Shown: positions 1 through 64,000, counted from the first letter of the stretch. The stretch: DNA of 64,000 bases from an uncultured Clostridia bacterium (GCA_934757865.1 CAKVLS010000002.1:102973-166972), one strand, 5' to 3'. Made by a program: numbers and translations. Notes: generated by a model from the sequence alone, not told the origin.

Positions 1-636
1 GGTCACCAACCAGTTGGTCGGGTCAATTTCGCTACTATACCTTATATAATATCTGTCGCTAGTTAACGCAAACAGCCTTGAACCATGCCTACATACAGAC
101 CTAATATTCGGTGCTGAGGCTACAGTTTTAGGAATAGATACCCCATCCCAAGATATCATACCCTCCGTTTCGTTGCAGATAAGAAGATAATCTCTATCAT
201 ACATACGGTAGTTGATGACATTAGGTTTACTGGTCAAAGTTATATCATATAACTCAAAAACATTAGGGTTATTATCAAAAACTCCAAGCCAATACATCTG
301 TCCATTGCTGGCATAAATGATAAGGTCGTAAGAGTCTTTTTGCGCAGTTTTATCATAGTACTTGTATAGCCAAATTCCTTGATAATCGTACTCGCAATTA
401 AAGGTAGGATTAAGCGTGCAATTACTTGCTGTAATAGACGCTGGAAGCTTGACAGTTTGCACTCCATACCCTAGCTCTAGCCTGCCGTTTTTTACCATAA
501 AATTATATAGCGAAACGGCTTTTTTGTACTTTAACATTTCGGGGTTAGTAGTGCTATCGTTACCTCCCGAGAAGTCGTCTATAATGATTCTTTTATAAGT
601 GCATTTTTTTGTCTCAAGGTCTTTTTCATATATCAT
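1..636 (-). CDS. phage structural protein, N-terminal part only (gene runs off the left edge)
   Basis: Absent from the ORF track because it has no stop in the window. I read the minus frame 636->1 triplet by triplet and it is stop-free (212 codons, MIYEKDLETKKCTYKRIIIDDFSGGNDSTTNPEML...). Its ATG (636-634) overlaps the TGA of the upstream gene (ATGA), so it is coupled to the head genes. No family recognised. The listed 75-aa ORF 240-467 is another frame of this region. Confidence 0.6.
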   Translation of the reverse strand, partial: MIYEKDLETKKCTYKRIIIDDFSGGNDSTTNPEMLKYKKAVSLYNFMVKNGRLELGYGVQTVKLPASITASNCTLNPTFNCEYDYQGIWLYKYYDKTAQKDSYDLIIYASNGQMYWLGVFDNNPNVFELYDITLTSKPNVINYRMYDRDYLLICNETEGMISWDGVSIPKTVASAPNIRSVCRHGSRLFALTSDRYYIRYSSEIDPTNWLVT

Positions 637-1193
637 AGCCACTTCCTTTTAGGCAAAAAGATTGGGCCTTTTTTACTTTGGTTAGCTCTAATACTATCAC
701 AAAATCTTTTGTGCCAAATCTTAGCGTCATCAAAAAATCCTGCAATAAATGAGTACTCACTTGCGACCAAAAATGCAAAGCTTCTAGTTGTTACTTTGCC
801 ACAAAAATTGCTAAAATCTCCGCCCCACTCTGGCTCTTGTGGAATATAACTATATAGCACTTTTACATTGCCCGCACCACCTACATAACAATAATCTGGA
901 AAACACTTAAACCTAAAAATTTTACCGTCAATTCCTTCTATTCTGTATATGTCTTTTACATCTTTTGCTAAATCTGTGTAGTATATTTTGTTATTTTGCA
1001 CCACGACTTCTTCGTTACTAAGTAGTGGAAAGTAGTCAGTAGCAAGCTCCTCGTATGCTATCATACATGCGTTGTATAGCATATTGAACTGAGCGCTAAG
1101 TGTAGGCTTTGAGGTAGCTTCTATTTGCACTTTCATATCACTTTCAATATTAAGAATTTGTGATGCTTTGGTTAATACATCTTTTACTTTCAT
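633..1193 (-). CDS. phage head-completion / head-tail connector candidate (186 aa)
   Basis: ORF 633-1247. I prefer the ATG at 1193 (MKVKDVLTKA...) because AAGGAG lies 5 nt upstream and the longer form overlaps the previous gene. Placement downstream of the major capsid gene suggests a connector or adaptor role. No family recognised by eye. Confidence 0.5.
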   Translation of the reverse strand: MKVKDVLTKASQILNIESDMKVQIEATSKPTLSAQFNMLYNACMIAYEELATDYFPLLSNEEVVVQNNKIYYTDLAKDVKDIYRIEGIDGKIFRFKCFPDYCYVGGAGNVKVLYSYIPQEPEWGGDFSNFCGKVTTRSFAFLVASEYSFIAGFFDDAKIWHKRFCDSIRANQSKKGPIFLPKRKWL

Positions 1194-1204
1194 TTGTTCT
1201 CCTT

Positions 1205-1534
1205 TTAGAAATATTTTTCTATTTTTAAGTTTTCTTTTAGGGCGCATTTCGCCCTATCTAACATTTCTCTTTTTGCATATTTTTCTAGGTTTTCATTTGT
1301 CTTTTCTATTGCTCTAAATATATCTAGGCAGTTTTTGCTTTGGGATTTATAAACTTTTTCTATACTCTGTTTTGTAAGCCTTGGGCCTAGCGATATAAGA
1401 TATGTAGGTCTTTCGTTTTTGTGGTGAAGTTCGTAGCACTTTTTGTCTGTGTCGTACATCACAAAGTAGCCTTTGTCTATTGCTTTTATTCGCTTAGATA
1501 TTCCGTACAAGTCATCAATTATTACTTTTTTCAT
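1205..1534 (-). CDS. small phage protein (109 aa), unknown function
   Basis: ORF directly downstream of the capsid gene in the same orientation, with an AAAGG-type SD upstream. No recognisable motif. Confidence 0.45.
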   Translation of the reverse strand: MKKVIIDDLYGISKRIKAIDKGYFVMYDTDKKCYELHHKNERPTYLISLGPRLTKQSIEKVYKSQSKNCLDIFRAIEKTNENLEKYAKREMLDRAKCALKENLKIEKYF

Positions 1535-1594
1535 CTTATCGCCTTTTTTATAAAAATATGACAGGCCTATATAGACCTGTCATAAAAGTTTTTG

Positions 1595-2794
1595 CTAATT
1601 AGAAGCAGTGCTTGAAGCTAGCGGATTAGTTACTGTTGAGCTAATACCACTAATTTTTGCTTGACCATTTGGTTTGTTGCAAATAAGGTCTGCGTATTTT
1701 ACAAGAGTTGCAGTATACTTTGGATATCCAGCTACTTGTTTGATAATCTTACCGTCTTCTCCCTCAAGCCAGTTCCAATCGCATAGTTGATGCAAGTTAA
1801 ACTCGCTAGTGTTAAGAAGGTACATAGTATCGTCATCGACAAATCTATCAGAAACAATAGGTATACCATTGTAAGCTAGTGCCTTGTAGCCGCCTTCAAG
1901 TTCCATAACATCTATATTTCTTCTAAAGTATGATAGATATTTTTGAAAAGCTCTCTTAACAGTTGCTGAACATGTAATGAAGTCTACTACACTACCAGTA
2001 TTTTCTTCTAGGGTGTCAATAGCTTTTTGCATTAGGTCATCGCTTATCTCAGTAGAAGTTGATGAGATATATGGATTCATCCATGGATAAGTTGTTTTGC
2101 TTACGCCATAAAGTGAACCAGTTGTTTTGAAGATAGCACCAAGTCCTGTGATTTCGTTACCCTTTGAACCTTGAACATATAAGTCATAATCTTTTGCGAT
2201 AGTTCCGCTAGGAGTTGTAGTAAAGGTAATTGTCTTATTAGTTCTGTCAATAGTAGCAATACGAAGTCCAGTAAGACCAGTAACTGCACTAGTACCGTTA
2301 TAAATATCAACTACCATACCCTCAATCAAGTTTTTAACTGAGTTAAGGGTGATAACATTATTTGCATAACTTGCGATAGTAGCAAGTTTGCCAGAGCCAT
2401 CACCATATAGCATACGACTTAGGTTAAAGCAGCTAGCTTTTACAAGTCCTTCCATCTCGTCATTAAGCAAATTAACAAAAGCGCCTGCGTTGTTAGCAGA
2501 AGCTCTAATAGCTTTATCTGAGATTTCGATAGTGCCATATAAGTTCTTTAGAGTTGATACAAATTGCACATATTTATTCTCGGCAGAAGCAGGAAGTGCG
2601 CCCTCTTCTGTGCCTGCACCAATACCACCATTGATGCCGTATGGAGCTAATTTTCTTACTTCTTTTCCCCATACATCTTTTGTTGTTTGTTTGATTTTTG
2701 CAAGAAGCGGATTACTGTTTAGGTTAAGTTGATCAGATACAACTCCTAGATAAACGGTTTTTAATGCGTCTTGCGCTGTAGTTAAAGTTACCAT
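1595..2794 (-). CDS. phage major capsid protein (HK97-fold type expected)
   Basis: 399-aa soluble protein immediately after a scaffold-like gene and the portal. Strong SD (AAAGGAG). The composition and the '...NLSRMLYGDGSGKLATI...' region match what I associate with Firmicute-phage major capsid proteins. Assignment rests on position, size and memory, not a search. Confidence 0.75.
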   Translation of the reverse strand: MVTLTTAQDALKTVYLGVVSDQLNLNSNPLLAKIKQTTKDVWGKEVRKLAPYGINGGIGAGTEEGALPASAENKYVQFVSTLKNLYGTIEISDKAIRASANNAGAFVNLLNDEMEGLVKASCFNLSRMLYGDGSGKLATIASYANNVITLNSVKNLIEGMVVDIYNGTSAVTGLTGLRIATIDRTNKTITFTTTPSGTIAKDYDLYVQGSKGNEITGLGAIFKTTGSLYGVSKTTYPWMNPYISSTSTEISDDLMQKAIDTLEENTGSVVDFITCSATVKRAFQKYLSYFRRNIDVMELEGGYKALAYNGIPIVSDRFVDDDTMYLLNTSEFNLHQLCDWNWLEGEDGKIIKQVAGYPKYTATLVKYADLICNKPNGQAKISGISSTVTNPLASSTASN

Positions 2795-2805
2795 AATTTC
2801 TCCTT

Positions 2806-3408
2806 TTATTTTTCAAGAAGGCTTTTTGCGAGTGCTCCCGCCTCAGCAAAACTATTTGGCTTATTTTGTTTTGCAAGAAGTGATTTTGACCCAATCTGTT
2901 TTGCAATAATAGGCGGAATATTTTGAAGGCTAATATTAGCGAAATACTCTTCTATAACTCGCTTTTTTAGGTCTTCGTTAGTTAAGATATACTTGTCCAA
3001 AAACTCTTGGTCTTTGGCTAAGTCATCTTTTGGTACAAAGTTGTCCTTTCTAAATTTATCCCAAGCGGACAAATACGGATTATCACTATCCATAATTTGT
3101 TTGTCGCCAGAAATAATATTTTCTAGGTCATCAATGTATCTTTTTGCGGTAGGATTAGAGGCAAAGAAAGCTTCTTTTGTGTCCGTTTCTTTATATGCAC
3201 TTTCGAGTTTCTTTTGGGTGTCGGACAATGTCTGGCACTTTTTTGTAAACTCCTTTTGCAAATTTTCATAGGCTTTTTCTAAGCTTTGAGTGTCCTTAAA
3301 CTTACCTAGTATGGAGCCACAATTTTCTTCTGCCCTTATACTTTCTTGCGACACTTCGCCGTGGCACTCCTCTTGTGGTTGTTCCAATTTTTCTAATTCT
3401 TTTTCCAT
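2806..3408 (-). CDS. phage scaffolding protein candidate
   Basis: 200-aa highly charged, helix-prone protein (MEKELEKLEQPQEE...) located between portal and major capsid, the canonical scaffold position. Confidence 0.6.
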   Translation of the reverse strand: MEKELEKLEQPQEECHGEVSQESIRAEENCGSILGKFKDTQSLEKAYENLQKEFTKKCQTLSDTQKKLESAYKETDTKEAFFASNPTAKRYIDDLENIISGDKQIMDSDNPYLSAWDKFRKDNFVPKDDLAKDQEFLDKYILTNEDLKKRVIEEYFANISLQNIPPIIAKQIGSKSLLAKQNKPNSFAEAGALAKSLLEK

Positions 3409-3410
3409 AT

Positions 3411-5279
3411 TTACTCCTTATTCTCCATTGCCAAAAATGTCTTATGCACTCTAATATGTGCTAAGATTTTATCTTTTAGGTTAGGATATTTTTTCAATTT
3501 TTCTTCGTATTCATTAGATAGCATATATGCTATATGTGTCTTAATATGCAGCTCGTGGTCATCTATTTCCATTACTTCGACTTTGTTATAATTTGTTGCA
3601 AACTGCATATTTTCGCTCTCGGCGTGTTTAATATGTAGTCTTTCTATATCTACTCCGTCTTCCCAAACGCCAAAGCCTAGCATTTCAAGAAGTTTAAGTT
3701 TGTTGTAGTCAGAGATTTTACCTTCGCTGTTATATAGTAGCCCCTTATCTAACATCTCAAAAATATTTGCTCTTCTCTGTGCCAAGCTTTCGCCAAGTTC
3801 GTTCTCTGTCTCAAAAACAATATCCTCACTACCAATATCACTTGCATTAAAGTACAATACTTCGACCTCTCCCTTGTTAGAGAGTTTCAAAAGTCTAGGA
3901 GTTGTCGCAAACTGCTTATAAAGTCTCAAAATATGTTTTGCTATTTCTTTTACGGCGTATTTAATGTTGTCTATTGTTGAAGTAAGCTTTGACTCTGCTT
4001 GCTCAAGCATTAACTGTAAAGTTACACCACTAACATTGCTAGTTATTTTAGACACATCAGTGAATATATCACTTACGCCACTAATCTCATTAAACTCTTC
4101 TAATAGTCTTTGCTCTTCTTTTGTAAAGTCCGCTGGTACGCTGTCGCTTTTCAAAATATCTGGCGGATTAGAGCCTTGTCTATATACTAAGACTTTACCT
4201 GGGCATAAGCCGTCTTCTTCTAGGCTGTCTGTATCAACTGATCCGTCTTCGACAGTAAGCACACCCATAGACAATCTGTTAAGGTATTCGTGCTTTCTAT
4301 TTTTGATAGCATTGTAGGCTCTTTGGACAGGGATAATTCTTTCTATTATGCTACTGCCCCAAAAACACCCTGGAACATCAACAGATACTTGTCTTATAAA
4401 TGGATAAGTCCTCTTACCATCAATGCCGTTAATAAAAGGAAGTTCGCCCATATACAATAATTTATCTTGACAAACGGTAATAAGTCTGCCGTTAGGATAC
4501 TTGACGGTAGGGGCTTCGTACTTTTCGATAACTATTGCATGGTCTTGCTTTATGGTGCTAGAAAATTTACTTTGGCTAGCATTATATCCAAGACCGCCAA
4601 GAGTTTCTCTTTTGTCTAGCGAAAAGACATCAACTTTTTCGGGTTTAACATCTACGCCCCAGATTGATTTTACACTCTCTACGCTATATGCTTTGGCATG
4701 CATAATACTGCCGCACTCATCAAGTGAGCTGTAACAGTTAGCCTCCGGGAAGATCTCGTATGGAGGTACTGCGACTATTTCAAGGTCGCCCTCTTTTACA
4801 TCTCCACCAAGAGCATTCTTTGCTATAGTTTTGCCCTTATAATTTTTCCAAATAACCTTGTAAAAAACTGTTCCGCAAATTTCGCTCCACTTAGTACCTT
4901 CTGCGATTACTTTGCTAAGATTGTGTTTTTGGTATGTAGATTCCAAAATATCTTTTGATAACTTAGCGACTTTGATATCATTTTCTTCGCTACTTGCAGG
5001 TATAACTGACATCTTAGGTCTTATAGCCACAAGTTTGGCAAGTCTTGCATCAATAATAGGTGCTATGTGATTAAAAACTTCACGCTCTTGCCAAAAATAC
5101 TTTTTGTCATAGTCTTCTACATTGTTAAGTAGAGATATGAAGCAATATTGATTGCCTATCAAAAAGTTATTGTTAAGTTGCCACTGTGCCTCAAAACTCT
5201 TTCGCTCTTTTTGGCGGTTTTCAAAGTCTTCTTGGATTTCTTCAACAAGAAGTTTAATTTCTTTATCTTTTACTTTCAT
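3411..5279 (-). CDS. phage portal protein
   Basis: 622-aa protein encoded just downstream of terL and upstream of the scaffold and capsid genes. Size and position are canonical for a portal. Overlaps the upstream small gene by 17 nt. Confidence 0.75.
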   Translation of the reverse strand: MKVKDKEIKLLVEEIQEDFENRQKERKSFEAQWQLNNNFLIGNQYCFISLLNNVEDYDKKYFWQEREVFNHIAPIIDARLAKLVAIRPKMSVIPASSEENDIKVAKLSKDILESTYQKHNLSKVIAEGTKWSEICGTVFYKVIWKNYKGKTIAKNALGGDVKEGDLEIVAVPPYEIFPEANCYSSLDECGSIMHAKAYSVESVKSIWGVDVKPEKVDVFSLDKRETLGGLGYNASQSKFSSTIKQDHAIVIEKYEAPTVKYPNGRLITVCQDKLLYMGELPFINGIDGKRTYPFIRQVSVDVPGCFWGSSIIERIIPVQRAYNAIKNRKHEYLNRLSMGVLTVEDGSVDTDSLEEDGLCPGKVLVYRQGSNPPDILKSDSVPADFTKEEQRLLEEFNEISGVSDIFTDVSKITSNVSGVTLQLMLEQAESKLTSTIDNIKYAVKEIAKHILRLYKQFATTPRLLKLSNKGEVEVLYFNASDIGSEDIVFETENELGESLAQRRANIFEMLDKGLLYNSEGKISDYNKLKLLEMLGFGVWEDGVDIERLHIKHAESENMQFATNYNKVEVMEIDDHELHIKTHIAYMLSNEYEEKLKKYPNLKDKILAHIRVHKTFLAMENKE

Positions 5280-5562
5280 CTTTTTCGTCCTTTTGTTTTA
5301 TTAGTCTTATGAGTTTAGTTTTTTCTTCTATGAGTTCCTCGTCCGAAAAACTTTCAAACTCATTTGCCTTTGTATCATCTATATCAAGTAGAGCCTTAAA
5401 TGATTGTGGGTCGGGGGGAATATCCTTGGAGGTAATTTTTTTCTTTTGGAGCACCATACCATCTTCGCCATTAGTGTACTCTTCTATTATCTCGGTAGAA
5501 GTATAACCTAAGGCCTTTTTAAGAAGTGCCTCTTTTAGTGCTTTGTTTATATTTCTTTTCAT
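5263..5562 (-). CDS. small phage protein (99 aa) with terminase-small-subunit-like motif
   Basis: Start overlaps the terL stop (ATGA at 5559-5562). The segment 'LGYTSTEIIEEYT...KKKITSKDIPPDPQSFKALL' resembles the core I associate with Firmicute-phage TerS proteins. However, the gene lies after terL, not before it. Confidence 0.4.
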   Translation of the reverse strand: MKRNINKALKEALLKKALGYTSTEIIEEYTNGEDGMVLQKKKITSKDIPPDPQSFKALLDIDDTKANEFESFSDEELIEEKTKLIRLIKQKDEKDESKR

Positions 5563-6998
5563 AGTCTTACTTTGCTGTTTTTTAACCTCCTTATCAGTCT
5601 ATCTTTGTCTTTTGTTATGACGCTTTTTTCGTATGGCTTTTTGGCATTTTCGGGTCTTGACATTATGTAATATCTCAACTCGTCTAGGCAGTGGTCGTCC
5701 TTTTTTATCGGCACATCATTTGAGCCCCAAAAGTAACTTTTTATCTCCCTTATAAGATTGGGACAATTTTTGAATATAAAAAGTCTGCTTCTGCCGGTGC
5801 TATCTTTTAGATAACTTTTTACCTTAGATATGCCACTAAAAAGATCTTTATTAACCTTGGGATTGACTGCTATGCCGTTATCAAAGAAAAGTTCTGTTAC
5901 TGACTTTTCGCTAGCGAGAGTCTTTTGGTTAGCGGCACTATCTATCAAACTCTCAAGTCTCCCGTCACTGCCAAAATGCCAACCTAGAGATTTTGCTAGC
6001 TCTATTATTTTTTTTGCGTGATACTCAACAATTTTGCCCGACTCAAAGTGCTCGCCAACAACATATATATTGCCGTCATAATCCACCGCATAAAAGTGAC
6101 ACGACAAAGGGTTGTTAAGCCCGGGGTCAATAGATATGTTATCTTGCCACTCTTTTGGGATAGTAAATGGCTCTACAACATTTACTCTCTCGTCAAACTC
6201 TGTGTACACGAGCCCCTCCGCTGACGAAAACTTACCATACTTGCGACTTTCGAGTTCGTCACTGGACATACTTGTTTCGAGAGACAGTATTTCATTTTTG
6301 TCAAGATAAGGGTTGTCCTCCCACTGCATAAAAGTTGTCCATATATTTTCATCGCCCTTGGGGTTAAGATAGATGTCTGTATATACCCAAGTTAAACCTT
6401 TAAGTGGAGTCATTGTTCCAAATATATCTCCGCATTTGTCAAGTACTCTCATGCGGCACTCGGTGTAAATATCAAGCGGCGGCTCTTCATCAAACCAGAC
6501 ATAATCAAGAGATGTCCCTTGGAACTTTTCTCTACCCTGATCGCAACTCTTAAAACCTATCTTTGATATACCGCCCAAAGCGGATTTGATAGTTATATAA
6601 TCAATCACTCCGCCTGCGGGGCTGTCTTTTTTGCCGGACAACATAACTATATCTACTATCCAGTCAGGGTTGATATAACTTAAGACTTTACTTTGGGCGA
6701 CATCTCTCTGCACTTGCTGTGATAGTGACACCACCCAGCCGGTAGTACTCTTTTTGTTTCCTCTATACGGGTGTATGCCCCTTGCCATATACACAACTTC
6801 GACCGCTCCGCACTCAGTTTTTCCGCTTCGGTTACCACCGAACACCCACCTATTCTTTTTTGGACATTTGTGAAATTCAAGCTGTTTATAGTGGATAGGC
6901 GGAGTTTTGTTATAATACAAGACTTTGTTTGCTGTCTTTCGCCTTGCGAGTTCTTTGTCTATTTTTATTATCTTGTTTAATATGTCTGTCTTTTGCAT
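5559..6998 (-). CDS. terL: phage terminase large subunit
   Basis: Walker A 'GGNRSGKTE' near the N-terminus, an acidic Walker B-like 'YVWFDEEP', and a C-terminal nuclease-type region with conserved D residues. The ORF track starts at a TTG (7019). The ATG at 6998 (MQKTDILNK) has AAGGA upstream and is preferred. Confidence 0.9.
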   Translation of the reverse strand: MQKTDILNKIIKIDKELARRKTANKVLYYNKTPPIHYKQLEFHKCPKKNRWVFGGNRSGKTECGAVEVVYMARGIHPYRGNKKSTTGWVVSLSQQVQRDVAQSKVLSYINPDWIVDIVMLSGKKDSPAGGVIDYITIKSALGGISKIGFKSCDQGREKFQGTSLDYVWFDEEPPLDIYTECRMRVLDKCGDIFGTMTPLKGLTWVYTDIYLNPKGDENIWTTFMQWEDNPYLDKNEILSLETSMSSDELESRKYGKFSSAEGLVYTEFDERVNVVEPFTIPKEWQDNISIDPGLNNPLSCHFYAVDYDGNIYVVGEHFESGKIVEYHAKKIIELAKSLGWHFGSDGRLESLIDSAANQKTLASEKSVTELFFDNGIAVNPKVNKDLFSGISKVKSYLKDSTGRSRLFIFKNCPNLIREIKSYFWGSNDVPIKKDDHCLDELRYYIMSRPENAKKPYEKSVITKDKDRLIRRLKNSKVRL

Positions 6999-7073
6999 AA
7001 AATTCCTTTTTTTCGGCAATAAGTTATAAAAAACACTTTTAGTTTTTTACTAAAATACATTTAGGAGGCTAAA

Positions 7074-7802
7074 ATGATAACTCTAATTTTAATTCTTTGT
7101 TTTTCACTACTACCCGCACCGAGAGCTTTTGCCGAAAATATTTATTATGGTCAAATAATAAACAGCGGTACTTATCTATATAAGGACACAAAAAATAATC
7201 TTATTTTTGAGCTCCCTCAAACATATTTTGTAAAAATTTCTGGCTACAAGTCTGGGCACTACATTGCTGAGTACATGGGCACAAAAGGTTATGTCAAGTG
7301 TGATAATATAAAAGTTGTAAGAGGGACACCAAAATGTCCATATCTTACAACTTCTACATTTAGATTATTCGCAAGTGATTATAATAAGCTCAAACTATCG
7401 CCCAATATCTTATCTAAGACGCTAACAAGTCTCCCAGTTAACACCCCTATCAAATATATCGCCACAAGTTATGGCGAGGAACTCGTTGAAAACCGAGGCA
7501 ATGCATGGTACTACTGTGAGTATAGAGATGGCAAAAGTTCTATTTGTGGCTATGTATATGCAGGTCTATGTGATGGACTTATTATAGAGCCAAATACAGA
7601 GACCTTTGAGTACATCGCAAACCCATATGTTAGCCCTAGTACTGAGTATATTGAGTACCTATCAAGTGACGGCAAAATGCTCGTTATAGCACCTGTTGTG
7701 CTTGTTAGTATTTTGTTTATTCCACTACTGTTTTTGCCTAAGTTTGTAAAAAACTTCAAAAGAAAACCATCTACTACATTTGTAGAAGATGGCAAAATCT
7801 AA
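7074..7802 (+). CDS. secreted, C-terminally membrane-anchored SH3b-domain protein
   Basis: AGGAGG SD. N-terminal signal peptide (MITLILILCFSLLPAPRAFA/ENI). SH3b-like segments ('GTYLYKD...YFVKISG...HYIAEYMGTKGYVKCDNI'). One C-terminal TM helix (MLVIAPVVLVSILFIPLLFL) followed by a basic tail. Opposite strand to the phage genes on both sides. Confidence 0.6.
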   Translation: MITLILILCFSLLPAPRAFAENIYYGQIINSGTYLYKDTKNNLIFELPQTYFVKISGYKSGHYIAEYMGTKGYVKCDNIKVVRGTPKCPYLTTSTFRLFASDYNKLKLSPNILSKTLTSLPVNTPIKYIATSYGEELVENRGNAWYYCEYRDGKSSICGYVYAGLCDGLIIEPNTETFEYIANPYVSPSTEYIEYLSSDGKMLVIAPVVLVSILFIPLLFLPKFVKNFKRKPSTTFVEDGKI

Positions 7803-7804
7803 TA

Positions 7805-8329
7805 TTAACAAACCTCTTTTACTTGTCTAAACAGATGGTCGCAAACGAGAAGTTTGCTGCAATCTGTTTTTTTACTGCCCTCGTCAAAGTAGTCTACAAA
7901 ATTAGCAAACCACCTTTCTCTTAAGTACTTAGACAAAAGGTCTTTGTTTAGTGTGTTTTCAAATGCGAGCATATTGCAAAAAGCCGCAAAAGCGCTGTTA
8001 ATCTTTCTAAAATAAGTACGTTGGCTGATGCCGAGTAGTTCGGATAAGTCGTTAATCGACATGTTGTCAATGTACCTCAAAATTATCATCTTTTTGTTAC
8101 CTTTGCACAACCTTGCGATAGCTTTATCAATTAGGACTTTTATATTGATAAGCGAAACTTTTCGCTCGGTCAAATTGATTATTTCGCTAGATAAACTCTC
8201 CATATTTTCGCCCATAGACACGCTAAAGTTCTCAGTCTTTGTGGCAATTAGTTTATCAATAGACATGGTCATTGGCTCCAAATACTTATATAAGTTAAGT
8301 AGAGCCCTCCCAAAAATACTTATGTTCAT
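7805..8329 (-). CDS. sigma-70 region-4 HTH protein, phage late-transcription regulator-like (ArpU/RinA/DUF1492-like)
   Basis: GGGGGAGG SD. The central segment 'KKMIILRYIDNMSINDLSELLGISQRTYFRKINSAFAAF' has the typical sigma region-4 / ArpU-type HTH layout. Such regulators sit just upstream of terminase genes in Firmicute prophages. It has an extra C-terminal extension of about 60 aa. Confidence 0.55.
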   Translation of the reverse strand: MNISIFGRALLNLYKYLEPMTMSIDKLIATKTENFSVSMGENMESLSSEIINLTERKVSLINIKVLIDKAIARLCKGNKKMIILRYIDNMSINDLSELLGISQRTYFRKINSAFAAFCNMLAFENTLNKDLLSKYLRERWFANFVDYFDEGSKKTDCSKLLVCDHLFRQVKEVC

Positions 8330-8746
8330 AATACCTCCCCCGCTGTTTGAAAAAACTAAAATATGCTTTAGCCATCATCAGTATAAAAGCAACTTTTTGC
8401 CAAAGTCAATTTTTGCTGACATATTTTTTAATGTTATTGTAAAATATTATCAAAAAATATTGAAAAATGTCTAAATATGTTGAAAGGGTAGTTTCTTCAA
8501 ACATTTGTTCTATAATAACACCCAAAAGCTGACAATAGTTGTCATACATACCAAATTTGTGTCAAAAAAAATAAAAATATTTTGTCAAAAAAACTCAAAA
8601 AGCGTTGGACAAATAAAAGACAAAGTGATAGTCTATTATGGTCTGCCCAAAAAATATTCTGGACAAAAAATGAAAAAAGTGTGCGATTTTTCTAGATTAT
8701 TTTGACAGGGTTATATATAATAACAATAGGAGATTATGCTTACTTT

Positions 8747-10561
8747 ATGAAGAAAAAATTATTCGTGGCACTGCTACCAATATTTTTGCTGATGCTAGTA
8801 TTTTTGCCGGTGAGTACATATTCATACGCAGATAGCATAGATTTCATCTTAGACAATGGCGGCTTTTCGAGTGCATCTGAGATGATAGCTTATGACAATT
8901 ACCTATTTGTTACCGATGAGGGAGCGAGTAAAGTCCAAATAATCGACCAAACTACTCTAAAAGTTTACAACTTCGGTAAGAGCGGTATGCAGGACCAAAG
9001 TACTACTACCCCAACACATATCGTTTGTGACAATAATAGCATTTACCTATGCATAGGCAACGGCAATTATATCAAAAAGTTTAACTACAAAGGCGAATAT
9101 CAAGACTTTTATCATGACAGCTACCTAGACAATGATGTGACCAAAAATTTTGAAAAAATAGGTTCGCTTGCACTTGATACATACGGCAACCTATACGCAC
9201 TTAACATTTCTAGCGACTCAAATAACAGCCGTATACTAAAATTCTTTAGCAATATCGTAGATGGCACTGAGACTGGAAGTTTCAAAGCTATATCAATAGA
9301 CAACCTAACTATTGATGATGATTCTACAATACTTATGTCTGCTAGCAGCGATTATATGTTTGTCTGCTCTAGCACTAAGATCACTGTTATTGATTCTAGA
9401 TCATTTACAGTGATTAACACATACTCAATCAATGTTCCTCACACAGATGTAAAAATTGATCACTTAGACAACTTGTATTACCTAAATGGCAACACTATCA
9501 CAAAATTACTAGCTAGTGAATACGCATCTACTGAGACAATCAATCTAGACAAAAGTTACACACATTTTGCTTTCAACCAAGTCAACGGAAAAGTATATTT
9601 TATTGACCAAGAAGATAACAAAATTGTTAATATAGATGTAACCGGAATTGACCATTTGTCAGCTTTTACAAAACCTCGTGAATATCTAAATCAAGCTGAG
9701 CTAAATACTACCAAAGTTCAAATCGCAACACTTACCTCTGGTACAATAGCTTACAACTACCCATATACACTATCTTCTAACATTTCGCTTAATGCTGGAG
9801 ATTGGGCAATAGTTCTTAGTACGCACACATCTAACAACTCTAATTTTTATTACTGTCTAATCACTAACAAAAAGGAATACAACTTAGCTGTATATATTCA
9901 CAAAAACCACCTAAATATTATAGACGATACAATTACTAACCTTGACGGAACTAACCTATTATATAATCAAGCTATCTCTTCTCCACTAGCTAACATATAC
10001 AAGTATCCAACATCTATGCTAGCCGAAGAAGGTGCAAGTAGCGCAATAGTTTACTCACTATCTAGCCTAAATGCTGGCGACAAAATCACCGCAACTAGAT
10101 ACCTAAAAGATTATACAGATTTTAGCGGTTATAGCTTCTACGAAGTAAAATTTGCTGATGGTTCATACGGATACATCAACGCAAACTCACTAGTAAGTTA
10201 CAACACCGAAAAAGAGCCTACCAAGATCAAGGCAAACGCAACAATAGTAACAAGTGACGAAAAAGATTTCGTTAACCTATACACAAAACAAGGCAACAAC
10301 TATGTTTTAGTTAGAGACTTTGTATTACTTAACACTACAAGAGTAAGACTTACATCTAACTATGACAAATCAGCAGAATATACCGAGATAAAATATGTAG
10401 ACAACGGAACTGTAAAAACAGCCTATGTCAAGACTAAGTTTATCCAAGTAGATGGTATAAGCTTTGAGATAATCATCGCAATACTACTTGCAGTTGTATG
10501 CGTAATACTAACTTTAATATTAGTAGTAGTAATAAGAAAAAACAAAAAAGTAGCTAGATAA
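8747..10561 (+). CDS. large surface protein: signal peptide, NHL/beta-propeller-like repeats, SH3b-like domains, C-terminal TM anchor
   Basis: ORF 8702-10561. The start at ATG 8747 gives a clean signal peptide (MKKKLFVALLPIFLLMLVFLPVSTYSYA/DS). Repeated 'G(N)LY...(D)...I.KF' blades are present ('YGNLYALNISSD..SRILKF', 'SIYLCIGNGNYIKKFNYKGEY'). SH3b-like ends include 'YEVKFADGSYGYINANSLV' and 'GTVKTAYVKTKFIQV'. The terminal TM helix is followed by RKNKKVAR. Confidence 0.6.
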   Translation: MKKKLFVALLPIFLLMLVFLPVSTYSYADSIDFILDNGGFSSASEMIAYDNYLFVTDEGASKVQIIDQTTLKVYNFGKSGMQDQSTTTPTHIVCDNNSIYLCIGNGNYIKKFNYKGEYQDFYHDSYLDNDVTKNFEKIGSLALDTYGNLYALNISSDSNNSRILKFFSNIVDGTETGSFKAISIDNLTIDDDSTILMSASSDYMFVCSSTKITVIDSRSFTVINTYSINVPHTDVKIDHLDNLYYLNGNTITKLLASEYASTETINLDKSYTHFAFNQVNGKVYFIDQEDNKIVNIDVTGIDHLSAFTKPREYLNQAELNTTKVQIATLTSGTIAYNYPYTLSSNISLNAGDWAIVLSTHTSNNSNFYYCLITNKKEYNLAVYIHKNHLNIIDDTITNLDGTNLLYNQAISSPLANIYKYPTSMLAEEGASSAIVYSLSSLNAGDKITATRYLKDYTDFSGYSFYEVKFADGSYGYINANSLVSYNTEKEPTKIKANATIVTSDEKDFVNLYTKQGNNYVLVRDFVLLNTTRVRLTSNYDKSAEYTEIKYVDNGTVKTAYVKTKFIQVDGISFEIIIAILLAVVCVILTLILVVVIRKNKKVAR

Positions 10562-10588
10562 CAATTATTTTCTAACTACTTTTTTTAT

Positions 10589-11242
10589 TTATCCAATATT
10601 GTCAGCTATATCATATTCCATTTTTGGTTCGTCTTTTGATATTTTACTAATAGAAATCTCATAAGCAACTCTTGTCTCAACTGTCTCATTAGGCAGTTTT
10701 TTTTGATAATCTCTACTCTGTATTCTGCCTATAATATTAACCTTTTGCCCTACTTCTGCATTTTGGACAAATCTTGCATTTCTGCCCCAAGCTATGCAAG
10801 GCAAATAATCTGACTTGTTATACGCACGATTAACCGCAACAAGTAAGTCACATATCTCCCTCTTAAAAGGCGTAGTTCTGTATATAGGCGGCTTACATAT
10901 GTATCCTGTAATTTCTATTTGGTTAGGGTTTTGGTCGCCAAAATCCTTTTCTACCTCTCTTACAAACACAGTAAGCATTAGCTTGCTTTTGCCATCAATG
11001 AGTTTGTTGTAGCTCCTAAATTGACCTTTTACAAAAATTTCCTTTCCTAATCCAAAGTCATCGTTTGTTAATAGTTTTTCGGATACAGTTATAGGTATAA
11101 TGTCGCTATTGTCAGATAGTCTTTTTACCTCAAGCTCGAGCTCATAAAAACCCTCACCAAATACCTCGTGACTAAATTCAGGCTTTGACACAACCTTTCC
11201 CATCAAAGTTACTTTGTTGTTTTCCATTAGTTCATAATTCAT
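10589..11242 (-). CDS. single-stranded-DNA-binding (OB-fold) protein, tandem-OB type
   Basis: Two OB-like halves: 'NKVTLMGKVVSKPEFSHEVFGEGFYELELEVKR...' and 'IEITGYICKPPIYRTTPFKREICDLLVAVNR...IAWGRNARF...VNIIGRIQSRDY'. There is no canonical acidic D-D-D-(I/L)-P-F tip at the C-terminus. Confidence 0.55.
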   Translation of the reverse strand: MNYELMENNKVTLMGKVVSKPEFSHEVFGEGFYELELEVKRLSDNSDIIPITVSEKLLTNDDFGLGKEIFVKGQFRSYNKLIDGKSKLMLTVFVREVEKDFGDQNPNQIEITGYICKPPIYRTTPFKREICDLLVAVNRAYNKSDYLPCIAWGRNARFVQNAEVGQKVNIIGRIQSRDYQKKLPNETVETRVAYEISISKISKDEPKMEYDIADNIG

Positions 11243-11245
11243 TTT

Positions 11246-12016
11246 TTAATCTCCATTTTTAATTTGTATTCCTTGAGAATTGATGCTGTAATTCTCTTTA
11301 TATATTAGTTCCGAAACAGACACCACTGAGTACCCACGAGATTTGAGTGTCGTAAGTAGCGTTGGCAAAGCCTCTACTATATGGTCAGAATTGTTGTGAC
11401 AAAGTATAATTGACCCTGGCTTAACCTTAGGCAAAACATTAGAACAAATAGTTTGTGCAGAAACACCCTTCCAGTCTAAACTATCTACATCCCACTGCAC
11501 AGTAGTAAGCCCTAGCTTCTCAGCCTCTTCTATACTTGTGTTGTTATAAGCCCCAAAAGGAGACCTAAAAACATTAACTTTCTTGCCAGTGATATTTTCT
11601 AGCTTTTGGTTGGTGGTACTAAGTTCTAAGGCTATTTTGTCACGAGTTAACTTAGTAAGGTCGGGATGAGTGTTAGAGTGAGAACCTATCTCAAAGCCTC
11701 TACTATCTATCTCTTTTACTATATCCTCATATTTATCTATCCAAAATCCTACTAGGAAAAATGTCGCATTGCAGTTGTGTTTTTCAAGTTCGTCCATAAT
11801 TTTACGAGTTTTGTCCGCACCCCATGCTGCATCAAAACTAATGGCTACTTTTTTCTCCTCAGTTTTTACGCAGTAAATAGGAACTTTTCGCATTGATTTT
11901 CCAAAGTACACATCTGCCATACTTGAATTGCTGACATTGATAATCAGCATCAAAATAAGCAAAAAAATTGATAGTCCTATGTATAGATATTTTTTCGGAA
12001 CAACTAAAAATCGCAT
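11246..12016 (-). CDS. polysaccharide deacetylase (CE4 / NodB domain), membrane-anchored
   Basis: N-terminal TM helix. NodB motifs are present: 'ISFDAAWG' (TFDD-type), 'EIGSHSNTHPDL' (H-S-x-x-H) and 'RSPFGAY'. Resembles PdaA/PdaB-type peptidoglycan deacetylases. Confidence 0.85.
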   Translation of the reverse strand: MRFLVVPKKYLYIGLSIFLLILMLIINVSNSSMADVYFGKSMRKVPIYCVKTEEKKVAISFDAAWGADKTRKIMDELEKHNCNATFFLVGFWIDKYEDIVKEIDSRGFEIGSHSNTHPDLTKLTRDKIALELSTTNQKLENITGKKVNVFRSPFGAYNNTSIEEAEKLGLTTVQWDVDSLDWKGVSAQTICSNVLPKVKPGSIILCHNNSDHIVEALPTLLTTLKSRGYSVVSVSELIYKENYSINSQGIQIKNGD

Positions 12017-12156
12017 CTTGTCCTCGCTTTTTATTATATTATTATGCCAAGTAAGCTTTTTATATGTTTTTGTAGAATAATAGCTTTTTTGGGCAGTTTG
12101 TTTTTTTTGTATTACTATATTATATTGATTAGAATTTTGTATTATTCAAAAATTAA

Positions 12157-12201
12157 AAACAAAAAAATGCGATCTAAAAATTAGTTCGCATTTTTTATTT
12201 T
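12157..12201. terminator. bidirectional rho-independent terminator (downstream of parC)
   Basis: Hairpin AATGCGAtCTAA-aaa-TTAGtTCGCATT (12166-12192), flanked by an A-run on the left and a T-run on the right. Confidence 0.6.
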
Positions 12202-12406
12202 ACAATTATATAAATATTCCTATTTTTTATATCAAGCATTTTACTTTTTAATAAGGTTATTTAACTGAGTATATTGATTATCATTGAGCAAATTTTGCTA
12301 TATATATCTATTATAATAATGTTTATTACAATAACACTTATTTACAATAATATCTACCCACTAGGCCTTATAGTAAGTCACTACTTAGTTATCTTGCTAT
12401 AATCTA

Positions 12407-15400
12407 TTATACAAGATATCTATAACCTCTTAGGATAACAGGTGGCTTTTTCATCTTTTCGATAAGTTTACCTTTCCCGGTGCGGTTCTCGATTGGGCAT
12501 ACATCAGTATCTCTACCGTATAGTTTGCCATCATCAGCCTCGCCTACAACAACGAAGTTTTCTTTTACATAGCTTGCATATACAAGCTCTGTGCCGTTGT
12601 CTTTTTCGCTAAGGGTAACTATCTTGATACCCTTTCTGTATCTTGCCATTACATCTATTTGACTAACTACAACTCTCTTAATAAAGCCACGGTTGGTCAT
12701 AACAACTACTTCACCATCTTCGGTTACTTGACCGGCAAATATTACATAGTCGCCAGCATTTAGGTTAATACCTTTTACGCCGCCAGAAATTCTACCTTGG
12801 ATAGGGACATCGCTCTTATCAGCATTAAGTACCATACCACTTCTAGTAACGAATAGTAGTGTTGTTGATTTTTCTTCTACAAAGATATTGATAACTTCGT
12901 CATCATCTTTTAGTTTGATTGCTTGGAAGGTAGATTTTGAAACGCCGTATTCTTTGAAAGATGACTTCTTAACCATACCTTGTTTGGTCATAAAGATTAA
13001 GTTGCCTTTTGGCATATCTTCATCTATTGAGAATATACCACATGGGATTTCGCCCTTATCACATTTAACAACGCTTGCAAATGGTGTGCCTTTGTCCTTA
13101 AATCTAGCCTCAGGGATTGACTTAACTGGCACTTTGTAGCAGTTACCTTTGTTAGTGAAGATGTATGCTGTCTTGTCAGTATCGGTCTTGGTCAAAATCT
13201 TGTGGATTTCGTACAAGTTAGATGTTTCCTTAAACTCTTTTTGACTAGCTCCAAATGCCTTTTTGTTAATAAATTTAATATTATTAACAGCATTTACTGC
13301 GATATAACCTTCAACGACAGCTTCTTTATCATCATCTGCAGGAAGCTCCAAGCTGTCGCTAGATTTTAAAATTATTGACTTTCTGTCACTCTTATATTGC
13401 TTCTTGATAGCCAAAATCTCAGTCTTAACAACCTCAAATTGAGCTTTTTTAGAGTTTACGATAGCTGTTAGTTGTTCTACTAACAATTTGTTTTTCTTGA
13501 TTTCTTCTTGCAAATTGTTTACTTCAAGATTTGTAAGTCTTGCAAGTTTCATATCAAGGATTGCTTGTGCTTGTTTTTCGCTAAGTGAGAATCTATCTCT
13601 CAATCTTTGTTTAGCGGTTGATACATTTGGCGAAGACTTAATAATTTTGATTACTTCGTCAATGTTTTTGATAGCTATAAGTAGTCCTTCTAAGATGTGT
13701 AGACGCTCTTTTGTCCTTTCTAGGTCAAACTTGGTTCTACGAAGAACAACTTCTCTTTGGTACTCGACATAGTATTTGATTATATCAAGTAGCCCCATTA
13801 GTTTTGGCTTGCCATCAGCGATGGCTACCATATTTACGCCAAATGAGCATTGCAAATCAGTGTATTTCAATAAATACTCAACAATAGCTTTCAAATTAGC
13901 GTCTTTTTTAATTTTGATTACAGCTCTTAGTCCGTTTCTATCAGACTCATCTCTTATATCAGAGATGCCGTTTAGAATAGTGTTTTTGTCATCATCACGG
14001 AGTGCGGCTATCTTTTGAAGTACAGCAGATTTGTTAACTTGATAAGGAAGCTCAGTAATTACTACGCTACGCTTATCAGTGCCGTTGCCCTCGATATGCA
14101 TCTTAGCACGCATTATGATTTTGCCTTTGCCGGTAGCAAAAGCTTGCTCTATCTCAGATGTTGGAAGTATAAATCCGCCAGTTGGGAAATCTGGACCTTT
14201 GATATACTTCATCATTTCTTTAAGTGTAATAGATGGTCTATCTATGTATGCTACAACACCGTCAATAACCTCTGCTAGGTTGTGTGGTGGAATATTAGTA
14301 GCAAGACCAACAGCTATACCCATAGCTCCGTTGACAAGAAGGTTAGGGAATCTACCTGGTAAAGTGTCAGGTTCTTTTATTGTGTCATCAAAGTTAAGTG
14401 ACCACTTGACAGTATCTTTATCAAGGTCTCTCAAAAGTTCTAGTGCAAGAGGCGCAAGTCTTGCCTCTGTGTATCTCATCGCAGCGGCTTTATCTCCGTC
14501 TATACTACCGAAGTTACCGTGACCTGTGATAAGTATTTCGTTCATATTAAATGGCTGAGCCATTCTTACCATTGCATCATAAACTGATGTGTCGCCGTGT
14601 GGGTGATATTTACCTAAACAATCACCGACAATACGAGCAGATTTTCTATAAGGCTTGTCTGGAGTAATACCAAGGTCAAGCATTGAATAAAGTATTCTTC
14701 TTTGAACAGGTTTAAGTCCATCTTCTACTCTAGGCAAAGCTCTGTCCATAATAACATGCTCAGAGTAAGGAATCATAGACTCATGCAAAACTTCGTCAAT
14801 GTTCTTATAGAAAAGTCCTTTTCCTTCTCCACCAGAACCGTTAGAATTATCTGCATTTTCATTTGAGTTATTAGTATCTTGAACACCAGTATTTTGCTCT
14901 TGTCCAAAATCTTCTATCTTGTCCTCAAAGAAATCTTCCATTGGTTTCACCCCTTTTTCTTTTTTCATTTTTGCAAGTTTTTGCTCTTCTACTTGCTCTA
15001 AGTTTTTGTTTAATATATCCTCAATTTTTGCCTTGTAATCGCTATTGTCATCCGGCTCATCGTTCTTCGTCTCTTCCGTTTTCGCCGTTTCAGGCTCATT
15101 TTCGGGCTCTACAAAGTCATCTTTGAATATATTACCTAAACTTAACAGTTCAACATCACCCACCATAGCACCTGTTGGGACTTTTTCTGGTTGATGGTCA
15201 TCGGGCTCATTTTCTTCTAAATTATCTTGAGTATTTTCTTGAGTATCTTCTACTTCTTCAAATTCATTTTCTAGTTCGGTCTCTACATCGTCCGCATCTA
15301 TATTTTCTTTGTTAGTATCAATATCATTATCTTGATAGTCATCTTGCGAGCTCTCGTCTACCAGAGCATAAGAAGAGCCTGTTTCTTCGGCTGTCTCTAC

Positions 15401-15988
15401 ATCTTGATTATCTTCTTGTGGCTCATCATAAGACTCATCATCTAAGCTATCTTCATAATCATTTACATTAGCATTTTCTGTTTCAAGAGGCTCATCATTT
15501 GTTACTTGAGCATCTTCAAGATTTTCGTCATAAGGCTCGTCGTCAGTATTTGTCTCTTGGCTATCTGCTGCAAGGCTACTCTCGTCAAGCATTAAGCTCT
15601 CATCGTCTGCCTCTGCATCTTGCGAAGCTGACTCATCTATATTTTGCTCTTCTGCATTTTCGATTATATTTTTATCAATATTGCTATCTGTTATCTCTTG
15701 ACTATCGCCGCTTTCGTTGGATTCGTCTGCAAATGTCTGGATATTGATAGCGTTTTGAGAAGCTTCATTATCTTCTCTACTCATAGTAGAGTCCATATTT
15801 TTTGTATCTTGATTACTATGGACCGCACATAGGTCATCAAGCGATATTTGACCATCTATTGGATTATTGGTTATTGATTCATCAACTTGCTCTTTGGTAG
15901 ACATTTCGTAATACAAATCTTCTAGTCCAAGCTGACCGTCTATAGGGACATTTTGATTTTCATCAAAGTCTTTTTTCTCGTCGTCCAT
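12407..15988 (-). CDS. parC: DNA topoisomerase IV subunit A (ParC) with a ~390-aa hyper-acidic N-terminal extension
   Basis: From residue ~393: '[22 protein letters not shown]', '[17 protein letters not shown]', active-site '[10 protein letters not shown]'. The C-terminal domain resembles B. subtilis ParC ('[23 protein letters not shown]', '[14 protein letters not shown]'). I find no GyrA box (QRRGGKG), so topo IV rather than gyrase. The ATG at 15988 is preceded by AAAGGAGG and the whole 1193-codon frame is open. Confidence 0.85.
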
Positions 15989-16046
15989 AGTTCCTCCTTT
16001 TACAAAATTTTATTGTTTGATTATTTATTTGTTTGATTTTTAAGTT

Positions 16047-18005
16047 TTAGTCTTCGTTTAGTTTTTCGAAGTTGCTGCTTTCTTTATTGAAGTTTACATA
16101 CTCGCTCAAATATGCTTTACGAGCGTCAATATTATCACCCATTAAGGTTGTTACCATACGTTCAGCGTTAGCAGCATCTTCTACACCTACTCTAAGTAGT
16201 GATCTCTTAGCTGGGTCCATAGTTGTCTCCCAAAGTTGTTCTGGATTCATTTCACCAAGACCTTTGTATCTCTGGATGCTGTAACCCTTACCAAAACGCT
16301 TGATTGCGTCTGGTAGCTCTTTATCAGAATAAACATATTCAACAGTGTCTTTTTTGCTTATCTTGTATAGTGGTGGAAGACCAATATATACATGTCCATG
16401 AGTAAGTAGGTCTTTCATATATCTAAAGAAGAAAGTCAAAAGTATTGCTCTAATATGAGCGCCGTCTTGGTCGGCATCGGACAAAATAATTACTTTATGA
16501 TATTTTAGGTTATCAATATCAAAGTCCTCGCCAATACTTGTGCCAAGAGCACCGATTATTAGTTTAATTTCCTCGTTAGCTAGTACTTGGTCAAGACGCT
16601 TTTTCTCGGCATTAAGAGGTTTACCTCTTAGTGACAAAATAGCTTGGAAACTTCTGTCACGAGCTTGTTTAGCACTGCCGCCCGCAGAATCTCCCTCAAC
16701 TATAAATATTTCGTTTTGTTCTGGCTTTCTACCTGAGCAAACAGCAAGTTTACCGATTAGACTAGAATTTTCTATGCTATTTTTTTGTCTAGAAATTTCC
16801 TTAGCTTTCTTTGCGGCAAGTCTTGTTCTTGCGGCTGATTTTGCCTTATTAATTATTACTTCAACTATCTTTGCATTTTCTTTTTTATCAAAGAATTTAT
16901 ATAGCTCATTGCAAACAATATTTTCTACAATAGTCTTAGCTTCTGGGTTGCCAAGACGAGTCTTTGTTTGACCTTCAAATTGTGTATTACGCATTTTGAT
17001 AGCCAAAATACATGTAATACCCTCTCTAAAGTCCTCGCCCATAAGGTTGGATTCTTTTTCTTTTAGATAGCCTTGCTTTTTGGCGATATCGTTAAGAACT
17101 CTAGTAAGAGCAGATTTTAGACCTGTCTCGTGAGTTCCGCCCTCTGTTGTGCAAATATTATTAACAAATGAAAATACGCTCTCAATATATCCGTCTGTGT
17201 ATTGAATAGCTAGGGCAAGTTTAAGTCCGTCCTCTTCGCTTGCGCCCTCCACATATATTGGAGTATCATGAATAACAGTTTTTGTCTCGTTAAGGTATGA
17301 GATAAAGTCCTTTAGACCGCCATCATACTTATATGAAACATTGCTCTTCTCCTGCTCATCAATAAAGTCAATTTGGACGCCTTTATTAAGAAAAGCAAGT
17401 TCACGAAGTCTTTTTTTGATAACATCAGAAGAAAAAGTATGTCCTTGGAATATTGCGTCATCTGGCAAAAATCTAATAAATGTACCAGTCTTGTTCTCGG
17501 CGCATGTTCCTATCTCTGTAAGAGGCTTTTGGGTAACGCCGCCTTTGATATTGCCTTCACTATCAGGAATAGACGCAAACTCTATCTCATATACTTTTCC
17601 GCCACGCCAAATAACAGCTTTAAGCCATTTACTTAATGCATTAGTAACAGACGCACCAACGCCATGTAGTCCGCCAGAATAGCTGTAGTTAGAATTGTTA
17701 AATTTACCACCAGCATGCAACTGAGTAAAGATTACTTCTGCGCCAGATTTTTTTAGGGTTGGGTGCATATCAACCGGTATACCACGGCCATTATCTTCTA
17801 CACTTACGCTGCCGTCATTATATAAAGTAACAACAATCTTATTGCCGTAGCCGTTAGCTACTTCGTCCATACTGTTGTCGACTATCTCCCACAAAATATG
17901 ATGAACACCTCTACTGCCAGTACTGCCTATGTACATACCAGGTCTAAGTCTTACAGCATCAAGACCTTCTAGTACTACAATATCCTTTGAGCCATACGAT
18001 TCCAT
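16047..18005 (-). CDS. parE: DNA topoisomerase IV subunit B (ParE; GyrB-family)
   Basis: GHKL ATPase and Toprim motifs: 'LRPGMYIGS', 'GLHGVGASV', 'EGDSAGGSAKQARD', 'LRGKPLN', 'DADQDGAHI'. Start at ATG 18005 (MESYGSK) after GAGGGGG; the ORF-track start is a TTG at 18020. The ParE call follows from pairing with the ParC-type A subunit. Confidence 0.8.
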   Translation of the reverse strand: MESYGSKDIVVLEGLDAVRLRPGMYIGSTGSRGVHHILWEIVDNSMDEVANGYGNKIVVTLYNDGSVSVEDNGRGIPVDMHPTLKKSGAEVIFTQLHAGGKFNNSNYSYSGGLHGVGASVTNALSKWLKAVIWRGGKVYEIEFASIPDSEGNIKGGVTQKPLTEIGTCAENKTGTFIRFLPDDAIFQGHTFSSDVIKKRLRELAFLNKGVQIDFIDEQEKSNVSYKYDGGLKDFISYLNETKTVIHDTPIYVEGASEEDGLKLALAIQYTDGYIESVFSFVNNICTTEGGTHETGLKSALTRVLNDIAKKQGYLKEKESNLMGEDFREGITCILAIKMRNTQFEGQTKTRLGNPEAKTIVENIVCNELYKFFDKKENAKIVEVIINKAKSAARTRLAAKKAKEISRQKNSIENSSLIGKLAVCSGRKPEQNEIFIVEGDSAGGSAKQARDRSFQAILSLRGKPLNAEKKRLDQVLANEEIKLIIGALGTSIGEDFDIDNLKYHKVIILSDADQDGAHIRAILLTFFFRYMKDLLTHGHVYIGLPPLYKISKKDTVEYVYSDKELPDAIKRFGKGYSIQRYKGLGEMNPEQLWETTMDPAKRSLLRVGVEDAANAERMVTTLMGDNIDARKAYLSEYVNFNKESSNFEKLNED

Positions 18006-18324
18006 ACATATCCCCCTCAAAAATTTTTGCTTGCATAAAAATACAATATTTTTAACCTAGATACTAAAATCTATCGTCAAAAATTTTGATATAATTTATT
18101 TATTTTTTACGATTTTATTATAACACAATATACTTTATTTTCCTAACAATTTTTGCATAAAAATAAATTTTTTTGACATTATTACAAAGCCAAAAACATT
18201 TGATGTTTTAGTTATGCAAAAATATGCATATTTATGCATTATAAAGCATAAAAATAATGTCAACTAAGCGTCCAAAATATGATAAAAACGTATAACAAAC
18301 ACAAAAAATACATATATATAAAGT

Positions 18325-19371
18325 ATGAGAAAAATAGTTTTGACAGGTGGAGGAACAGGCGGGCATGTTATCCCTCACCTTAGCATTTTAGACGCACTTA
18401 AAAAAGATTTTGAGGTTCATTATATCGGCACTGATGGCATCGAAAAAGACATAATGAAAGACACCGGAGTCATATATCACACAATCAAAGCAACTAAGCT
18501 CGACCGTAGTAAAAAGTTAAAAAATTTGACTATGCCGTTTAAGTTTTTGGCCAGCATAAGAGCATGCAAAAAAATCTTAAAAGAGATTAACCCTGATATA
18601 ATATTTTCAAAAGGCGGATATGTTTCGCTCCCTGTCGTGATAGCTGGCAAAAAGCTAAAAATAAAAACTATAAGCCATGAGTCCGACTACTCAATTGGGC
18701 TTGCTAATAAGATTATTTATAAGTATAGCGATGTCTTTTGTACAAGTTTCAAAGAAACCGCCGAAAATAGATCAAAAGCCGTTGTTACCGGTAGCCCTAT
18801 AAGAAAGAGCCTTTTTAACGGCAAAAAAGAAAATGGCTACAAGCTAGCACCTATTGATAAGACTAAACAAACTATACTTTTTATGGGCGGGTCTACTGGA
18901 GCTAAAGCATTAAATGACGCCGTGATAAAAGCTCTACCTGAGCTTACAAAAAGTTATAATATAATCAATATTGTTGGCAAAGGCAAAGGCTCAAATATAT
19001 CTATGAAAGGCTACTACCCTCTTGAATATGTGAGCCACATAGAAGATATCTTCGCTATCAGCGACTATATTGTATCAAGAGCGGGATCAAATGCGATTTT
19101 TGAGTTTGTAGCACTAAAAAAGCCAACTATACTAGTACCCTTGCCAAAAGGTGCAAGTCGTGGTGACCAGATAGAAAATGCAAAAAGTTTTGAGTCTCAA
19201 GGGCTAACTCATACCTTATATCAAGAAGATATAACGACAGAAAGTCTACTAAAAGCCATAGAAAAATTAAAACAAGACAGCCCAAAACTGATACAAAATA
19301 TGTCAAAAGCCAAGCTTCAAGACGGTGCTGACAATCTACTAAAAGAAATATATAAACTTGTAAATAAATAA
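18325..19371 (+). CDS. murG: undecaprenyldiphospho-muramoylpentapeptide beta-N-acetylglucosaminyltransferase
   Basis: N-terminal 'LTGGGTGGHVIPHLSI' glycine loop and a C-terminal GT28 region ('SRAGSNAIFEF', 'VPLP...RGDQIENA'). Confidence 0.9.
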   Translation: MRKIVLTGGGTGGHVIPHLSILDALKKDFEVHYIGTDGIEKDIMKDTGVIYHTIKATKLDRSKKLKNLTMPFKFLASIRACKKILKEINPDIIFSKGGYVSLPVVIAGKKLKIKTISHESDYSIGLANKIIYKYSDVFCTSFKETAENRSKAVVTGSPIRKSLFNGKKENGYKLAPIDKTKQTILFMGGSTGAKALNDAVIKALPELTKSYNIINIVGKGKGSNISMKGYYPLEYVSHIEDIFAISDYIVSRAGSNAIFEFVALKKPTILVPLPKGASRGDQIENAKSFESQGLTHTLYQEDITTESLLKAIEKLKQDSPKLIQNMSKAKLQDGADNLLKEIYKLVNK

Positions 19372-19459
19372 TAAAAAATATAAATAAAAGACAAAAAATG
19401 TTTTCGACAAATTATTTTTTCTAGTTATGCTAAACTCTTTTCAAAAAAGGAGACTTAAC

Positions 19460-20536
19460 ATGAAAAATAACAAGTTGAGAACATTTTTTATTATAGGTTT
19501 TATATTGTTGCTTATTCCATTTTCGATAGCCAAAATCAAAGTACCATCTCGTGCAAGCTCTAATATTACTATCACCTACCCACCTACCACAAATGCAGGT
19601 ATTAGTTATCTTAGTTTCTTTAATAAAGTCGAAAACTACGGAACTATCATTACGGCGTTTAGGGGCAACAACTATGTAGTTGTTTTTAGTGACGAAAACA
19701 AGACATATTTTGCCGACTTTAACTCTAGCGGATATAAGATAAGCGAAAAAGTTATTCTTGACACCACTTGCCACACTGGAATATACCATAATGGCAAAAT
19801 CATACTAATAAGCGGCGATTATGAATATACTTTAGACAAAACTGGCAAGCTAGAAACAAAAGCAAGCCTCTCAAGTCTAAATATAGAAAACTGCTACAAA
19901 ATAGCCAAAAATGACAGCAAATTAACATATTTTTGCATTGGAGATCCAAAAATTACCACTTTTGAGCAAAAAGTTATCATTTCTCACCCCAAAAAGTGCG
20001 TTTTAGTTAATAATAACATTTACTTTTTCTTAGGTGATGGAGAATTGTACATAACAGACTTTGATAAAAGTTTATGTTTTGAAGTTGACGAGTTTATAAG
20101 CGGCGATGTTATAGGGGAGCAAATTTTCTTCTGCGCCAAAGCAAAAGATAATTATATCGTTAGCCTAATTGAAGATTTTTCGGTTACTTTCACTACTGTT
20201 CTTGACGAAAAGGCAGACAATGTACTCTTCGAAAAGCAGTCAAATGGCATCAATATCTATGCTATAAAAGATGTCACATATAAGTACTTTGTCTGCAATC
20301 ATGGGGACATTATTAGCAAAAGTCTATTTAGCCAAAATGCAATAGTAAGCCTAAGTAGTGACGATTTTATTAAAGACGGAACTATAACATTTTTTATCAA
20401 GGATTATAAGTTCAAAACTCCACTAACATTTTATAGTAACTGCACCATACTAAGTAACAATTTTGTATTTTTTGAGAGTTACGACATGGAAACATTCGAA
20501 ACAGGCATTTATTTTGGCAAATTAAAAAACTTATAA
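19460..20536 (+). CDS. membrane-anchored/secreted hypothetical protein (358 aa)
   Basis: ATG 19460 after AAGGAG gives MKNNKLRTFFIIGFILLLIPFSIA (signal/anchor). The rest is beta-rich with no recognisable family. Confidence 0.5.
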   Translation: MKNNKLRTFFIIGFILLLIPFSIAKIKVPSRASSNITITYPPTTNAGISYLSFFNKVENYGTIITAFRGNNYVVVFSDENKTYFADFNSSGYKISEKVILDTTCHTGIYHNGKIILISGDYEYTLDKTGKLETKASLSSLNIENCYKIAKNDSKLTYFCIGDPKITTFEQKVIISHPKKCVLVNNNIYFFLGDGELYITDFDKSLCFEVDEFISGDVIGEQIFFCAKAKDNYIVSLIEDFSVTFTTVLDEKADNVLFEKQSNGINIYAIKDVTYKYFVCNHGDIISKSLFSQNAIVSLSSDDFIKDGTITFFIKDYKFKTPLTFYSNCTILSNNFVFFESYDMETFETGIYFGKLKNL

Positions 20537-20540
20537 AATA

Positions 20541-20572
20541 AAAAAGCACCTAGCATTTAGGTGCTTTTTTTT
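20541..20572. terminator. bidirectional rho-independent terminator
   Basis: AGCACCTA-gcatt-TAGGTGCT hairpin with A-run and T-run flanks, lying between convergent genes. Confidence 0.7.
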
Positions 20573-20579
20573 ATAAATA

Positions 20580-22979
20580 TTACTTATCTATCTTGTTAGC
20601 CCATCTTACTACAAGAGTTGCAGTCTTACCGCCTGGGATTTGAAGAGTAAGTTTTTGATTTTCGGTATCTACATTTTCTGCTGGTACGCCTTTTACTCTA
20701 GTAAATCCGTCTGGTAGTTCTATAGTTAGGTTAGATACTCTTAGAGCCTTTATCTTAATCTTTGCCCAGCCCTTAGCTCTATGGAATTCCATATCAAGTT
20801 TTAGGCTATTATTTAGAGTAAGTCCTGTGATTGAGCCTTTTGTAAACGCAAGTGGCAAGTTTCTAAATAGTATTAGTCTACCATTTTCGTAGTTTACAAA
20901 CATATTTTGAATAATGCTTACAAGTCCAGTATTCTTATCTATTGAATATGTTGGCCACTTGTCAACTCTACCTACGCCCATACCTCTATAGTCTGAGTTG
21001 GTGAATACTAAGTTGTTAGTCAAGAAGTTTTGAGTCAAGATCTCAAGTACTTCGTATGCACTATTGCTGTCGCCAGTAGTAGCCAAAGCCTCGGCTATGT
21101 TAACAAGGTTGCCAGATGTGAACAAGTCTCTTGATCTATTAAATCTTGCTTTTGCAGTATTTGCTACTATTTTGTTTAGGTCACGAGTTGAACCTTTGGC
21201 ATTGAAACCTATTGCATAAGGGAACAAGTGTGGAATATATGGAGTCTTGTTGTTAGTAATGAATACTGATGACAAGTACTCTTTTATAAGTCCTTCTTCG
21301 TCAATAGATATGTCAGGAATCTTAGCAAGTAAGTCTGACCATCTAGTTATATCCTCTTCTTCCATGCCAAGAGTTTTGCCTATCTCGGTTAAAATACCAA
21401 AAATCTCTTTTGCACATACAAAATCAACTGTACAGTTAGAAGCTATGCATAGTGGCTCTTTGTTCTTGCCGGCATAGTTAAGAGGTGTATTGTATGGAGA
21501 ATATCCAATAGGAGATTCTAAAGTCTTGGTAGTCTTATTAACTTTTAGCAAATCTTCATAAAACTCAGCTGTTTGAGTGATAAATTCCAAACCATACTCA
21601 CGCATAAACTCTATATCGTCTGTATGGATATAGTATTGATAGAACATTTCGCTAGCAAAAGCTGCCACATTAAAGTTAAGTATAACGCCCGGCTCAATAG
21701 AACCAAGAAGTCCAGAACCTGGAGCTTCTAGCGCTGGAACATAAACGCCTTTGCAGTTGTATAGACGAGTTGCATTCTTTTTGTAGTCGTCCATATTGTT
21801 GTAGTATCTCATAAGCAAAGGTTTAACTAAGCTAGACATACCACCATTAAATGCGAAGTCATATAGTCTTTGAGTTTGGAAGAAATTGTTACGAGTGCTC
21901 TCATATGCCTTATAATCTCCGTTAAAGTTGCCATATGGGTTAGCTGGGCTGCCGTCTTCTCTGCATGAGCAAATGAACAAATACTTACCATAAGCAAACA
22001 ATCTCTCAAGAAGTGCTGTAGGAAGCTCGCCATTAACTGTCTTGTCAATTAAGTCGTCTACAAAAGACTCTTGCTTTGCGTTAAGATTTAGGCTGCTTAG
22101 GTTCATAAGTTTAGAGTGAACAGCTGTATGCTCTTTCAAAAGCTTTTCGTAAGTAAGTTTTACTTGGCTAAGCTCTTTTTTGATATTCTCTTCTTCTTTT
22201 TCTTTTTGGCTATCTACATAAACTTTTGCAAATAGTGTTACTTTATCAGCGCCAACGACTTTGATACCGTCTTCGTCACAAGTTACTGCACCGCCTGTTG
22301 TTAGTACTCTCGCAACAGCACCATAGTCTGTACCGTTCTCGCTACGAACAGAATATGACATATAACCCTTAGCTGCGCTAAAATCATAATCTTCCGATAC
22401 TTGTGTAAAACCATTAGGTCCACGATTGTCAAACTTGTTATGAATAGTAAATTTTAACTTGCAATCGATAGTCTTGCTACCGCTCTTGGTAATCTGGTAA
22501 CAAATCATATCATTTACTCTAGATACGAACAAGTTTCTCTCAAATCTTGTGTTTTTGTCCTTATAAGAAACTGTAACCTCGCCGTTGTCCATGTTGACTG
22601 CTCTATAGTAGTCTTTTACCATTTTTTCTATAGGCATCTCAACTCTTAGGTCGCATAGTGGCAAAGGATATGATAGTTGTGGTCTATAAGACTTAACCAT
22701 TAGAGCCTTTGGCAAAACTTTTTCGGCATCAGCATAGTTTCCGTTATTGATGGCTGTTTTTACAGATTTGATTTTGTCTGATATATCTGGCAAAACACCA
22801 GTATGACCTTGCCACCACAAATCATGGTGATTGATCAAAATACTATCAAATCCTGCTCCACCTAGAACACTTGCGCCAATAAGACCGTTACCGGTAGGAA
22901 GCGCTTCCTTCCACATAGACCCCCAAAGACTTGCTGGGCGTCTAAATTTCAAAGTGTTATTTTTCTTAAAAACTGCCAT
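20580..22979 (-). CDS. glycoside hydrolase family 95 (alpha-L-fucosidase-type)
   Basis: ~800 aa. The N-terminal 'PASLWGSMWKEALPTGNGLIGASVLGG' is the characteristic GH95 N-terminal motif. No signal peptide is evident. Confidence 0.8.
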   Translation of the reverse strand: MAVFKKNNTLKFRRPASLWGSMWKEALPTGNGLIGASVLGGAGFDSILINHHDLWWQGHTGVLPDISDKIKSVKTAINNGNYADAEKVLPKALMVKSYRPQLSYPLPLCDLRVEMPIEKMVKDYYRAVNMDNGEVTVSYKDKNTRFERNLFVSRVNDMICYQITKSGSKTIDCKLKFTIHNKFDNRGPNGFTQVSEDYDFSAAKGYMSYSVRSENGTDYGAVARVLTTGGAVTCDEDGIKVVGADKVTLFAKVYVDSQKEKEEENIKKELSQVKLTYEKLLKEHTAVHSKLMNLSSLNLNAKQESFVDDLIDKTVNGELPTALLERLFAYGKYLFICSCREDGSPANPYGNFNGDYKAYESTRNNFFQTQRLYDFAFNGGMSSLVKPLLMRYYNNMDDYKKNATRLYNCKGVYVPALEAPGSGLLGSIEPGVILNFNVAAFASEMFYQYYIHTDDIEFMREYGLEFITQTAEFYEDLLKVNKTTKTLESPIGYSPYNTPLNYAGKNKEPLCIASNCTVDFVCAKEIFGILTEIGKTLGMEEEDITRWSDLLAKIPDISIDEEGLIKEYLSSVFITNNKTPYIPHLFPYAIGFNAKGSTRDLNKIVANTAKARFNRSRDLFTSGNLVNIAEALATTGDSNSAYEVLEILTQNFLTNNLVFTNSDYRGMGVGRVDKWPTYSIDKNTGLVSIIQNMFVNYENGRLILFRNLPLAFTKGSITGLTLNNSLKLDMEFHRAKGWAKIKIKALRVSNLTIELPDGFTRVKGVPAENVDTENQKLTLQIPGGKTATLVVRWANKIDK

Positions 22980-23181
22980 GTTTTATTACCTCAATATATT
23001 TCATTATACATATATAATTATATTTTGTAAAATATTTATCTAACTTATTTGCCCTATTTTAGAAAAAATATTTTTGAAAGCTAAGTCTCTTGCTCTCTTG
23101 TTTTTCAAAAAAGTTGTCACTATGAGACAAAAAAGGTACAAAGTATGGTTTATAATATATTTATAAAATGAGGGGGAAAAT

Positions 23182-23487
23182 ATGAAAAATTATTTAATCA
23201 TCTCGCTACTCGTGGACCTACTAAAATGCGACACCGAAAAGGCAAGTACACTTGCGGAGAAAAACGAAGTCAGCGTGAGAACAATATATAGATATCTTGA
23301 CTACTTAGAGTGCGCCGGCATACCTACTATAACTGTCATGGGTAAAAACGGCGGTATTGGTATTGATAAGAGTTTCAAACTCGACACATTAGTACTCACA
23401 AAAGACGAAAAGGGTTATCTCAAAAATTTAATTAACGATAACCCTTCTGGTTGTAGCGAAATGCTAGTTAAAAAATTAAATTTATAA
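23182..23487 (+). CDS. small HTH-domain transcriptional regulator (HTH_11 / YafY N-terminal-like, no WYL domain)
   Basis: 'STLAEKNEVSVRTIYRYLDYLECAGIPT' is the typical DeoR/YafY-type winged HTH. Only 101 aa. Confidence 0.6.
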   Translation: MKNYLIISLLVDLLKCDTEKASTLAEKNEVSVRTIYRYLDYLECAGIPTITVMGKNGGIGIDKSFKLDTLVLTKDEKGYLKNLINDNPSGCSEMLVKKLNL

Positions 23488-24630
23488 TCTCAACTTGCTG
23501 CCTTTTGCCCCCGAAAAGCCGTCAAACACAGATGAGTCAAAAGTTTTTCTTAAATGGCTACTCTTTTCATTTTGCATAATGGCGTCATCTATCATAGCGC
23601 TAAGTAGCTCGGCAAAAGTCATCTGCTCCTCCCATAGATAAAATGATAGCGACCCAGGTATTGTATTTACTTCACCGGCATAGACTTTTTGTGTCTTACC
23701 GTCTACTAAGTAGTCTATACGGACAACACCTTTTTTGATAAAATTATCATATATTTTTGTCGCACTTTGCTTGATATAATTTTCCATCTCGGGAGTTAAT
23801 TTTGCGGGCAATTCTCTACCCATACCGTCTAGCCCTCTTTTTCCACCTGCTAAATACTTATCCCCAAAACTTAGTATTTTATTTTTGTTAGCGGGACGCT
23901 CAATGAGTGAGGTTATAGTTTTCCCATTTTTTCTAGTGACGGCGATATTAAGTTCATATAAATTATTGACTGTTTCTTCTACTAAAACTTCATCATCATA
24001 ACAAAAAGCATCTTCTATACACTCTCTCAATTTAGTAGTAGTTTTTGCCTTACTGATACCTATACTGCTACCTTGACTATTAGGTTTAACGAAATATGGA
24101 GGCGTAATATTTTGTTTAACTTTTTCTATTACCTTGACCTTTTCGTCAAGGTATTTTTGTTTGTCAATTTTTATGCATTTTACGCTCTCAACACCTAGTT
24201 TACCAAAAGCTATTTTTGATAGATATTTATCCATAAAAATACCGCTAAAAGTATGCTCCGGAGCGGTGTGAGGGAGATTCATACTCTCAATAAAGCCCTG
24301 TATAGCCCCATTTTCGCCCGTACCACCATGCAGGCAAAATAGCACACAATCAATAGTAGCTAGTTTTTTAAGCTTATTTTTTAGGACATGGTACAAAGTT
24401 TTGTCCCGAAGAAACACTTCACCTTTTTGCTTTTTGGTGGCAAAATATTTTTGAATATTTTTGATGTTTTGGAAGTCATTAGAAAAATGCCACTTACCTA
24501 GTTTATCAATGACAACTGGGTAAATGGCATATTTATTTTTATCAATATTATTTATCGCTTGTACTCCGGTGATAAGTGATATATCGTGCTCGGTACTCAC
24601 TCCACCCATAAGTATCAAAATGTTTTGCAT
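23482..24630 (-). CDS. ddl: D-alanine--D-alanine ligase
   Basis: 'ILILMGGVSTEHDISL...', 'LHGGTGENGAIQG', and an ATP-grasp C-terminal part ('GEVNTIPG'). Start at ATG 24630 (MQNILIL) after AAAGGAG. The ORF-track start at 24678 is upstream of the SD. Confidence 0.9.
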   Translation of the reverse strand: MQNILILMGGVSTEHDISLITGVQAINNIDKNKYAIYPVVIDKLGKWHFSNDFQNIKNIQKYFATKKQKGEVFLRDKTLYHVLKNKLKKLATIDCVLFCLHGGTGENGAIQGFIESMNLPHTAPEHTFSGIFMDKYLSKIAFGKLGVESVKCIKIDKQKYLDEKVKVIEKVKQNITPPYFVKPNSQGSSIGISKAKTTTKLRECIEDAFCYDDEVLVEETVNNLYELNIAVTRKNGKTITSLIERPANKNKILSFGDKYLAGGKRGLDGMGRELPAKLTPEMENYIKQSATKIYDNFIKKGVVRIDYLVDGKTQKVYAGEVNTIPGSLSFYLWEEQMTFAELLSAMIDDAIMQNEKSSHLRKTFDSSVFDGFSGAKGSKLRL

Positions 24631-24683
24631 ATTTTCTCCTTTACAAAAATTATTATTTTTTATCTTTTGTAAAGGCAAATATA

Positions 24684-26327
24684 TTAAATGTAATTGTCTG
24701 GCAAATCGTTCTCAAATAGTACTGTATCGTTTGCTTTGACTATTTCTTGCAATTTTGATTTTGCCTCTTTTAGAGTATCAACGGAGTAAACTTTGGTCAT
24801 ATCAAACTTAGCACTTTCAAGACCGGCTTTGATTGACTCCAAGTTAACTCTATTAACTATTATGCATATATCTGCAACTTTTGCTATCTTTTCGCCAAAT
24901 TTGAAGTTCTCTTCTTTTTCTATCTTGCCTAGTTCTACAAGTCCAGGAGTTACTACTATTCTATTACTTTCAAACTTAGATAGTACTTCAAGCGCTGCCT
25001 CAACACCTTCTACACTTGCATTATACGAGTCGTCTAGTATAGTGATGCCGTTTTGATTTTCTTTTAGTTCTAGTCTGTGAGGTACTGGTTTTAGGTCCTT
25101 GATAGCTGATTTTATTTCCTCTACGCTAAGACCTAATTCTAGTGCCATATCTACACATAGTAGTAGGTTATTAACATTGTGTTTACCTACAAGGCGAGTA
25201 GAAAAATGTTCGTCCTTCCCATCAATATTTAGGTTAAAGGTTGTACCCTTTTTACCTACTCTTACTCTTGAGACTTTGATTCTGCTCTCTTTTACATTGC
25301 CAACTACATCTTTTCTAACAGGGCACTTTTGGTACAATCTATATGCACCTTCGTTCTCGCCAAAGAATACTGCATAGCCGTCTTCTGGAAGTCCCTCTAT
25401 TAGTTCGTATTTTGTTTTTTCTATGTTTTCTATGCTACCAAACGATAACATATGTTGACTGCCAATATTGGTAATAATTGCGTATTTTGGATTAGTAAAC
25501 TCTACTAAGTCTTTGATATCGCCGACATTTCTTGCACCCATCTCAATGATAAGCACTTGATTTTCTGGTTTTAGGTAGTCGTTAACTACTTTTGAAACAC
25601 CAATCAAAGTATTAAAACTATGAGGGGTCATACATACATTGTACTTTTTTGAAAGTATCGAATTAAGCATATACTTAGTACTTGTTTTGCCATAACTACC
25701 AGTGATACCTATTTTGATTAGGTCAGGACGCTTTTTTAGTCTAAGTTTAGCCTCAAACAAATATCTACCAGTAATTGCATTTTCAAGTGGTACAAGTATA
25801 AGGTGTACAATAGGTACAAGTATTGGAAGAAGTAACGGAGTTAGTGTCAAAAAACTAAATGCATAAGGTGTGTATGGCATAGGTATGATATAGTAGAAAA
25901 ATGCAATTATAAAAAATGTTAAAGCTGCAACCACAAAACCAAAGAACACATTAAGTCTAGACATACGAGCGGTATTTTTTAGGGGCACTTTTTTGGGTGC
26001 TGAATAAAGGTTGATAATAAATACAATAGTAAGGAAAAAGTAAAATATTAACCCAAGGTATGTAAACAAGAAGTTACTATTAAACTTTTGGAACAATACA
26101 TTGACTACGCACGATGCCGTCGCACTCAAAAACGAAAGCATTGTTATACGGAAAATATATTTTGCCTTAGTATCTCTTAGCCACAAAAAGTAGCCTTTTA
26201 CTTTGTATCCAGTAAGCTGGATTATTTGGAAAAATTTGTACGCAGCAAAGCATAGGGCTACGCCATTAAGTATAGACAGCCCCAAAGCTATGTACATATT
26301 GATATTACTTGCTACAAAAAATTTCAT
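24684..26327 (-). CDS. murF: MurF-type Mur ligase (UDP-MurNAc-tripeptide--D-Ala-D-Ala ligase) fused to an N-terminal ~185-aa polytopic membrane domain
   Basis: 'IGITGSYGKTSTK' P-loop, 'SFNTLIGVS', 'IEMGARNVGDI...ITNIGSQHMLSFGS', 'GKHNVNNLL', 'PHRLE', 'DDSYNAS'. Residues 1-~185 form about five hydrophobic helices instead of the usual soluble N-domain. Adjacent to ddl. Confidence 0.8.
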   Translation of the reverse strand: MKFFVASNINMYIALGLSILNGVALCFAAYKFFQIIQLTGYKVKGYFLWLRDTKAKYIFRITMLSFLSATASCVVNVLFQKFNSNFLFTYLGLIFYFFLTIVFIINLYSAPKKVPLKNTARMSRLNVFFGFVVAALTFFIIAFFYYIIPMPYTPYAFSFLTLTPLLLPILVPIVHLILVPLENAITGRYLFEAKLRLKKRPDLIKIGITGSYGKTSTKYMLNSILSKKYNVCMTPHSFNTLIGVSKVVNDYLKPENQVLIIEMGARNVGDIKDLVEFTNPKYAIITNIGSQHMLSFGSIENIEKTKYELIEGLPEDGYAVFFGENEGAYRLYQKCPVRKDVVGNVKESRIKVSRVRVGKKGTTFNLNIDGKDEHFSTRLVGKHNVNNLLLCVDMALELGLSVEEIKSAIKDLKPVPHRLELKENQNGITILDDSYNASVEGVEAALEVLSKFESNRIVVTPGLVELGKIEKEENFKFGEKIAKVADICIIVNRVNLESIKAGLESAKFDMTKVYSVDTLKEAKSKLQEIVKANDTVLFENDLPDNYI

Positions 26328-27052
26328 ATTTCCTTCCTTAAAAAGTTATTGATTATTTGCCCAAAGGCAAAGCTATTCTCTAGGTAGCAAAAGTGCCCAC
26401 TAGGATAAACTATAAGTTCACTATTTTTTATATGCCGTTTTAGAGTTTTTGCCATATATAGAGGCGTTTCTTTATCAAAGCGTCCCCATACAAGCAGTGT
26501 ATCACACTTTATGTTTTTTAGCATATCATTTTGGTAATAGTTAACGATTTTGACAAAAGTTTTTTTCATTATTGGGCTCAAATTTTTATAATCTTTACTA
26601 CCAAAACTATCTAGAGCACTTTTGTCCAAAGTCCCTTTTTGCACTTTTTCCTTAATATGCTTATACCGTATCTGGCATAAATATTTTTTTACACAAAATT
26701 TTGGTTTGAGTCCTGCGCTAGAAGTCAAAAGCATTTTGTTTACAACATTATACTTGCTAGCTAGTTCAATAGCTACCCTACCGCCAAAAGAATGTGCAAC
26801 TATATTTACTTTTTCTACTTTTTCAGTTTTTAGCACAAGAAGAACTATATTTACATAGTCGTCAAGCGAGTACTCAATTTTTGGCTCTTGACTTTTGCCA
26901 AAGGGCGGGAAATCAATAAGTATATCTCCATCTCTGCTCAAAAACTCAAAACTTTTTGTGCTGCCGCCCCAGCCATGAAGAAACAAAATTGGCATAGGGC
27001 TTTTGCCTTTTCTTTTGTAATATACTTTAGAATCTTTATATATTACAAACAA
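26324..27052 (-). CDS. alpha/beta-fold hydrolase
   Basis: 'ILFLHGWGGS' oxyanion region and the nucleophile elbow 'AHSFGG'. TTG start preceded by AGGAGAG. Stop overlaps the murF start (ATGA). Confidence 0.7.
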   Translation of the reverse strand: MFVIYKDSKVYYKRKGKSPMPILFLHGWGGSTKSFEFLSRDGDILIDFPPFGKSQEPKIEYSLDDYVNIVLLVLKTEKVEKVNIVAHSFGGRVAIELASKYNVVNKMLLTSSAGLKPKFCVKKYLCQIRYKHIKEKVQKGTLDKSALDSFGSKDYKNLSPIMKKTFVKIVNYYQNDMLKNIKCDTLLVWGRFDKETPLYMAKTLKRHIKNSELIVYPSGHFCYLENSFAFGQIINNFLRKEI

Positions 27053-27061
27053 ATTTCTCTC

Positions 27062-27499
27062 CTACATATATAGCCACATAATATAAGCTGATGTATTATT
27101 CTTATAATATGATTTTCTCACATTAGTTGTGATAAACCCAAGTTTTTTGTATAGGTTAATAGCTGGCAAATTCTTTTCGCTAACCTCAAGAGAAACTGCG
27201 TATATCTCTTTTTTCTTAGCGTCAGCAATTAGCCTATTTAGTAGTCTTATAGCTATACCAGTTTTGCGGTACTCAGGGTCAACCGCTACACTTATGATAG
27301 AATAATCTGTTCCGGTATTCCAAGCGCCGGCGTAGCCAACTACTCTCTCCCCATCAAGAGCCACAAAATACACTCTAGACTCGTTTGTAAGTTCGTCCAA
27401 AAATATACCCTTTGTCATAGGCTCTTCTTCAAAGCATTTTAGATGAAGGTGGTACATTTGGTCATAGTGCCTATCATCGCACCTATATATTTCAACCAC
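27062..27499 (-). CDS. rimI: ribosomal-protein-alanine N-acetyltransferase (GNAT)
   Basis: GNAT acetyl-CoA motif 'VDPEYRKTGIAIRLLNRL'. Canonical position after tsaE-tsaB. 1-nt overlap with tsaB. Confidence 0.8.
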   Translation of the reverse strand: MVEIYRCDDRHYDQMYHLHLKCFEEEPMTKGIFLDELTNESRVYFVALDGERVVGYAGAWNTGTDYSIISVAVDPEYRKTGIAIRLLNRLIADAKKKEIYAVSLEVSEKNLPAINLYKKLGFITTNVRKSYYKNNTSAYIMWLYM

Positions 27500-28134
27500 T
27501 ATTTGTTCTCCTTACTTTTTAGTTGCTCCTCAGCTTGACTCAACCCTATATAACATGGAGATAACTTTTCGCTAAACTCGCCCTTTCTTATCTTGTCCAT
27601 TACATAGTCATTTAGGTCCTTTTCGTCTACGCTAACCATTTCTCCCCCAAGAGTACTAGCTGGAGTTATAATTTTTGCATCTTTAACATATTCGCCAAGA
27701 TGTTCTAGTTCTACAACGCTATCATCTTCTAGCCTTTTGCCATTTTCAAATATTGCCAAATATACTTTTTTGATAGTGGTAGGTATAATAGCTGCTACCT
27801 TTGATGCATCTTGAGTCTTCTTATAGTAGCTATTATACAATAGTTCCATTGCGTTAACAGCTATGGCTTTGATTTTTTTATTTACCATCATCATAGCTTT
27901 TGCGGTCGAAACAGCAATTCTTATACCTGTAAAAGACCCCGGTCCAACTACTACGCCTATGTAGTCCAAATTGGCTACATTAAAATTTTTCTTAGTAAGT
28001 AGTTCATCAACAGCTGGCATCAAAGTCTCCAAATGTTTAGGTGTATTGTACTTTTTGCCAATTATTAGCTCATCACTTGCATTAAGTGCTACTAGCATAT
28101 TGCTGCTAGATGTGTCCATTATTAGTGTGTTCAT
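27499..28134 (-). CDS. tsaB: tRNA t6A37 biosynthesis protein TsaB (YeaZ)
   Basis: 'LIMDTSSSNMLVAL' and 'VVVGPGSFTGIRIAVSTAKA' are hallmark YeaZ motifs. Confidence 0.85.
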   Translation of the reverse strand: MNTLIMDTSSSNMLVALNASDELIIGKKYNTPKHLETLMPAVDELLTKKNFNVANLDYIGVVVGPGSFTGIRIAVSTAKAMMMVNKKIKAIAVNAMELLYNSYYKKTQDASKVAAIIPTTIKKVYLAIFENGKRLEDDSVVELEHLGEYVKDAKIITPASTLGGEMVSVDEKDLNDYVMDKIRKGEFSEKLSPCYIGLSQAEEQLKSKENK

Positions 28135-29420
28135 TAGTTTAATCCTTTTATCTCTATCTCACGAGTGTTATCGTCTATTTTTTTAATATCTACAACAATG
28201 CAGTCCTTAGGCAAAAGATTTGGAACTTTTTCTGACCACTCGATAAGTTTGACAGCGCCTTTTTCGTCTATAAGCTCATCAAGTCCGGCAGCCATAGCCT
28301 CCTCTTCGTCTTCTAGTCTGTACATATCAAAATGATACATTGTAAACTTACCAGAGTACTTGTTGACGATAGTAAATGTTGGGCTAGTAACAGGTTCTTT
28401 AACCCCTATACCCTCAGCAAAACCTTTTGCAAAAACAGTCTTACCGCAACCAAGGTCGCCATTAAGAAGAATAACTTCTCCACCTTTCATCTGTTTAGAA
28501 ACTTTTTTGCCAAGTTTCAAAGTATCATTTTCACTTTTCGAAATCATTTTATTTCTTCCTTTTAATTTTGATAAAATGTAAGGAACAAGACAAGTAATCA
28601 CAAGCCCCATACTCCAATATTTTAGAGTAATGATATACTTATTAACTGAACCCGTGCATAGCACAAGGACAAAATCAAGTGCAATAATAGGCACGCCAAT
28701 CAAAAGTTTAATCCATACATTTTTATATTTTTTGTAGTCGTATTTTATAAATCTGTCTTCAATATTAACGCCAGCAACAATACTCATAAACAAGCTACCC
28801 ATAACGCTAATTTTAGACGAATTAAGCACAATAAGTAGTACCAAATACACAGGCTCTGCAAGAAGTAGCCATCTATAAAATTTCATGCTCTTAATATTGA
28901 CAAATCTAAAAAATACATAAGAAATACCAAATCCAAGCGCCGCTCCTACTAAGACATCTGTTAAATAATGTACGCCAAGGTACATACGAGAAAACATAGT
29001 CTGCACGCATAGAAAAATGCCAACTACTAGTGCAGTTATAAATAACCTATTGTCTTTTGAGCTCTTTCTATACTTATCCGTCTCGTAAATGTTATATCCA
29101 GCTATTGTAGCTACTGATGCAGAGTGCCCAGATGGGAAGGAATAACTTGTAGGATATCCACTATATGGAGGATACTTGCTACTAACTTTTAGTGGGCGTG
29201 GGCGTCTAAAAATATTCTTAAATACAACACTATTAACAACAGACACTGCGCAATATGTTACTGCAAAGTTTAGACTATATTTTTTGTCATACAGCCAGTA
29301 CAAAAGTGCAAATGCAACTACAAAGCCAAGCATTGCCCCAAAGTCCGTCACAAATGAGAAAAAGCTGTCCCAAAATGGAGTCCTCAAAGCTTGTAAGCCC
29401 TCTATAATCTCTAGATCCAT
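28134..29420 (-). CDS. tsaE: fusion protein: PAP2-family membrane phosphatase (BcrC/PgpB-like) + extra TM helices + TsaE (t6A ATPase)
   Basis: N-terminal part carries all three PAP2 motifs (KNIFRRPRP; FPSGHS; SRMYLGVHYLTDV). C-terminal part is TsaE ('LNGDLGCGKTVFAKG', 'SPTFTIVNKY', 'HFDMYRL'). It is one uninterrupted frame. Start at ATG 29420 after GGAGAG. An internal AAAGGAAG + ATG at 28547 could also yield free TsaE (137 aa). Confidence 0.8.
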   Translation of the reverse strand: MDLEIIEGLQALRTPFWDSFFSFVTDFGAMLGFVVAFALLYWLYDKKYSLNFAVTYCAVSVVNSVVFKNIFRRPRPLKVSSKYPPYSGYPTSYSFPSGHSASVATIAGYNIYETDKYRKSSKDNRLFITALVVGIFLCVQTMFSRMYLGVHYLTDVLVGAALGFGISYVFFRFVNIKSMKFYRWLLLAEPVYLVLLIVLNSSKISVMGSLFMSIVAGVNIEDRFIKYDYKKYKNVWIKLLIGVPIIALDFVLVLCTGSVNKYIITLKYWSMGLVITCLVPYILSKLKGRNKMISKSENDTLKLGKKVSKQMKGGEVILLNGDLGCGKTVFAKGFAEGIGVKEPVTSPTFTIVNKYSGKFTMYHFDMYRLEDEEEAMAAGLDELIDEKGAVKLIEWSEKVPNLLPKDCIVVDIKKIDDNTREIEIKGLN

Positions 29421-29545
29421 AATATTCTCTCCAAAAATTATTATATCAAATCTGCCCACAAAGTTACAAATAAATTAACTATATTATACAAATATTATTT
29501 AATAAACAGCTACCATGTATCAGTTATTTTTAGTCAATTTTTTTA

Positions 29546-29608
29546 GTTAAGTTATTTTTAATTAAATTGTTTTTAATTGAGTTGTTTTTAATTAAGTTGT
29601 TTTTTATC
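29546..29608. repeat. ~4 imperfect tandem copies of a ~15-bp AT-rich unit (GTTGTTTTTAATTAA-like)
   Basis: agttaagttatttttaattaa / attgtttttaattg / agttgtttttaattaa / gttgttttttatcaa, read directly. Lies upstream of the PAP2::tsaE operon. Confidence 0.6.
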
Positions 29609-29633
29609 AAAAGTCTAATTTTTTATAAAAAAT

Positions 29634-29663
29634 AAAAAAGCAAACTATAAGTTCGCTTTTTTT
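29634..29663 (-). terminator. rho-independent terminator downstream of rsfS
   Basis: AAGCAAAC-tataa-GTTCGCTT hairpin (one mismatch) with a T-run on the minus-strand reading. Confidence 0.55.
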
Positions 29664-29766
29664 CTTATTTTTTTGCTTATATATATGTTTTTCACCATTA
29701 TGTATGGGCTAACTTCAATAGTCTAGCATAATTATATATGCTTCGACGACTAACTTTTACTTAGGG

Positions 29767-30324
29767 CTATTTTGCTTCTTTTTTAGATTCTTTTTTTGCT
29801 TTTATTGTAGGTGTTTTTGCAGGTTTTTTTGTAGTTTTAGTTTCAGTTCCTTGCTTTTTTGGTTTCTTTTCTTTTGGAGATTTTTTCTCTTCTTTTTTTG
29901 CAAGTTTAGCAGACTTTTCTTCTTCTTTCTTTTGTTTTTTCTCTTGCTTTTTTGCAAGGGCTTCAAGTTCTTTTTCTATAGTTTCAAACTTTTTAGTGTT
30001 TTTGCCATCGCCCCAAAGTTTGTCTAGATTGTAGTACTCACGCATATCTTTAGTCATGATATGCACTACAAAGTCATAGTAGTCAAGCAATACCCAATCA
30101 CTTTGAGTTGTGCTACCCTCACGGTGGAAGCACTCAAGACCTAACTCTAATAAAGTTTCGCTTATCTTATTAGCGCAAGCTCTACCTTGAACATTGCTAG
30201 TTGATGTAGCTATAACAAAGTATTTTGCTATACCGTGTTTAGCGGTGTCAATAACTATAATGTTTTCGGCTTTCATATCTTTTAGGCACTCGCATGCCTT
30301 AACAACATAATCAAAAATTTCCAT
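29767..30324 (-). CDS. rsfS: ribosomal silencing factor RsfS with a ~70-aa Lys-rich C-terminal tail
   Basis: The core 'DMKAENIIVIDT...YFVIATSTSNVQGRA...REG....DWVLLDYYDFVVHIM....REYYNLDKLW' is canonical RsfS/iojap. The tail is KKQEKKQKKEEEKSAKLAKKEEKKSPKEKKPKK... Confidence 0.85.
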   Translation of the reverse strand: MEIFDYVVKACECLKDMKAENIIVIDTAKHGIAKYFVIATSTSNVQGRACANKISETLLELGLECFHREGSTTQSDWVLLDYYDFVVHIMTKDMREYYNLDKLWGDGKNTKKFETIEKELEALAKKQEKKQKKEEEKSAKLAKKEEKKSPKEKKPKKQGTETKTTKKPAKTPTIKAKKESKKEAK

Positions 30325-30410
30325 AATTTTCTCCTATATAAATGATAAACTCTTTTTTCAAAAAACGCAAATAAAAGTATAAAAAAACTTAAATCTCTAA
30401 TAATTATTAT

Positions 30411-31175
30411 ATGAAAAAAAAGAGCTTTATCAAAAAAATCGACCACTTATTTTTATTCTCAATACTTTTTCTTATAAGCCTAGTTGTTATGAGGTATTTT
30501 TTTAGGTCAAATATTGCATGTTTTTTGGCAAGTTTTGCACTGAGTTATCTTGCGTATATTTTGCTCACTTCTCTCATCTCCAAAAAGTCAAATACTATCT
30601 TAATCAAAAAACAAGACCAAAACAACATACAGTCGCTAAGAGATTATCTCATCACTTGTGGCACAAAAAACGCTCTTATATACCTAAAAACCGCCTTTAA
30701 TGGAGAGATAAAGGGCGAAAATATCGAAACGGATACAAAAAGTATATGCGTATTCTTAGCTTCTAGCGAAGTAACGCTATATGATTTTAGCGATATATAT
30801 ACAAGTTTTTGTGACGGGAAGGAAAAAGTAATTTTTGCCGAAAAAGTAAGCGATGAACTTGCAAATTTTCTTGCTACTCTCGAGGAAAAAATAACCGTTA
30901 TAAATATATCAAACTTGTACTTTGACTATATCAAAGACAATATTGCCATGCCAAAAAGTATATACAAACAAAAAAATCCCACCAAAAACACCCTAAAAAG
31001 TCTAGCCAAAGTGGCCTTCACAAAAAAGACTTCTAAGGGGTATTTTGTCAATGGGATTGTGATATTTTTGTTTAGTTTTTTGTACCCATTTAGGGGGTAT
31101 TATCTCGTATATAGCTTAGTGCTTTTTGTTCTGTCACTGATTAGCTATTTTGAACCGTTTGCTGTCAAAAACTAA
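30411..31175 (+). CDS. membrane protein, unknown function (2 N-terminal + 2 C-terminal TM helices around a soluble domain)
   Basis: Hydrophobic segments at both ends. No recognisable motif and no obvious SD. Confidence 0.45.
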   Translation: MKKKSFIKKIDHLFLFSILFLISLVVMRYFFRSNIACFLASFALSYLAYILLTSLISKKSNTILIKKQDQNNIQSLRDYLITCGTKNALIYLKTAFNGEIKGENIETDTKSICVFLASSEVTLYDFSDIYTSFCDGKEKVIFAEKVSDELANFLATLEEKITVINISNLYFDYIKDNIAMPKSIYKQKNPTKNTLKSLAKVAFTKKTSKGYFVNGIVIFLFSFLYPFRGYYLVYSLVLFVLSLISYFEPFAVKN

Positions 31176-31179
31176 CTTT

Positions 31180-31479
31180 TTACTTACAGCTAATATCTAC
31201 ATGCTTCTTTGCAAAAGCTGAATACTTATAGCTAATAATCTTGCCACCAACAACTGATACAGTGTCACACTTAATGCTCTCTTCTAGCATAGTTGCTATC
31301 TCACGAGCGGTGTTGTCGCAGTTTTGAAGTACGGCAATCTTTACTACTTCTCTAGCGGTAAGAGCTTTTTGGATACTATCAAGGCAAGTATCGCTCAAAC
31401 CTTCTTTACCAACAAAGCATATTGCTGGCTCTTGTCCATAAGACTTTTTTATCATTGCTCTTTGTTTTGCGTTTAACAT
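31180..31479 (-). CDS. yhbY: ribosome-assembly RNA-binding protein YhbY (CRM domain)
   Basis: 'LNAKQRAMIKK......PAICFVGKEGLSD.....I..AL.AREVVKI.VLQN' is the typical YhbY/CRS1 layout. Located next to obg. Confidence 0.8.
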   Translation of the reverse strand: MLNAKQRAMIKKSYGQEPAICFVGKEGLSDTCLDSIQKALTAREVVKIAVLQNCDNTAREIATMLEESIKCDTVSVVGGKIISYKYSAFAKKHVDISCK

Positions 31480-31491
31480 AATTTTTTCCTT

Positions 31492-32757
31492 TTAGTCTAC
31501 AAATTCGAACTCAATACTACCGATATGGACAGTATCTCCGTTCTTTGCACCCTTTTCTCTTAATTTATCCAATATACCATCTTCTTTTAGGCGTTTTTGG
31601 AAGAAGGCATTTGACTCGTAATCAGATAATACTACACCTCTAATTAGGTTGTCAATATATCCACCGCTAACTACATATTCGCCATACTCGTTAACAGTTA
31701 TCTCAACCGATGTTGTATCCTTTGCGTCAAAGTTGAACTCTTCTATATCAATAGCCTCTGGCTTTGGCAAAGTAACAAGCATATCATAAATCTCTTTGAT
31801 TAGATTCTCGACATTGGTCTTGCATAGAGCTGATATCTCTACTATCTTAGCGTCTTTTTCAAAATGTGCTCTAAACTCTTCAATAGGCTTTCTATCTACA
31901 AGAAGGTCGCATTTGTTAAGAGCTATTATTTGAGGTAGCTCTGATAGTTTTTCGCTAAACTTCTTAAGCTCGTTGTTGATAGCCAAATAATCTTCGTATG
32001 GGTTTCTGCCGTCTACAGAAGATATGTCTATAACATGCACTAGCATTCTTGTTCTTTCGATATGACGAAGGAAGTCATGACCTAGTCCTGCTCCGTCACT
32101 AGCGCCCTCTATAAGTCCTGGAATATCTGCAACTACAAAGCTATGGTCATAATACTTAACAACGCCAAGGTTAGGTGATAGTGTCGTGAAGTGATAATTT
32201 GCAATCTTTGGATTAGCGTTAGATACCGATGACAAAAGTGTACTTTTACCAACATTAGGGAAACCAATTAAACCTACATCTGCTATAGTTTTTAGCTCCA
32301 AAATAACTGCATACTCTTTTGTAGTTTCGCCGCTCTGGCTAAAGTGTGGAGCTTGTCTTGTAGGGGTTGCAAAGTACGCATTTCCCTTACCTCCTTTACC
32401 ACCTTTTAGCACTACATAATCTTGCCCTTCATAGTAGATATCTGCGATTATCTTGTTTGTTTCCGCATTTCTAACGATAGTTCCTTGTGGGACTTCTATT
32501 ATTAGGTCCTTACCGTCTTTGCCGTTACAACGCTTCTTATCGCCTTTCTCACCGTCTGTCGCTCTAAAATGCTTGCTATAATGGAAAGATACTAGGTTGT
32601 TCATATCTCTATTGACTCTAAAGATAATGTTACCACCTGTACCGCCGTTGCCGCCATCTGGGCCGCCGTTTGCGACATATTTTTCTCTATGAAAAGAAAC
32701 GATGCCGTTACCACCGTTACCTGCTTTTATATAAATTTTTACCTTATCAATAAACAT
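31492..32757 (-). CDS. obg: GTPase Obg/CgtA
   Basis: 'MFIDKVKIYIKAGNGGNGIVSFHREKYV..GGPDGGNGGTGGNIIF' Obg fold. G1 'GFPNVGKS', G3 'DIPGLIEGA', G4 'NKCD'. C-terminal OCT-like domain. Confidence 0.95.
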   Translation of the reverse strand: MFIDKVKIYIKAGNGGNGIVSFHREKYVANGGPDGGNGGTGGNIIFRVNRDMNNLVSFHYSKHFRATDGEKGDKKRCNGKDGKDLIIEVPQGTIVRNAETNKIIADIYYEGQDYVVLKGGKGGKGNAYFATPTRQAPHFSQSGETTKEYAVILELKTIADVGLIGFPNVGKSTLLSSVSNANPKIANYHFTTLSPNLGVVKYYDHSFVVADIPGLIEGASDGAGLGHDFLRHIERTRMLVHVIDISSVDGRNPYEDYLAINNELKKFSEKLSELPQIIALNKCDLLVDRKPIEEFRAHFEKDAKIVEISALCKTNVENLIKEIYDMLVTLPKPEAIDIEEFNFDAKDTTSVEITVNEYGEYVVSGGYIDNLIRGVVLSDYESNAFFQKRLKEDGILDKLREKGAKNGDTVHIGSIEFEFVD

Positions 32758-32759
32758 AA

Positions 32760-33386
32760 TTATTTTCCTTTATAATATTTGCACTCGTCACAAAGTACAC
32801 AGCCATTGCATTTAGGATTGATAGCTTTGCAATAGTATCTGCCAAATAGAACCAAAAGATGATGAAATCTAGACCACTTGTCTTTGTCGACAATTTTTTG
32901 GAGAGCCATCTCGCACTTATAAGGCGTATTAGCTTTGACTATTCCTAGTCTATTAGACACCCTAAAAACATGCGTATCAACAGCTATTGTATCTTGATTA
33001 AATCCCACCGCAAGAACGACATTAGCAGTTTTTCGGCCAACTCCCGCCAAACTCAAAAGCTCATCAAAATCGTCTGGCACTACTCCGCCGAATCTCTCGA
33101 GCAAATCCTTTGACATAGAAATAATATTTTTTGCTTTGTTATGATAAAAGCCACAAGAATATATTTCTTTTTCAAGAACATTTTGGTCAAGGCTAGCAAA
33201 ATCCTTAGGCGTGTTGTACTTTTTGAAAAGTTCTTTTGTCACTTCGTTAACTCTTTTGTCTGTGCACTGAGCCGAAAGTATAACAGCTACTAGAAGTTCA
33301 AAATTGCTATTAAACTTGAGTTCACACTCTGCCTTTTCAAAAATAGTACCAAGCTTATCGTAGATAATATTTGTATCTACCCCCAT
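32760..33386 (-). CDS. nth: endonuclease III
   Basis: HhH-GPD 'LLSLAGVGRKTANVVL', catalytic region 'VDTHVFRVSNRLG', and the C-terminal [4Fe-4S] cluster motif C-x6-C-x2-C-x5-C ('CKAINPKCNGCVLCDEC'). Confidence 0.9.
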   Translation of the reverse strand: MGVDTNIIYDKLGTIFEKAECELKFNSNFELLVAVILSAQCTDKRVNEVTKELFKKYNTPKDFASLDQNVLEKEIYSCGFYHNKAKNIISMSKDLLERFGGVVPDDFDELLSLAGVGRKTANVVLAVGFNQDTIAVDTHVFRVSNRLGIVKANTPYKCEMALQKIVDKDKWSRFHHLLVLFGRYYCKAINPKCNGCVLCDECKYYKGK

Positions 33387-33392
33387 AAAAAA

Positions 33393-33476
33393 CTCCTTAT
33401 TGCAGATTTTTAATCATACAATAAGGAATTTGTCCTTATTGCCTCTATATTATAACATACAATAAGGAATTATCAA
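33393..33476 (-). promoter_or_regulatory. nth promoter plus leader with reiterated CAATAAGG/CCTTATTG elements (possible SD-sequestering switch or operator)
   Basis: Minus strand: TTGATA (33476-33471), 16 nt, TGTTATAAT (33457-33449). The leader then has CAATAAGG (33441-33434), CCTTATTG (33426-33419) and CAATAAGGAG (33402-33393, contains the SD), followed by T6 and the ATG. The 13-mer AATTCCTTATTGT occurs twice (33471-33459 and 33430-33418). Confidence 0.5.
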
Positions 33477-33534
33477 TAATATTTTTTTACTTTTGCCAAG
33501 GTTTTTAGTGCCTTAGAAAGTCAATTATTTTTTA

Positions 33535-33759
33535 TTAGACATTAACAACATATATACCGCCTAGACTGTCAAAGTTGTGCTCGCTAAGTAGTCTTCTTGC
33601 GATAATCTCATGAGCTTTTGAGAGCTTGACCGAGAGCCCACAAGATGCACTCAAATTCCTAGGGGTGTTGATAACTTTATTAGGCACACGACTTTGGGTA
33701 AGTAAACTCGAAAAAAGCATAGCTTGATTACGAGATTTGAAAGTTACAATAATATTCAT
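33535..33759 (-). CDS. DUF3343-like small protein (putative S/Se-carrier-like)
   Basis: 74 aa. 'IVTFKSRNQAMLFSSLL......KVINTPRNLSASCGLSVK' matches my memory of DUF3343. Divergent from a cysteine desulfurase gene, a common pairing. Confidence 0.6.
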   Translation of the reverse strand: MNIIVTFKSRNQAMLFSSLLTQSRVPNKVINTPRNLSASCGLSVKLSKAHEIIARRLLSEHNFDSLGGIYVVNV

Positions 33760-33838
33760 TGCTCCCTCCTAGCATTATTTTTACTTCCCCATAATATATT
33801 ATATAAAAGTTAGCCTTAAATGGTTAAAAGGAGCAAAT

Positions 33839-34960
33839 ATGATATATTTTGATAATTCTGCAACTACATACAAAAAACCCCTTTGCGTCAAACTTTGGAC
33901 GCTCAAAGGTTTAAGAGTTGCCAACGCCGGCAGAAGCGGCCACTCTCTTAGCCAAAAATCCGCAACAGAGATATTTAGAGCGAGACTAAAACTCCAAACA
34001 TTTTTTAATGTTCCAAGACAAGAAGATGTAATTTTTACCTCCAATTGCACCGAAGCGCTTAATATGGCAATCTTAGGCTCTGCCAAAAAAGGGCATGTTA
34101 TAGCAAGCACTTTTGAGCACAACTCGGTTTTAAGACCACTCAAAAAACTAGAAGATGATGGGCTTATAACGCTTAGCATTGTAGAGCCTGAGAATGACAA
34201 TATAATAACTCGCAGCGATGTCGAAAAACTCATAAGACCTGATACCTATCTTGTGTGCGTATCATACATCAATAATACTCTCGGCAACAAAAACGACATC
34301 AATGAGATAGGTAAACTATGCAAAGAAAAATCAATACTCTTCCTTGTTGATAGTGCCCAAAGTAGCGGACACATAATGATAGATATGCAAAAAGACAATA
34401 TCTCAATGCTAACATTCGCTGGACACAAAGGCTTTTTTGCACCTCAAAGCATTGGAGGACTTTGTCTAAATGGCTGCGACCTAAAGCCTATTAAATACGG
34501 AGGAACAGGTACTAATTCAAGCGAACTTGTTATGCCATCGTCCAACCCCGAAAAGTTAGAAAGCGGAACGCTATCTTGTCCTATGATATATGGTCTATCT
34601 GCTGGCGTAAGCTATGTAATAAATCACTTTGAAAAGCACACCCAAAAAGTCGCTACTCTAACAAGATATCTATATAACGGACTTAAAGAGCTAGGCGTCA
34701 TTGTATACACAAACCCAAAAAGTGAATATGGCGTAATGCTTTTTAACGCACAAAACATTGACTCTGTTGAGCTAAGCACGATACTTGACGAAAAGTACCA
34801 CATAATGGTGCGAGGTGGACTTCATTGTGCAGCCTTAGCTCACAAGTATCTAGGCACGCTCAAAACTGGAGCTTTGAGAGTTAGCATTAACCACTATAAC
34901 TCAAAACGCCAAATAGATTACTTCCTAAAAGCTCTAAAAGAGATACTAGAAACTAACTAG
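33839..34960 (+). CDS. class-V aminotransferase-fold cysteine desulfurase family protein
   Basis: 'IYFDNSATT', PLP-lysine context 'FAGHKGFFAP', and the catalytic-Cys loop 'RGGLHCAA' (SufS/CsdA-like group II). Confidence 0.8.
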   Translation: MIYFDNSATTYKKPLCVKLWTLKGLRVANAGRSGHSLSQKSATEIFRARLKLQTFFNVPRQEDVIFTSNCTEALNMAILGSAKKGHVIASTFEHNSVLRPLKKLEDDGLITLSIVEPENDNIITRSDVEKLIRPDTYLVCVSYINNTLGNKNDINEIGKLCKEKSILFLVDSAQSSGHIMIDMQKDNISMLTFAGHKGFFAPQSIGGLCLNGCDLKPIKYGGTGTNSSELVMPSSNPEKLESGTLSCPMIYGLSAGVSYVINHFEKHTQKVATLTRYLYNGLKELGVIVYTNPKSEYGVMLFNAQNIDSVELSTILDEKYHIMVRGGLHCAALAHKYLGTLKTGALRVSINHYNSKRQIDYFLKALKEILETN

Positions 34961-36115
34961 CTACATATTAAACAGATTGCTGCAATCAAGAAGTCCAAAG
35001 CCTTCGCTATTTCTGTCATAAGTAACTTTTTTGCAGCTTCGTATAAGCCTTACCTTTATCTCGTCGGGAGATATCTTGGGGTATCTAGAGCTAATTAGCG
35101 AGCATATACCAGCTATTAGAGGCGTAGCTACACTTGTACCGCTCATCTCACAGTACCCACCACCCTTCTTAGCTCCAACTATATTGACAGCTGGGGCTAT
35201 AAGGTCGGGCTTGTATCCGCTACTTGTCGGTCCCCTAGACGAAAAATCCGCAATGGTGAAATTGCCTTCTACAAACTCTTCACTTTGCCTTTTGTCATCA
35301 AGTCCACCTACAGTTATTATTCTGTTGTTTATACCGGGGGATTTGATACTATAAGATTCTGGCCCACTATTACCGGCGGCGGCTACAACTGTCACCCCTG
35401 CTCTCCACAAGCTTTCAGCCCCAGCCGATAGTGGGTCAAAACCTTCACTCGGCGTACTCCCAAAACTCATGCAACACACTTTTATATTATACTTAGCTCT
35501 ATTGTCATACACCCATTGCATAGCTTGTAATATCTTAGTTGATGCAGTCTCTCCCGAGCTTTCTATAGCTTTGACTACAACAAGATTAGACCTAGGACTC
35601 ATGCCAGAATATTTGCCCATATACTGCGTACCATAGCCAAGGGCAAGGCTTGCCACCATAGTGCCGTGGCCGTTATCGTCATACGGCTTATCTTTTCCAT
35701 CTACAAGGTCAACAAATTTTATTAGCCTATTTTTGGGGACAAGAAAGTCAAGATGCGGATAAACGCCCGTATCAATAACAGCAATAGTACCGCCATCGCC
35801 GTACATACCCCTGTTATAAAAAGAGTCTACTTTGAGTACTTTTTTTGACACAAAAGCCTGCGAAAATACCTTTGTGCTTTTTGAGATAAAGTTCACAACT
35901 TTACATTTAGCCAGCGAAATAACCTCTTTTAGCTCAAGTTTTATGCCAAAGGCACTAATAAAAGGCAATTCTATGTAATCAAATTTTCTTTGGTCTAGCT
36001 TTTTTCTAAAGTTAAAATAATCCTTTGCATGCACTATGCAGTCGCAATGTTTTACGCTCTCGGTTGTCACAAAGGAATATATGTTTTTGTCAATCTTTTC
36101 TAAATAATTAAACAT
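34961..36115 (-). CDS. S8-family (subtilisin-like) serine peptidase with N-terminal pro-region, no signal peptide
   Basis: Catalytic triad contexts: 'IAVIDTGV' (D), 'DDNGHGTMVAS' (H), 'MSGTSVATPLIAG' (S). Confidence 0.85.
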   Translation of the reverse strand: MFNYLEKIDKNIYSFVTTESVKHCDCIVHAKDYFNFRKKLDQRKFDYIELPFISAFGIKLELKEVISLAKCKVVNFISKSTKVFSQAFVSKKVLKVDSFYNRGMYGDGGTIAVIDTGVYPHLDFLVPKNRLIKFVDLVDGKDKPYDDNGHGTMVASLALGYGTQYMGKYSGMSPRSNLVVVKAIESSGETASTKILQAMQWVYDNRAKYNIKVCCMSFGSTPSEGFDPLSAGAESLWRAGVTVVAAAGNSGPESYSIKSPGINNRIITVGGLDDKRQSEEFVEGNFTIADFSSRGPTSSGYKPDLIAPAVNIVGAKKGGGYCEMSGTSVATPLIAGICSLISSRYPKISPDEIKVRLIRSCKKVTYDRNSEGFGLLDCSNLFNM

Positions 36116-36377
36116 CTAGTTTCGCTATTATCCGCTCCAAATATTCCATTTGACCAGCTGTCAAATATGGCGCAAGAGTTACCTTGATGTTGTCTAATTT
36201 TTCTTTGGTTAGCGAGCCGTTTTGCTTCTCCTCGCTAGCCGTTTTTATTAGTTCTGCCATTAACTCATCTTGCGAAAAATTCTTGTATTTTTTGATAAGT
36301 TCTTCGGCATTTTCTTTTGTTTTTTCATCTAGGTTTTGCTTGCTAATATTCTCCATATCAAATATATTTCTCGGCAT
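36108..36377 (-). CDS. small helical hypothetical protein (89 aa)
   Basis: 8-nt overlap with the start of the S8 peptidase gene (translational coupling). No family recognised. Confidence 0.45.
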   Translation of the reverse strand: MPRNIFDMENISKQNLDEKTKENAEELIKKYKNFSQDELMAELIKTASEEKQNGSLTKEKLDNIKVTLAPYLTAGQMEYLERIIAKLDV

Positions 36378-36449
36378 AATATCTCCTTTTTTTTAACTAA
36401 AACATTATATGAATCATATATTTATAATGTTAAAAGGAGCACAATATCA

Positions 36450-36905
36450 ATGGATATCCAAACTCTACTACCTCTACTCCAAAAGTTTCTTCCTATGCTA
36501 AATGGCATGCAGTCGCAAGAGCCTCCACTATCGCAAAATCAAATAGCAGCTACGCAAAGTCAAAATGCTTATAACCAAAATATCAGCGAAACTGCAAGTT
36601 TGTACCCTAATAGTTACATAGATAGCCCAGCGGCTGCACCCCCTCAAAGTCAGCCCTCGTTTCAAAATACTAGCTACCCAACGAGTGCCAATTCTACATT
36701 CAATCAAGGAGCTCAAACTGGCAATATGCTAAGCCAAATAACCTCTCTACTCTCATCAGGTGGCGGAGCTAATGGACTTATGAACTTGCTCAGTAAGTCA
36801 AATGGCGGAGATATGCTAAGCGTGCTATCTTCTTTGACAAGTGGTAAAAAAAATAACTCGCAAATATGCGAGTTAAAATGTGTTAATGATTATACCTTTG
36901 ATTAG
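36450..36905 (+). CDS. Q/S/N/P-rich low-complexity hypothetical protein (151 aa)
   Basis: ATG 36450 after AAAGGAG (the ORF-track start at 36336 lacks an SD). MDIQTLLPLLQKFLP... followed by Q/S/N-rich sequence and 'GGGANGLMNLLSKSNGGDMLSVLSSL'. Confidence 0.45.
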   Translation: MDIQTLLPLLQKFLPMLNGMQSQEPPLSQNQIAATQSQNAYNQNISETASLYPNSYIDSPAAAPPQSQPSFQNTSYPTSANSTFNQGAQTGNMLSQITSLLSSGGGANGLMNLLSKSNGGDMLSVLSSLTSGKKNNSQICELKCVNDYTFD

Positions 36906-37007
36906 TAAAACACTTATAATAAGTCACTTATCATACTAAGACTTTTAGCTGATATTTTTAGCAACTAGTTAATTTTTTTAGTAACTAAAACTAACTATAA
37001 TTAAGCA

Positions 37008-37652
37008 TTACTTAACTATTACGCCGTCTTTTAGTTTGATTACTCTTGCGTTAAGTAGTTCGGCAAGTTTTGGGTCACAGGTAGCAAATAGCAAAGTTGT
37101 ACCATTTTTCAAAAATACTTTTTTGATAGTATTAAGTAGCATTTTGTCGTCTTTTTCGTCAAACTCTTCGAAGATATTGTCCACAAGCAAAAGCTCAAGT
37201 TTTCTATAGCTTAGTCTTGCGATAGATACAATGTATCTTTCTAGCAAGGTCAAATCTTTTACAATAACATCTTTTAACTTTTCGATTTTGAAGTCAATAA
37301 GCATCTTGTTGATGATATTCTCTTGCTCTTGTTCAGGAACTTTACGAACTTTTAGGACATATTTTAGATTGTCATAGACAGATTTGTTTTCAAAAAAACT
37401 ACCCTTATATGGTATATATCCTATAGAAATGTCGTTTTGAGTGTCTAGTTTCGAAACGGCAATATTTTTTATATATATCTCGCCGCTAGTTAACTTTTCA
37501 AGGCCAGCGCAAAGTCTAATAAGGCATGACTTACCGCTATCTTTTGGTCCAACTAGAGCCACAACTTCGCCTTTTTTGACATCAAAAGATACATTCTTTA
37601 TGGCACAAAATTCTTTTGTATATTTTAGTGTTGCATTAGAAATAGTTATCAT
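37008..37652 (-). CDS. ABC-type ATPase-like protein with degenerate motifs, no partner permease nearby
   Basis: Walker A 'GPKDSGKS'. At the signature position the sequence is 'LTLLER' instead of LSGGQ. Walker B is 'LLLVDNIFEEFD' (N where the catalytic E normally follows D). Confidence 0.6.
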   Translation of the reverse strand: MITISNATLKYTKEFCAIKNVSFDVKKGEVVALVGPKDSGKSCLIRLCAGLEKLTSGEIYIKNIAVSKLDTQNDISIGYIPYKGSFFENKSVYDNLKYVLKVRKVPEQEQENIINKMLIDFKIEKLKDVIVKDLTLLERYIVSIARLSYRKLELLLVDNIFEEFDEKDDKMLLNTIKKVFLKNGTTLLFATCDPKLAELLNARVIKLKDGVIVK

Positions 37653-37779
37653 AATTTCACCTACCTTGTTAGTTTACTACATTTTGGCAAAATCACAAAG
37701 CGGAATAAGTTACATTTTGGAATTTTTATACAAAAAAATTATTGTCGAAAAATTTCTTCTCAAAAATTTCCCAAATCGT

Positions 37780-37808
37780 TTGGTAAAATCACATTTTGCC
37801 TTTATAAT
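37780..37808 (+). promoter_or_regulatory. sigma-A-type promoter of the SPT-like gene
   Basis: TTGGTA (37780-37785), 17 nt, TATAAT (37803-37808); the ATG lies 34 nt downstream after AAGGAGA. Confidence 0.5.
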
Positions 37809-37841
37809 GATTTATGACTTTAATTTTTTAAGGAGAAAGAA

Positions 37842-39029
37842 ATGGATTTATTTCAAAAATGCAAAGACTACACTATAGCAAAAGAATATATGCAAAAAGG
37901 TGTTTATCCATATTTCCATGCGCTTGACACAAGACAAGATGCAGAGGTTGTAATGGACGGCACTCATGTTATAATGCTAGGTTCTAACAACTACCTAGGA
38001 CTAACAACTAATCAAGAAGTTATTGACGCCGGCAAAGAGGCTCTTGACAAATTTGGTTCAGGATGCTCTGGCTCAAGATTCTTGAACGGAACACTAAAAC
38101 AACACATAAAACTAGAAAAAGACCTTGCTGAATTTGTACACAAAGAAGCAGCTCTTACCTTCTCTACTGGTTTCCAAAGCAACTTAGCAATCATCAGCTG
38201 CATAGCTGGTAGAAATGATGTAATCATCGGAGACAAAGAAAATCACGCATCTATATATGATGCATGCAGACTAAGCTATGCTAAGCTTTTGAGATACGAG
38301 CACAGCGATATGCAAGACTTAGAAAGACAACTAGCATCTGTACCTAGTGACAAAGGTATACTTATTGTAACAGACGGCGTATTTAGTATGGGTGGCGACC
38401 TATGCAAGCTACCAGAGATAGTTGCCCTAGCTAAAAAGTACGGCGCTCGTATAATGATAGATGACGCTCACGGCTTTGGCGTATTTGGCGAAGGCGGTAG
38501 AGGCACAGCATCACACTTTGGCTTAGAGGACGAAGTAGATATTATTATGAGCACATTCTCAAAAAGCCTTGCTTCTCTAGGCGGATTTATGGCTGCATCA
38601 GAAGAAGTTTGTCACTTTGTTCAACACAATTCTAGACCTTTTATCTTCTCTGCAAGCCTTCCACCTGCAAATGTTGCATGTGCACAAGCCGCTCTTGATG
38701 TAATCAAAAAAGAGCCACAAAGAGTTCAAAGAGTACTAGACATCGCAGACTATGCTCGTAAAAAATACAAAGAGCTAGGCATTGACATAAGAGATAGCGT
38801 AGCACCAATCATACCTATCAACACTTATGACGATGTTACTACATTTAAGATTTGTATGGAGCTATTTGATGCCGGCGTATATGTTAACCCAGTAGTTAGC
38901 CCAGCAGCACCTGCAGGCGGTGCTATGATAAGGACAAGCTATATGGCAACTCTTAATGAGGAGCAAATAGACAGAGCCGCAGAAATCATTGCTAGCGTTA
39001 TGAAAAAACACAATTTGCTTTTGAAGTAA
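37842..39029 (+). CDS. alpha-oxoamine synthase, serine palmitoyltransferase-like
   Basis: 'GSNNYLGL', 'AGKEALDKFGSGCSGSRFLNGTL', 'FSTGFQSNLAIIS..AG..D.II.D...HASIYD', PLP-Lys 'STFSKSLASLGGF', 'RPFIFSASLPPANVA'. These strings are much closer to my memory of Sphingomonas/Bacteroides SPT than to E. coli KBL or BioF. Confidence 0.8.
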   Translation: MDLFQKCKDYTIAKEYMQKGVYPYFHALDTRQDAEVVMDGTHVIMLGSNNYLGLTTNQEVIDAGKEALDKFGSGCSGSRFLNGTLKQHIKLEKDLAEFVHKEAALTFSTGFQSNLAIISCIAGRNDVIIGDKENHASIYDACRLSYAKLLRYEHSDMQDLERQLASVPSDKGILIVTDGVFSMGGDLCKLPEIVALAKKYGARIMIDDAHGFGVFGEGGRGTASHFGLEDEVDIIMSTFSKSLASLGGFMAASEEVCHFVQHNSRPFIFSASLPPANVACAQAALDVIKKEPQRVQRVLDIADYARKKYKELGIDIRDSVAPIIPINTYDDVTTFKICMELFDAGVYVNPVVSPAAPAGGAMIRTSYMATLNEEQIDRAAEIIASVMKKHNLLLK

Positions 39030-39047
39030 TCCAAATTAAATAAATAT

Positions 39048-39074
39048 AAAGCACCGAAAAATCGGTGCTTTTTT
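39048..39074 (+). terminator. rho-independent terminator after the SPT-like gene
   Basis: AAGCACCGA-aaaa-TCGGTGCTT followed by TTTTT. Confidence 0.75.
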
Positions 39075-39389
39075 GTTAACATTTTTAAGTTCCTTTTTTA
39101 GCCTTATCTATTTTACTATTTTCATACCTATCTTTACTATTTTTCTATTTATGCTCTTTTTCATTTTCATAAGTTTAACAAAAAATTCTATTTTTGCAAA
39201 ATGCTATCAAGATAAGACAACTCTAACATGATATTTTGTCATAAAAGTTTTACTCTCTTATAGCAAAAAGTTTCAAATGTCAGCCCAAATATAAACTATA
39301 TACATAATATTAACTATATTTTTGGGCAAAAACTCTAATTATGTAATTTTTTGTTTTATTATATTTTTTTGTTGTGCTATACTCCTTAT

Positions 39390-41576
39390 ATGGAAAGTAT
39401 AAAAAAGCAAGATACCGAAGCACGCAATAATATACTTAATGGCAATATCGTCAAGACTATGCTTGGCATAATATTGCCACTTTTTGCTTATGCGATGCTG
39501 GACAAAGTCTATACTTTATTTGACACCTTTGTTATCACAATAAGCAACAAAGGCACTGCTAATGGTATAGCTTATCTTGGCGAAATAAAAAACTTAATTA
39601 ACTGTGTCGGCTGGGCAACAATCACTGCCATGGTAACACTTGTCAGTCAGTCAATCGGCGCTAAGGACACCAAAAAAGCTAACAAATATCTTGCATCTAC
39701 ATTTTGGGCAATGTGCGCTCTTAGTGCTATTATCATATTCGTGTTTATAGGTTTTGGGCAACCAATACTTACACTAATGAACACCCCAAAAGAAATAATT
39801 GATTCTTCTTATGGCTACTACATAGTGACTGTATTTTCTATAATCATAGGATTTTTTAACTCGCTATACACCGGTATTGAAAAAGCCAAAGGCAGAACAA
39901 CCAACATGCTATATGTCAACATGGGCGTTATCGCTATCAAAATGATACTTAGCTCAGTGCTTGCATTTAGTGGAATACCTAATGTAACAAATACGCATTT
40001 TGCATGGGCAACAATCATCGCCCAAAGTTTCATGCTAATATTTGCTTTTAAGACACTTTTTGGCAAAAAGCAAACTTATAGAGTGCAAAAAGGTGCTTTT
40101 GACGGCAATTTGTTAAAGCTAGTTATCAAGATTGCCCTTCCACTTTTCCTTGGAAGTTTTGTATTTTATGGTACTAAAATATTCATCAACTCTAAACTTT
40201 CTGAATACTACGGCACATCATTTGTTACTATCTGGAACTTACTAGCACTTATTTGTAGTTTTACTGAGACATTTTCGACAGCGGTTAGAAATACCACAAA
40301 CACTATGACCGCCCAAAATTATGGCTCGGGCAACTACTCTAGAGTCAAAAAAATATATACTTGCGGACTTATAATCTCTATAGCCCAGTGCCTACTTGTT
40401 CTTACTGTTTTGACTATTTTCAAAGAGCCTATTATACGCTTCATAACTCGTGGCAATAGTGAAAATTATAAACTTCTACTACTATTCTTCACTATCCAGA
40501 GATATGACTACATAACAATAGCCGCCAACGAGACAACTCTTGGAGCAATAGGAGGCCTAGGCAGGACTAACGCAAACTTCATAAATCAAACTTTGCGTAC
40601 ACTTGTTTGCCGTGTTCCTACTCTATTTATCTATCATGATGTTTTGAAGTTAGGCATAGAGGCTGTACCTCTACTACCTACTATAACTAATATTTTACCT
40701 CTTGTTGTCATTGTTATTTGGGAACTTATGCTTCTTAAAAACATTGAGCATTTGCCACCACCAAAGGCCACCGAAGAAAAAGTTTCTCCAAGCAAGTTCT
40801 TGCAAGAATACCGCAAAGACAAAGAAAAAGTCTTGGTATTTGACTGCGATGGAACTTTGGTCAATAGCAAAGGCAAACTTACTGACAAGACATACAAAGC
40901 GCTAGTTAAAGCAAATAAAAAGCACAAAATTATTATCGCCACCGGCAGAGCTTTATGCGAGACACTTCCTATATTTAACGGGCGACCTGTCGTGTGCGAC
41001 TATATGCTATGCTGTGACGGTGCGATAATCTATGATATAAAAAACAACACTGTTATAAACTATAACGAAATACCTCGAGATTGGTTAAAGAATATTATCA
41101 AAAAAGCCCGCAAATATGGAATAAAAAATGTATTCTACTTCGTAGCTGATGGCAAGATGATAACAACTGATGACAAGTTATCAAAAATGCCAAAGAAGCC
41201 TATCGTAAAATTTAACATTTATTTTAACGATTACGACCATGTATCGCCTTTTGTTGCTTATCTAAAAAACAACTATATATCTCTTGATACTATTAGTATG
41301 AAGGACTCCTTCTCTCCTAAGTGCTGGGTAGCAGGTGTATATCGTGGCATAAGCAAAGGCGAAAGACTAGAAAAACTATTAACCCTAATAGGCAAAACTC
41401 CAGATGACGCAATAGCCTTTGGGGATTCGGTCAATGACATAACGATGTTCAAGACCTGTCACGCTGGCGTTGCGATGGATAATGCAGAACCTAGTCTAAA
41501 AGAAATAGCCACCTACACAACTAAGAGTTATGACGAAGATGGCGTAGCATTCTTCATTAACAAATATTTAATCTAA
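39390..41576 (+). CDS. fusion protein: MATE-like (MOP superfamily) 12-TM transporter + C-terminal Cof-type HAD phosphatase
   Basis: N-terminal ~460 aa are polytopic with a MatE-like pattern ('TMLGIILPLF...', 'LVSQSIGAKD..KA'). From ~40839 the HAD motifs appear: 'VLVFDCDGTL', 'IIIATGRA', 'FGDSVNDITMF', 'AMDNA'. Start is uncertain: ATG 39390 (MESIKKQ) is preferred over the ORF-track TTG at 39351. Confidence 0.75.
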   Translation: MESIKKQDTEARNNILNGNIVKTMLGIILPLFAYAMLDKVYTLFDTFVITISNKGTANGIAYLGEIKNLINCVGWATITAMVTLVSQSIGAKDTKKANKYLASTFWAMCALSAIIIFVFIGFGQPILTLMNTPKEIIDSSYGYYIVTVFSIIIGFFNSLYTGIEKAKGRTTNMLYVNMGVIAIKMILSSVLAFSGIPNVTNTHFAWATIIAQSFMLIFAFKTLFGKKQTYRVQKGAFDGNLLKLVIKIALPLFLGSFVFYGTKIFINSKLSEYYGTSFVTIWNLLALICSFTETFSTAVRNTTNTMTAQNYGSGNYSRVKKIYTCGLIISIAQCLLVLTVLTIFKEPIIRFITRGNSENYKLLLLFFTIQRYDYITIAANETTLGAIGGLGRTNANFINQTLRTLVCRVPTLFIYHDVLKLGIEAVPLLPTITNILPLVVIVIWELMLLKNIEHLPPPKATEEKVSPSKFLQEYRKDKEKVLVFDCDGTLVNSKGKLTDKTYKALVKANKKHKIIIATGRALCETLPIFNGRPVVCDYMLCCDGAIIYDIKNNTVINYNEIPRDWLKNIIKKARKYGIKNVFYFVADGKMITTDDKLSKMPKKPIVKFNIYFNDYDHVSPFVAYLKNNYISLDTISMKDSFSPKCWVAGVYRGISKGERLEKLLTLIGKTPDDAIAFGDSVNDITMFKTCHAGVAMDNAEPSLKEIATYTTKSYDEDGVAFFINKYLI

Positions 41577-41588
41577 AGGAAACGAAAT

Positions 41589-42161
41589 ATGGCAAGTCTA
41601 GTAGTACATTATGCAATAGCAAAAGAATATGCAAAATATAATCAAATAGACAATTTTGAAGAGTTTTTGGAAGGTAGTTTATATCCAGACACTGTCGAGA
41701 AATCCGCTTCTCACTTCTCTGTCAAGTATTATAGCAAAGACCCAATAGCTATCTTCACCGGCAAGGTAAACCTAAAGGCCTTTACCGAAAAGTATTCGCT
41801 AGATAGCGACTTTAATAGGGGTTACTTCTTGCATCTACTAACAGACTATGTCTTTTACCATGAGTATTATGTCGAAAAGATTCTAAAAGGCGGATTATCT
41901 AAATTTAGAGATTATGAACTAGACAAAGAATACGACAAACTTAACCGCCCTATCTGCGAAAAGTACGAGCTTGATATATCAGTTATTCCAGAAAATTTGA
42001 GAAAGTTTTTTAACTTTGAACCGGGCAATCCACCTAAATATATCGTTGTGTCAGATGTAGTTGACATAATAGACTACTGCAAAAACCTAAACATTGACGA
42101 GTGGTATGAAAAAGCCGAATACGGCGTTAATCCCGAGTACAAGATTAAAAACTTTGACTAA
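41589..42161 (+). CDS. hypothetical soluble protein; weak resemblance to small Zn-dependent phospholipase-C-like hydrolases
   Basis: Starts 12 nt after the transporter-HAD stop, with an AAAGGAAA SD (same operon). The N-terminal 'VVHYAIAKEY' and the 'FLHLLTDYVFY' His/Asp contexts recall that family. This is a weak by-eye call. Confidence 0.3.
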   Translation: MASLVVHYAIAKEYAKYNQIDNFEEFLEGSLYPDTVEKSASHFSVKYYSKDPIAIFTGKVNLKAFTEKYSLDSDFNRGYFLHLLTDYVFYHEYYVEKILKGGLSKFRDYELDKEYDKLNRPICEKYELDISVIPENLRKFFNFEPGNPPKYIVVSDVVDIIDYCKNLNIDEWYEKAEYGVNPEYKIKNFD

Positions 42162-42182
42162 AAGAAAATTTGATTAGAAAAC

Positions 42183-42213
42183 AAAAAAACACCAAATAAT
42201 TGGTGTTTTTTTG
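42183..42213. terminator. bidirectional rho-independent terminator
   Basis: AACACCAA-ataa-TTGGTGTT with A-run and T-run flanks, between convergent genes. Confidence 0.75.
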
Positions 42214-42238
42214 TTATTTAGTTTTAGTTTATCTACTA

Positions 42239-42769
42239 TTAGCAGATAGCCTCAATTACGCCGTAGTTGCCATCATTTCTCTTGTATACAACATTGACAT
42301 TATTAGTTTCACGATTTAGGAATACATAGAAATTATTGTCAATGTTCTCTAATGCTGTGATAGCATCTTCAACAGATATTGGCTCTAGTTCGAAGGTCTT
42401 TGTTCTAACCAAATGTTTCTCTTCGACAGCAGGCTTTTCATCAAAGTAAATAAATCCTGCCTCAAAGTCAGCGCCTTTTCTAAATTTAGCTCTATTTTTC
42501 TCAGCTGATTTTACGATTTGTCTCTCAACTTTGGCAAGGGCTAGGTCGATGTTTACATACATATTTTCGTCTTTTACTTCGGCTCTGTAGAACATACCTT
42601 TTGACCTAATGTTAAGCTCTAGCTTGCACAATCTACCCTCTTGCTTACATACTACTGATACTGTTGCATCGTCATCTAGGTATTTTTCTAGCTTTTCTAC
42701 CTTTTTCTCAATGATAGTTTGTAGTTTGTTTGAGACTGTGTAGTTTTTTGAAGAAATATCAATTTTCAT
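42239..42769 (-). CDS. hpf: ribosome hibernation promoting factor (long HPF)
   Basis: 'MKIDISSKNYTVSNKLQTIIEKKVEKLEKYL' S30AE N-domain plus a C-terminal dimerisation domain ('FELEPISVEDAI..LE....FYVFLN.ET..VNVVYKR.DG.YGVIE'). Confidence 0.9.
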   Translation of the reverse strand: MKIDISSKNYTVSNKLQTIIEKKVEKLEKYLDDDATVSVVCKQEGRLCKLELNIRSKGMFYRAEVKDENMYVNIDLALAKVERQIVKSAEKNRAKFRKGADFEAGFIYFDEKPAVEEKHLVRTKTFELEPISVEDAITALENIDNNFYVFLNRETNNVNVVYKRNDGNYGVIEAIC

Positions 42770-42844
42770 ATTGGTTTACCTCCTATTGATTTTCTAAATA
42801 TATTATACCATTTATTTGTTTTTTATAAAAGCGTTTTGAGCCTT

Positions 42845-45298
42845 TTAGCCAGCATTTTTGAAAACAAGTTTTAGACCATCACTATCAACAATTACTGCCT
42901 TGCCATCTAGGTCTCCCGATAGCATATAGTCCGCAAGTCTATCTTCTATCTCTTGCTGTATAAGTCTCTTAAGAGGTCTAGCGCCGTACTCTGGATTTGT
43001 GCCTTTGGCAACGATATATCTTAGAGCACTTTCGGTAAACTTGATATCAATATTGCGAGATTTTAATCTCTTGTTTAGGCTAGAAAGCATTAGTTTAGCA
43101 ATCTTTGTTAAGTCATTTTCGCTTAGGCTATGGAAGACTGTTATAACGTCTATACGGTTAAGAAGCTCGGGCTTGAACTTGCGTCTTACAGCTGTCATAA
43201 TTATTTCTTTCATTTGTTCGTAGTCAGGGTTGTCTTCTCTCATATCCATATTAGAGAAACCTAAACTTGTGCTTCTTGCTCTAAGCTCACTAATACCGCA
43301 GTTGCTAGTCATTATTATTATTGTGTTTTTGAAGTTAACAACTCTACCTTGGCTATCCGTCAATCTTCCGTCATCTAACACTTGAAGCAAAATATTAAAT
43401 ACATCTGGGTGAGCCTTTTCTATCTCGTCAAATAGCACAACTGAGTATGGCTTGCGTCTTACAGCCTCTGTTAGCTGTCCACCATCATCGTGTCCAACAT
43501 ATCCCGGTGGAGCTCCTATTAGTCTTGCGACAGAGTGACTTTCCATGTACTCACTCATATCAATTCTTACGATATTATTCTCATTATCAAACATTGCCTC
43601 GGCAAGAGCTTTGCAAAGTTCTGTCTTACCAACACCTGATTGTCCCAAGAACAAAAACGAGCCAATTGGGCGTTTGCCGTCATGTAACCCCACTCTAGAG
43701 CGTCTTATTGCCTTGCAGACGGCAGTAACTGCCTCTTCTTGACCAATTACCCTCTTGTGAAGTATGTCCTCTAGGTGAAGTAATCTTTCCTTCTCGCTCT
43801 CTGTTATTTTGCTAACAGGCACGCCTGTCCACTTAGCTACAACCTCCGCAACATCGTTACCATTTATCTCAGGCTCGGTTAAAGATTTTGAAAGTTTGAT
43901 AGAATCTTCTTCTTTTTCTATCTCACTTGTTAACTTTACAAGTTCAAGTCTTAGCTTATCAGCCTTAGCATAGTTTCTTTGCATTTGAGCTTCTTTTAGC
44001 TCGTTATTAAGTGACAAGCACTTCATTTTTTTGCTATTAAGATTATCAGGGATTGTGCTGCTAGCAACTCTTGCTCTACTGCTTGCTTCGTCTATAAGGT
44101 CAATAGCTTTGTCCGGCAAACTTCTATCCATAATGTATCTATCCGAAAGTCTAGCCGCAGCCTCTATTGCCTCGTCAGTTATTTTGACTTTGTGGAAAGC
44201 CTCATAACTATCTCTTATACCTTTCAAAATTTCTATAGTGTTATCTACACTTGGTGGGTTAACCATGATAGGTTGGAATCTACGCTCCAAAGCTTTGTCT
44301 TTTTCGATAAACTTTCTATACTCATCAGTAGTTGTCGCACCGATTGTTTGAAGCTCTCCACGAGCAAGATAAGGTTTTAACATGTCCGAAGGACTAATAT
44401 CTCCCTTCTCGCTACCCGACTGAGCAAGTGTGTGTATCTCGTCTATAAATACAATAATATTTTTATTTTCTATTATAGTTTCGATTGCGTCTTTTAGCCT
44501 TTTTTCTAACTCGCCTCTATACTTAGTGCCAGCCATAAGTGATGCAATATCTAAACTATAAATTATCTTATCTCTTAGAAGCTGTGGAACTCTACCTTTA
44601 ACTATCGCCTGTGCTAGTCCCTCAACAACTGCTGTCTTACCAACACCCGGCTCACCTATAAGTATAGGGTTATTTTTTGTCTTACGGCAAAGTATCTCAA
44701 TAATTCTTTCTGTCTCTTCATCTCTACCGATGATAGGATCCATTTTGCCTTTGCGGGCCTTGGCGGTAAGGTCATAGCCTAGTTCAATTAAGTTGTCCGG
44801 AAGAGTCTTCTCTTGCGTTTCTTGCTCTTCGATATTATCAAAGTTTTCGCTACCGCCGGCGTTTTTCATCTCTTCGTATAAGTTATTGCGAACGCTCTCA
44901 ATATCTACCTTAAAATATGTAGAAAGTATTCTATCCGCATAACAATCATCGCTAAAAAGTGTCGCAAGCAAAATATGCTCTGCCGATACAAAGTTATGTT
45001 CAAGTCTTACAGACAAATTTTGTGCAATGCTAATGATATTTTTGCTAACTGGCGAAAGTTCCATTTGGTTAGAGGTCATAAAATAATGACTTGCGTTCTG
45101 CATAAATAGTGAATACAACTTCTCTTTTGTTACGCCTAGGTCTTTCAATTTTTTGCTAGCAAGCGAAGTTGTAACACCAAGTAGTCCATACAAAATATGT
45201 TCGCTACCTATTTGGTTAGTGCCGAGTTTGATAGCTATTTCGCTAGCTATTTTGATAGTTTTGTCCGCACTCTCGGTAAATTTGATGCTATTGTTCAT
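42845..45298 (-). CDS. clpC: ATP-dependent Clp protease ATP-binding subunit ClpC
   Basis: Clp_N repeats, two AAA+ modules (Walker A 'GEPGVGKT' and 'GQSGVGKT'), and a UVR-like linker. Directly follows ctsR with an 11-nt overlap. Confidence 0.9.
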
Positions 45299-45761
45299 TA
45301 TTTTTCCCTCCGTTTTTTATTATTCCCACAAAAGTATTTTTAAGTATTTTTGCTCTAAGGTCGTCCTCTAAGTTAATAGGCATACTAAGTGATTCGTGAC
45401 TTATTGCAAGCCTCAAAGTATCCGCACTCTCCTTACCCAAAAAGCCTTTTTTGACCAAGTCATCTAGCATATATACGCTATCTTTGTAATTTATAGGATT
45501 AGATAGTCTATTGTTAATCAAATTCATCATATAATCATCAGTCGTCTCGAGCTTGCTAATATTAACAAAGCCCCCACCGCCACGCTGACTGGTGATAACA
45601 AAACCTCTACTAATATTAAACCTTGTAGACAAAACATAATTGATCTGGCTAGGCGAACATCTAAAATACTCCGCCAAATCATTGCGTGAAAAATCAAGGC
45701 TCTCAGAATCCGCCATAGTACTTAATATAAACTGCTCTATCATGTCGCTAATATTCTGCAC
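45288..45761 (-). CDS. ctsR: class III stress-gene repressor CtsR
   Basis: 'ISDMIEQFIL......L.F.RN.LAEYF.C.PSQINYVLSTRF....GF...SQRGGGG' is the hallmark CtsR N-terminus with the glycine loop. Confidence 0.9.
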   Translation of the reverse strand: MQNISDMIEQFILSTMADSESLDFSRNDLAEYFRCSPSQINYVLSTRFNISRGFVITSQRGGGGFVNISKLETTDDYMMNLINNRLSNPINYKDSVYMLDDLVKKGFLGKESADTLRLAISHESLSMPINLEDDLRAKILKNTFVGIIKNGGKNNEQ

Positions 45762-45801
45762 TTGATTCTCCTTTTTACTTGTTCTGCCTACTTTTCAATA
45801 G

Positions 45802-45852
45802 TTTGACTTTCTTTGACCTTTATATTTTATCATCTATAATCTATATAGTCAA
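45802..45852 (-). promoter_or_regulatory. ctsR-clpC promoter with a perfect CtsR operator
   Basis: Minus strand: TTGACT (45852-45847), 17 nt, TAAAAT (45829-45824). The tandem heptad GGTCAAA-GAA-AGTCAAA follows at 45818-45802 and matches the CtsR box (A/G)GTCAAA-NAN-(A/G)GTCAAA. Confidence 0.75.
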
Positions 45853-46058
45853 ATATTTTGAATAACCTTTTCTTTTTGCGCCCCAAATATTACAAAAAAC
45901 ATAAAAACTACTCTATTTTCTCAAATTATTCAAAGATTTAATATGCATTATACTATACTAGTTTTTAGGGTTGTCAAAATATTTTTAGAAGTCTCAAGAG
46001 TTTGTTTGTCCCAAAAAGGTCTCCCCTACTTGGCTTTGTAATATTTAGTTAATTTTAT

Positions 46059-46098
46059 CGAATATTTGTTTGATAAATTACCTAATATGCTATATAAT
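46059..46098 (+). promoter_or_regulatory. dinB promoter with overlapping SOS (Cheo)-box-like site
   Basis: CGAATATTTGTTTG (46059-46072) matches CGAAC-N4-GTTCG-type LexA boxes at 12/14 positions. It overlaps the -35 TTGATA (46070-46075); 17 nt later comes TATAAT (46093-46098). Confidence 0.35.
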
Positions 46099-46140
46099 GT
46101 ATATGAAAATAAGACGCACATAAATGAGTAAAGGGGACAA

Positions 46141-47361
46141 ATGGATAGAGTTATTTTGCACTGTGATCTTAATAATTTTTACGCCTCAGTTGAGTGTTTG
46201 AGACACCCAGAGCTAAAAGGCAAACCTGTCGCTGTTTCTGGCAATCCTAAGACTAGAACGGGCATTATTCTTGCCAAAAACACTTTAGCCAAGTCTTATG
46301 GAGTATCTACCGGAGACACTATTTGGAAGGCTCGTCAAAAATGTCCCGACCTTATTTGTGTAAGCCCTCACCACGAAGAATATACTAGGTATTCCAAAAT
46401 GGTTAGAGATATATACCTTAGATTTACCGACAGGGTTGAGCCTTTTGGTCCTGATGAGTGTTGGCTAGATGTCACTCACAGCACCAAACTTTTTGGCTCA
46501 GGCAAACAAATAGCCGACACCCTTAGAGAAACGGTCAAAAAAGAAATAGGTCTTACTATATCCGTAGGCGTTAGCTTTTGCAAAATGTTTGCTAAACTTG
46601 GCAGCGACCTCAAAAAACCTGACGCCACAACCGAGATTACTAAGGAAAATTTTAGACAAGTGGTTTGGCCACTGCCTGCTAGCAGCCTTATGTATATCGG
46701 CAGACATCGTGAGCAAACGCTAAAAAAGTTAAATATTAACACATGTAGAGATTTAGCGTACGCTGACGAAAAGGTGCTAACCCACTACTTCGGCATCAAT
46801 GGTAAAGAGATTGTCGATATAGCAAGAGGTTTGGACAAGAGCGAAGTCGCGCTATATGGAGATAACGCCGAGGTCAAAAGCATCGGCAATGGCACAACTG
46901 CAATACATGATATCACAAGTAGAGATGAGTTTAACAAAATAACATACTACCTATGTGATAGCGTTATGACCCGTATGAGAAAGAAGATGTTTGCCGCACA
47001 GACTCTTACCTTATCAATAAAAGATAGCGACCTAAGCTGGGTATCATATAGCAAATCTTACACTAGCCCAATATCTAACACAAAAGATATGTACGAAAAA
47101 GCCTGCGCCCTATACGAAAAGAACTGGAAAACTCTCAAACCTATAAGGGCGGTAAGAGTTGCATGCTCTAATCTCATAAATGACAGCTCTTCTTTTCAGT
47201 TTGATATGTTCACAAGCGAAAAGGTAACAAAAAAAAAACAAAACGAAGAAAAAAGCATAGACAAAGTGCGTGAAAAGTACGGTGCTAATGGCATAAAAAA
47301 AGCACTTCTTATGGACACCGACAACCTTATTAGAACAACAAGTGATGACGAGTTTTATTAG
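46141..47361 (+). CDS. dinB: Y-family DNA polymerase IV
   Basis: 'ILHCDLNNFYASVE', 'KPVAVSG', and the 'SIDE-like' palm/finger motifs ('PFGPDECWLDVT', 'ISVGVSFCKMFAKLGSDLKKPD'). Confidence 0.9.
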   Translation: MDRVILHCDLNNFYASVECLRHPELKGKPVAVSGNPKTRTGIILAKNTLAKSYGVSTGDTIWKARQKCPDLICVSPHHEEYTRYSKMVRDIYLRFTDRVEPFGPDECWLDVTHSTKLFGSGKQIADTLRETVKKEIGLTISVGVSFCKMFAKLGSDLKKPDATTEITKENFRQVVWPLPASSLMYIGRHREQTLKKLNINTCRDLAYADEKVLTHYFGINGKEIVDIARGLDKSEVALYGDNAEVKSIGNGTTAIHDITSRDEFNKITYYLCDSVMTRMRKKMFAAQTLTLSIKDSDLSWVSYSKSYTSPISNTKDMYEKACALYEKNWKTLKPIRAVRVACSNLINDSSSFQFDMFTSEKVTKKKQNEEKSIDKVREKYGANGIKKALLMDTDNLIRTTSDDEFY

Positions 47362-47470
47362 TTTTCTTAGCAAAAAGTTTTAGCAAAAAGTTAAAAATGA
47401 TAAGTAAAAAGTAATAAATAATAAGTAATAAATAATAATCAATGATAACGAGTAATGATAAAATGTAACA

Positions 47471-47500
47471 AAAAAAGCAGCAATTAACTTGCTGCTTTTT
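47471..47500. terminator. bidirectional rho-independent terminator
   Basis: AAGCAGCAA-ttaac-TTGCTGCTT with A-run and T-run flanks. Confidence 0.75.
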
Positions 47501-47676
47501 AATTTATTTTTAATCTATTTTAATTTATTTTTTGTTTATCTTAACTGATTTTCTAACTCTTCACTTATTATTAACACAAAATATTTTTACATATATTCAT
47601 CATATTAGCCACTGACTTGTGACTTGCAATAATATTACTTAATACTTCAATAATTATTGTGTTATTACACAAGTTT

Positions 47677-48543
47677 TTATCTGCATTTTGCTCTAAATAT
47701 AAGAGCCAAAGTTCCTGGTCCACAGTGAGTACCGATGATAGGTCCTACTGGTTGAATCCATACATTGCTATCATCACCAACTATTGCAACAACGGCTTCT
47801 TTTAGAGCCTTTGCCTCTTCTTCCATCATAGAATGCATTATTATGATAGGATAATCAGCCACTGCCTCGCCATTTTCTTTCATTTTTTGAACAAGGGCAT
47901 TGATAGCACCAGCTTTACCTCTTACGGTGCCGACTTTTACAAGTTTACCATCTTCACCTTGTTTTAGAAGTGGTTTGATACCAAGTAGTGTGCCACCGAT
48001 AGCTGTTGCGGTAGATATTCTTCCGCCTCTTTTTAGGAAGAACAAATCATTAACAACAAAGTAGCAAGCTACTTTTTGTTTCATAGTTTCAAGGTATTCT
48101 TTTACTGCCTCCAAACTGTCGCCAGCTTTTAGTTTTTTGCAAGCATCATAAACAAGCACGCCAGCTTGCATAGTTACACCTAGTGTGTCCACTACCAAAA
48201 ACTTACGCTCTGGATACTTAAGAAGTAGTCTATCAACTAGCGAGTCCATACAATTAAATGTCGAGGTCATAGCTCCTGAAAAGTGAATAAAGAATATGTC
48301 AGAACCTTTTTTCAAAATTTCTTCAAAAAACTCTTCCAAAACAAATTCGTTAATCAAAGATGTTGATGGAACAGCACCATTTTTTAGTTTGGTGTAGTAC
48401 TCGTCAAAGTCCTCAGGTTTTTCAAGAGGTTTCTCTTGCTCTTCTCCGTCAAGAAGAAATGGAAATCTCAAAACTTTAACGCCAAGCTCTTGGGCTTGAT
48501 CCTTCCATAAATCGCACGCAGAATCGCATACAACAGTGTACAT
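47677..48543 (-). CDS. DegV-family fatty-acid-binding protein
   Basis: 'VVCDSACDL' N-terminus and DegV-type length and architecture. Confidence 0.8.
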   Translation of the reverse strand: MYTVVCDSACDLWKDQAQELGVKVLRFPFLLDGEEQEKPLEKPEDFDEYYTKLKNGAVPSTSLINEFVLEEFFEEILKKGSDIFFIHFSGAMTSTFNCMDSLVDRLLLKYPERKFLVVDTLGVTMQAGVLVYDACKKLKAGDSLEAVKEYLETMKQKVACYFVVNDLFFLKRGGRISTATAIGGTLLGIKPLLKQGEDGKLVKVGTVRGKAGAINALVQKMKENGEAVADYPIIIMHSMMEEEAKALKEAVVAIVGDDSNVWIQPVGPIIGTHCGPGTLALIFRAKCR

Positions 48544-48568
48544 AAATTACTCCTTTTTTATAAATCCA

Positions 48569-50053
48569 CTATTTCATTAGTGGGAACAAAATTGCATCTC
48601 TAATATTAGGCAAGTCAAAAATGAATTGCATAAATCTATCGATACCAAATCCAAGACCTGAGATAGGTGGCATACCGTGTTCCATAGATAGTAGGAAGTC
48701 CTCATCTAGGTCCATAGCCTCTTCTTCGCCTTGTGATTTTTCTTCAAGTTGTTTTTCTAGTAGTTTTCTTTGCAAAATAGGGTCAACTAGTTCAGAATAT
48801 GCTTTTACTAATTCTGCTCCACCTGCTACTACTTGGAAAACATCTATTATTCTATCGTCTTTGTCATTTCTTCTAGCTAGAGGTATAAGCTCTGCTGGGT
48901 AGTTATAGATGATAGTTGGGTTAACGATACCCTCTCTAATCTTACGCTTGTAAATGTAGTCAATGATAGTTCTTACAGTCTTGCACTCTTCAAGGTCGGC
49001 ATAAGTATAAACGCCTGCCTCGACAACTTTTTTCTTAAACTCGTTAACATCATGCTCGTCCAAAAAGTCAAAGCCCAAAATCTTGTTCATTTCTTCTACA
49101 TAGTTAACTCTTGGCCACTCGCTATCAAACTCAATCTCGTTGCCTTGGAAGGTAATCTTTGTTGTGCCAAGACACTCTTTTAGCATTTTGATAATCATAT
49201 CATGGAAGAAAACTATATTGTTCTCAAAGTTCCAATAACTAGCATACCACTCAACTTGAGTGAACTCTTGTAAATGTGATGGGTCGATACCCTCATTTCT
49301 AAAGTCTTTGCCTAGTTCAAATACTCTATCAAAGCCCGCAGAAATACATTGTTTTAGCCATGTTTCGGTAGCTATTCTTAGATTGCACTCCATATCTAGT
49401 GCGTTGTGGTGTGTGAAGAAAGGTCTTGCACTTGCACCTGATACACTGGTTTGAAGTACAGGAGTTTCAACTTCCAAAAATCCATTATCTTCTAGATATC
49501 TTCTAATAAAAGATACCATCTTGCTACGAGTGATAAATACTTGTCTTGACTTTTCGTTAGAGATAAGGTCAAGGTATCTTTGACGGTATTTTTGCTCGGT
49601 ATCAGTAAGTCCATGGAACTTCTCAGGAAGTGGTCTTAGTGTCTTAGAAAGTAACTCTACAGAATAAGCCTTAACTGTAAGCTCGCCAGTTTGGGTTGTG
49701 TATAGCTCGCCCTCAACACCTACAAAATCGCCAATGTCTATCATCTTTTTGTAGAAGGTATATTGCTCTTCGCTAAGTTCGTTGATACCAACGCTAACTT
49801 GGATACTGCCCATAAGGTCAGATATTTTCATAAAGCCGAATTTGCCCATTACTCTTCTAAAAATAATTCTGCCGCAAAGTCTAACTTTGGTGCCGACAGG
49901 AAGTTCACGAGCCTCAGCTATAGTGTTAGTTCTGTCAAACTTTTCTTTATAAGGAATTTGACCATCTTGGCGTAGTTGGTCAATCTTACTTTTTCTAATA
50001 TCTATCTCGTTAGATAGACCTTCAAAATTTGGATTGTTTTTTTGTTGTTCCAT
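48569..50053 (-). CDS. lysS: lysine--tRNA ligase (class II)
   Basis: OB anticodon-binding N-domain ('VRLCGRIIFRRVMGKFGFMKISD'). Class II motifs are 'FRNEG', 'EFTQVEWY' and 'GLGFGIDRF'. Start at ATG 50053 (MEQQKNN) after AAAGGAAA; the ORF-track TTG at 50101 lies inside the promoter. Confidence 0.9.
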   Translation of the reverse strand: MEQQKNNPNFEGLSNEIDIRKSKIDQLRQDGQIPYKEKFDRTNTIAEARELPVGTKVRLCGRIIFRRVMGKFGFMKISDLMGSIQVSVGINELSEEQYTFYKKMIDIGDFVGVEGELYTTQTGELTVKAYSVELLSKTLRPLPEKFHGLTDTEQKYRQRYLDLISNEKSRQVFITRSKMVSFIRRYLEDNGFLEVETPVLQTSVSGASARPFFTHHNALDMECNLRIATETWLKQCISAGFDRVFELGKDFRNEGIDPSHLQEFTQVEWYASYWNFENNIVFFHDMIIKMLKECLGTTKITFQGNEIEFDSEWPRVNYVEEMNKILGFDFLDEHDVNEFKKKVVEAGVYTYADLEECKTVRTIIDYIYKRKIREGIVNPTIIYNYPAELIPLARRNDKDDRIIDVFQVVAGGAELVKAYSELVDPILQRKLLEKQLEEKSQGEEEAMDLDEDFLLSMEHGMPPISGLGFGIDRFMQFIFDLPNIRDAILFPLMK

Positions 50054-50082
50054 TTGAAATTTCCTTTTATATTTACCCTTGT

Positions 50083-50111
50083 ATAATATCATATTTAGCA
50101 AAGCTTTTCAA
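50083..50111 (-). promoter_or_regulatory. lysS sigma-A-type promoter
   Basis: Minus strand: TTGAAA (50111-50106), 17 nt, TATTAT (50088-50083). Confidence 0.45.
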
Positions 50112-50142
50112 CTAATTTTAGACAAAAGCCGCAATTTTCGGT

Positions 50143-50187
50143 CAAAAATAAAAAAACGATATAGCCAACATTTTGTGCTATATCGTT
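50143..50187 (-). terminator. rho-independent terminator after the transglycosylase gene
   Basis: Perfect 11-bp stem AACGATATAGC / GCTATATCGTT (50155-50187), followed on the minus strand by TTTTTTTATTTTT. Confidence 0.8.
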
Positions 50188-50303
50188 GCAACAAAATACT
50201 GACTAAAACTATTTAGCCTTGTGTTTTTTATTGCATTTTTTTATATTTGTAATTATCATAAATTTCCTTTGCTGATTTCATTATACACAAAACACATACT
50301 TTG

Positions 50304-50861
50304 TCAATTATTTAATTTATTTTCATATATGCTTTTTGAAGATATAACATTTTTTACATAATTTTCAGTTTCTTTGTATGGAATTTTTATAAGAGTTTTT
50401 CCGTCCTTAGAGTACTCTTCATTTTTTAGCCAGCGCATGACTACCCCTTCGCCTGCATTGTAACTTGCAAGAGTGGTTTTTTCGTCACTAAATTTATTAA
50501 ACAAATAATCAAGGTAACAGCACCCAAGTTTGATATTAGTATCACTATCAGTTAGCATCTCTGTATCTAACTTTTCGCCAAGATAATCTGCCATATATAG
50601 AGCCGTCTCAGGTTTTAGTTGCATAAGCCCCACAGCACCTTTTCTAGATACAGCATTTTTATCAAAACCGCTTTCGCTATTGATAACGCTAGCAACAAGT
50701 GATGGGCTAAGATTAAACTCACTTGAATACTTCAAAATGCTATCTTTGTATTTGAGCGGATAGGTACAAATGTTGTACACAAGTAGCACCGCAACAAATG
50801 ACAAAATAACGCTTAGCACTATTGTAAATGTCAAAAAAATATTTTTTTCTTGTCTTTCCAT
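50304..50861 (-). CDS. membrane-anchored lytic transglycosylase (SLT domain)
   Basis: N-terminal TM helix. SLT motifs are 'NSESGF', 'GAVGLMQL' and 'ASYNAGEG'. Confidence 0.8.
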   Translation of the reverse strand: MERQEKNIFLTFTIVLSVILSFVAVLLVYNICTYPLKYKDSILKYSSEFNLSPSLVASVINSESGFDKNAVSRKGAVGLMQLKPETALYMADYLGEKLDTEMLTDSDTNIKLGCCYLDYLFNKFSDEKTTLASYNAGEGVVMRWLKNEEYSKDGKTLIKIPYKETENYVKNVISSKSIYENKLNN

Positions 50862-50928
50862 ACTTTTAGTGTATGCATTTTGCGTTATTTATATCAAAAA
50901 AAGGCACTATATTAGTACCTTTTTTGTT

Positions 50929-53472
50929 TTATTTGCACTCAAACCAGTCTTTGCCCATGTTGACATCTACAACAAGTGGAACATTTAGCTTAATAACATT
51001 TTCCATAGCGTCTTTTAATAGGTTCACTATTGCGTTTATCTCATCAGGAGCGGTGTCTACGATTAGCTCATCGTGTATTTGAAGTATAAGTTTACTCTTT
51101 AGATTTCGCTCTTTTAGTCTTCTGTCAACCTCAACCATAGCAAGTTTGATTATGTCGCTAGCTGTGCCTTGAAGTGGCATATTCATACTAGCTCTCTCGC
51201 TAAACTTACGCATATTGTAGTTAGAAGAGTTAATATCTGGTATACGGCGTCTACGGTTAAGAAGAGTCTTAACATATCCATGCTCTTTAGCAAAGGCTAT
51301 ATTGCCATCAGTGTATTTTTTAACCCCCGGAAATCTTTCAAAATATGTTTCAATATATTGTTTAGCAATGTATACCGGACAACCGATATTTTCTGCAAGT
51401 CCATACTCGCTGATACCATACACGATACCAAAGTTTACAGCCTTTGCATCTCTACGCATTTGAGGGGTAACATCTGCAAACGGAACACCAAAAACTTCGC
51501 TAGCTGTCTGCATATGAATATCTTGACCTGTTCTGTATGCGTTGATAAGATTTTCGTCTCCGCAAAAATGTGCAAGTAGTCTAAGTTCTATTTGTGAATA
51601 GTCTGCTGAGATTATATATCTATCTTCACTACTTGGGACAAACATTTTTCTAAGGGCTTTACCCTCTTCTGTCCTTGTAGGAATATTTTGAAGATTTGGT
51701 TCTATCGAACTTAGTCTACCGGTAGAAGTTAGCATTTGCTTAAACTCTGTATGAATAATATCTTCGTCCCTTGTCATAACCTCAAATGGGTCAATATATG
51801 TGCTAACAAGTTTTTGAAGTTTGCGGTAACGCATAATCATAGCAACTATTGGGTGTTGGTCAAAAATTTCTTCTAACACCTCTACACTAGTAGAGCCCTT
51901 TTTGCCCTTATGTTTTAGTCCAAGGTCATCAAAAAGAAGTTTCGCAACTTGTTTAGGAGACTGAATATTAAACTCATAACCGGCTAGGTCATAAATAATT
52001 TTTTGAATGTCAGTTATCTCTTTGCCATACTTGTCTTTTAGCTCAAATAACACTTTTCGGTCTATTCTAAAACCTGTCTTTTCCATATCAAAAAGCGTCA
52101 TTTCAAGTGGCAATTCTACATCATAATATAAATGCTCTTGCTCATTATCTCTTAGAGCCTGTTTGAATTTTTTTTCTAGTTCAAAATTGCTACATGCGAT
52201 ATACTCACTATCTTGATTATTGCTAAGTAGCATATCTTGTATAGTTACCTTTTCGCCACCGCTTGTTATATAGTAAGCCAAAAGGTCATCAAATACTTTA
52301 CCATTTAGGCTAAAATACTTGCCGTACTTACGCAAAATTGTCTTGCGGTCGTTACAAATTTTGTAAATATTTTCGTCCTCAAAATATGGCTTAACATGGC
52401 TCAAAACATCTTCAAGGTCAAGTCCGTCACCAAAAAGATTTTTTTCTAGCACGCAAAAATTTTCTGTCACGCCGTCAACTGTGAAGTTAAATGTCTTATC
52501 TATCTCAAAGGCAATTACCTTTTGGACCCTAGCACCAATTAGTGCTTTATCTAGCTCGTCAAGAGTCTTTATTTCATTTTTGTGAAGCTCTTTTTTTTCC
52601 TTTATTTTGTTAGTGCCTGACACAAAAATATCATCTCTTTTGATAAGGCTATTAAAGTTGTATTGATTAAAAATTTCAAAGACTTTTTCGCTAAAAGGAA
52701 ACTCATAAGTATACTCATCAATATTGACATCTATATCAGCATTTACCTCTATTGTGGCAAGGCGTTTTGACAGCATAGCGATGTCATAAGAGCCCTCTAA
52801 CTTTTCCTTTAATTTACCCTTTTGGTCGTCTAGGTGCTCAAATACGCCCTCACATGAGCCGTACTTGTGCAAAAGGTCAAGAGCTGTCTTTTCTCCCACA
52901 CCTTTTACGCCCGGTATATTATCTGAGCTATCGCCCATTAGAGCTTTTAGGTCAATAAGTCTTTTTGGCTCCAAGCCATAGGTTTCAAAGAAGGTCTTAG
53001 TGTTCATTACGACAGTATCGGTTATACCTTTTTTGGTTAGCCAAACCTCTGTTGTATCGTTAATTAGTTGAAGGCTATCTTTATCTCCGGTAAGTATGAT
53101 TTTTTGGACATTTAGTTTGTTTGCGATAGTTCCTATAATATCGTCCGCCTCAATACCCTCTTGCTCAATATACTTAATGCCCATAGCTTCAAGCAATCTT
53201 TTTAGAATAGGAAATTGTGATTTTAGCTCAGGTGGAGTTGGCTTACGAGTGCCTTTATAATCAGCAAAAAGTTTGTTACGAAAAGTCTTTTTGCCATAGT
53301 CAAAAGCGACTACAATATGTGAGGGGTTAGCCTCGCTAATCATCTTAAGTAGCATAGTCGTAAAGCCGTAAACAGCATTAGAATATTCTCCGTCTTTATT
53401 AGACAAAAGCGGAAGTGCATAAAATGCTCTATTGATAAGGCTATTGCCATCTATAATCACTAATTTATCCAT
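50929..53472 (-). CDS. polA: DNA polymerase I
   Basis: 5'-nuclease N-terminus ('IIDGNSLINRAFYA', 'GDSSDNIPGVKGVGEKTA'). Polymerase motif A is 'SADYSQIELR', motif B 'RRDAKAVNFGIVYG', motif C 'LQIHDELIV'. Confidence 0.95.
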   Translation of the reverse strand: MDKLVIIDGNSLINRAFYALPLLSNKDGEYSNAVYGFTTMLLKMISEANPSHIVVAFDYGKKTFRNKLFADYKGTRKPTPPELKSQFPILKRLLEAMGIKYIEQEGIEADDIIGTIANKLNVQKIILTGDKDSLQLINDTTEVWLTKKGITDTVVMNTKTFFETYGLEPKRLIDLKALMGDSSDNIPGVKGVGEKTALDLLHKYGSCEGVFEHLDDQKGKLKEKLEGSYDIAMLSKRLATIEVNADIDVNIDEYTYEFPFSEKVFEIFNQYNFNSLIKRDDIFVSGTNKIKEKKELHKNEIKTLDELDKALIGARVQKVIAFEIDKTFNFTVDGVTENFCVLEKNLFGDGLDLEDVLSHVKPYFEDENIYKICNDRKTILRKYGKYFSLNGKVFDDLLAYYITSGGEKVTIQDMLLSNNQDSEYIACSNFELEKKFKQALRDNEQEHLYYDVELPLEMTLFDMEKTGFRIDRKVLFELKDKYGKEITDIQKIIYDLAGYEFNIQSPKQVAKLLFDDLGLKHKGKKGSTSVEVLEEIFDQHPIVAMIMRYRKLQKLVSTYIDPFEVMTRDEDIIHTEFKQMLTSTGRLSSIEPNLQNIPTRTEEGKALRKMFVPSSEDRYIISADYSQIELRLLAHFCGDENLINAYRTGQDIHMQTASEVFGVPFADVTPQMRRDAKAVNFGIVYGISEYGLAENIGCPVYIAKQYIETYFERFPGVKKYTDGNIAFAKEHGYVKTLLNRRRRIPDINSSNYNMRKFSERASMNMPLQGTASDIIKLAMVEVDRRLKERNLKSKLILQIHDELIVDTAPDEINAIVNLLKDAMENVIKLNVPLVVDVNMGKDWFECK

Positions 53473-53587
53473 AATTTTCTCCTAATTTGATTATATACTA
53501 AATATAAAAATATAACAATCAAAATTAAAAAATTACTTGTACCAAAAAATCATCAAGCAAATTCTCCTAGTTATTTTTCCCAAAAAC

Positions 53588-53620
53588 AAAAAAGCACATA
53601 TTAAATGTGCTCTTTTTTAT
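53588..53620 (-). terminator. rho-independent terminator after the P-type ATPase gene
   Basis: AGCACAT-attaa-ATGTGCT hairpin with T-runs on both readings. Confidence 0.7.
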
Positions 53621-53646
53621 TTTATTTTTGTGCCACAAATAGTCTT

Positions 53647-56034
53647 TTAGTCTTTGCAATGTGGGCATTTTGCTTTTGGAGTTTTTTGCTCTTTTTTGCA
53701 ACATTCATGCTCACCGCTACCATTAGACTCTTTTTTATCTTTACAGTGGCAAACTTTTTCTTCTACTTGTTTTTCTTCAAGTTTTTTAGCTTTTGTAGTT
53801 TCTTGTTTTGCTTTTTGCTCTTCTTCAGGTTTGATATATTTTGTTTTAAGAATAAATGCAGAACTAATTACTACAAATAGTGATGAGAAGTTGTGAACAA
53901 GTACACCTGTTGTTGGGGTCAAAATGCCAAACAAACTTAGTATTACAGATATAACATTGATGCTCATAGAAATAATGATATTTCTCTTGATTGTTCCTAG
54001 GGTGTTACGAGATAAGTGAAGTGTGTTATATACATTTCTTACATCGCTGTTCATGATAGCAACATCGGCAGTCTCGACAGCTACATCACTACCTAGAGCT
54101 CCCATAGCTACCGAACAATCTGCTCCTGCAAGTGCTGGTGCATCATTGACACCATCGCCTATCATACATACATTGTGACCTTCTTTTTTAAGTTTAAGCA
54201 CAGCATCAAGTTTATCCTCTGGCATAAGCTCAGCTACATATTTATCTACGCCAACAAGTGAAGTTGTATAACTAGCAGCAGCTTTGTTATCACCCGTTAG
54301 CATTATAGTGCTATAATTTTTTGATTTTAGAAGGTCAATTATATCTTTTGCGTCATCTCTTAGTGTATCAAACAAGCATACAGCACCTACTGGCTTAAAT
54401 CCTGCAATTACTACAACTATACTGTAACCTTTGTCTAGGTACTCGCTTAATGAATTTAAGTTTTTGTCCTCAGGATACAACTTTTTAGCTTCTTTGTAGC
54501 TGACAGCTTTTACAAGTTTGCCATCAACTTTTGCAGATATACCAACACCTACAAGTGATCTTGTGTTTATTGGGTCTGGAACTTTTTTAACTTTTGAAGT
54601 TGCATATTTGTAAATAGCTTTTCCTATTGGGTGCTCAGAATACTTCTCTATACTTCCAAGCATTGTAAGCAAATCTTTTTCTTTAGTTTTGTCAAAGGCG
54701 ATAACTTTTTCTACATTAAGCTCGCCGGTTGTTATTGTTCCTGTCTTATCAAATGCAACAGTGTCTACTTTTGCAAGTCTTTCAATTGCGTCACCAGACT
54801 TGATAATAACACCGTTATATGCGGCAGAACCAAGACCAGCAGCGACAGCGGTAGGAGTTGCAAGAGTTAATGAACATGGGCAGAAAACAACTAGAATTGT
54901 TGTAGCTCTAATAAGCGCTTGAGCTATAGTCAAATGGAAAGCAAAGTAAGATACAACACCTATCAAAAGCGACAAAACAACTGCGCTAGGTACAATATAA
55001 CTTGCCCATCTATCAGCAAGTCTTGAGATAGGGGCTTTTTGACCCTCGGCCTCTTTAACTAGCTCAATAAGTTTGTTAACAGTCATATCTTTAGGCGGAA
55101 TGGTAACTTTTACTTCGATAACGCCTTGTTTGTTATAGGTAGCGCCATAAACTTTATCGCCGACCTTAACATCTACTGGGACAAACTCACCTGTAACTGA
55201 AGATTGGTCTATTGAGCTTTCGCCCTTAACAATCTCTCCATCAACTGGTACTTGCTCGTTGGGTTTTACAAGAACGACATCTCCAATCATAAGTTTTGAG
55301 ATAGGTGTCTTTTCGTAATTAGAGCCTACTTTTACCATAGCAGTCTTAGGTGTCATAGCTATTAGTCTTTCGATACCTTTACGAGATTTTCCGACAGTCC
55401 AATCTTCTATCAAACCGCCAAGCGCCATAAAGAACGCTATCTCTCCCGCTGCAAAAATATAACTATGTGAATGCCCTCCAGTATGTCCTACGGCATATTC
55501 TAGCACTATAGATGCTATCATAGCAATACTAACAAGTAGCGATGAAGTTATCTTTTTCTTTTTAAGTCCCATAAAAGCAGTCACAAATATTTCATAACCA
55601 CAAAGTGCAACGGCTACATATCCAAAATCTAAAAATCTAAGATTAGGAAGTCCAACCAATTTCCATATATCAATATAACTAAGTACTATACCAACAAGAG
55701 ATATAAGTATCAAAGTTAACTTTTTGATAAGGTCTCTTTTTTCATATTCTTTAGAAGCGCTCTTATGGGTGTGGCAACATGATGGTGCTTTGTATGTTTT
55801 ATTACCACAGCAGTCTGTATTGTCATCTTCTTCGGCTTTTGCGTTTTCTATCTCGCATTCTTTGGCTAGTTGCTCTTCTTCTTTCTTCCTTAACTCTTCC
55901 ATGAGTTTAAGACGCTCTCTTCTTGCTCTACAATGTGGACAGTCGCAAACTTCTTCGTCATGTACTTTGGTCTTTTCGTCCTTTAGCACAACACCATTAT
56001 CTTTTTTTACTTCGTTATTACTCTCAGTATCCAT
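53647..56034 (-). CDS. P1B-type heavy-metal-translocating ATPase (CPC type) with Cys/His-rich N- and C-terminal tails instead of an HMA domain
   Basis: 'DKTGTIT', 'CPCSLTLATP', 'SEHPIGKAI', 'GDGVNDAPAL'. N-terminus has 'CDCPHCRA' and 'DCCGNKTYKAPSCCHTH'. C-terminus has 'CHCKD...EHECCKK...KCPHCKD'. Metal specificity cannot be assigned from the TM motifs (see finding). Confidence 0.85.
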   Translation of the reverse strand: MDTESNNEVKKDNGVVLKDEKTKVHDEEVCDCPHCRARRERLKLMEELRKKEEEQLAKECEIENAKAEEDDNTDCCGNKTYKAPSCCHTHKSASKEYEKRDLIKKLTLILISLVGIVLSYIDIWKLVGLPNLRFLDFGYVAVALCGYEIFVTAFMGLKKKKITSSLLVSIAMIASIVLEYAVGHTGGHSHSYIFAAGEIAFFMALGGLIEDWTVGKSRKGIERLIAMTPKTAMVKVGSNYEKTPISKLMIGDVVLVKPNEQVPVDGEIVKGESSIDQSSVTGEFVPVDVKVGDKVYGATYNKQGVIEVKVTIPPKDMTVNKLIELVKEAEGQKAPISRLADRWASYIVPSAVVLSLLIGVVSYFAFHLTIAQALIRATTILVVFCPCSLTLATPTAVAAGLGSAAYNGVIIKSGDAIERLAKVDTVAFDKTGTITTGELNVEKVIAFDKTKEKDLLTMLGSIEKYSEHPIGKAIYKYATSKVKKVPDPINTRSLVGVGISAKVDGKLVKAVSYKEAKKLYPEDKNLNSLSEYLDKGYSIVVVIAGFKPVGAVCLFDTLRDDAKDIIDLLKSKNYSTIMLTGDNKAAASYTTSLVGVDKYVAELMPEDKLDAVLKLKKEGHNVCMIGDGVNDAPALAGADCSVAMGALGSDVAVETADVAIMNSDVRNVYNTLHLSRNTLGTIKRNIIISMSINVISVILSLFGILTPTTGVLVHNFSSLFVVISSAFILKTKYIKPEEEQKAKQETTKAKKLEEKQVEEKVCHCKDKKESNGSGEHECCKKEQKTPKAKCPHCKD

Positions 56035-56043
56035 TTACGCTCC

Positions 56044-56307
56044 TTACAAGTATTTGTCCAAAATATTATTAAATCTATTAAGTATATCTCCATCACCTTT
56101 TTGGACACCCTCTTTCACGCAGGTATTAAGGTGATTTTTCAAAATTATCTTACCAAGTTTGTTGATAGAACTCTCGACAGCCGCTAGCTGTACCAAAATA
56201 TCTTCACAACCCTTGCCCTCTTCTATCATCTTTTTGATGCCGGCAATATGTCCCTCGGCAGTAGATAATCTTGTGATCAAAGTCTTTTTTGTATCATTTT
56301 CAATCAT
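56044..56307 (-). CDS. csoR: CsoR/RcnR-family metal-sensing repressor (C-H-C, CsoR-like)
   Basis: 'L..RL...EGHI.GI.KMIEEGK.CEDIL.QL.AV..S...L...IL.NHL..C' with Cys / His-x3-Cys ligand positions. Start at ATG 56307 after GGGGAG (the ORF track uses a GTG at 56322). 9 nt upstream of the ATPase gene. Confidence 0.8.
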   Translation of the reverse strand: MIENDTKKTLITRLSTAEGHIAGIKKMIEEGKGCEDILVQLAAVESSINKLGKIILKNHLNTCVKEGVQKGDGDILNRFNNILDKYL

Positions 56308-56320
56308 AAGTTTACTCCCC

Positions 56321-56338
56321 ACCCCCTCCCTTGGGGGT
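56321..56338. promoter_or_regulatory. GC-rich inverted repeat, candidate CsoR operator
   Basis: ACCCCC-tccctt-GGGGGT, a perfect 6-bp inverted repeat. It lies between the putative -10 region (TAATAT/TATAAT around 56346-56354; -35 TTGACA at 56377-56372) and the csoR SD. G/C-tract palindromes of this type are what CsoR proteins bind. Confidence 0.55.
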
Positions 56339-56529
56339 TTACGCTATTATATTATCCCCAAAACATATGCTTGTCAATCAATTTTTAGAACTTTTTACAA
56401 AAAAAATATGTGGCAAATTTTACCACATACTTTTAATTGTTTAATATAAACATTCATAAATTTTAATTAATAATCATAATATCAGCATCAACTTAAAGAA
56501 TAATAAATAGTTTATTTTAATCTTTTAGT

Positions 56530-57318
56530 TTATTTTTCGTCTTTTGCTTCTTCACCTTTGGCAACAACAGTTTCTTGTTTTCTGCTCTTTTTTGTAGCAA
56601 GCCAATATATCAAATAGAAACAAGCAATAACCCCATATACCGCAACAACAACAGCAAAAGGCATTAACCATTTTGGTACAAATGGGAAAGTTGAGCCCGT
56701 AATAAAGAACCAGTCGTAGTGGTGAGGTCCACCGTTAAATGATAGGTTGCCTAACCCTGCCCACAAAGCGATACAAATTACACCAATAAGTGGTTGCCAC
56801 ATGTTCTTTACATGTAGTTTTACTTCGCCTGTGGTTAAAGATAGAACTCCCCAAGAAAGCAAAAGTCCATGATAAACCATTGTTTGAATTACTTTATAAC
56901 ACCAAGGAGAAACTCCACCAAGTGCAGAGCCCGGATATACAAGGTACATCATACTTCCTGCCATGGCAAGAGTAACTGCAACCTCTTTGAACCATTCTTT
57001 TTTTGAGTATTGAGCAAAAGTAGCAACAATACACATAAGTGTACAAATATGGAAAGGCAATTTGTCAATATCTAATGTAAAATTGCTTGTTACAAAAGGT
57101 TGTAGCATAAAGTCAACAATATACAAAACTAAAGTTGTAACAACGATCACTCTCAAAGTTTTTTCTTTTGTTTCTTTAGATTTGTTTTTTAATAAAAATG
57201 CTCCACCAACAATAGCTCCCGCTATAAGCAAGATGTATAGAAAATGCCATATAGAAAACAACTCTATACTAACTTTTCCAACTTTCCAACCAAAAATGTT
57301 TCTTAAAAATTTTGTCAT
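56530..57318 (-). CDS. YwaF/TMEM164-family polytopic membrane protein
   Basis: ~7 TM helices with the family-typical 'F....H..Y' N-terminus and 'KLPFHICTLM' motif (LP-hH-hC). Short Lys/Glu-rich tail. Confidence 0.55.
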   Translation of the reverse strand: MTKFLRNIFGWKVGKVSIELFSIWHFLYILLIAGAIVGGAFLLKNKSKETKEKTLRVIVVTTLVLYIVDFMLQPFVTSNFTLDIDKLPFHICTLMCIVATFAQYSKKEWFKEVAVTLAMAGSMMYLVYPGSALGGVSPWCYKVIQTMVYHGLLLSWGVLSLTTGEVKLHVKNMWQPLIGVICIALWAGLGNLSFNGGPHHYDWFFITGSTFPFVPKWLMPFAVVVAVYGVIACFYLIYWLATKKSRKQETVVAKGEEAKDEK

Positions 57319-58082
57319 TTTTCAACCTCTTTTTTCTTAAAATTTTTAATTATTTTATATAAAGTTCTATCCTCTTTCTTTTTGGTGCTGAGTTCAAAAA
57401 TTTCAGTAATTAAAAAGACTAAAATTAATCCAAAAATGCCCATTGTAATTGTATTTAGCCATGGTAGTTGTGGGAATGGCAGTTTTTCTAGATACATTGA
57501 ATTACAGCTTCTAAGTCCAAAGGCTTTATAAAGACCATTAATAATCAACCCATCCACCAAAAATAGTATCAGCCCCAAAAAGCAAGAAATACAATTCGAA
57601 ATATCTATTCTTAAAAATCCACCTACCAAAATGTACAAGCACCCAAAAACCATTGTTGCATGACTTAATAGTCCTCTAAACGAAAACCAATTGGTAAGCG
57701 TAGGATTGCTTGCAAAATTTTCATTAAAGACAATACCTATAATACCGCATACAACGCCCGCATAAAATGTAAACTCATACATTATTTTTGCAAATTTAGA
57801 ATCAGATTTTTTTACAAAAGCACAAATAACTAAACACCACATTAACACATTGCAAGGGTATATAGGTAAGATAAGCGGAGCCTCTACAATAGCAGTGCCT
57901 TTGTTAGCAAAAAAATCAACATATAAAGTGCTAAAATGTATTATTACAGTAAGTATTGCAAATATTTTCAAAACATTTTTCTTACACTTCTCTTCTTTTA
58001 CAAAACATTTACATAATATAAGTCCTATAACAGTAAGAGAAAATGAAGTCACCATAAATAAAATATGTTGAGTATTAAACAT
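57315..58082 (-). CDS. YwaF/TMEM164-family polytopic membrane protein (diverged tandem paralog)
   Basis: Same topology as the downstream gene, with 'LILPIYPCNVLMW' in place of the LPxHxC motif. 4-nt overlap with the downstream paralog. Confidence 0.5.
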   Translation of the reverse strand: MFNTQHILFMVTSFSLTVIGLILCKCFVKEEKCKKNVLKIFAILTVIIHFSTLYVDFFANKGTAIVEAPLILPIYPCNVLMWCLVICAFVKKSDSKFAKIMYEFTFYAGVVCGIIGIVFNENFASNPTLTNWFSFRGLLSHATMVFGCLYILVGGFLRIDISNCISCFLGLILFLVDGLIINGLYKAFGLRSCNSMYLEKLPFPQLPWLNTITMGIFGLILVFLITEIFELSTKKKEDRTLYKIIKNFKKKEVEK

Positions 58083-58384
58083 TTCTTACCTCTTGGTTAT
58101 TTTATAAGTTTTTATATTTTTATGTCAATTTTTTTGACAACTTTTTTTTGTAAAAGATATGCTTTTATTTTTTGTAATAGTAAAATTAGGTAAAAACATT
58201 TAATTCTGTAGATTTTCGACATTTTTTGCGTTTTAATTTTATATTAAGTAAAATTTTGTATTTTTTTAACAGAAGATGACATTAACAAAAAAAATCGTTT
58301 TTGATTTAGTTATTTAATTTTGACTAAATGTATTTTTGAGCGACTAATTCAAAACTTTCAAGCACTCTCATTTTGCCTTATGTA

Positions 58385-58413
58385 TTGACTAAAAGCCTTG
58401 TCCGTGGTACAAT
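58385..58413 (+). promoter_or_regulatory. near-consensus sigma-A promoter of the orphan two-gene operon
   Basis: TTGACT (58385-58390), 17 nt, TACAAT (58408-58413); a GGAGG SD lies 7 nt before ATG 58439. Confidence 0.6.
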
Positions 58414-58438
58414 AAACTAACAAATATGGAGGACAACG

Positions 58439-59680
58439 ATGAGAAAACCAACTAAACCTTGGGTAAAAGCAACAAACGATATCGCAATAAGATCACAAAT
58501 TCAATCTATAACTGGCAAAAATGAAATTGCAGGTATAGATAATCTTGTTAATTATTTTAAGACTCTGTACAACGGAGAAAGATACTATACTCGTATTGTT
58601 GAGTCAAAAGACAATTTGACAGCTGACGAAAAGCGTAAAGCCGTTGATCAAACTTCTATACACCTATATCTAGAAGACCATTTGGACGACCTATCAAAAA
58701 TTTGTGATTATAGATTATACGAGCATTATGGCGAAGAGTACGATAGAAACTTTGTATCTGTGCCTGATGGTTACACAGTGGCTGATGTCCCAAAAGGTTT
58801 CCCAACCTCTAAACGCCGCACCACTACAGCATATCCAATCTCTGACGAAGAGATGCGAGCTAGATATTTCAAGCACCCACTAATACCTATAATGCGTGAA
58901 GGCAATGTTGTTAAATTTATGGGTCTTGATAGCGAGTCAAAAAGACCAGTATTATTTGCTATGTCTGTTGACAATGATAAAACAACTAATACTCAAAATA
59001 TTCTTCTTGTACTAGAAGCTCATGGCGAAGAAGAAGGCATAATCAACCTAGATCGTGTTACTTGCAACCCACCAACAGTACATGAGGACTTTGAGAGAGA
59101 TAGCAAAGGCAAAATTGTCGTAGACAAATTTGGTATCGCAAAAACAGTAAAGGTATATCCGGTATACACCAGCAATCACAATTTCTGTATGCAAGATAGA
59201 ATTACCGACCCTAACGGCTACTCTGCCAGAGTTAACGAACAAGACAAAGGTTTTGTAATAAAAGATGGCAAAGCATATAGACAAGAGATTACAGAAACTA
59301 ATAAAGAGGAACTATACCCTGCAACATTTGATGATGCATTATCTATTTTTATGAACGACCACAATATGATATATTGTCAATCTGCAAGATACAACAAAGG
59401 CACTACCTTTGGTTCTTGCCCAGATACTGAGATGCTACTTGGTTTGCATGTAGATGATATGATCCTAGCTGACGAAAATACTCCATTTACACTAGAATCA
59501 TATAAAGAGCTTGGAGAGTTTGCATTAGAGATAGCAAGCGAAAATGTTAAATCTTTGAGAAACGATGGTCAAAACATCGATCTTGACAACCCAGCTAATA
59601 AAAGGGTTCTTGCCCAAACAAACGAACAAGCCCCTAGCCTATCACTTAGTGAATATGCAGATAAAGGTCTAATTAAATAA
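58439..59680 (+). CDS. hypothetical protein (413 aa), no recognisable family
   Basis: Strong promoter and SD. Soluble (no signal peptide or TM), no P-loop and no nuclease, protease or HTH motif that I can recognise. Acidic overall with scattered Cys/His. Confidence 0.7.
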   Translation: MRKPTKPWVKATNDIAIRSQIQSITGKNEIAGIDNLVNYFKTLYNGERYYTRIVESKDNLTADEKRKAVDQTSIHLYLEDHLDDLSKICDYRLYEHYGEEYDRNFVSVPDGYTVADVPKGFPTSKRRTTTAYPISDEEMRARYFKHPLIPIMREGNVVKFMGLDSESKRPVLFAMSVDNDKTTNTQNILLVLEAHGEEEGIINLDRVTCNPPTVHEDFERDSKGKIVVDKFGIAKTVKVYPVYTSNHNFCMQDRITDPNGYSARVNEQDKGFVIKDGKAYRQEITETNKEELYPATFDDALSIFMNDHNMIYCQSARYNKGTTFGSCPDTEMLLGLHVDDMILADENTPFTLESYKELGEFALEIASENVKSLRNDGQNIDLDNPANKRVLAQTNEQAPSLSLSEYADKGLIK

Positions 59681-59733
59681 TTATAATTTGACTTAAAAAA
59701 ATATATTTAGTAAAATATAACGAGGATAGTTAA

Positions 59734-60105
59734 ATGGATATAAATAAAATTTTAGACAATTATAGAAATGACATAAAATATAGAGAGTTTGACGGAAAAT
59801 ACATTGTGGCTTTGCCTATATTTTTCCCAGGCTCACACGACAGCATAGCTATTAGACTTGAGGCTGATACGCAAGGCAGACCAAGTATAAGCGATTGCCA
59901 CACTACTCTAGATTACCTAGATGAGATGGGTGTTGATATAAGTAAATATTCTTCTAAACTACAAAAGATTATGACTAGATACGGCCTTGTTCAAAACGAT
60001 AGAGAGTTTACTCTTAATGTTCCAACCAACAACGAGGATTATTTGACCAAATACTTAGGTTACTTCGTTCAAGCCATATCTCTTATAGCCAATATAGATA
60101 TGTAA
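59734..60105 (+). CDS. DUF1828-like small protein (123 aa)
   Basis: GAGGA SD. 'ILDNYRNDI.YREFDGKYIVALPIFFPGSHDSIAIRLE......PSISDCHTTLDYLDEMGVDI' plus the C-terminal 'YLGYFVQAISLIANI' follow the layout I remember for DUF1828. By-eye call only. Confidence 0.5.
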   Translation: MDINKILDNYRNDIKYREFDGKYIVALPIFFPGSHDSIAIRLEADTQGRPSISDCHTTLDYLDEMGVDISKYSSKLQKIMTRYGLVQNDREFTLNVPTNNEDYLTKYLGYFVQAISLIANIDM

Positions 60106-60166
60106 AGCATATTTTTTAGAAAAACAAAACTTATAAAAACATATCAAAAATAGCCAATAAATAAAC

Positions 60167-60196
60167 AAAAATACCACCACAAGTGGTATTTTTTTA
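60167..60196 (+). terminator. rho-independent terminator of the two-gene operon
   Basis: AATACCAC-cacaa-GTGGTATT followed by TTTTTT. Confidence 0.75.
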
Positions 60197-60399
60197 TACA
60201 TAGAGCTTTGCATGTATACTAGTATCAAAAAAATCATATTAGGAAAATTAAAAAAACACTTGCAAAATATGTCAAAGTATGATATTGTAAATAAGCATTT
60301 TGATAGTAGAAAATAATTAACCCCGTAAGTTATATCTTACAAACATCCCTCCTTTTATTGTTATCCTTTTTTAATTATTTTCTACAACTAAATATGCAT

Positions 60400-60485
60400 G
60401 CCGAAGTGGTGGAATGGTAGACACAAGGGACTTAAAATCCCTCGGGGGCAACTCCGTATCGGTTCGAGTCCGATCTCCGGCACCA
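60400..60485 (+). tRNA. tRNA-Leu (anticodon UAA), class II with long variable arm, encoded CCA
   Basis: Cloverleaf drawn by hand. Acceptor GCCGAAG/CTCCGGC (one A5.C68 mismatch). Anticodon stem AGGGA/TCCCT with loop CTTAAAA. Variable arm CGGGG-gcaa-CTCCG. T-arm ATCGG-TTCGAGT-CCGAT. Ends in ACCA. Confidence 0.9.
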
Positions 60486-60517
60486 AAAAAAAGACTGACT
60501 AATTGTCAGTCTTTTTT
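60486..60517. terminator. bidirectional rho-independent terminator (tRNA / ADH gene)
   Basis: AAGACTGAC-taatt-GTCAGTCTT with A-run and T-run flanks. Confidence 0.75.
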
Positions 60518-60536
60518 GTTTTTCATTTTTGAATAA

Positions 60537-61853
60537 CTATTTAGTTGTCTTTTGCTCCTTAGCGGTTTTCTTTTGATTTGGAGTTGTTGTTTTTGGGGCA
60601 TGTTTTTTAGTATCTTTGGTTGCTTTTTGAGATTGCTTTTTGGCTTTGGTTTCTAGGCCACCAATTTTGATATACATTTGCTTCAACTCTTCTTTATCCA
60701 TTAGTTTTGGGACTGGATATAGAGGGTTACCCTCTTTGTCGGCTTTTGTAGCAAGGTCATCAATATCTTCTAGGTTTATCATGTCTAGAGTTTTTGGTAA
60801 GCCAAAATGCTTATTCATACTCTCTATCCATTTGATGAATTTTTGAGCGGATACTTCGTGGCTATCTTCATAAGTTGCTATTCTTGCCATTTTTGCAAGT
60901 TTAGAAAGTTTAACCTCACAAGTACTTCCGTACTCTTTCAAAAAGTATGGCAAAATAACTGCATTAGCAAGTCCATGCGCAACTCCGTACTTACCACCTA
61001 GAGAGTGTGCTACTGCGTGGACATATCCAACATAAGACTTAGTAAATGCGGCGCCCGCCTCAAATGATGCCATAAGCATATTTTTACGAGCCTCGACATC
61101 TTGACCGTTGTCAAAAGCTTTCTTTAGGTTGTCTACTATAAGCAAAACTGCATCCTCAGACATTTTTCGGGTGTCACTTGTGGTTGACTTACCAATATAT
61201 GCCTCTACTGCATGAGTAAGTGCGTCCATACCAGTAGTTGCGGTAACAAAAGGTGGAAGTCCAAGTGTTACTCTATAATCAAGTACTGCATAATATGGAA
61301 TTAGGCAAAAGTCATTGATTGCATACTTGAAGTGTGTCTTTTCGTCAGTGATAACTGCTGCAACAGTTGTTTCGCTACCAGTACCGGCAGTTGTAGGCAC
61401 AGCAATAAGTAGTGGTAACTTCTTGCGTATTTTTAGTAAGCCCTTCATCTCATTAACTTTTTGTTTAGGCTTGACGGCACGAGCACCAATAATCTTAGCA
61501 CAGTCCATAACAGACCCCCCGCCAAAAGCTATGATTGCGGTACAATTATTTGAGTTATATTTTACAAGGCCTTTTTCGATATTTTCAATAGTTGGGTTAG
61601 GCACAACATTATCAAAAACTGAAAGTTTGATACCCTCTTTTTTTATCATAGTTTCTAGATTTTTAGTTAGTCCTAGTCCTCTAATACCACTATCTGTAAC
61701 AAGTAGTACAGAGTCTACACGCTTATTAGACAAAAGCTCTGGGACTTTATCTAAGCTGTCCAAAACTCTTGGCTTTCTGTATGGCATAAAAGGCACAGCC
61801 ATACGCATTAACCATTGATAAAATCTACAATATGCTCTCTTTGATGATTTCAT
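60537..61853 (-). CDS. iron-containing alcohol dehydrogenase with a Lys-rich C-terminal tail
   Basis: 'AFGGGSVMDCAK', 'VPTTAGTGSE', and the metal-His cluster 'HAVAHSLGGKYGVAHG'. Start at ATG 61853 after AGGAGAG. The last ~37 aa are KAKKQSQKATKDTKKHAPKTTTPNQKKTAKEQKTTK. Confidence 0.85.
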   Translation of the reverse strand: MKSSKRAYCRFYQWLMRMAVPFMPYRKPRVLDSLDKVPELLSNKRVDSVLLVTDSGIRGLGLTKNLETMIKKEGIKLSVFDNVVPNPTIENIEKGLVKYNSNNCTAIIAFGGGSVMDCAKIIGARAVKPKQKVNEMKGLLKIRKKLPLLIAVPTTAGTGSETTVAAVITDEKTHFKYAINDFCLIPYYAVLDYRVTLGLPPFVTATTGMDALTHAVEAYIGKSTTSDTRKMSEDAVLLIVDNLKKAFDNGQDVEARKNMLMASFEAGAAFTKSYVGYVHAVAHSLGGKYGVAHGLANAVILPYFLKEYGSTCEVKLSKLAKMARIATYEDSHEVSAQKFIKWIESMNKHFGLPKTLDMINLEDIDDLATKADKEGNPLYPVPKLMDKEELKQMYIKIGGLETKAKKQSQKATKDTKKHAPKTTTPNQKKTAKEQKTTK

Positions 61854-61912
61854 AATTATCTCTCCTATAGATATTATAGCCAAAAGCTAAAAAATCTCAA
61901 ACAAAATGCAAT

Positions 61913-61937
61913 AAAAAAACACCTAAAAATTAGGTGT
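61913..61937 (-). terminator. rho-independent terminator after the 102-aa gene
   Basis: ACACCTAA-aaa-TTAGGTGT followed by a T-run on the minus strand. Confidence 0.7.
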
Positions 61938-61944
61938 AATTTTA

Positions 61945-62253
61945 TTACTTTTTAGTAGTCTTTTTTGTTGTTTTTGGGGCTGCCTTTGTAGCTGTTTTTG
62001 TTGTAGTTTTCTTAGCAGCTGGTTTTGCAGCAGTCTTCTTTGCAGGAGCTTTCTTTGTAGCAGGCTTTACAACCTTAACACCGATTAACTCTACTGCTGG
62101 CTCTACAGTCTTTTCGTAAGCTGTAGCACATGGGTCTACTAGTGATTTGTCACAATTTTTGCAATAATCATAGCTTCCGCAAGTATCTTTTCCAGCTTTT
62201 TCGCTATCAAACCATTTTTGAAGTTCTAGCTCTTTTTGTTTTTCGTCCAACAT
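61945..62253 (-). CDS. small protein: N-terminal 4-Cys domain + histone-H1/HupB-like Lys/Ala/Thr-rich tail
   Basis: Cys at 25, 31, 34 and 42 ('KWFDSEKAGKDTCGSYDYCKNCDKSLVDPC'). The tail is KKAPAKKTAAKPAAKKTTTKTATKAAPKTTKKTTKK. Confidence 0.6.
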   Translation of the reverse strand: MLDEKQKELELQKWFDSEKAGKDTCGSYDYCKNCDKSLVDPCATAYEKTVEPAVELIGVKVVKPATKKAPAKKTAAKPAAKKTTTKTATKAAPKTTKKTTKK

Positions 62254-62329
62254 AATTTTTCCTCCGTTAAGTAGTTTCTAAATGCAATTTGTAACATTTA
62301 TAAACTATATTATAGCAGTTAATTTTACT

Positions 62330-63157
62330 TTATACAACTAATTTTACAAGATTTAGCACAGCGCTACTATGTGTTGAAGAGAATGAAATTGTATGCAAAA
62401 TATTCTCTCTGTCTCCATATACTCCGTCTACGATTTCAAAGTCCTCATGATTGCATCTGCCGGTGCTAGCAGGGTCAATAGTTAGGGCAAATGACTCATC
62501 TGGCATAGTAAGAGTTATTTCGCCTTTGTAGGTATAAACGATATAATCTTTTACATTGCAAGAAGTAACTTCTACTTTACCCTCGTTAGGGTTAAGGATT
62601 AAGTCCTCTTGAACTACTGAATTGGTTATATTAGAAAAGCCAACTTTTGTTATAACCTTAGCCATTTCAAAAGTACTATTTTTTACCAAAGAATTTCCAT
62701 TAGTGTGAATAAGTTTAATAGTATTACTTACTACTCCGTCCAAATATACATTGCCATGAGTTGTGTTTATATCAATGCCCATAAAATTATAACTTCTAGG
62801 GATAGTAATTGTTAGATTTTTGATAATCTTAGGGTCTCTAACTTCGCCAGACTTAAAGTATTCGATATCTAGGTGTCCGTCATTAGTTAGTCTATAATAT
62901 CCCGGCTTGTCCTCTACTTTTTCGCCTGTTTCTGTAAGAGTAATTTTGTCGACATCACCGGCGATAACCTTTAACTCTCCGGCAAGCCAGTTAATCTCCA
63001 AGTCTTTAATCTCTTCTTCAAAACTTGTGCTAGAAGTGATGCGTTTGTACTCGCCCGCATAAATGTACATATATAAATCTACGCCTCCGCAACCGCTAAA
63101 AGCAAAAGCAAGTCCCATAAGTCCTAGGCACATCAAAAATGAAAATAGTTTTTTCAT
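62330..63157 (-). CDS. lipoprotein with DUF4097-like beta-helix (putative adhesin fold)
   Basis: Signal peptide with lipobox (LAFAFSG/C). Repeated 'I....G.I.V' beta-strand pattern ('LEINWLAGELKVIAGDVDKITLTE'). Confidence 0.6.
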   Translation of the reverse strand: MKKLFSFLMCLGLMGLAFAFSGCGGVDLYMYIYAGEYKRITSSTSFEEEIKDLEINWLAGELKVIAGDVDKITLTETGEKVEDKPGYYRLTNDGHLDIEYFKSGEVRDPKIIKNLTITIPRSYNFMGIDINTTHGNVYLDGVVSNTIKLIHTNGNSLVKNSTFEMAKVITKVGFSNITNSVVQEDLILNPNEGKVEVTSCNVKDYIVYTYKGEITLTMPDESFALTIDPASTGRCNHEDFEIVDGVYGDRENILHTISFSSTHSSAVLNLVKLVV

Positions 63158-63220
63158 GATAATCTCCTATTTGATATCATACAATATAAGCCCTTTATTT
63201 GTCTAGCAAAATTACCTTGT

Positions 63221-63250
63221 AAACAAAAAAACAAGCTTCTAAACTTGTTT
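63221..63250 (-). terminator. rho-independent terminator overlapping the stop codon of the 212/221-aa gene
   Basis: Minus strand: AAACAAG-tttagaag-CTTGTTT followed by TTTTGTTT. The stop codon lies in the loop. Confidence 0.5.
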
Positions 63251-63877
63251 TTTTACATTTTCTATTAACTTCTTAGCGGTCATCTGGTATGACAAAAACT
63301 CGTCCCCCACAAACTCCGCTTGAGCCACAATTTCGCCGTCCATTAGGTAGTATATTCCGCTAGAAAATATCAAAAAGACTTTGTCAAAAGTTCTCTCATA
63401 ATTGACACTTTCTTCTTTGTACACTTTGATGAAGTTTTTGGCATCGGTGTTGTCTTTCACTCGCATATACGACAAAAGCGCAAGGTCTGTTTCGTCCTTT
63501 ATCTTTTTGTAGTTGCCATTATTGAGCTTAAAAAGTTTGTCCTTAACTCTCGCTCTAAACTGTGCCATAACATACTCATCATCAAGGTCAGTGTTATACG
63601 ACCAGCTAAGTACTCTCGCTTTGGTCTTCTTGTTATTATTTGGATCCAAGCTAAGGCCATTTCTTATGCTTAGTTTAGAATAGCTATCCAAAAGAAAGTC
63701 GCACAAATATTCTGCCTGAACAACCTCTATACCTATATCTCTGTTTTTGGTATATATGTCAGTTACTTTTTCTTTGTCACCGACATATAGGTTAGTGCCG
63801 TCAAAAAATGTATGGCTTAAAATAACCGCCGTCAAAATTTCTGCATATTTAGCTGTCTTTGAACTGACAAATAACAA
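63239..63877 (-). CDS. hypothetical protein (212 aa from TTG 63877; 221 aa if TTG 63904)
   Basis: There is no in-frame ATG near the 5' end. TTG 63877 sits 8 nt after GGAGAG and 1 nt after the stop of the upstream ORF. No family recognised; the 'D-x10-E-V-V-Q' segment is only vaguely PD-(D/E)xK-like. Confidence 0.45.
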   Translation of the reverse strand: MLFVSSKTAKYAEILTAVILSHTFFDGTNLYVGDKEKVTDIYTKNRDIGIEVVQAEYLCDFLLDSYSKLSIRNGLSLDPNNNKKTKARVLSWSYNTDLDDEYVMAQFRARVKDKLFKLNNGNYKKIKDETDLALLSYMRVKDNTDAKNFIKVYKEESVNYERTFDKVFLIFSSGIYYLMDGEIVAQAEFVGDEFLSYQMTAKKLIENVKKQV

Positions 63878-63878
63878 A

Positions 63879-64000
63879 TTACTTTCTCTCCACTTTTTCG
63901 TCAAGATATGTTGCTTGAATATCTGCTATATGCAAAAGTACGCACATAGGAAAATCATAATAAGCCTGAGCCATAGCACCGCTGCCGCCGCCCACAACTC
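63879..64000 (-). CDS. 3' end of an unidentified gene entering from the right edge
   Basis: Minus frame is open from the window edge to TAA at 63881-63879 (...VVGGGSGAMAQAYYDFPMCVLLHIADIQATYLDEKVERK*); checked triplet by triplet. It could alternatively be a short ORF starting at the internal Met. Confidence 0.3.
   Translation of the reverse strand, partial: VVGGGSGAMAQAYYDFPMCVLLHIADIQATYLDEKVERK

Follow-up and report, generated by a model that had tools for sequence, protein, structure and literature searches.

The topoisomerase IV locus

The window (the whole stretch of DNA analysed, 64,000 nucleotides) carries on its minus strand an ORF at 12407..15988 which encodes a ParC-like A subunit of a type IIA topoisomerase, 1193 aa in length. 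Its ATG start codon is located at 15986-15988 and is preceded, with a 4-nt spacer, by the Shine-Dalgarno sequence AAAGGAGG (15993..16000, minus strand); the open frame and the start proposed in an initial annotation of this DNA, made from the sequence alone, were both recovered. Directly upstream of the parC ORF, after a gap of 58 nt, lies parE, the gene for a type IIA B subunit (16047..18005, minus strand), with a probable ATG start at 18005. The pairing of the parC ORF with a GyrB/ParE-type gene is repeated in relative L014, whose GyrB/ParE-type gene is 652 aa long.

The topoisomerase fold was found to begin only near residue 395 of the 1193. The Pfam model DNA_topoisoIV (PF00521) matched aa 416-858 (E 4.3e-160), and alignment to the NCBIfam gyrA/parC models started at aa 394-397, in agreement with the earlier placing of conserved ParC sequence from about residue 393. 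Since the onset of the fold lies at aa 394-416 in these models, residues 1-392 (nt 14813-15988) are extra to it. The canonical ParC body, comprising the winged-helix/tower/coiled-coil region and the β-pinwheel CTD, occupies 12407..14812 (minus strand; aa 393-1193). It has its catalytic tyrosine at Y506, in AAMRYTE, and three DNA_gyraseA_C (PF03989) blades in the CTD; the N-terminal body and the CTD are both basic (pI 9.1 and 8.9, respectively).

Patterns for the GyrA box (QRRGGKG) had no match in the ParC sequence. The protein scored below the NCBI equivalog cut-offs for parC_Gpos (727 versus 813) and for gyrA (820-842 versus 877-902), and passed the subfamily model 'DNA topoisomerase (ATP-hydrolyzing)' (769 versus a cut-off of 654). 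We label it ParC because the GyrA box is missing, the gene context is away from dnaA-dnaN-recF, and the homologs carry this name in their sources. No dnaN was found among the window ORFs checked.

Conservation of the N-terminal extension

At this composition, with some 0.068 stops per codon, a 392-codon open stretch would arise by chance with an estimated p of ~1e-12. An N-terminal extension, ranging from 70 to 684 aa, is present in 57 of the 120 best homologs, and a neighbour-joining tree built from the core region placed these extension-bearing proteins in one clade. Relative L014 (85% identical) was used as the reference for dN/dS, which was lowest in the core (0.05) and higher in the tip (0.17) and in the extension (0.28); all indels are in frame. 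The clade-wide presence, the dN/dS of the extension, the in-frame indels and the low chance probability uphold the initial annotation's claim that the stretch is coding, and it is confirmed that the extension is translated, conserved and part of the topoisomerase A subunit.

That annotation had named an assembly or frameshift error as one way in which its claim could fail. Such an artefact, in which an unrelated upstream ORF is fused to parC, is effectively refuted already and has a negligible probability: the identical 1193-aa protein was found on three independent contigs (NCBI and ENA), the same ParC architecture recurs in dozens of independent assemblies, and nothing was found in its favour.

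Composition and layout of the extension

The extension (aa 1-392; 14813..15988, minus strand) is polyanionic, predicted to be disordered, and kept in one clade. It has a net charge of -104 and a pI of 4.05, and the fractions of D+E, K+R, N/Q/S/T and hydrophobic residues are 0.32, 0.06, 0.29 and 0.20, respectively, so that its early description as rich in D/E/N/Q/S/T and poor in hydrophobic residues was accurate. Disorder and structure prediction had also been suggested, and AF2 modelling of full-length ParC predicted the extension to be disordered, with pLDDT below 50 over most of aa 1-395, apart from a short helix that starts at Φ4 in either tip motif and a helix at 318-343. AF2 confidence was oddly low in the ParC winged-helix region as well, probably due to a shallow alignment and the use of a monomer model.

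The extension is not featureless, with conserved islands at aa 1-86 and 225-392. A hyper-variable acidic spacer at aa 87-220 (15329..15730, minus strand) has undergone independent in-frame deletions in relatives. Deletions of 75, 79 and 92 residues, all in frame, were found in strains or relatives with near-identical cores, and the 75-92-aa deletions of near-identical strains all fall inside aa 87-220. Closer to the core, a motif B-like island (aa 281-292; 15113..15148, minus strand) is the local version of L-x-[DNK]-F-F-[KDE], a motif which occurs in 1-3 copies in most extension-bearing homologs; the island is invariant among the close relatives aligned. It is followed by a predicted amphipathic helix at aa 318-343 (14960..15037, minus strand; AF2 pLDDT ~75), kept within the subclade (DYKEKIEEILDE...), and by a motif C-like island at aa 349-361 (14906..14944, minus strand), which includes M350, a proposed internal start. 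This last island corresponds to the FFEN[DE]EN[SA] module, which in the wider clade is found some 65-71 aa ahead of the core. The clamp-tether model given below leaves three conserved elements unexplained: motif B, motif C and helix 318-343.

Two origins for the acidic sequence were considered and rejected: tandem-repeat expansion as the source of the spacer, as no tandem DNA repeat was found in the extension, and a genome-wide habit of acidic insertions, which was rejected for the window, as the extension is the sole hyper-acidic stretch among its ORFs.

A tandem motif at the tip of the extension

The conserved tip of about 86 aa contains two copies of a clamp-binding-like or PIP-like motif, designated motif A, at aa 15-26 (15911..15946, minus strand) and aa 43-54 (15827..15862, minus strand); these are the two N-terminal copies of a short motif noticed initially. 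AF2 predicted a helix from Φ4 of copy 1 (L22-T31, pLDDT ~50-66) and a helix at L50-H57 in copy 2. The consensus is P-I-D-G-Q-Φ-[GS]-Φ-[DE]-[DE]-L(-Y). The motif was found 84 times in the 57 extension-bearing homologs; its G and Q never vary, and there is a strong preference for P, I, D, Φ, Φ, [DE] and L. The second copy follows the first by 25-29 aa in most homologs and by 28 aa in the ParC of the window; G-to-N variants of copy 2 are on record (PIDNQISLDDF).

Extension length varies tenfold and charge varies widely, while the tip motif stays fixed. Judged from these alignments, the conserved element of the extension is the tandem tip motif, and not acidity or length. Thus, of the properties for which the initial annotation had proposed an alignment of orthologs, presence is conserved (57/120, one clade), whereas length (70-684 aa) and acidity (net charge per residue from -0.33 to 0.00) are not.

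A search of 185,579 species genomes with a strict DNA pattern gave 13 matches, 11 of them at ParC N-termini of low-GC Clostridia MAGs; the other two look like chance matches. The tip motif was not found in other genes of the window. When a profile of the double motif was searched against 1.84 billion representatives, 23 matches were obtained, nearly all of them ParC N-terminal fragments, and no other cellular family was found by this search, for which a single short copy of the motif is below sensitivity. Two odd profile matches, P0130 and P0138, contain tandem 16-aa 'RGQISFxELExP' repeats and were judged unrelated. A word-indexed search with the double-motif profile returned 9 short fragments only and was uninformative.

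This pattern of constraint bears on two other explanations of the extension. According to the first, the idea preferred in the initial annotation, the polyanionic chain is an intramolecular DNA mimic or autoinhibitor, competing with G- or T-segment DNA on basic ParC surfaces. A net charge of -104 over 392 aa, set against the basic body and CTD (pI 9.1 and 8.9), and a clade median net charge per residue of -0.20 speak for such a role, and the acidic C-terminal tail of E. coli GyrA is known to tune DNA handling. We nevertheless regard it as improbable, because net charge per residue reaches 0.00 at the upper end of its range across the clade, length is free to vary from 70 to 684 aa, near-identical strains do without 75-92 acidic residues, and the strongest constraint falls on short motifs containing hydrophobic residues and not on charge. 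An electrostatic effect may well exist beside a tether function, as a secondary effect. The GyrA tail and the ParC extension are alike in being acidic, disordered appendages on a type IIA A subunit; however, the former is a C-terminal stretch of about 35 aa which affects how the CTD wraps DNA, whereas the latter is N-terminal, ten times longer, variable and tipped with motifs.

According to the second, the extension is a neutral low-complexity expansion, and the working enzyme is a short isoform started from M350 or near the core. The SD-like AAGGGGTGA reported earlier ahead of the M350 ATG (nt 14939-14941) is indeed present, and large deletions are tolerated in the middle of the extension. 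However, M350 is replaced by Val in 6 of the 10 closest homologs (P0004-6, P0008-10), with Met only in P0001-3 and P0007, and purifying selection (dN/dS 0.17) acts on the tip, which lies about 1 kb further upstream. The upstream ATG has a strong Shine-Dalgarno sequence, the extension is stable across the whole clade, and in more than 50 lineages the frame has stayed open over 200-680 codons with the motif still at the very N-terminus. The internal start signal therefore stands as annotated, while the short isoform based on it is very improbable.

The same peptide in gut-phage proteins

A relaxed pattern gave 55 matches in viral contigs, every one of which corresponded to the last 12-14 residues of a phage protein. 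Two unrelated gut-phage families have the tip peptide as an extreme C-terminal tail. The first is a four-cysteine orphan of about 100 aa (Zn-finger), found in replication/recombination modules. Its 68 members include 46 with an exact Q-Φ-x-Φ-E-V-COOH end, about 10 ending in QISLEEL[KT], two in QISLF-COOH and one in GQLKLGI-COOH, and P-Φ-[DE]-G precedes all these types of tail. The second family consists of Mor-type late activators (Pfam PF08765), with the orthologous tails PIDGQMNLEDFL-COOH, PIEGQMELMDFLQ-COOH, QPDLFSNLSK-COOH, NQATLFDL..., QQDLFG-COOH and QIQLDLLDVQ-COOH. The phage tails include ...DNTPLEGQISLEV and the Mor tail ...RKPIDGQMNLEDFL.

Comparison of these sequences revealed that the Mor tail PIDGQMNLEDFL-COOH alternates with QPDLF, QATLF, QQDLF and QLDLL at the orthologous position, and that the tip-like tail of the Zn-finger family alternates with QISLF-COOH, QLKLGI-COOH and QΦxΦEV-COOH. 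At the level of sequence, the tip peptide is shown to be portable and, in phage proteins, exchangeable for canonical clamp-binding motifs.

The GC content is near 0.5 in most tail-bearing phages versus 0.28-0.42 in the ParC hosts; therefore, these phages probably infect other Clostridia. A tblastn search of 50,697 cultured-phage records with the Zn-finger protein and its tail gave no relevant match, and viral scans for the 'EV-stop' form and for a motif-2 pattern gave no matches. For the Zn-finger family, AF2 reached a pLDDT of 46, which is insufficient for a search by fold. Where the motif matched inside a protein, as in rve/chromodomain integrases, a Phd-type antitoxin and high-GC proteins, the match was treated as coincidental.

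Comparison with clamp-binding motifs

The canonical clamp-binding consensus has been given as QL[SD]LF or QxxLF (PMC12309361) and as QLxLxL (PMC4564189). Q1, Φ2 and Φ4 of this consensus are present in 84/84 ParC instances, and the ParC form, Q-Φ-x-Φ-[DE]-[DE]-L, departs from both versions with acidic residues at positions 5 and 6 and the last hydrophobic residue at position 7. As in the ParC tip, an invariant Q followed by Φ-x-Φ is found in PolC (QLSLF), Pol IV (QLVLGL-COOH) and the N-terminus of Hda (QLSLPL); Pol II has GQLGLF-COOH. β-clamp clients and ParC also resemble each other in the placing of the motif in a disordered terminal segment, at the N- or C-terminus: both ParC copies (15-26 and 43-54) lie in a flexible terminal segment with pLDDT below 50 on either side, the phage peptide lies in the last 6-14 residues, and the hexapeptide of the phage families is exactly C-terminal, as in Pol IV. 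ParC differs from canonical clamp motifs by having two acidic residues between Φ4 and the last hydrophobic residue, which makes the motif a heptapeptide with PIP-like spacing, and by a conserved P-Φ-[DE]-G prefix, tandem copies and a type II topoisomerase as carrier.

The spacing of Q, Φ4 and Φ7(-Φ8) in the ParC tip is identical to that of the eukaryotic/archaeal PIP box (Q-x-x-[ILM]-x-x-[FY]-[FY]), and a helix is predicted from Φ4. Position 7 is L in 62/84 instances and position 8 is Y in 36/84, which is off the PIP-box pattern. The PIP box binds PCNA, whereas bacteria have the β-clamp, and the resemblance is one of form only, common descent not being implied. In the literature searched we found no topoisomerase described as a clamp client, and nothing on a Topo IV-DnaN link or on ParC N-terminal extensions. 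The resemblance to clamp-binding peptides, which the initial annotation had called weak, is much strengthened by the clade-wide conservation and by the interchange in phage tails, and its alternative of a docking region fits the finding that no part of the extension is better conserved than the tip motif.

A putative leash between topoisomerase IV and the sliding clamp

On balance we favour the explanation that the extension, disordered and polyanionic, is a leash by which two clamp-binding-like motifs would hold Topo IV on DnaN behind the replication forks. The leash has three layers: the conserved tip of about 86 aa with its two motif copies 28 aa apart, a polyanionic spacer almost free in sequence and length, and a semi-conserved core-adjacent module with FF-type motifs and one helix. 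The tip motif would be a variant β-sliding-clamp (DnaN)-binding motif with the PIP-box-like spacing Q-x-x-Φ-x-x-Φ. With two copies on each chain, a ParC dimer would present four, which could fill both clefts of the clamp dimer and raise avidity; Topo IV could in this way be held at the clamps which accumulate on newly replicated DNA, the site of precatenane removal. The acidic spacer may serve as a non-sticky, DNA-repelled tether which sets the reach. DnaN as partner, bivalent binding and replication-coupled decatenation are what we infer, DnaN being proposed because of the motif interchange in phage proteins, which themselves have putative partners. That the double-motif profile found no other cellular family counts against DnaN, as one might expect a motif for binding a general hub to occur on further clients, although single short copies fall below the sensitivity of that search; the GC difference between the tail-bearing phages and the ParC hosts also counts against it.

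We judge it less probable that the tip motif serves for docking on some other protein than DnaN, such as SMC-ScpAB, FtsK/SpoIIIE, another replisome component, or ParE or the ParC CTD in cis as a regulatory latch. A conserved, portable motif points to docking and not to the identity of the partner, and neither canonical clamp-binding consensus is strictly matched in ParC. Docking in cis appears geometrically possible by analogy, since in the established type IIA architecture the ParC N-terminus lies beside the ParE TOPRIM/DNA gate, where the extension would leave the body; such a latch, however, offers no reason for the presence of the peptide on phage Zn-finger and Mor proteins. The orthologous phage tails also argue against non-DnaN partners in general, since they alternate with QISLF-COOH, QLKLGI-COOH, QPDLF, QATLF and QQDLF, which are textbook ligands of the DnaN cleft.

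Also in favour of another partner, targeting of Topo IV via other proteins is established in E. coli, where MukB, of an SMC complex which recruits and stimulates Topo IV, has this role (PMC3950513, PMC5061553). The E. coli MukB-ParC pair and the proposed ParC leash are alike in that a partner protein would concentrate Topo IV where sister DNA needs unlinking; they differ in that a folded surface of the ParC CTD binds the MukB hinge in E. coli, whereas the candidate handle here is a short motif on a 392-aa disordered N-terminal leash.

To our knowledge, E. coli and its relatives, which use MukBEF, are the only bacteria in which it is understood how Topo IV reaches newly replicated DNA. Many bacteria are without MukBEF, and as far as we know it is not expected in Firmicutes-type Clostridia. 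If ParC has clamp-docking peptides of its own, as the leash explanation holds, this would offer a concrete and directly testable mechanism. A type II topoisomerase would thereby join the clients of the clamp, by a previously undescribed route to freshly copied DNA, and the clamp motifs would gain a heptapeptide, PIP-like variant which current consensus patterns would miss. The extension would also show clearly, in a natural protein, how a disordered tether can be free in length and sequence with its terminal motifs fixed.

We put forward more tentatively, as a view that we would stop just short of calling probable, that in a clade of gut Clostridia Topo IV has been wired to the clamp via a bivalent PIP-like module on a leash, replacing MukB-type recruitment, and that gut phages plug Zn-finger proteins and Mor activators into the host clamp with the same peptide. 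That abundant phages of the human gut use the peptide in parallel suggests that they compete for the host clamp or exploit it, and one of the two carrier families is a late-transcription activator. In phage T4, the C-terminal clamp-binding tails of gp33 and gp55 couple late transcription to the gp45 clamp. By analogy, the gut-phage Mor activators with their C-terminal clamp-type tail may follow the same logic, with different protein families and a different clamp.

Structure of the probable parC gene and its N-terminal extension

The type IIA topoisomerase A-subunit ORF lies at 12407..15988 on the complementary strand and is open for 1193 codons from the ATG proposed in the initial annotation (15986-15988, complementary strand), which follows the ribosome-site-type sequence AAAGGAGG (15993-16000, same strand) after a 4-nt spacer. 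Pfam analysis assigned aa 416-858 to the breakage-reunion domain and detected three CTD blades, and the alignments to all NCBIfam gyrA and parC models start at aa 394-397. Because domain matches begin only at aa 394-416, residues 1-392 are extra; this extension (14813-15988, complementary strand) has exactly the span first claimed. The catalytic Tyr is present within AAMRYTE, and a pattern search of the protein found no GyrA box. A GyrB/ParE-type gene is located 58 nt upstream, and the gene surroundings in the window differ from the dnaA-dnaN-recF-gyrBA region. The A subunit is likely ParC, short of proof, since both the gyrA and the parC curated NCBI equivalog cut-offs were missed and the subfamily model alone was passed. 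For parE, the mechanical ORF call begins at a TTG (18020; 18005-18020, complementary strand); the ATG at 18005 (MESYGSKD...), which agrees with the 652-aa gene called in the syntenic relative L014, is more likely to be the true start.

The acidic, low-complexity composition reported for the extension was confirmed (D+E 0.32, K+R 0.06, N/Q/S/T 0.29, hydrophobic 0.20). Its net charge is -104 and its pI 4.05, in contrast to the basic ParC body and CTD; a similarly acidic stretch is absent from the window's other ORFs, and no tandem DNA repeat was found in the extension region. Structure prediction, as the initial annotation had proposed, gave pLDDT <50 across most of aa 1-395 (AF2, 71-sequence alignment). 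Short helices were predicted to start at L22 and L50, position Φ4 of the two PIDGQ motifs counted from Q, and a longer one to span aa 318-343.

Distribution and selection

Comparison of orthologs revealed an N-terminal extension of 70-684 aa in 57 of the 120 best homologs, all in one clade of a neighbour-joining tree built from the core region; the rest begin about 30 residues ahead of DRALP. Extension-bearing proteins come from uncultured low-GC Clostridia of animal and human guts, and one of these bacteria is labelled Christensenellaceae. Of the conservation that had been asked about, presence holds within the clade; by contrast, lengths differ by a factor of ten and the net charge per residue ranges from -0.33 to 0.00. 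Outside the main clade, protein P0101 has an extension of 95 aa in which VIDGQMGFDEF occurs once, and homolog P0013 has an additional insertion, SRQLSLSDFDG, at aa ~300-312 of its extension, adjoining the ParC core and resembling a third motif copy; the two hint at repeated motif gain or a deeper origin.

The extension is a genuine feature, translated and of long standing. An assembly error creating the fusion is excluded: the identical protein occurs on three independent contigs, many homologs have the extension, and L014 is syntenic. Against L014 (85% identity), dN/dS is 0.28 for the extension, 0.17 for its first 60 codons and 0.05 for the core, and the reading frame is kept across both indels, of 92 and 4 codons. 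Proteins of the same 90% cluster have lengths of 1193, 1185, 1113 and 1108 aa; their deletions are independent and limited to aa 87-220, and aa 1-86 and 225-392 are nearly invariant. It was suggested that a short isoform starts at the internal M350, and the SD-like sequence ahead of it is indeed present, but 6 of the 10 closest homologs have Val at this position. Neutral expansion ahead of an enzyme initiated at M350 is therefore unlikely, as purifying selection acts on the distant tip.

Conserved motifs of the extension

Both PIDGQ peptides were found as described, at aa 15-26 and 43-54. They belong to motif A, P-I-D-G-Q-[ILM]-[GS]-[ILF]-[ED]-[ED]-L-(Y), the most strongly conserved element of the extension across the clade, mostly present at the very tip as a pair of copies spaced by 25-29 aa. 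The G and Q are invariant among 84 instances in the clade, and a replacement of G by N occurs in some second copies. Motif B, L-x-[DNK]-F-F-[KDE], is found in one to three copies in mid-linker, and motif C (FFEN[DE]EN[SA]...INKDY...VG.DVF in the wider clade) adjoins the core, from which its FFEN[DE]EN[SA] keeps a constant distance of ~65-71 aa. The window protein has counterparts of both at 14906-15148 (complementary strand), and these FF-type motifs are kept across the clade.

The initial annotation had named an intramolecular DNA mimic or autoinhibitor as one possibility. The charge of the window protein fits this, but what is conserved fits it poorly, and as the main function it is improbable; the spacer may mimic DNA as a secondary effect.

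A degenerate DNA pattern of motif copy 1 had 13 matches in 185,579 species genomes, 11 of them N-terminal in ParC genes that carry the extension and two, apparently by chance, in high-GC actinobacteria. A double-motif profile searched against 1.84 billion representative proteins matched almost exclusively ParC N-terminal fragments. It also picked up P0130 and P0138, proteins in which a 16-aa unit, P.RRGQISF[TA]E[LF]E.P, is repeated in tandem 11 to >20 times, because GQISFxE resembles motif copy 2; they are probably unrelated.

Related peptides in phage proteins

The same DNA pattern also matched one viral contig, at the extreme C-terminus of a ~100-aa protein ending in ...EADNTPIDGQIGLEELK. 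Pfam and PHROG gave no match for this protein. Its orphan family (~98-100 aa) has four invariant cysteines, C21/C24/C40/C60, is very abundant in human-gut data (loci L015:4105-4407 on the forward strand, L016:8001-8306, L018:8001-8297, most of L020-L097, L098-L151 and L162-L221) and is set in early phage replication/recombination modules beside a Lin1244/DnaD-like initiator, RecT, YqaJ, SSB, ParB_N and a methylase. Among 68 full-length members, 46 end exactly in Q-Φ-x-Φ-E-V-COOH (e.g. QISLEV, QISFEV, QMMMEV), about 10 in QISLEEL[KT] and two in QISLF-COOH; one more distant member ends in GQLKLGI-COOH. In every case P-Φ-[DE]-G precedes the tail. Of these endings, QISLF represents the canonical pentapeptide clamp-binding motif (PMC12309361), and the QLKLGI and QΦxΦEV tails fit, by sequence, the hexapeptide QLxLxL (PMC4564189). 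This phage orphan probably docks on the sliding clamp of the host.

The second, unrelated carriers are Mor-family late transcription activators (PF08765, phrog_532/836; L079:1489-1860, L093:4657-5031, L133 and L152-L161, match ~1501-1830), in which the Mor domain is followed by the peptide (...RKPIDGQMNLEDFL and ...RPIDGQMTMEEFLK, both terminal). Ten relatives fetched from viral contigs have tails either of motif-A type (terminal PIDGQMNLEDFL and PIEGQMELMDFLQ; PIQGQMSLNDYIK... and TGQITLMDF...) or of canonical clamp-binding type (terminal QPDLFSNLSK, QQDLFG and QIQLDLLDVQ; NQATLFDL...). This suggests that late transcription is coupled to the host clamp, recalling T4 gp33/gp55 with gp45. With a relaxed pattern, all 55 matches in viral contigs were C-terminal tails of the orphan and Mor families. 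The peptide is thus a portable terminal module and, judged by sequence comparison, interchangeable in evolution with textbook ligands of the DnaN cleft in two independent families.

Proposed role of the extension

On the evidence, motif A is best read as a variant clamp-binding motif; its Q-x-x-Φ-x-x-Φ spacing and the helix predicted from Φ4 of each copy recall the PIP box. The extension would be a disordered, mostly polyanionic tether presenting two such motifs, which could occupy the two clefts of a single clamp dimer, and bivalency would compensate for the weakness of single sites. Topo IV would then concentrate on clamp-marked, newly replicated DNA, the site of precatenanes; in E. coli, MukBEF supplies such targeting (PMC3950513, PMC5061553). 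The tip is very probably a motif for docking a partner; towards the full clamp-tether reading we lean only slightly. A partner other than DnaN, or a latch acting in cis, is doubtful, as either leaves the phage carriers and the swap with canonical motifs unexplained. The clamp-tether reading leaves motifs B and C and helix 318-343 without account. Its components are of known kinds: ParC, a disordered tether and a short linear motif of clamp-binding type. What appears new is their combination, the heptapeptide form of the motif and the fact that gut phages share it; the literature searched described neither an N-terminal extension on ParC nor a link between Topo IV and the clamp.

Neighbouring genes

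Two genes downstream of parC is a 217-aa SSB-family protein (10589-11242, complementary strand; NCBIfam PRK05813, above cut-off), also syntenic in L014, so that a replication-related neighbour travels with parE-parC. A P22-like portal gene for phage packaging (3411-5279) and a T4-type terminase large subunit gene (5559-7019), both on the complementary strand, lie a few kb from parC and may be a conserved prophage remnant (3411-7019); L014 too has a terminase gene near parC. Two fusions have apparently unusual domain combinations: PAP2 phosphatase with TsaE (441 aa; 28134-29459, complementary strand) and MatE transporter with HAD/Hydrolase_3 phosphatase (741 aa; 39351-41576, forward strand).
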